Part shown: positions 1-20,000 of the stretch, in pieces
Numbering within the stretch: the first letter of the stretch is position 1
Layout: each line of letters opens with the position of its first letter
Source of the DNA: an uncultured virus (IMG/VR IMGVR_UViG_3300046616_000384)
Lineage: Duplodnaviria > Heunggongvirae > Uroviricota > Caudoviricetes
Virus record (IMG/VR): IMGVR_UViG_3300046616_000384
Direction: 5' to 3' (one strand)
DNA: 20,000 nucleotides
Notes under the pieces: model-generated
The model's database searches: none
What the model saw: the letters and a program-made list of their open reading frames with translations, nothing else
Told to the model about the DNA's origin: nothing
Made by a program: the position numbers and the translations under genes

Positions 1-390
1 GTGGACGTGGGCGGGTATGACAGCCAGGAGATGCGCACGGCCGCCACGGCGGCCGATCTGCTGGTGGTGCCCATGACCCCGTCCCCGGTCGATCTGGACC
101 CGCTGGCGCCCTTCATGACCCTGCTGGAGGCGTTCCGGGACTTCAACCCGGGGCTGGTGGCCCGGGGCCTGATGACGCAGGTGCCCACCCAGTCGATGTC
201 CAAGAGGCTCGGCGATGCCAAGGCCATCCTGGCCGACTATCCCGATCTACCGCTGTTCGATACGGTGATGCACCGCCGCAATGCCTACATCGACGTCATG
301 CCGGTGGGCAGGGGAGTGGTGGAGTGGACCGACTACAAGGCCAAGGCTGAGCTTCAGCTGATCGTCCAGGAGATGATGACCCATGGCTAG
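1..390 (+). CDS. parA: ParA-family partition ATPase, short type Ib/ParF-like (5'-truncated by window edge)
   Basis: Walker B-like 'VDVGGYDS', then 'AADLLVVPMTPSPVDL', and C-terminal 'R.AY....GRGVVE....KAKAEL', typical of short ParA proteins. Walker A lies outside the window. Confidence 0.9.
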   Translation: MDVGGYDSQEMRTAATAADLLVVPMTPSPVDLDPLAPFMTLLEAFRDFNPGLVARGLMTQVPTQSMSKRLGDAKAILADYPDLPLFDTVMHRRNAYIDVMPVGRGVVEWTDYKAKAELQLIVQEMMTHG

Positions 391-643
391 GACAACGCCG
401 AACCGCAGGGTGGCGGGCACGGCACTGGATAGGGAGATCGAGGAGTTCGCCAGGCAGGCGGCCACGGCACCGCTGGTGATCGAGCCGAGGAAGGAGGCGG
501 CGTCGGTGGGGTTCAACTTCAAGATGACGCCGACCAACCATGCCCGGCTTAAGCGGGTGGCGGAGGCGGAGGACCGCAGCCTGCAGAACCTGTTGAACAC
601 GATTGTGTGGCCCGCGATTGCGGAGAAGGAAGGGGAGATCTGA
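383..643 (+). CDS. Ribbon-helix-helix partition partner (ParG-like centromere-binding protein)
   Basis: Overlaps the parA stop and has an AGGAG RBS upstream. Flexible N-terminal tail, then 'VGFNFKMTPTNHARLKRVAEAEDRSLQNLL' strand-helix-helix pattern. Confidence 0.75.
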   Translation: MARTTPNRRVAGTALDREIEEFARQAATAPLVIEPRKEAASVGFNFKMTPTNHARLKRVAEAEDRSLQNLLNTIVWPAIAEKEGEI

Positions 644-969
644 TGGCCGTGAAGGTGGTCCGGCTGAGGAACAATGCGGCGGACCGGCCCCGTCCGCCGA
701 AGCACAAGTGCATCGAGTGCGGGGCGGAGAACGTGCACCTGTGGACGCTGGACAGCGGACGGCGTGCGGCGGCGATGTACCTGTGCCCCCTGCATGAGGC
801 GAAGCTGGAGACCCTGCTCGATGCCGCCGGCAATGAGCCGCCGTCCCGGCAGAAGCCGTTGCGCAATGACCCGCCGCCGGTGGAGCCGCCGTCCCGTGTG
901 GTGCGGCGCCGTTCGATGCGTCCGCTGGAGTGGACCCCGCCGGAGTTCCCGGAAGAGATGGGCGGCTAA
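643..969 (+). CDS. Zn-binding hypothetical protein, possibly Lsr2 N-terminal-like
   Basis: TGATG coupling at 641-645. CxxC...LCxxH followed by helix 'EAKLETLLDAA' and a Pro/Arg-rich tail. Confidence 0.55.
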   Translation: MAVKVVRLRNNAADRPRPPKHKCIECGAENVHLWTLDSGRRAAAMYLCPLHEAKLETLLDAAGNEPPSRQKPLRNDPPPVEPPSRVVRRRSMRPLEWTPPEFPEEMGG

Positions 970-978
970 GGGAAGGAA

Positions 979-1188
979 ATGGAAGCCATGGGAGAGAACG
1001 AAGTCAAGTGCCCGCGATGCCCGGTCTGTGACTCGGAGCCGGCGATGGGCATCCATCCGATGCTGGCCCAAGCGTGGTGCTGGAATGACGACTGCCAGGT
1101 CCTGTGCTGGGATCCCTGGGTGAGTCTGGACGAGAACATGCTCGACATGAGCCCGGCCATCGTGACGGAGAACGAGCCGCCGGACTAG
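979..1188 (+). CDS. Small Cys-rich hypothetical protein
   Basis: AAGGA RBS. CxxCxxC...WCxxxxC motif. Its stop overlaps the convergent gene's stop at CTAG (1185-1188). Confidence 0.6.
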   Translation: MEAMGENEVKCPRCPVCDSEPAMGIHPMLAQAWCWNDDCQVLCWDPWVSLDENMLDMSPAIVTENEPPD

Positions 1189-1907
1189 AGCAGGAGGTGG
1201 TCCGTCCGGGCCCCGTCGGGCCCGGCGTAGGACTCCCGCTGGAGCACGCCGATGACGCCGCGGAAGTGGGGACCGGCGGCCAGGGCCAGGACGTGGTCCT
1301 TGGTGGTTGCCGCCAGATCGACGGCACGGGCCTCCAGGCCCTTGAGATTGATGACCCGCTTGAGGGCGTCAAAATTCAGCAGTGCAGGGCCGCTGAGGGG
1401 TGCCCCTGCCCCGACCAGGAAGTCGTCGACCATGTCGAAGTGGTCGTTGAACTTCCCCTCGGGGTCGGAGTCGGCCAGCTCGGCCAGCGGGGCCTCCTCG
1501 TCCTTCCAGATCGAGAGGTTCACCGTGGTGACCCGGGGCTCGTCCTCGTCGTCGAAGTCCACGACGTCGAAGCCCTCCTCACTCATGCGCACGCCCACCC
1601 GGGTGGCCTTGGCCCGGCCGAAGCCGCGCAGTGCCGACTGGATCTCGTGGGCCCTGTCCCGGTGGATCGCCACGGAGACATAGCCGTCCGGTGCCTGGGT
1701 TTCGAGGATGATGGTGGTTTTCCCCGCGACTATGCGTGACACGCCGCAGACGACCACCGCACCGAAGGTGTTGGATGCGTCGGGCTGGTAGCTGATGAGC
1801 ACATGGGGACAGCCGGGCCGGCCGCCGGCGTCTGCTGACAGCTCGACAGCGTTGTAGAGGGCATCGGCCAGTTCCACGGGTCTGATCCCGAATGACAAAT
1901 CACTCAA
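1185..1907 (-). CDS. Putative DNA sliding clamp (beta-clamp-like) protein
   Basis: TTG start overlapping the upstream stop, about 240 aa. 'ELADALYNAVELSA...P...HVLI' N-terminus and 'LNFDALKRV...GPHFRGVIGVLQR' C-terminus resemble phage beta-clamp-like proteins, by pattern only. Confidence 0.5.
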   Translation of the reverse strand: MSDLSFGIRPVELADALYNAVELSADAGGRPGCPHVLISYQPDASNTFGAVVVCGVSRIVAGKTTIILETQAPDGYVSVAIHRDRAHEIQSALRGFGRAKATRVGVRMSEEGFDVVDFDDEDEPRVTTVNLSIWKDEEAPLAELADSDPEGKFNDHFDMVDDFLVGAGAPLSGPALLNFDALKRVINLKGLEARAVDLAATTKDHVLALAAGPHFRGVIGVLQRESYAGPDGARTDHLLL

Positions 1908-2235
1908 TGCCGGCCTGCCGCAGGACAAAGGCAACGGTGTACCGGGCGGATTCCTTGTCCCCGGGGTGCACCTCGTCCCAGTCCATTGGTAACAGGTCCC
2001 CGTCCACACCCGAGTCCTGGAAGTACGCCTTGGTGATGCGCTCCACCTTCTCCTCAAATGTCTCCGCCGGCTCCAGATCCTCCGGCATACCCAGCGCCCG
2101 CAGGATGGCATCGTCCTCGGTGTTGTAGCCAACCGAAAAGTTGCCCAGGAGCTGGCCCAGCCGCAGGTCAGGGTACAGCGACCAGTACCGGCCCACTGCC
2201 GCCAGGACTTTAGGGATGCGCTTGGGGTCTCTCAT
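1900..2235 (-). CDS. Conserved phage hypothetical protein (MRDPxRI...W...PDLRLGQL family)
   Basis: Recognisable 'MRDPKRIPKVL...YW..YPDLRLGQLL' motif. Coupled to the upstream gene. Confidence 0.75.
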   Translation of the reverse strand: MRDPKRIPKVLAAVGRYWSLYPDLRLGQLLGNFSVGYNTEDDAILRALGMPEDLEPAETFEEKVERITKAYFQDSGVDGDLLPMDWDEVHPGDKESARYTVAFVLRQAGIE

Positions 2236-2426
2236 CAGATTTCCGTTTCTACTTCAGCGCCGGCGGCAATCAGCGCCGGCAGGTACTCATGGGTATGGTG
2301 CCCGCAGAACAGCAGCGGGCCGGCGACCAGCAGGGCCAGGGTCCTGGCCTGGGCCCCGCACCGGTCGCACCGGTCCTTGGCCGTGAACAGCGCCGGGAGT
2401 GTGTGCTCGGTGGTTGCCTCGGTCAT
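2235..2426 (-). CDS. Small actinobacterial Zn-finger protein (DRCDRCGAQA...LLFCGHH family)
   Basis: Motif closely matches a small protein conserved in actinobacterial chromosomes. ATGA overlap with the upstream gene. Confidence 0.75.
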   Translation of the reverse strand: MTEATTEHTLPALFTAKDRCDRCGAQARTLALLVAGPLLFCGHHTHEYLPALIAAGAEVETEI

Positions 2427-2632
2427 GGGTTCCCCCCGTTGTTGATCTTTCTGATGGTGGCTTCGAGGTTGCGCCGCCACCGGCTCCCGCCGGGGGTGGC
2501 CGGCACGACGACCATCGCCCCGGAGGTGTGCCGCAGCTTCCAGTGCCCCCGGCCGTTCAAGCCGGCCTCGGTGAAGCCGCGCTCGATGGCGTACTTGATG
2601 AGTTCGCCGACGTCCTTGCGGTATCTACTCAC
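2423..2632 (-). CDS. HicA-like (dsRBD-fold) toxin/RNase
   Basis: 69 aa. 'LIKYAIERGF...GRGHWKLRH..G..VVVPATP....RRNL...IR' matches HicA-like proteins of actinophages. Confidence 0.7.
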   Translation of the reverse strand: MSRYRKDVGELIKYAIERGFTEAGLNGRGHWKLRHTSGAMVVVPATPGGSRWRRNLEATIRKINNGGNP

Positions 2633-2837
2633 GGCCCTTTTCCTTCTCGTCCAGCCTGGCGGCCACGTACCGGTCCAGCCAGCGGCTCCGTTCCCGGTGC
2701 CGGCGGATGGATTCCTCCATGTCCAGCCCGATCATGGTGCCGAAGTCGGCCATCGAGCCCTCCAGTGCGTCGGCCAGCCTGGTCTCGTCGGTGGCCCAGT
2801 GCAGTAGATCATTGAGGGTCATTTCAGTCTCGGCCAT
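2625..2837 (-). CDS. Hypothetical protein
   Basis: AAGGAG RBS, overlaps the next gene, phage-like codon usage. Confidence 0.65.
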   Translation of the reverse strand: MAETEMTLNDLLHWATDETRLADALEGSMADFGTMIGLDMEESIRRHRERSRWLDRYVAARLDEKEKGRE

Positions 2838-2841
2838 TGTC

Positions 2842-3309
2842 TTACTCCTTTCTTCTGTTCTTGGTGCGGTTGCCGTTCCACCGTCCATCGACGGGGAACA
2901 GATTGTCCCTTGCGACCTGGCACGCTTCGGCCAGTTCCTCGGGGGTCCAGTTGAACGGGTCCTTTTCCAGCTTGGGCAGGTAGAGGACCCGTTCGGTGCG
3001 GGCCAGGGCGGCCTGCAGGGGCTCGCCCTCCGGGTGCGGGTTCTGTGCGTAGACCCGGACGCGGTTGTCCTGGTGCTTGTCCCGTTCGGCGAACCGGTAG
3101 CCCAGCCGCCTGATGACGTCGGCGGAGATGCCCATGCCGTTCTCGAACACCAGCGCCCACCGCCCCGGGTGGGCCTCCAGCCAGTCCGCCACGCTCTGCC
3201 CGCCGGCCCGCTTGGCCGCCACTGACCCCTCCATCCCGGGTGCGGGTGTCAGGTAGGGGTTGACCAGGTCAGCCACCCGCCCGACGTACGGGGAGGTTCC
3301 GGCGTCCAT
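2842..3309 (-). CDS. Hypothetical protein
   Basis: TGATG coupling, 155 aa, packed in the operon. Confidence 0.65.
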   Translation of the reverse strand: MDAGTSPYVGRVADLVNPYLTPAPGMEGSVAAKRAGGQSVADWLEAHPGRWALVFENGMGISADVIRRLGYRFAERDKHQDNRVRVYAQNPHPEGEPLQAALARTERVLYLPKLEKDPFNWTPEELAEACQVARDNLFPVDGRWNGNRTKNRRKE

Positions 3310-3749
3310 CAGGCCCAGGCGCCGGGGTCGAAGTTCTCGCCGAAGTCCAGACTTTCAATGAACTTCCGGCACTGCTCCTCGGCCTCGGCCAGGGTGGCCT
3401 GGTAGTGCGTGCCGACCTCGTTGGAGTGGTCGATGTCCGAGTCGTAGACGGTGGTGCCGTCCTCGGCCATCCGCTCCCGGTCCCACAGGAACACGGCCAC
3501 CTCCACCGGCTGGACGAACTCGTCCGTCCTGATGGTGTCAAAGCGTGTGACCTGGCCGATCAGGGTGATCGAACCGTCCGCGTTCTTCCGCGCACGGATA
3601 CCGGTCACGAAGGCAATGGCCGTGACCTGCACCGTCGTGTCGCCGTCCTCCCAGGTGGCCGAGCGGTAGAACTCGCGGCCGAGGGAGGTGTTGCGTGACA
3701 CGGTGGGCTGGCGTACCAGCACCGTCCGGTCTTGGGCCGTGATCTGCAC
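3309..3749 (-). CDS. Hypothetical protein
   Basis: GTG start with purine-rich RBS, downstream of a predicted promoter. Confidence 0.65.
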   Translation of the reverse strand: MQITAQDRTVLVRQPTVSRNTSLGREFYRSATWEDGDTTVQVTAIAFVTGIRARKNADGSITLIGQVTRFDTIRTDEFVQPVEVAVFLWDRERMAEDGTTVYDSDIDHSNEVGTHYQATLAEAEEQCRKFIESLDFGENFDPGAWA

Positions 3750-3785
3750 TCCATTGTCCTTCCTTAGATCCCAAACTGCCCCTTC

Positions 3786-3813
3786 AGTATAGGGTGGATC
3801 CGCGGGAGCGCAA
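3786..3813 (-). promoter_or_regulatory. SigA-type promoter TTGCGC-N16-TATACT
   Basis: Near-consensus -10 and plausible -35 in the intergenic gap 3750-3821. Confidence 0.55.
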
Positions 3814-3821
3814 GGTGTGTG

Positions 3822-4247
3822 TCACATGTGGAACAGCCGGGTGGCCAGCAGCAGGCCGGTGTCGTTGAACCGTTCCGCCAGGGCCTCGGCCACCGCCACC
3901 CGTTCCGGTGAGGGTGCCCGCCAGGGCGCGTCCATGAAATCGAGTCCCCGCGCATCCTGCAGGGCCGCCTCGTGCAGGACCATCAGCGCCCGCAGGGCCA
4001 CCCGGGGGCCGAGGATGAACTCCAGCTCCTCCGGTGCCTTGCCCTCGCCGCCGACTCTGACCACCGACGGGGACACCGCCGGCTCCCCGTCAGGTTCAAT
4101 CTCAACCTGGGCCAGGATGGGGGTGTCCCAGTCATCGCTGTCCGGGTCCGCCGTGACGGCAAAGACCGTCAGCAGCAGGTTGTCCTCGTCCTTCTGCAAC
4201 ATCAGCTCGTAGGTGCCCGTGGCCCATGTGCTTGTCATGTTCTGCAT
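3822..4247 (-). CDS. Acidic hypothetical protein
   Basis: AAAGGAG RBS before ATG at 4247. Confidence 0.65.
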   Translation of the reverse strand: MQNMTSTWATGTYELMLQKDEDNLLLTVFAVTADPDSDDWDTPILAQVEIEPDGEPAVSPSVVRVGGEGKAPEELEFILGPRVALRALMVLHEAALQDARGLDFMDAPWRAPSPERVAVAEALAERFNDTGLLLATRLFHM

Positions 4248-4267
4248 TCTCGTCTCCTTTCTCGGGC

Positions 4268-4300
4268 AAAACAAAAGGCGGCCGGCATCCGGCCACCTTG
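4268..4300 (-). terminator. Intrinsic terminator-like hairpin
   Basis: Minus strand AAGGTGGCCGG-ATG-CCGGCCGCCTT followed by TTGTTTT. Confidence 0.6.
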
Positions 4301-4387
4301 TGGTGGTGTGGTACTGGTGTCGTACCACTCTGGTACAACCCCCGACGGGGGAGGGGGGCACCCCGCCGGGAGATTCTTCAGTGATGC

Positions 4388-4612
4388 TCATTCTTGCGAG
4401 TCGATGGCTGTGTCCAGCATCCACCGGGCCTCGTGAAAAGCACCCCGCCCGGCGAACGTGGTGGAGTCCACTTCTTCACCCCGGGCGTTGGTGACGACCA
4501 CCCGGGCGCGGTCCCCGTCCACCGTAAGGGACGCCGTGTAGCCGTCCTTGCTCAGGACCCACACCCCGTGCGAAGTGTTGCGGAACTCCGTTGACTCGGG
4601 CCTAGTGCTCAT
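4388..4612 (-). CDS. Hypothetical protein
   Basis: GGAGG RBS, overlaps the upstream gene end. Alternative start at 4618. Confidence 0.6.
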   Translation of the reverse strand: MSTRPESTEFRNTSHGVWVLSKDGYTASLTVDGDRARVVVTNARGEEVDSTTFAGRGAFHEARWMLDTAIDSQE

Positions 4613-4985
4613 GCCCATGCGCCTCCGGGGTGTCGAACGGGGTGATGCCGCCGTGGTCCTTGGCCCAGTCGGTGATCTTGATCCCCTTCTCGTGGACCTG
4701 CTCCAGGTCCCCGGTGCCGTCGGCCTTGTCCGGGCCTCGCCGGCTGATGACGATGCCCTCCTCGTCCACATGGAGGTGGTTGTGCTCACCGTCCCAGTAG
4801 TCGGTGTGGTTGTGGGTACCGTCGGACTCGAAGTCGACGTTCATGCCGAACGCGCCGCCGTACTCGACACTGAAGCCGTCCAGTTCGGTGACGCCGGCCT
4901 TGACCATGTCGGCGATCTGGTGCAGCTGCTTGGCCGCCCGCTTGGAGTTCAGCTCCGTGCCGGCGATGTTGATGAATATTTCCAT
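4602..4985 (-). CDS. Acidic His-rich hypothetical protein
   Basis: GAGGAG RBS. Internal repeat DGTHNH/DGEHNH and C-terminal HGHEH. Confidence 0.7.
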   Translation of the reverse strand: MEIFINIAGTELNSKRAAKQLHQIADMVKAGVTELDGFSVEYGGAFGMNVDFESDGTHNHTDYWDGEHNHLHVDEEGIVISRRGPDKADGTGDLEQVHEKGIKITDWAKDHGGITPFDTPEAHGHEH

Positions 4986-4996
4986 GTGCTTCTCCT

Positions 4997-5218
4997 CTAG
5001 CTCTGGTACTTCATTGGAATGGACACGGTCTCGCCCGGCTTGGACCAGACCTTGGTGACCGTGAACGACTGGACGTTGTCCAGGTCGTCGAGCAGCAGTG
5101 CGACCTCGGTGTCGAGGTCCCGCAGTCCGTCCATCCCGAATTCCTTGGTGCTGATGGACTGGTCGCTGAACACGACGAGAAGGACGTAGCCCTTCAGTAT
5201 TGCCGTGTATTCACCCAT
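4997..5218 (-). CDS. Hypothetical protein
   Basis: TAATG coupling with GGAGGAG RBS. Confidence 0.65.
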   Translation of the reverse strand: MGEYTAILKGYVLLVVFSDQSISTKEFGMDGLRDLDTEVALLLDDLDNVQSFTVTKVWSKPGETVSIPMKYQS

Positions 5219-5439
5219 TACTTCTCCTCCTTTTCTGTTGGTGGTTTGTCGGGCAGGTCTGCCCGCAGCTCGTTGGCCATGCGTTTGTACTTGCCGCCCA
5301 GTGACCAGAGCTTGTTGGCGTCCTCGTACTCGCCGAGGCCCGAGACCATGTCGCCCATCCTGCTCATCAGGTGGGACAGTTCGCGGATCCTGCGGTACCG
5401 TGCCAGGTTGAAGTCGGGGACGTGCCCCTTCCCGGTCAT
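5218..5439 (-). CDS. Hypothetical protein
   Basis: ATGA overlap, GAGGAG RBS. Confidence 0.65.
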   Translation of the reverse strand: MTGKGHVPDFNLARYRRIRELSHLMSRMGDMVSGLGEYEDANKLWSLGGKYKRMANELRADLPDKPPTEKEEK

Positions 5440-5642
5440 GACGGGTTCTCCTCCTCGATCATCTTGATGAGGGTGAAGTGGGGGAGCAGGAAGATGCCGT
5501 CCACGAACGTGTCCTCCCCGTCCTCCACCGCTGACATGTCGTGCCAGCCGTCCATGCCCCGGGCCCAGGTGGTGCCCCGGGAGTCGGTGTAGCGCCGCTC
5601 CTCGAAGGCCCGCTTCACGGCCGGGTTGCTGTTCAGGCTCAC
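5436..5642 (-). CDS. Hypothetical protein
   Basis: GTGA overlap with the upstream stop. Confidence 0.55.
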   Translation of the reverse strand: MSLNSNPAVKRAFEERRYTDSRGTTWARGMDGWHDMSAVEDGEDTFVDGIFLLPHFTLIKMIEEENPS

Positions 5643-5896
5643 TGCCCCGACGCCTTCCGGTCCCCGATGAGCACCTGGACGCTGTCCCACAGGGAGGCAA
5701 CGGCCGCCTCCTGCTTCGCCAGCTCGTCCCGGGCGTCGGCCAGCAGGACGCCCGCCACCGGATCGTCGTTGGTGCGGACCATCTTCGTGTAGCCACTGAT
5801 CTGGTTCTTCGCCCGGAGTTCCTCGTTGGAGGCGTCCGTGATGGCGTCCAGTATGAGTTTCACCGCCGCGGCATGTTTCTTGTTCTCTGCTTCCAT
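5639..5896 (-). CDS. Hypothetical helical protein
   Basis: AGGGAG RBS before ATG at 5896. Confidence 0.65.
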   Translation of the reverse strand: MEAENKKHAAAVKLILDAITDASNEELRAKNQISGYTKMVRTNDDPVAGVLLADARDELAKQEAAVASLWDSVQVLIGDRKASGQ

Positions 5897-5910
5897 TACT
5901 GCTCCCTTTC

Positions 5911-6642
5911 TTAGATGTGGACGTCGACGAGCACGATCCAGTCGTGCGGGTCGACCTTGTCGACGAGTGCGTTGAGTTCGTACTCCCACTCGCCGTCGGC
6001 CTTCTCGTTGCTGGCCATTCCGAACCAGCCCATCCGGCCCTGCTCGTGCCACTCGCCGTCCTTGCCGAGGAAGGCGAACGTGGATTCGCGCTTCATCAGG
6101 TCCTCCTTGCGGACGACATCGACGCCGCCGGCGAGTTCATCCCACGCCGGGTCGGTCCAGGTGGGGCTGTGCACCACGGCCTCGTGGTGGATGGTCTCGG
6201 TGGCGTTCAGCACCGAGCCGGACCAGCGCCCGCCGATGGCGTACCAGTCCCACTTGGAGTCCGGGTTGTAGGTGGAGAGCAGGTTGCCCTCGCTGTCCAG
6301 CCGACCCTCGTCGTACTCGGTGGCCTCGGCGTACAAGGCATCATCGTCCCAGAGGATGGCCAGTTTCTTCGGGAACTCCTCGGCCAGGTACTTGACGTGG
6401 CGGGGGTTGCTGGCCGCCGCGGCGTAGGCCACCGGGTCGGCCAGGTAGTCGGCGTAGTTCCCGTCGCGGATGGTAATGATCTCGGCGCGCTTGTTCTCGA
6501 TCAGCTGGGCCCGGGTCCAGCGGATGTACTCCGGCGTTTCCTTGTTCTCATCGAACGGCTCCAGCGCCTCGGCCAGCGCGTCCTCGATGGATGATTCGTC
6601 AATGGACCCGTCGAGTACGACGAGCACCGTGGAGTGCGACAT
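5911..6642 (-). CDS. Conserved phage hypothetical protein (STYNPxSKWDWY.IGGRW family)
   Basis: Recognisable motifs MSH..VLV, L.PFDEN, NPDSKWDWYAIGGRWSG, DGEWHE.G.MGWFG and terminal VDVHI. Confidence 0.8.
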   Translation of the reverse strand: MSHSTVLVVLDGSIDESSIEDALAEALEPFDENKETPEYIRWTRAQLIENKRAEIITIRDGNYADYLADPVAYAAAASNPRHVKYLAEEFPKKLAILWDDDALYAEATEYDEGRLDSEGNLLSTYNPDSKWDWYAIGGRWSGSVLNATETIHHEAVVHSPTWTDPAWDELAGGVDVVRKEDLMKRESTFAFLGKDGEWHEQGRMGWFGMASNEKADGEWEYELNALVDKVDPHDWIVLVDVHI

Positions 6643-6644
6643 GG

Positions 6645-6890
6645 CTACGCCTCCTTCCCTAGTATTGCCCTGATGCGGACCACCTGTTTGGTGTCCGCCT
6701 CATCGAGGGTACCCCGTTCCAGGATGTCCCCGAGTAGTTCGCAACACAGCCACGCCTCGGTGGGGGATACCCACCCGGCCTCCCGTGCCGTCTCCGCCGC
6801 CTTGCCGTCGTGGGGGTCGGTGATGCCGGCCTTGGCCAGGCCCTCCACCAGCTCCCCTCCGTCCGTGGCGATTGCTTTCATGTAACCCAT
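6645..6890 (-). CDS. Hypothetical protein
   Basis: GAGAGGA RBS before MGYMK. Alternative start at 6908. Confidence 0.6.
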   Translation of the reverse strand: MGYMKAIATDGGELVEGLAKAGITDPHDGKAAETAREAGWVSPTEAWLCCELLGDILERGTLDEADTKQVVRIRAILGKEA

Positions 6891-6935
6891 AGCGTTCCTC
6901 TCTTTCATTGTTTGTCTCCCTTGTTCCGGGTATAG

Positions 6936-6968
6936 AAAAGGTGACGGCCCCACCTCGGGGCCGCCACC
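6936..6968 (-). terminator. Intrinsic terminator downstream of the secreted-protein cassette
   Basis: GGTGGCGGCCCC-GAGGT-GGGGCCGTCACC followed by TTTT on the minus strand. Confidence 0.7.
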
Positions 6969-6989
6969 TCTGAGTGTCGTAGGTCGGTG

Positions 6990-7160
6990 TTACTTGGCCA
7001 CCCTGTTCCTGACGGCCAGCTCTGCGAGCATCACGGCAAGCACCACGGCGCCGTATGCGGCCATCGCCAGGCCCCCGATGCTGTTGGTCACCACCAGCAC
7101 CAGCAGGAGGCCCATGAGGGCTATCCAGAGGCCGCGCAGAGCGGTTACTGCGGACTGCAT
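6990..7160 (-). CDS. Small two-helix membrane protein (candidate immunity protein)
   Basis: 56 aa, two hydrophobic stretches and a basic tail (RNRVAK). Start overlaps the end of the upstream secreted-protein gene. Confidence 0.65.
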   Translation of the reverse strand: MQSAVTALRGLWIALMGLLLVLVVTNSIGGLAMAAYGAVVLAVMLAELAVRNRVAK

Positions 7161-7546
7161 GTAATCACCATCCCGTTGAAGTTCGATTGATAGAAGGTCA
7201 CGCCCGTGCCGTGGCTTGCGCACTCGGCCAGTACCGAGTTGCCGGTGTTCCACGCCAGGGCGTAGACGGAGGCGGGAAACGCCGCCGGCACCCGGGCCGC
7301 CAGCAGGGCCACATAGTTGGCGTAGTTCCCGGCCAGGTTCCTGGCCGCCACCAGCTGGTTCGCCGTGCAGGAGTCCACGTCATACTCGGTCATTGGATTG
7401 AACAGGTTCCACGTGTTGCGCCAGCCGATGCTGCCGTAGCACGCCGGCGGGGCCGGGTCGGGCGGGAACGTGTCGAGGTCCGCCGGGGCGGGTGCTGTTG
7501 TCATGAGTGCCGCCGCCAGTGCGGCCACTGCCATAGTGTGCATCAT
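7145..7546 (-). CDS. Secreted four-Cys protein (bacteriocin-like or exclusion candidate)
   Basis: Hydrophobic signal peptide 'MAVAALAAALMTTAPAPA', Pro-rich linker, four Cys, Ala-rich hydrophobic core, terminal CSPQ. Confidence 0.65.
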   Translation of the reverse strand: MMHTMAVAALAAALMTTAPAPADLDTFPPDPAPPACYGSIGWRNTWNLFNPMTEYDVDSCTANQLVAARNLAGNYANYVALLAARVPAAFPASVYALAWNTGNSVLAECASHGTGVTFYQSNFNGMVITCSPQ

Positions 7547-7552
7547 GGCCAC

Positions 7553-7582
7553 ATGCTAGACCCGCCGGGTACCCCCTGTGAA
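7553..7582 (-). promoter_or_regulatory. Promoter TTCACA-N18-TAGCAT, probably giving a leaderless mRNA
   Basis: The -10 ends 6 nt before ATG 7546 and there is no RBS. Inverted repeat GTAGGT-N6-ACCTAC lies upstream at 7602-7619. Confidence 0.5.
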
Positions 7583-7626
7583 GGTCCTCCCGAAGATCCA
7601 AGTAGGTAATTTCACCTACCTCAGCG

Positions 7627-7932
7627 TCACCTGGAGTGCTGGATGCTGACGTCCAGCAGCTGGGCGGTGCCGTCCGGGTCGGAGTGGATCAGCTTGCCCT
7701 CCACCCAGAGGCGGACATCCATGCTGTCCATCCGGGGCCGGGGAAGGGTGACCTTCCACCGCTTCACGGTCCCGGCAGAGTGGGCTTTGATGTAGTCCAC
7801 CATCAGCCGGTAGTCCTCGCTGGACGCCTCGGCTGTCAGGTACCAGTCCACCTGGTCGAGCATGGCGTCCTCGAACCTGGTCTGCAGTGCCCAGACCGTA
7901 TCCCCGGGCACCTGGTCGTTATGCAGTTCCAT
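7627..7932 (-). CDS. Hypothetical protein
   Basis: GGAGGACGAGG RBS, overlaps the upstream gene. Confidence 0.65.
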   Translation of the reverse strand: MELHNDQVPGDTVWALQTRFEDAMLDQVDWYLTAEASSEDYRLMVDYIKAHSAGTVKRWKVTLPRPRMDSMDVRLWVEGKLIHSDPDGTAQLLDVSIQHSR

Positions 7933-8554
7933 CCTCGTCCTCCCCGAGCGCCTCTTTGGCGGCCTGTTGTGCGTAATCGTAACCAATGAGGCCCCAGCAG
8001 GAGTCCCCCTCGGCCCACTCCTCGAAGGGCTCGTCCTCCTCGTCGTTGTCGTAGACCTTGGTGCCGGTGACCTTCTCCTCCACGATCCAGCCGTACACCT
8101 CGCCGTTCATCCATTTGCCCAGCTCCTCGACGGTGCCGGCAATGACCTTCTCAGGCTCGATGCCCTCCCACTGCTCGGCGTCGGGGCTGAGGTAGGCCCA
8201 GCCGATCATGCCGGAGTCCCACTCTGCGTGCTGCGCCCGGCCTATAAAGGAGCCGGTACTCAGGGCCACGCCAGAGTGCTCGTACATGTAGACCGGCACC
8301 GCCTCCACGTTGTGGAAGATCTTCAGGTACCGGGCGAAGGCCCCGCCCAGGCCCCTCTCGTAGAGCCGGTCGTGCTCGTGCTGGAACCTGGCATTCTCGG
8401 TGCGGACGTTCCAGCTCCGCAGGTCGGGAGTGACGATCTCGACCAGCTCGTCGAACTCTCTAGGGTCGGAGGCGGAGCCGTCATCGTCGTACTCAATCCG
8501 CACTCTGCGCGTGCGGTTCTTGTTGTAGATGGTGTCCACTGTTTCAGTACTCAT
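7919..8554 (-). CDS. Conserved phage/MGE hypothetical protein (YEHSG...WDSG..G...GEVYG...DSCWG family)
   Basis: Recognisable motif series, acidic, AAAGG RBS. Confidence 0.75.
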   Translation of the reverse strand: MSTETVDTIYNKNRTRRVRIEYDDDGSASDPREFDELVEIVTPDLRSWNVRTENARFQHEHDRLYERGLGGAFARYLKIFHNVEAVPVYMYEHSGVALSTGSFIGRAQHAEWDSGMIGWAYLSPDAEQWEGIEPEKVIAGTVEELGKWMNGEVYGWIVEEKVTGTKVYDNDEEDEPFEEWAEGDSCWGLIGYDYAQQAAKEALGEDEDGTA

Positions 8555-8635
8555 CGTGCTTACCTTTCTGCATTGTTGTATTCTCTAGGGGTGTGCAATA
8601 GTTAGTCGTCAACCGTTTTTCCGGAGGGGTCATAA

Positions 8636-9574
8636 GTGGCTAAGAAAAAGATCATCGTCAACACGGCGCACGTCGTCATGCTTGAGAAGCCGTCGAAGCT
8701 GGTCGAGCTTCACGCCAAGGAATTCAGCATCGACCTGAAGGTCCAGCGCATCCTCAATGAGGCACGTGCCGACGCCATGGCCGACAAGTTCCAGCCCCAT
8801 GCCCTCGGCATGGTCACCGCCTCTAAGCGAGAGGACGGTCACGTTTATTTGCTGGACGGCGCGCACCGAATCTCTGCCGCCCGCAAGGCTAATTACGAGG
8901 GGCTCATCGCCACCCGCCTGTTCGAGAACCTCACCGTGCAGGAGGAGGCGGAGCTGTTCCTCTCGCTGAACTCCTCCCGTGCAGTCCAGGCCATTGACCG
9001 CTTCAAGGTCCGCATCACGCAGGGCGAGCCGGTCGCCGTCGGCATCAACAACGTGCTCAAGGCCTACGGCCTGCACGTCGAGTGGGCCAACAACGAATCC
9101 CTCGGCGTCATCTCTGCCATCGCCGCACTGGAGCACGTCTACCACGGCGCCGGCGTCTGGAAGAAGGGTGACTACCCCGACCTCGTCGACAAGGTCATCC
9201 GCTCCCTGTACCGTGCGTACGGCGAGAAGGCCGAGCGTGCCACGTACTCCAAGATCATGCTCGAAGGGCTCGGCATCTTCTGCGCCAGCTTCGGTGCACG
9301 CATCGACTACGACCGGCTCCAGTATGTGCTGGAGGGCACCGTGCCCCGCCAGATTGCGGTCCAGGCACGCACTCTGCGCGATGCCCGCGGCAAGAAAAAC
9401 GCCGCCGGCCTCGGCCGTGCCGCCGCCGAGGTCATCCACCAGATGTACAACCACCGCTTCAAGGCCAAGCTGCCCGAGTTCGGTGCCGTGGACGTGCTCA
9501 ACGCCCTGCCCGAGGGACCGGCCTACGACCAGGACCCCCTGTACGTGGACGCCAACCAGTACGTCACCGCCTAG
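8636..9574 (+). CDS. ParB/Sulfiredoxin-like (DGQHR-type, DUF6551-like) protein
   Basis: 'ID.KVQR.LN....MA..F...ALG.VT.SKREDGHVYLLDGAHR' N-terminal domain, GGAGG RBS, strong GC3 codon bias on the + strand. Confidence 0.75.
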   Translation: MAKKKIIVNTAHVVMLEKPSKLVELHAKEFSIDLKVQRILNEARADAMADKFQPHALGMVTASKREDGHVYLLDGAHRISAARKANYEGLIATRLFENLTVQEEAELFLSLNSSRAVQAIDRFKVRITQGEPVAVGINNVLKAYGLHVEWANNESLGVISAIAALEHVYHGAGVWKKGDYPDLVDKVIRSLYRAYGEKAERATYSKIMLEGLGIFCASFGARIDYDRLQYVLEGTVPRQIAVQARTLRDARGKKNAAGLGRAAAEVIHQMYNHRFKAKLPEFGAVDVLNALPEGPAYDQDPLYVDANQYVTA

Positions 9575-9597
9575 CGGGACCACAGGACCGGGGCGCA

Positions 9598-9792
9598 TCA
9601 CCCTCCCTCGGGTGGTGCGTCCCTTTGTGCTTCGGCATCCGTCAGCGTGTCCCCGTCCTGGGGGTCGGCAGTGGTGCCCACGTCAGCGCCGGCAATGATG
9701 CACTCGGACCGGCCGGTCCTGTTGTGCACCCACTCCCTACCGCTGCCGTTGTAGGCGAACGTGATGCCCTGGCCGCAGTGACGGCACCTCAT
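9598..9792 (-). CDS. Small Zn-ribbon hypothetical protein
   Basis: CRHCG...WVH...C motif. Start directly abuts the upstream stop. Confidence 0.6.
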   Translation of the reverse strand: MRCRHCGQGITFAYNGSGREWVHNRTGRSECIIAGADVGTTADPQDGDTLTDAEAQRDAPPEGG

Positions 9793-10125
9793 CTAGATCA
9801 CCTGGTCCAGGGACAGCAGCGTCCGCGCCAGCATGTCGGCGTAGACGTCGGACTCCTCGAAGTGGACCACCTCCACGTCAGGGTGGCCCCGCTTGGGGTA
9901 GGTCACCTTCACCGTGTAGGTGTCGGACGGGTCCAGGATCACCCGCACCCGCATCACCCGCTTGTTGTGCTTGTCGTCCAGGATCCTCGCCCGGAACGTC
10001 AGCGTGTCGTACTCCGGTGCCTTCACGTGCACCCGGTCCGCCATCAGGTCGGTGGCACCCAGGGACATGAACACCCCCGGGGTGATCTGTTGCCGGATGG
10101 TCTCCGGCACTTGGGTATTACTCAT
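9793..10125 (-). CDS. Conserved phage hypothetical protein
   Basis: 'TIRQQI...F.SLGA...LTF...V.V.L..SDTYTV...VYAD.L' pattern recurrent in phage early genes. GGAGGAG RBS. Confidence 0.7.
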   Translation of the reverse strand: MSNTQVPETIRQQITPGVFMSLGATDLMADRVHVKAPEYDTLTFRARILDDKHNKRVMRVRVILDPSDTYTVKVTYPKRGHPDVEVVHFEESDVYADMLARTLLSLDQVI

Positions 10126-10402
10126 TACTCCTCCTTGCTTCCGTTTTGTCGGCACAGTCGCCGCACTCTCCGTCGTACCCCTCGCCGTCGTCCAGCAGGG
10201 CGTCATGACAGGTCCGGCACAGCTCGTCCGTGGCCCACTCGCCCAGCGCATCCGCAAGGAGCTCGGCCAGGCCCTGCGTGCTCTCCAGCTGGCTCACATG
10301 GGCACCGTACTGCCGGTACGTCGGCTGCCCTTCGGAGTCAAACCGGAGCGTCAGCTTCCTCTCCTCGCCGCCTATCAGGATGGTCGCGTTGATCTCCATC
10401 AC
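10118..10402 (-). CDS. Hypothetical protein with C-terminal CxxC...DDGEGYDGxCGxC Zn finger
   Basis: Motif seen directly. GTGA overlap. Confidence 0.65.
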   Translation of the reverse strand: MMEINATILIGGEERKLTLRFDSEGQPTYRQYGAHVSQLESTQGLAELLADALGEWATDELCRTCHDALLDDGEGYDGECGDCADKTEARRSNE

Positions 10403-10641
10403 TCCTCCTCCTTGCTTTCCAGTTCGGTTACCTCGGTGATCTCACGCTCGGTGCACCCCCCGAAGGCCATGGTCAGCGCCTTCTGGTCCATTTCGAGGAT
10501 GACGTCGGTCAGCTTCTCCTTGAGAATGCCCTCGGCGTCCTCCTCAATGTCGTCCGGGCCCAGCTCCAGATCCTCGTCGGGGATCTCGATGTCCGCCTCG
10601 AACTCCTCGGTGTGGTACCACTTCACTCGGAACAGTGCCAT
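10399..10641 (-). CDS. Highly acidic small protein
   Basis: 27 of 80 residues are D/E. TAATG coupling with GGAGG RBS. Confidence 0.7.
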   Translation of the reverse strand: MALFRVKWYHTEEFEADIEIPDEDLELGPDDIEEDAEGILKEKLTDVILEMDQKALTMAFGGCTEREITEVTELESKEEE

Positions 10642-10970
10642 TACCTCCCCCTTCCCTCGATCAGGTCCAGCAGCTCGCGGCCAAGCTCCTTGGGCAGGAT
10701 GATGCTCTTGACCTGCTCCCGCTCGGCATCCTCCGTGACAGCCCGCAGTCGGGCGACAGCTTCAGTCTCGTAGGTCTCCGAGTACTTTGCGGCCAGCATG
10801 GTCTGCACGTACTGGTCCAGGCCCGGTGCCGTGGCAATCTTCACCCGCACCTGGGCGTCGGTGAAGCCCAGCCTCGCGCCTGCGGCGTGGAACCGGCCAA
10901 GCGCCTCGTTCAGGCACCAGTCGACCGTGTCGGCCACCCACGTGTCGTGCCATTCGTCAGGTCTAACCAT
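10641..10970 (-). CDS. Hypothetical protein
   Basis: TAATG coupling, GGAGGAG RBS. Confidence 0.65.
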   Translation of the reverse strand: MVRPDEWHDTWVADTVDWCLNEALGRFHAAGARLGFTDAQVRVKIATAPGLDQYVQTMLAAKYSETYETEAVARLRAVTEDAEREQVKSIILPKELGRELLDLIEGRGR

Positions 10971-11392
10971 TACTCCTCCTTTTTCTTTGGTGTCAGCAGG
11001 TCGATGGCCTCCTCGATGCGGGCCACCTGGTCCCTGCGGTTGGCCGTGGTTTCCATGTTGCTCTCCCACGATAGATCGTCATCCGGGTCATCCTCGGCCG
11101 GGATGATGTACTCCAGCAGCTCGTTGGACCAGTTCTCGGCGGCGTCTACCAGCACGGTGATGGCCTCGGCCCGGGTCAGCTTGCGCCGCTTGGGCGGCAG
11201 CTTCCAGCCCTCCTGGTAGTCGTAGCACGCATCACCGTCAACGGTGAGCCGGTATAGACTCTCCCGCAGCGGCTCCTCCTTCAGCCCCGTCAGCTCCTGC
11301 AGCTCGTCGAACGGCAGAGGCTTCTTGTCCCGCAGCCATGCCAGGACGGCGGCGTCCCGCCTCTGCTCCCAGTAGGTCGCCTCCTCAGTCAC
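10970..11392 (-). CDS. Winged helix-turn-helix DNA-binding protein with acidic C-terminal domain
   Basis: 'AVLAWLRDKKPLPFDELQELTGLKEEPLRESLYRLTVDGDACYD..GWKL' fits a wHTH pattern. Confidence 0.65.
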   Translation of the reverse strand: MTEEATYWEQRRDAAVLAWLRDKKPLPFDELQELTGLKEEPLRESLYRLTVDGDACYDYQEGWKLPPKRRKLTRAEAITVLVDAAENWSNELLEYIIPAEDDPDDDLSWESNMETTANRRDQVARIEEAIDLLTPKKKEE

Positions 11393-11631
11393 GTCTGGTC
11401 CTCCAGCTCCACCGTCAGGGGCTCGTTGAAGTAGCCCTTCAGCACGTAGCCACCGTCGTCCCGGCGCTCGATCCAGAGCGTGGCCACGGTGCTGTCTGAG
11501 TCGTCGAAGTCCACTCGACCGTAGTCGTCAGGCTCGGCAGGCCGGGGCTCAAACTGCCCGGCGATGCCGTCCTTGACCCACGGCATGGGCTCCAGCCGCT
11601 CACCCGTGTCGTATGGTGTCAGTCTCCTCAT
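11389..11631 (-). CDS. Hypothetical protein
   Basis: ATGA overlap, GGAGGAAG RBS. Confidence 0.65.
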   Translation of the reverse strand: MRRLTPYDTGERLEPMPWVKDGIAGQFEPRPAEPDDYGRVDFDDSDSTVATLWIERRDDGGYVLKGYFNEPLTVELEDQT

Positions 11632-11897
11632 GCTTCCTCCTCCTTGGCGTAGCGGACCAGCTTGACCTCGGCCGCACACTTGCAGCCCAGGCCGCAGTCG
11701 GCCCGGCGGACGGCGACGGTGTGGCCGGTGAGCAGGTCGGTGGCCTCGCGCCACTCGTCCTGCTGGGTGACGGTCGGGTCGTCGAGCCGGACCAGCGCCC
11801 GGCCCATCTCGTCCCCCTCGAACGCAGTCAGCGCGATCTGGGTGAGCTGGTCGACCGGGTAGAGCGTGCGCTCACCAGCGGCGGCATCAATTCTCAT
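11628..11897 (-). CDS. Hypothetical protein with CGLGCxCAA motif
   Basis: (GGA)n RBS before ATG 11897. Alternative coupled start at 11924. Confidence 0.65.
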   Translation of the reverse strand: MRIDAAAGERTLYPVDQLTQIALTAFEGDEMGRALVRLDDPTVTQQDEWREATDLLTGHTVAVRRADCGLGCKCAAEVKLVRYAKEEEA

Positions 11898-11920
11898 GCC
11901 TCCTCCTCCTCCTCCATCAC

Positions 11921-12190
11921 TCATGGCCCCTCCGGTTGGTGTCCATCGTCATCCCCTTCCTCCTCGTCGTGGCCGTCGTGGCCGGGCGCGCCGTAGTCTG
12001 CCATGCCGCACGAGCAGCCCCTCACGTCCTCCTCCTCCTCCTTGTCGTCCAGCCCGAACGCCGCCGCAACCGTGTGCGTCAGGTCATTGAGCACGTCATC
12101 CTCCCACTTAGGGGTGACGTTTACGCCCATCTCGTGGGCCAGCGACGTGAGCACATCGTTGATCCGGTACAGCGGCTCCTCGTCAGCCAT
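11921..12190 (-). CDS. Acidic hypothetical protein with CSCG...GHDGH metal-binding motif
   Basis: AGGAGGAGG RBS. Motif seen directly. Confidence 0.65.
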   Translation of the reverse strand: MADEEPLYRINDVLTSLAHEMGVNVTPKWEDDVLNDLTHTVAAAFGLDDKEEEEDVRGCSCGMADYGAPGHDGHDEEEGDDDGHQPEGP

Positions 12191-12210
12191 ACATCCTCCT
12201 CCTTGTTCTC

Positions 12211-13386
12211 TCAGAGTGCGAAGGCCAGTTCAAGCGCCTTCAGCGATTGTGCCTCCATGTCGGCGGCCTTGTCAGCGTCACGGGTGGTCTGTGCCGCTGC
12301 CGTGACAGCCTGCATCACGCCGCCGGCGGTGAACTGCCCGCCCTTGACGAATGCGTTGAAGATGGCGTCCTGCTGTTCCTGGTCGAAGGACAGCTTCTTC
12401 GCCACCACGCGGACGTCCTCGACGTCCTCGATCTTCTTGCCCGCCTTCTGCTCCATCTCCCGGATGACCCGGACCATGTAGTCCTTGTCGAGGAACGTGG
12501 CCACCGCATCACGGGCACGGGCCGTGACCAGCGCCAGCTGCTTGTCGATGGTATCCCGGGACCAGTTGATGACCCCCTCGTCCATCTTCCCGCCGAGGTG
12601 GACCGCCTTCATGGCATCCCTGGCAATCGTCATGCCGTTGGAGCACACCTGGACGATGATCCGGGGCGTGACAGAGAAGGACCCGTCACCCGTCTCGGAG
12701 TTGGAGAGCACGAACCCGGCAAAGACCGTCGGGTTGTCGGTTCCCGTCTCTCCGGAGAAGGGGGAGCGGTAGCCCCTCAGCAGCTCCGGCGCCAGCGCCT
12801 GCACCTCCGGTGCCTTGATGCGGACGTACATCCTCCGGTCGGTCAGGTCGCACCCCTCGATCTCGACGTGCACACCTGCCTGCCGGATGCCGTCCAGTGC
12901 CGCAGTCAGGGCATCCAGATTGTCCATGATGGCGAACCTGTCCGATAGAAGGGCGCGGGCAATGCCGTGTCCCCCATCATCTCCCCGGAAAGCACGCACC
13001 AGGAAGCTCCGGCCGTCGGGCTGGATGAGCTGGACGCTCGTCCCTGCCGTCTTGTCGTAGCGGCTCAGCCCTCGGAGCAGGCCATTGGCGTTCTGGTCGT
13101 AGAGGTCAGGGCGCTCGTTGCGCATGAACCTCACGTACGCCAGCGGGATGCCCAGCTTGGACGCCACGCCTTCATCGAAGACGGCGGTCGGCAGGTAGAT
13201 CCCGTTGACGTCAGTCACGCCGCTGGCATCGAACACCGGGTCCATGCCGGAAAGCACAAGCCTTCCGTCCCTGAACCTCAGCTTCTGCGCCGGGGCGACC
13301 ACATCGAGCTTCCGTGCGTGCTGCTCCATCAGAGCATCGCGCAGGTCACTCAGGCCCGCATTCCGGGCCTCGGTTATCAGTGTCAT
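12211..13386 (-). CDS. DUF932-like phage/plasmid protein
   Basis: 391 aa. 'ARALLSDRF..MDN', 'LTDRRMYVRI', 'AGFVLSNSETGDGS..V.P.....VCSNGM' are characteristic of this family. Confidence 0.75.
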   Translation of the reverse strand: MTLITEARNAGLSDLRDALMEQHARKLDVVAPAQKLRFRDGRLVLSGMDPVFDASGVTDVNGIYLPTAVFDEGVASKLGIPLAYVRFMRNERPDLYDQNANGLLRGLSRYDKTAGTSVQLIQPDGRSFLVRAFRGDDGGHGIARALLSDRFAIMDNLDALTAALDGIRQAGVHVEIEGCDLTDRRMYVRIKAPEVQALAPELLRGYRSPFSGETGTDNPTVFAGFVLSNSETGDGSFSVTPRIIVQVCSNGMTIARDAMKAVHLGGKMDEGVINWSRDTIDKQLALVTARARDAVATFLDKDYMVRVIREMEQKAGKKIEDVEDVRVVAKKLSFDQEQQDAIFNAFVKGGQFTAGGVMQAVTAAAQTTRDADKAADMEAQSLKALELAFAL

Positions 13387-13429
13387 GTTGTTCCTTTCTG
13401 TTTGTCCCCTGTGTTGGGTCTGTGTTAGC

Positions 13430-13852
13430 TCACCACCACGCCCAGTAGACGTAGACGGCGGATGGATCCCAGTGCTCCAGGATCTCGGTGAACTCCTTCA
13501 GTTCCGTCTCGATGTCGCTGAAATACCACTCGTCGAAGTCGGTATTGCCGAAGAAGAATCCAGCCTGCGTCGGCAGGAGCACACCGGCCTGCGAGTGGTC
13601 GTCCCTGACCTTGGTCAGCCGTTCCACCAGACGCTCGATGTGCTCACGCTCCAGCGGCAGGTAGGCGCAGTTCTCAACCTCGCCGACCTCACCCTCCATG
13701 TAGCACTGGATGTGGTTCTCCTTGCGCCCGGTCCAGAGCTGCACCTCATCGTCGGGGGCGGGGTACGGCGCCTCATGGTCGCCTTCCTCCCAGTTCCGGA
13801 TCAGGGCATAGGATGCCCGGCTCAGCCGGCGGACTGCTTGATCAAGTCCCAT
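13430..13852 (-). CDS. Conserved phage hypothetical protein (MGLD...RK.N.I...LLPTQ.GFFFG...DEWY family)
   Basis: Recognisable motif series. AGGAGG RBS. Confidence 0.8.
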   Translation of the reverse strand: MGLDQAVRRLSRASYALIRNWEEGDHEAPYPAPDDEVQLWTGRKENHIQCYMEGEVGEVENCAYLPLEREHIERLVERLTKVRDDHSQAGVLLPTQAGFFFGNTDFDEWYFSDIETELKEFTEILEHWDPSAVYVYWAWW

Positions 13853-13873
13853 TGCTTACCTCCTGTTGTTGTT

Positions 13874-13933
13874 CCGTGCTGACTGCACGTGACCCCCGGC
13901 GGATCTCTCCACCGGGGACCATGCGCCTTCAGT
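13874..13933 (-). repeat. 60-bp intergenic hairpin element, copy 1
   Basis: 54/60 identical to 15460-15519. Long stem capped by a GAGA tetraloop. Confidence 0.85.
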
Positions 13934-14160
13934 TAGTCGACGCGACCGCCTCGGGTCCATGCCCGGGTCTGGCCGGAGCGGGCGATACCCGCCACCTGGC
14001 CGCCGAACCGTCCCCGGCTCGTCCCTGCCGTCACCTTGGCCACCTTGGTGGTGGCGCACGATGAAAGCAGGATCTCGTCGGCCAGCTGGTCGGCGTCAGG
14101 CCGGTCGAAGTCCGGCAGAACCGGGGCGACGACGGGTGCTTCAGTGAGTGCTACGGACAT
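13933..14160 (-). CDS. Small protein with acidic N-half and Arg/Gly-rich C-half
   Basis: AAGGAG RBS, fills the gap between two conserved genes. Confidence 0.6.
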   Translation of the reverse strand: MSVALTEAPVVAPVLPDFDRPDADQLADEILLSSCATTKVAKVTAGTSRGRFGGQVAGIARSGQTRAWTRGGRVD

Positions 14161-14199
14161 TTGTTTCTCCTTCTGGTTGGGTACTGCATCTTTTTTTGG

Positions 14200-15435
14200 T
14201 TACCGCCGGACGACCGAGTCGGGGACGGTGTTCTTGATGATGAGGTGCCACGTCTGGCCGTCTCCCAGCTTGCGGGCGACGTGGTCCTTCTCACGGCCGA
14301 TGGGGTCGTGGTACAGCTGGCCCCTGGCGAGCGTTGAGCCATTGGGCATCCGTGCCACCTCTGTGGCGCGGTGGTTGGTGCCCAGCAACATGGCGCGGGG
14401 CTCTTGACCCCGTTCGCGCATCTCGCTGCGCTTCTCGAAGGCGGCCCCCATCTTGCGAAGGGTGCGCCTGTCGAATGATGGTGCGGCGATAGCGAAGATG
14501 TCACCCTGCCTGCTGATCTTGCGGCCCATCTGCTCGGCCAGCAGGACCGGCTCGGGCTTCAGGAACTCGTAGGCTTCAGCGACGGTGGTTGGTTTCACCC
14601 TTGGAGGCATCTCGGCGAAGAAATACAGCGGCATCGGCTCCTGATGGTCGAAACCTGACAGGAAGTAGGCCCACCGGTGGTGTTCCTTGCCGTCCTCGGT
14701 CTTCCACGTCACCTTGGCATAAATCAGGGACTCTCCCAGCCAGTGGTGGTGTGTCTCCCACTCGTACACCGTTCCCTCATCGGTGTTGGTGACGGTGATC
14801 TCGGGAGACCACGTGCGCCTGTTGGTCCGGAGGACCTGCTTTGTGCCGACCTTGCGCTGCTCGAACTTGGCCCATTCGGGGAAGTCATCCACCGTGTACT
14901 TCCTGCCGCCGTGGCGGCCGTCGTACCATGGAAACTTCTTCAGCCACGCGGCCCGCTCCTCGCGGGTCAGCTCGAAGCTCTGCATGATCGGCTCGTTATG
15001 CCAGATGGCACCCGATGGGAACTCCTTCGTCCGGTGGTGGATCTCCTCGTTCCGGTCCGGGAGCACGTCGATGATCTTGATGGAGTCAATCTCAACGCCG
15101 GACTCTTCCAGAGCCGTGAACGGGATGATCACCTGCTTGCGGCCGACGAGGTGGTTGCGCACCCACGCCTGATGCGTTGTGGTGCCGCCCCCTCCCCAGC
15201 CCCAGCCGCCGCCCCCAAAATTGAAGGGGACTCGCAGCTCGTCTCCGTTGAGGATGTAGTGGGTGACCTTGCCGCTCTTGTTCTTGATCGCTCGCACCAG
15301 CTCAAAGTTGCGGTCGAAAGCATACAGCCTGCCGTCGTACACGGGGATGCGTGGGTTCCACAGATGCTTCTCTGCGGCGCCTTCGGTGACGTCCACCCAC
15401 CTCCTCGCAACGTCTGAGATGGTGTTACTTCCCAT
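14200..15435 (-). CDS. Hypothetical protein with C-terminal RQGD...H...H...H domain
   Basis: 411 aa, AAGGAGGAG RBS, Gly-rich segment GGGGWGWGGGG, 'RQGDIFA' motif. Confidence 0.75.
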   Translation of the reverse strand: MGSNTISDVARRWVDVTEGAAEKHLWNPRIPVYDGRLYAFDRNFELVRAIKNKSGKVTHYILNGDELRVPFNFGGGGWGWGGGGTTTHQAWVRNHLVGRKQVIIPFTALEESGVEIDSIKIIDVLPDRNEEIHHRTKEFPSGAIWHNEPIMQSFELTREERAAWLKKFPWYDGRHGGRKYTVDDFPEWAKFEQRKVGTKQVLRTNRRTWSPEITVTNTDEGTVYEWETHHHWLGESLIYAKVTWKTEDGKEHHRWAYFLSGFDHQEPMPLYFFAEMPPRVKPTTVAEAYEFLKPEPVLLAEQMGRKISRQGDIFAIAAPSFDRRTLRKMGAAFEKRSEMRERGQEPRAMLLGTNHRATEVARMPNGSTLARGQLYHDPIGREKDHVARKLGDGQTWHLIIKNTVPDSVVRR

Positions 15436-15459
15436 TGCTCCTCCTTTTTTGTTGGGATG

Positions 15460-15519
15460 CCGTGCTGACTGCACGTGGCCCTCAGCGGATCTCTCCGCTG
15501 GGGACTATGCGCCTTCAGT
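15460..15519 (-). repeat. 60-bp intergenic hairpin element, copy 2
   Basis: 54/60 identical to 13874-13933. Overlaps the TGA stop of the upstream gene. Confidence 0.85.
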
Positions 15520-15808
15520 CCTTGTAGCCGGACGGACCGATGTTCATCCACTCCAGCGCCATGTTCACCTGATCGATGCCGCTGGAGGCCTCCTGCAGCA
15601 TCTCTGAGATCGCGCCCCACTGCTGCTCGGGGATGGCGTAGGCTCTCGGGTTGATGGACCCGCTGGCCGCTGTGAACAGGCCGTAGCCGTGCGTGATCAG
15701 CACGGCCGCCTCCAGCTTCTCCAGGGGACTCATCTCCGGAACCGAAGCCGTGGCGATGATCGCTTTCATCAGCGACTCAGGCAACGGCTTCTTGATCTGT
15801 TCGGTCAC
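15515..15808 (-). CDS. Hypothetical protein
   Basis: GTGA overlap, GGAGGAGG RBS. Confidence 0.65.
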   Translation of the reverse strand: MTEQIKKPLPESLMKAIIATASVPEMSPLEKLEAAVLITHGYGLFTAASGSINPRAYAIPEQQWGAISEMLQEASSGIDQVNMALEWMNIGPSGYKD

Positions 15809-16086
15809 TCGCCCACCTCCTCCAGCTCATGGCTCATGAGCCAGAAGATCCTCGGCCCTTCGGGGTCCCATGCCCACGCGGGGAGCAGGAGCAGGATGAT
15901 GTCGTTCTCATCCGTCCTGTCGATCTCCACGCGGTACTGGGTGATCCGCTCGCCCTCGTCAGACCACGACTCGCCGACCGTGACCACGGTGCCTGTCAGG
16001 CCCACGTAGTCCGGCGCGCTGTCGTACCTGCTGGGTACGCATCGCACCCTGGCCCCTACGGCCAGTGTCTCAGTGGTTGTACTCAT
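15805..16086 (-). CDS. Hypothetical protein, possible SH3/KOW-like barrel
   Basis: 'VGARVR....G.TGTVV.V.....YRVEID' pattern. AAGGAGGGAG RBS. Confidence 0.6.
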   Translation of the reverse strand: MSTTTETLAVGARVRCVPSRYDSAPDYVGLTGTVVTVGESWSDEGERITQYRVEIDRTDENDIILLLLPAWAWDPEGPRIFWLMSHELEEVGE

Positions 16087-16162
16087 GCTCCCTCCTTCTC
16101 CGATCTCCATAGAACGGCTGGCAGGCAGGGCATCTCAGCCCTGCCCGCCCGTCGGCCTGTGG

Positions 16163-16510
16163 TTACTCTCCTTCCTCGTCGATCATCATGCGCTCCAGCA
16201 TGGCGCGCTCCTCGAAGCCCTGGGCGTCGGCGCGTATGTCAGCCATCATCAGCAGGTTCATGCGCCAGACGACCTCGTGCTCCTCTAGACCGTCCTCGTG
16301 GGTCCGGATGTTCGCCGGGTTTGACGGGTCTGCGCCGAAGGTGACCACCCGCGCCATGTAGTGGCCGCAGTCGCTGAAGTACGCGACGTACAGGTCAAAC
16401 CCTGCATGCGGGAAGGACATCTGAATGGCGAGCCCGGAGGCCGCGTTGGCCCGGAGGTGGGCCAGCGTCTCCTCAGCGGTGCCCGTGGCCGTATCTCCTT
16501 CGTGTGCCAT
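16163..16510 (-). CDS. Hypothetical protein
   Basis: AAGGAG RBS before ATG 16510. Confidence 0.65.
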   Translation of the reverse strand: MAHEGDTATGTAEETLAHLRANAASGLAIQMSFPHAGFDLYVAYFSDCGHYMARVVTFGADPSNPANIRTHEDGLEEHEVVWRMNLLMMADIRADAQGFEERAMLERMMIDEEGE

Positions 16511-16600
16511 GTTCCACTCCTTCTCTGTGGTTCTGTGGACGGTCCACAAAACTCATGACAGGCCGGGAAGCTCCCGGCCTGCCATGCGCCCGGTGGTGTG

Positions 16601-16942
16601 TCAGACTCCGAGTTCGACGATCTGCTCCACCGCCTCGTTGCCTTCGGCCAACGCGCCGAACAGGGCCTCAAAGTCCCCGTCGCGGCTCGCGATGGCCGCC
16701 GTCTCTCGGCAGGCGAGGAGCGTCAGCCGGGGGATGAGTTGATCGGCGGACAGGTCCGTCTCTTCAATGTCGTCCATGCCCGGTGCTGACGCCTTGATGC
16801 TGAACGTCTCCGCGTCCGCGTCGTACTTGGCTTCAAGGTGCGTCTCCGAGACGGGAAAGTCGATCACGGCAGTCTCACCTGGGTGGGCCTGCATGTCCGC
16901 AACCGTCTCGGCGGCGTTACCCTTGAATGCGCCTTCAGTCAT
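16601..16942 (-). CDS. Acidic hypothetical protein
   Basis: AAAGGAG RBS. Confidence 0.7.
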   Translation of the reverse strand: MTEGAFKGNAAETVADMQAHPGETAVIDFPVSETHLEAKYDADAETFSIKASAPGMDDIEETDLSADQLIPRLTLLACRETAAIASRDGDFEALFGALAEGNEAVEQIVELGV

Positions 16943-17039
16943 GGTGTGCTCCTTTCATCGGTTCTGTGGCGTGTCCATAGAACTCCCAACCGATTGAGGG
17001 TCTGAGTCTCAGTCGGCCGGGCGCTCGGTGGCGACTTGG

Positions 17040-17342
17040 TTACATCAGGAAGTCCAGCGGGTCGCCGTCTCCGACGGCTTCCTCGAAGGCTTCAAAGTCG
17101 TTGGCCAGAAGCGCCGCCTCCGCCTCCGCCTTGCGGTCCCTCTCGGGCGCGTCGGTACCGGCCACGATGAGCTTCTGTCCCTTGCCGGTGCCCAGTTCAC
17201 CCGACGTCTGAGAGCGGAAGTGATCATCACAGACGTAGGCCCAGGGACCGTGCAGGGTCTTGGCGTCATACGCGGCCTTGACCGGTTCCGCGTGCGGAAG
17301 CTGGCAGTCAGGCAGCTCAACGACAATTGCTGTAGTTCCCAT
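17040..17342 (-). CDS. Conserved phage Zn-binding hypothetical (YDAKT..GPWA..C..H...LG.G.GQ family)
   Basis: Recognisable motif. GGAG RBS before ATG 17342. Confidence 0.7.
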   Translation of the reverse strand: MGTTAIVVELPDCQLPHAEPVKAAYDAKTLHGPWAYVCDDHFRSQTSGELGTGKGQKLIVAGTDAPERDRKAEAEAALLANDFEAFEEAVGDGDPLDFLM

Positions 17343-17361
17343 AGCATCTCCATTCTGAAAT

Positions 17362-17434
17362 TCACCCCCGCACCTCGCGCGGGGGGTTGGTGGGAATTCA
17401 CCACTGCGTCTCACCTCCGCACCTCGCGCGGGGG
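17362..17434 (-). repeat. Tandem hairpins sharing a 24-bp near-identical core
   Basis: TCACC(C/T)CCGCACCTCGCGCGGGGG at 17362-17385 and 17411-17434. Confidence 0.8.
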
Positions 17435-17450
17435 AGATGAGACACAGAAG

Positions 17451-17777
17451 CTAATTCCCGACCGGGGAATCGGCCATTTCGGGATTGGCAAGCACCAACC
17501 GATCGAATTCGTCGATCTCGGCGGACTTGCCGGATACCCGTTCGCTGTGAGTGACCACGGCGGCGATTATTTTGATTGCGTCAACGCGCGTGAGGGAAGC
17601 CCATTGAAGGGCTTCCGATTCGCCCGTGGGCCGGACGTAGAGCGCGAAGCGTTCGCCGACGCCGCCGTCCGCACAGCGGAGGAAGAGGTCGAATCCCGCC
17701 ACGGCGTCCGAGTGGACGAGCGCGTTAGGCATAAGCCGCGCCGAATCGAATCCAGCGAGAATATTCATTGTTGCCAT
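17451..17777 (-). CDS. Hypothetical protein, first gene of the leftward array
   Basis: ATG 17777 lies downstream of the control region. Codon usage is more A/T-ending than in the rest of the array. Confidence 0.6.
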   Translation of the reverse strand: MATMNILAGFDSARLMPNALVHSDAVAGFDLFLRCADGGVGERFALYVRPTGESEALQWASLTRVDAIKIIAAVVTHSERVSGKSAEIDEFDRLVLANPEMADSPVGN

Positions 17778-17815
17778 TGTCGTTTTCCGATCTGTTGTTT
17801 GCCTATGAAACAAGC

Positions 17816-18090
17816 CTGCCCGGACTGTCAAGTCCGGAAAACCGGTTACGCGGTCCGTCGCGCGTTCCCGCGCGGGTGCGCGCCCGGCGGCGGGCAACCG
17901 ATAGCAAGCTATCGGAATGTTCCGCCGGCGATAGTTGACTATCGCTTTTTGGTGTTCATCCTGGTTGAAGATTCAATTGAAGATTCAATGAATGTTCGAA
18001 CCTGGTAGCTAACTATCGGTTTATCCTCCCTCCGGTTTGTTTTCTGATTCCAGACTGCCCGGACTGTCAAGCGTGAAAAACCGGTTACGC
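17816..18090. promoter_or_regulatory. Divergent control region with duplicated 36-bp element and three 18-bp palindromic operator-like sites
   Basis: CTGCCCGGACTGTCAAG-N5-AAAACCGGTTACGC at 17816 and 18055. CGATAG-N4-CTATCG at 17898 and 17928, degenerate at 18002. Confidence 0.75.
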
Positions 18091-18113
18091 AACGGACGCT
18101 TTAGCTCTAGACT
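18085..18113 (+). promoter_or_regulatory. Putative rightward promoter TTACGC-N17-TAGACT
   Basis: Good actinobacterial -10, weak -35. Followed by a 5' hairpin (18119-18141) and an AGGGAGG RBS. Confidence 0.45.
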
Positions 18114-18160
18114 GTGAATTGCCGGGCAAGCCGCCCGGCAACGATTAGGGAGGTTAGGCA

Positions 18161-19198
18161 ATGGCAACGGCAAGCTATGAGGCGGTCAAATTGCGTAAGC
18201 AAATTGCCCGGGATATGGGAATACGCCTATCGGCGTTGAAAATCCCGGCAATGCCGGAAAATGCAAAAGACGTAAACCGCCGGGCGGATAACGTGGCGGA
18301 AAAATTCGGCACGTTCGGAATTGACCGTGAAATGAATGAATGGTCAACGGCGCTACGGGACGTTATGCGGGAAAACCACACCGCGATTATGGCGCGGAAA
18401 ATCACCCGGGCAATTCCGGCAACAAAAGCCGCGCTAGTCACAACGAAAATCGGTTATGACGTAGTGACAATTTCCCGCGTGGAAAAAGCCGCTAACGTCG
18501 ATTCAATCCGCCGCCAATTGGCAAAAGCGATTGAGCGCGAAAATGCGGCAATGGCGGCACGGGAGGCGGCGGAAGAATTAGAGGCACGTAAGACAAACCT
18601 AGAACGGGCACCAAAAGCCGTTAAAGCCGCCTCTAAGCGCCGTTCAGTGCTGGCAGACAGGGAACATGCCCGTGTGCGCTTTTTGCGCCGCAAATTGGCA
18701 CGTGCCGCCTCCCAACGGGTAGCAAACAATCTCACCTATTCCCGCGTTGGGGATGTGAGGCTTTCACTCAATCCGCAATCAATGGCAAATCAGGTTGCGC
18801 GGCTTGTGGCGGATATTCCAGACAGGAAAGACGTGCACCCATTTAGGGAATTGCCGCGAATCAGGAAAGTGACTGGCACAACGGCAACGGCAATAATCGG
18901 AAAGCCGGAAAACGAATTGATCTGGCAGGAAGACAAAGCCGTTCTAGACGCCGCCCGGAAAGAACGGGACGAAAAAGCGGCGGCGGAAAAAGCCCGAATT
19001 GCGGCAATAGAGGCGGCGGAAGAAAAAGCCCGGAAAGCCGCATTAGAGGCGGCTCGAATTGAGCGCCGTAATCAGCGCCGAATTGATAACGCGGAAAAAT
19101 ATGAGGCAACGCGAATTGCCGCTAATGCCCGTAGGGCACTTGCCGCGAAAATCCGCCGGGAAAATGCAAAGCACAAACAACCTAAGAAAATGCGTTAG
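18161..19198 (+). CDS. Basic Ala/Arg/Lys-rich coiled-coil hypothetical protein
   Basis: 345-aa ORF with strong RBS (AGGGAGG) and a terminator directly downstream. Atypical A-rich codon usage. Confidence 0.75.
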   Translation: MATASYEAVKLRKQIARDMGIRLSALKIPAMPENAKDVNRRADNVAEKFGTFGIDREMNEWSTALRDVMRENHTAIMARKITRAIPATKAALVTTKIGYDVVTISRVEKAANVDSIRRQLAKAIERENAAMAAREAAEELEARKTNLERAPKAVKAASKRRSVLADREHARVRFLRRKLARAASQRVANNLTYSRVGDVRLSLNPQSMANQVARLVADIPDRKDVHPFRELPRIRKVTGTTATAIIGKPENELIWQEDKAVLDAARKERDEKAAAEKARIAAIEAAEEKARKAALEAARIERRNQRRIDNAEKYEATRIAANARRALAAKIRRENAKHKQPKKMR

Positions 19199-19211
19199 GC
19201 AATTCTGAATT

Positions 19212-19243
19212 AGCGGCCCCGGTAATTACCGGGGCCGCTTTTT
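19212..19243 (+). terminator. Intrinsic terminator
   Basis: Perfect 28-bp palindrome AGCGGCCCCGGTAATTACCGGGGCCGCT running into a T tract, 13 bp after the stop. Confidence 0.85.
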
Positions 19244-19279
19244 CATGTTCCCGCTGCAGTCCCATATTTCGGTATGCCG

Positions 19280-20000
19280 TAATTCAATTGTTCGCACCAG
19301 GTAACTTTTATGTTCGGCCTGGCGAACTCTATTGTTCGCCCTGGCGAAACCCAATTGTTAGGCGCACCTCAATTGGTAGTCCACTTCCACTTGCCAGTTG
19401 GTGGGGATGTAGGACATCCTACGTCCATGTTGGGCCGGCTCAACACTAGAGGTAGGACATCCTATGTCCGTGCCGGCCGGAACATTGTTAGGCTACCTAA
19501 TAGTTGCACCTTCAACCAGGGCGAACACCTGACATAGGACGTCCCAGATCCTACCCTGTTGCAGCGGGAACACTGGCACGTTGGGACATGCATAATCATG
19601 CGGATACCCAAAAGCCCCAAAAGCCCCTGACAAGCCCCTGACGGCCCCTTAGAGGCTCTAACTATGTGTCCGTGTGTACGTGGCTTGGATGGGTCTTTTT
19701 AGGCTCTTAGAATGGCACACACGGTTGTTCTCATTTTGCTCACGTTGTAAACAACACCACTGTAATTCGCATACGTGCATAACTAATCATCTGACATATG
19801 ACATCATATGTATGCGTATGCGGATATGTACATACGCGCATATGTATATATGCACATACATGCAACCAGGGCGAACATATGCCCACATAGGGATATGCAG
19901 GGTGCACATATAACCAGGTGCGAACATAACCGGACAAGTATATTGCCGGCGGAACATATACGGGTGGGGGACGTCCCACGTCCTACGTCACGGGGCCGCC
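19280..20000. repeat. Non-coding repeat-rich region (candidate terminus/origin/centromere)
   Basis: Six TGTTCG-N1-2-CC(T/A)GG(T/C) copies, four copies or partial copies of a TAGGACRTCCTAYGTC-like site, an AAGCCCC tandem array and alternating purine-pyrimidine tracts. Confidence 0.7.

Follow-up and report, generated by a model that had tools for sequence, protein, structure and literature searches.

Processing hairpins are a kind of signal familiar from phage T7, whose RNase III sites are related, irregular hairpins of about two helical turns lying between a stop codon and a ribosome binding site (RBS) in the early polycistronic region. According to PMC1540722, Escherichia coli RNase III is indifferent to loop sequence and needs at least 11 bp, typically two helical turns. 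The RNase III of Streptomyces coelicolor has a preference for G-C duplex, makes its cut next to an internal loop and, by cutting rpsO-pnp, shortens the life of that transcript; the RNase J of this species has 5'-3' exonuclease activity and favours monophosphate ends (PMC10126417). A different type of element is found in the PeSL cassettes of T4-type phages, repeated intergenic stem-loops where variable early-region genes swap; PeSLs, which form mini-circles, combine an effective terminator with a strong sigma-70-like promoter (Arbiol 2010, PMC2839356; Comeau 2014, PMC4122927).

Here we describe a pair of 60-nt hairpins in the window, that is, the whole 20,000-nt stretch of DNA analysed, which forms the right end of a 64,382-bp virus record. 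Like T7 early signals such as R1.1, the elements are irregular hairpins of about two turns in the slot between stop codon and RBS of a putative early polycistronic region, and, as in R1.1, the loop sequence is free and at least 11 bp stand above a small internal loop (compare PMC1540722). Unlike the T7 sites, they are GC-rich, do not carry the E. coli boxes and belong to a presumed actinobacterial host; whereas T7 has one site per gene, only two copies occur here, bracketing one cassette, and the cut is predicted. With the S. coelicolor rpsO-pnp hairpin they share an intergenic position, GC-rich composition, an internal loop and an actinobacterial setting, but that hairpin has a 4/4 loop and its cut destabilises the message (PMC10126417), whereas 1x1 and 2x2 loops are found here. 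As with PeSLs, genes are exchanged at repeated intergenic stem-loops in a variable early region; unlike PeSLs, the element has neither promoter nor U tract, is present in two copies only and was not seen in looped-out form in four runs.

No published description of these elements was found in a search that covered mostly the open literature; SEA-PHAGES genome papers or their supplements may touch on the Gordonia repeats described below. Look-ups of the terms hairpin, stem-loop and terminator in PMC5559632 returned no mention, and for actinobacterial phages the search turned up almost nothing on early-region signals of mRNA processing. The element is a real, uncatalogued hairpin, and the repeated bracketing of one cassette is its distinctive point. 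This tie to a single cassette, which in other lineages is bracketed by unrelated twin hairpins, was missed in the first-pass annotation.

Genomic setting and fold of the hairpin pair

The capsid protein encoded by the virus is at most 38% identical to Streptomyces phage capsids, with further matches to Mycobacterium, Arthrobacter, Microbacterium and Gordonia phages. Because these matches are both distant and actinophage-wide, we regard the phage as an actinophage without a close listed relative. The sole hint of its host, and the whole of the link to it, is the binning as Arthrobacter sp. of a contig (L063) that carries a 92%-identical homologue of the 411-aa gene described below; the Arthrobacter MAG containing L063 encodes RNase III. 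The hairpin pair sits within a leftward series of small genes, which we infer to be the early region, below promoter-like repeats at 17806-17851 and 18045-18090 (minus strand). TTGACA is present in these repeats and a clear -10 is absent; they are probably leftward early promoters. They are 46 nt long and 83% identical, with a possible operator over the -35. Coordinates of the main features are given in Table 1.

Table 1 Features of the hairpin pair, the bracketed cassette and its neighbours (positions in the window)
Feature	Position	Strand	Remark
Upstream hairpin copy	15460..15519	-	Includes stop codon (TGA) of 97-aa gene
Downstream hairpin copy	13874..13933	-	Directly 3' of 75-aa gene stop
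15-nt inverted repeat, upstream copy	15461..15475	-	Element positions 45-59; 5 bp, 5-nt loop
15-nt inverted repeat, downstream copy	13875..13889	-	Counterpart of 15461..15475
97-aa gene, upstream neighbour here and in L015	15515..15808	-	Different hairpins after it in L063, no element in run X15
A/C-rich spacer and Shine-Dalgarno of 411-aa gene	15436..15459	-	Sequence unrelated between relatives
411-aa gene, first gene of cassette	14200..15435	-	phrog_29643; no Pfam family
75-aa gene, second gene of cassette	13933..14160	-	Conserved terminal W..GxVD-stop
A/C-rich spacer and Shine-Dalgarno of 140-aa gene	13853..13873	-	Follows downstream hairpin copy
140-aa gene, downstream neighbour	13430..13852	-	phrog_7971; missing from slot in L015, L063 and run X2
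DUF932 gene (391 aa)	12211..13386	-	Directly after element in L015 and L063

Other intergenic structures were observed in the window and in related loci. A second family (16516-16605 and 16939-17045, minus strand) pairs a long hairpin with a short one behind it, and its two members have 26 nt of their 3' part in common (16529-16554 and 16960-16985); its relatives in L063 lie at ~5490-5570 and ~4545-4640, one of them occupying the slot held by the 60-nt element in the window. Tandem 24-nt repeats (17362-17385 and 17411-17434, 96% identical) lie inside GC-rich hairpins between two early genes, and another strong U-less intergenic hairpin, of unrelated sequence, lies at 16085-16168. At 1-1300 of the locus L009, short hairpin repeats that are GC-rich and have TTCG loops form a dense array. 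Elsewhere in the window, the plus strand carries a ParA-like gene with a small partner (1-643) and a separate ParB-like/DUF6551 gene (8636-9574), which may serve plasmid-like maintenance. An end region of lower GC (18161-19239 and 19674-19980) holds, on the plus strand, a 345-aa Ala/Arg/Lys-rich ORF followed by a two-way terminator-like hairpin, beyond which AT/GC dinucleotide-repeat palindromes gave rise to spurious miRNA matches.

The two copies of the element are 54/60 identical at the positions originally reported, and the earlier tally of their six differences, all of them transitions, was correct. With the element numbered 1-60 on the minus strand, position i pairs with position 57-i. 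A compensatory change (G-C/A-U) separates the copies at pair 21-36, pairs 15-42 and 23-34 are G.U in one copy and Watson-Crick in the other, and pairs 14-43 and 19-38 are mismatched in the upstream copy. The helix comprises 22 pairs over 25 positions. In the upstream copy it is laid out as 4 bp, a 2x2 purine loop, 4 bp with an invariant G.U, an A.C mismatch and a 14-position upper stem capped by a GAGA loop, with a 3' tail. Folding z-scores were -5.95 and -4.14, with 0/200 shuffles equally stable. Hairpin strength alone does not set the element apart, its downstream copy coming 12th among 60-nt windows on the minus strand of the genome. Judged from the window alone the strand is ambiguous, the upstream copy folding better on the plus strand (-33.4 vs -30.8 kcal/mol); when the homologues are included, folding favours the mRNA strand in 5/6 copies.

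Both copies start at the stop of the upstream gene (the downstream one at the final base of the TAA of the 75-aa gene) and end ahead of an A/C-rich spacer and AGGAGG, much as the first-pass annotation had described. Its view that the element is not a standard terminator also stands: a U tract is absent on both strands and a terminator scan reported neither copy. The Rfam search that it proposed as a check returned no family at either copy at E<=5. No GenBank phage was matched by blastn with the element, and no copies besides these two were found in the 64,382-bp genome. The first 13 nt of the element are repeated exactly at 16927-16939, at the start of a 113-aa gene; this 13-mer has 3 matches in the window and 0 in 200 shuffles, and the additional match is possibly chance or a recombination relic.

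Homologous copies, covariation and the 3' tail

Homologues were sought in the surroundings of 411-aa gene relatives (5 viral and 34 metagenomic loci). These yielded three new copies: L015 has one in each of the two slots, and L021 has one in the upstream slot. A gene-blind DNA pattern run over genome contigs gave 22 matches, one of which was real (L063, downstream slot); the other 21 were judged by their fold to be chance, L064 scoring merely E 0.21. Patterns run over viral contigs gave 1, 2 and 5 matches, all rejected as chance by sequence context, fold or model score, and the best of them (E 0.043) was missing the upper stem. In total, six copies were available (window 2, L015 2, L021 1, L063 1). 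A covariance model from relatives, as had been suggested at the outset, was built from five copies. Over 47 sources its matches below E 0.2 were these six copies alone, and for five of them the match follows by construction.

Across the six copies the stem base (positions 2-13 and 44-59) is near-invariant: the G.U at 10-47 and the A.C at 12-45 are fixed, and the purine loop is 2x2 except in L021, where it is 1x1. Above the base, the stem stays at 13-14 pairs while its sequence and loop vary; a bulge in the L015 downstream copy shifts the register. The GAGA tetraloop, initially named as a feature of the element, is not conserved, GAGA being found in 3/6 copies and a GNRA loop in 4/6. Both-sided changes were found in 5/22 pairs across the six copies, which bears out the claim of covariation in a structured RNA on the mRNA strand. 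In the true register 93.2% of cells were paired, compared to 30-50% in slid-register controls, and RNAalifold yielded the same fold. The covariation score was matched by 1/500 shuffles, a fraction that is not a p-value given the relatedness of the sequences. All of this covariation is confined to the upper stem; because the basal 8 pairs show no two-sided change, basal pairing lacks independent support.

The invariant 3' part of the element forms a 15-nt inverted repeat (Table 1) whose arms (45-49 / 55-59) are perfect and identical in 6/6 copies. Once freed, this 15-nt hairpin has a folding energy of -7.0 to -7.5 kcal/mol. As part of the uncut RNA, the 5-bp hairpin wins over the long stem in 1/6 copies only; because its arms are invariant, it has no support from covariation. 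Such invariance in a tail that is left unpaired calls for an explanation, and could reflect a DNA operator (a 15-bp dyad at positions 45-59, just upstream of the RBS) or a small self-cleaving ribozyme. For an operator, the dyad is too restricted in distribution, its exact matches in the genome lying inside the two copies and its 2 one-mismatch matches lying 35-39 kb from the elements in the left half of the genome; no promoter overlaps it, and stoperator-like genome-wide repeats were not found at 11-13 nt. Known ribozymes have multi-stem cores, whereas the element is a single hairpin, and none of the Rfam ribozyme, riboswitch or cis-element models matched it. We consider either function highly improbable.

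The bracketed cassette in this and other phages

All six copies flank the cassette formed by the 411-aa and 75-aa genes. Three of the four new copies were found via the 411-aa gene; the copy in L063, found by the gene-blind pattern, likewise flanks the cassette. The 411-aa protein has 254 homologues among those found, with an invariant RQGD motif and several invariant His, and a region of its C-terminal part is common to 446 cluster representatives; this part may resemble small RQGD proteins beside DUF6745 genes. Because the W..GxVD end of the 75-aa gene is fused to the large protein in some loci (L010, L033, L036), the two genes look like one split unit. A CxxC zinc-finger insertion was observed in some 411-aa homologues. 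Pfam gave no family for the 411-aa query and zinc-finger-type insertions in few members (27/120 aligned proteins scanned), no solved structure of a 411-aa relative was found, and Atlas returned 411-aa matches under 0.9, to viral clusters without names, and nothing usable for the 75-aa protein.

The neighbourhood of the cassette differs between relatives. The downstream copy is followed in the window by the 140-aa gene. DUF932 takes this place in L015, in L063 and in run X2, and an unlike sequence does so in run X15. Behind the 97-aa gene, the window and L015 have the element, L063 has a different pair of hairpins, and run X15 has no element there but retains part of it 5' of the large gene. 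Compared with L015, the window shows 75% and 92% identity in the flanking proteins and 45% and 58% in the cassette proteins, and the element is 83-90% conserved. Between the window and L063, cassette proteins are 92% and 97% identical and the upstream gene 60%. Since DUF932 is equally close in L015 and L063 (92%, 94%), the cassette must have been exchanged in one lineage. Nucleotide identity between relatives stops at the 3' edge of the element, with joints at 13875 (run X2) and 15519 (run X15). In addition, positions 9 and 51 carry the same alleles in both copies of a genome, and the top of the window's upstream copy recurs in the downstream copy of L063, upper stems thus being mixed between slots; this pattern suggests exchange between copies.

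The first-pass annotation had proposed that the repeats let the intervening block recombine in or out. This is half borne out. Relatives do differ in their cassette alleles and in the genes next to them, and the boundaries of these differences lie at the elements; the predicted loss of the 1,586-bp block went unseen. No joint skipping it was found in contigs of four runs (24 listed), and neither were excised circles or deletions between the copies, contigs being assemblies that drop rare forms. Gene exchange at the element, a trait of PeSLs, is therefore present, the link to the element as its cause being correlative, while the embedded sigma-70-like promoter of PeSLs was searched for in the element and not found. 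The contrasts in identity between flanks and cassette, the joints and the alleles shared within genomes could all be read as signs that the elements serve chiefly in recombination, as PeSL-like cassette ends that shuffling and gene conversion maintain, the RNA fold being secondary. This is very unlikely in our view: the compensatory changes point to selection on a single-stranded fold, no joint skipping the block was recovered in the four runs, and in the Gordonia phages described below the upstream and downstream copies remain distinct from phage to phage. Mosaic phages are in any case expected to have breakpoints at gene borders.

We extended the comparison to 44 non-duplicate loci (four duplicates dropped), 37 of which show the final W..GxVD stop of the cassette. 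A hairpin with z<=-2 was present in the 70-nt stretch after this last stop in 29/37 loci, compared to 30/154 control stops; the control stops were called automatically and the loci are related. These post-cassette hairpins are mostly unrelated in sequence, and their sequences are interchangeable at the downstream slot. A significant repeat between the upstream and downstream sides occurred in 8 of the 24 loci with both sides, and in seven it represented hairpin twins, which were absent in 17/24. The eighth, in L011, lies next to the ribosome binding site, is not a hairpin twin and was left out of the seven.

The seven twin loci fall into three unrelated families: the window and L015 (family 1), the Gordonia phages Culver, WilliamBoone, OneUp and BrutonGaster (family 2), and Gordonia phage Daredevil (family 3). 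In family 2 the hairpin has successive helices of 5, 5 and 14 bp, with a 2x2 loop after the first and a 2x1 loop after the second, and 8/24 pairs changed on both sides, with 0/500 shuffles as high. Its full hairpin occurs only at the two cassette flanks in those genomes, its 9-nt core at the flanks and in scattered matches at control level, and BLAST returned one or both flanks and one 26-nt partial match. The basal 13-mer of Daredevil has exact matches at the two flanks only. In all five Gordonia phages the twin hairpins resemble those of the window in occupying the same two slots, in stem and loop geometry and in having a conserved base and a variable top. They differ from the window family in showing no sequence kinship with it (no model match in L003 at E<=5 or in L079-L082 at E<=1), and their tops carry motifs present at other intergenic sites. 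None of them is annotated in the phage records.

A sigma-70-like promoter match upstream of the cassette was found in 3/24 loci, compared to 12/960 background windows, and in no twin locus. Since upstream promoters occur only outside the twin-hairpin loci, the cassette behaves as a delimited unit, and its message looks like one delimited 3' by a hairpin and 5' by a hairpin or a promoter. In Daredevil (L080 and neighbours, ~87.8-88.6 kb), an asymmetric ~18-nt motif was observed after three early stop codons; it is also the top of the downstream hairpin, and an ArdA-like anti-restriction gene follows the cassette. In the Microbacterium phages SadLad and OneinaGillian (L001, L002), an 18-nt palindrome is repeated ahead of several early start codons; the cassette has a promoter immediately 5' of it and is followed by a long hairpin that is shared. 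A panhandle or circle, formed by the 3' arm of the upstream copy and the 5' arm of the downstream copy, was considered and is not favoured, the inner cross-pair being weaker than both own folds in 6/7 twin sets and intermediate in the window.

Strong GC-rich hairpins that begin right at stop codons, with interchangeable sequences at the downstream slot, might also act as U-less (I-shaped) intrinsic terminators or pause sites that step down early-operon transcription without cleavage; terminators without U tracts have been proposed for actinobacteria. We regard this as unlikely, given that neither strand has a U tract, that the stretch from the element to the next gene holds no promoter match in any of the 7 twin loci, and that several further hairpins lie upstream in the same operon. 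The invariant, loop-interrupted base and the fixed stem length would also be needless for a terminator.

The consistent flanking of the cassette, also by the copy found without reference to the gene, together with an invariant stem base and three unrelated twin families, each confined to both places as far as tested, would fit hairpins that are bound or cut by the cassette's own product in feedback on its own mRNA, site and protein co-diverging. Such co-divergence is not what the relatives display. The element is well conserved between the window and L015 even though the large protein is only 45% identical, whereas the closest relative, L063 (92%), has a different upstream hairpin and L014 (69%, best segment) a different downstream hairpin. 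Most loci with both sides have no twin at all, and no known RNA-binding or nuclease family was found in the cassette proteins. We therefore think feedback of this type quite unlikely. Equally doubtful is the broader proposal of a self-contained protein-RNA module, rebuilt at least three times, in which the product would recognise and perhaps cut or shield the twin hairpins; it would cover Arthrobacter-like and Gordonia phages, with brackets derived from unrelated sequence.

A proposed boundary for the cassette message

The reading that we favour, with a probability of roughly 55%, is that the two hairpins set and protect the ends of the two-gene cassette message within the early transcript, probably via an RNase III-type cut. 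A role in boundary and protection, with or without a cut, is likely, and the predicted RNase III cut itself is tentative, falling somewhat short of even odds. This reading builds on features observed directly, namely the fold, its covariation, the place between stop codon and ribosome binding site and the tie to the cassette. The first-pass annotation had offered mRNA processing, stabilisation or antiterminator loading as possible functions; the element is indeed built like a processing or stabilising hairpin, and antiterminator loading found no support.

Under the favoured reading, the region would be transcribed as one polycistronic RNA from the promoter-like sites near 17.8-18.1 kb, and host RNase III would bind the irregular 22-pair helix and probably cut it. 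Cleavage near positions 13-16 / 43-46 would release the 3' arm, and the arm could then refold into the 5-bp hairpin. The downstream message would thus begin with this hairpin, followed by an open spacer and the ribosome binding site, which would be of consequence where the host has RNase J. If one strand alone were cut, the upstream message would keep a 3' stem; alternatively, an uncut helix may act as a nuclease roadblock. As a by-product, the conserved 60 nt would offer homology for the exchange of cassette alleles and neighbouring genes.

Several traits of RNase III sites were compared with the element. The helix, with 22 pairs and a 14-position upper stem above a small loop, is long enough for the enzyme; 6/6 copies occupy an intergenic slot between stop codon and ribosome binding site, in genes that are presumably co-transcribed; and a covarying structure with free loop sequence is seen in the upper stem only. 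The E. coli distal and proximal boxes reached at most 2/6 in the upper half and at most 3/6 in a truncated lower register (6 registers, 6 copies), by rules that are those of E. coli and may not fit the actinobacterial enzyme. Given the preference of the S. coelicolor enzyme for G-C duplex, the absence of the boxes weakens the case for membership among RNase III sites without excluding the mechanism. The destabilisation of rpsO-pnp by RNase III in S. coelicolor would count against a protective cut, and the rpsO-pnp hairpin of the Arthrobacter MAG showed no sequence likeness by eye and no match with the covariance model. We therefore propose the element as an mRNA-boundary hairpin that may work like a T7 early RNase III signal, as a candidate rather than a proven RNase III site.

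These results provide a defined, covarying 60-nt candidate for an early-region mRNA processing signal in actinobacterial phages. Its counterparts in five cultured Gordonia phages occur where RNA ends can be mapped directly. Finally, the repeated presence of twin hairpins, or of a promoter and a hairpin, around one cassette marks a separately tuned early product that is worth functional study.
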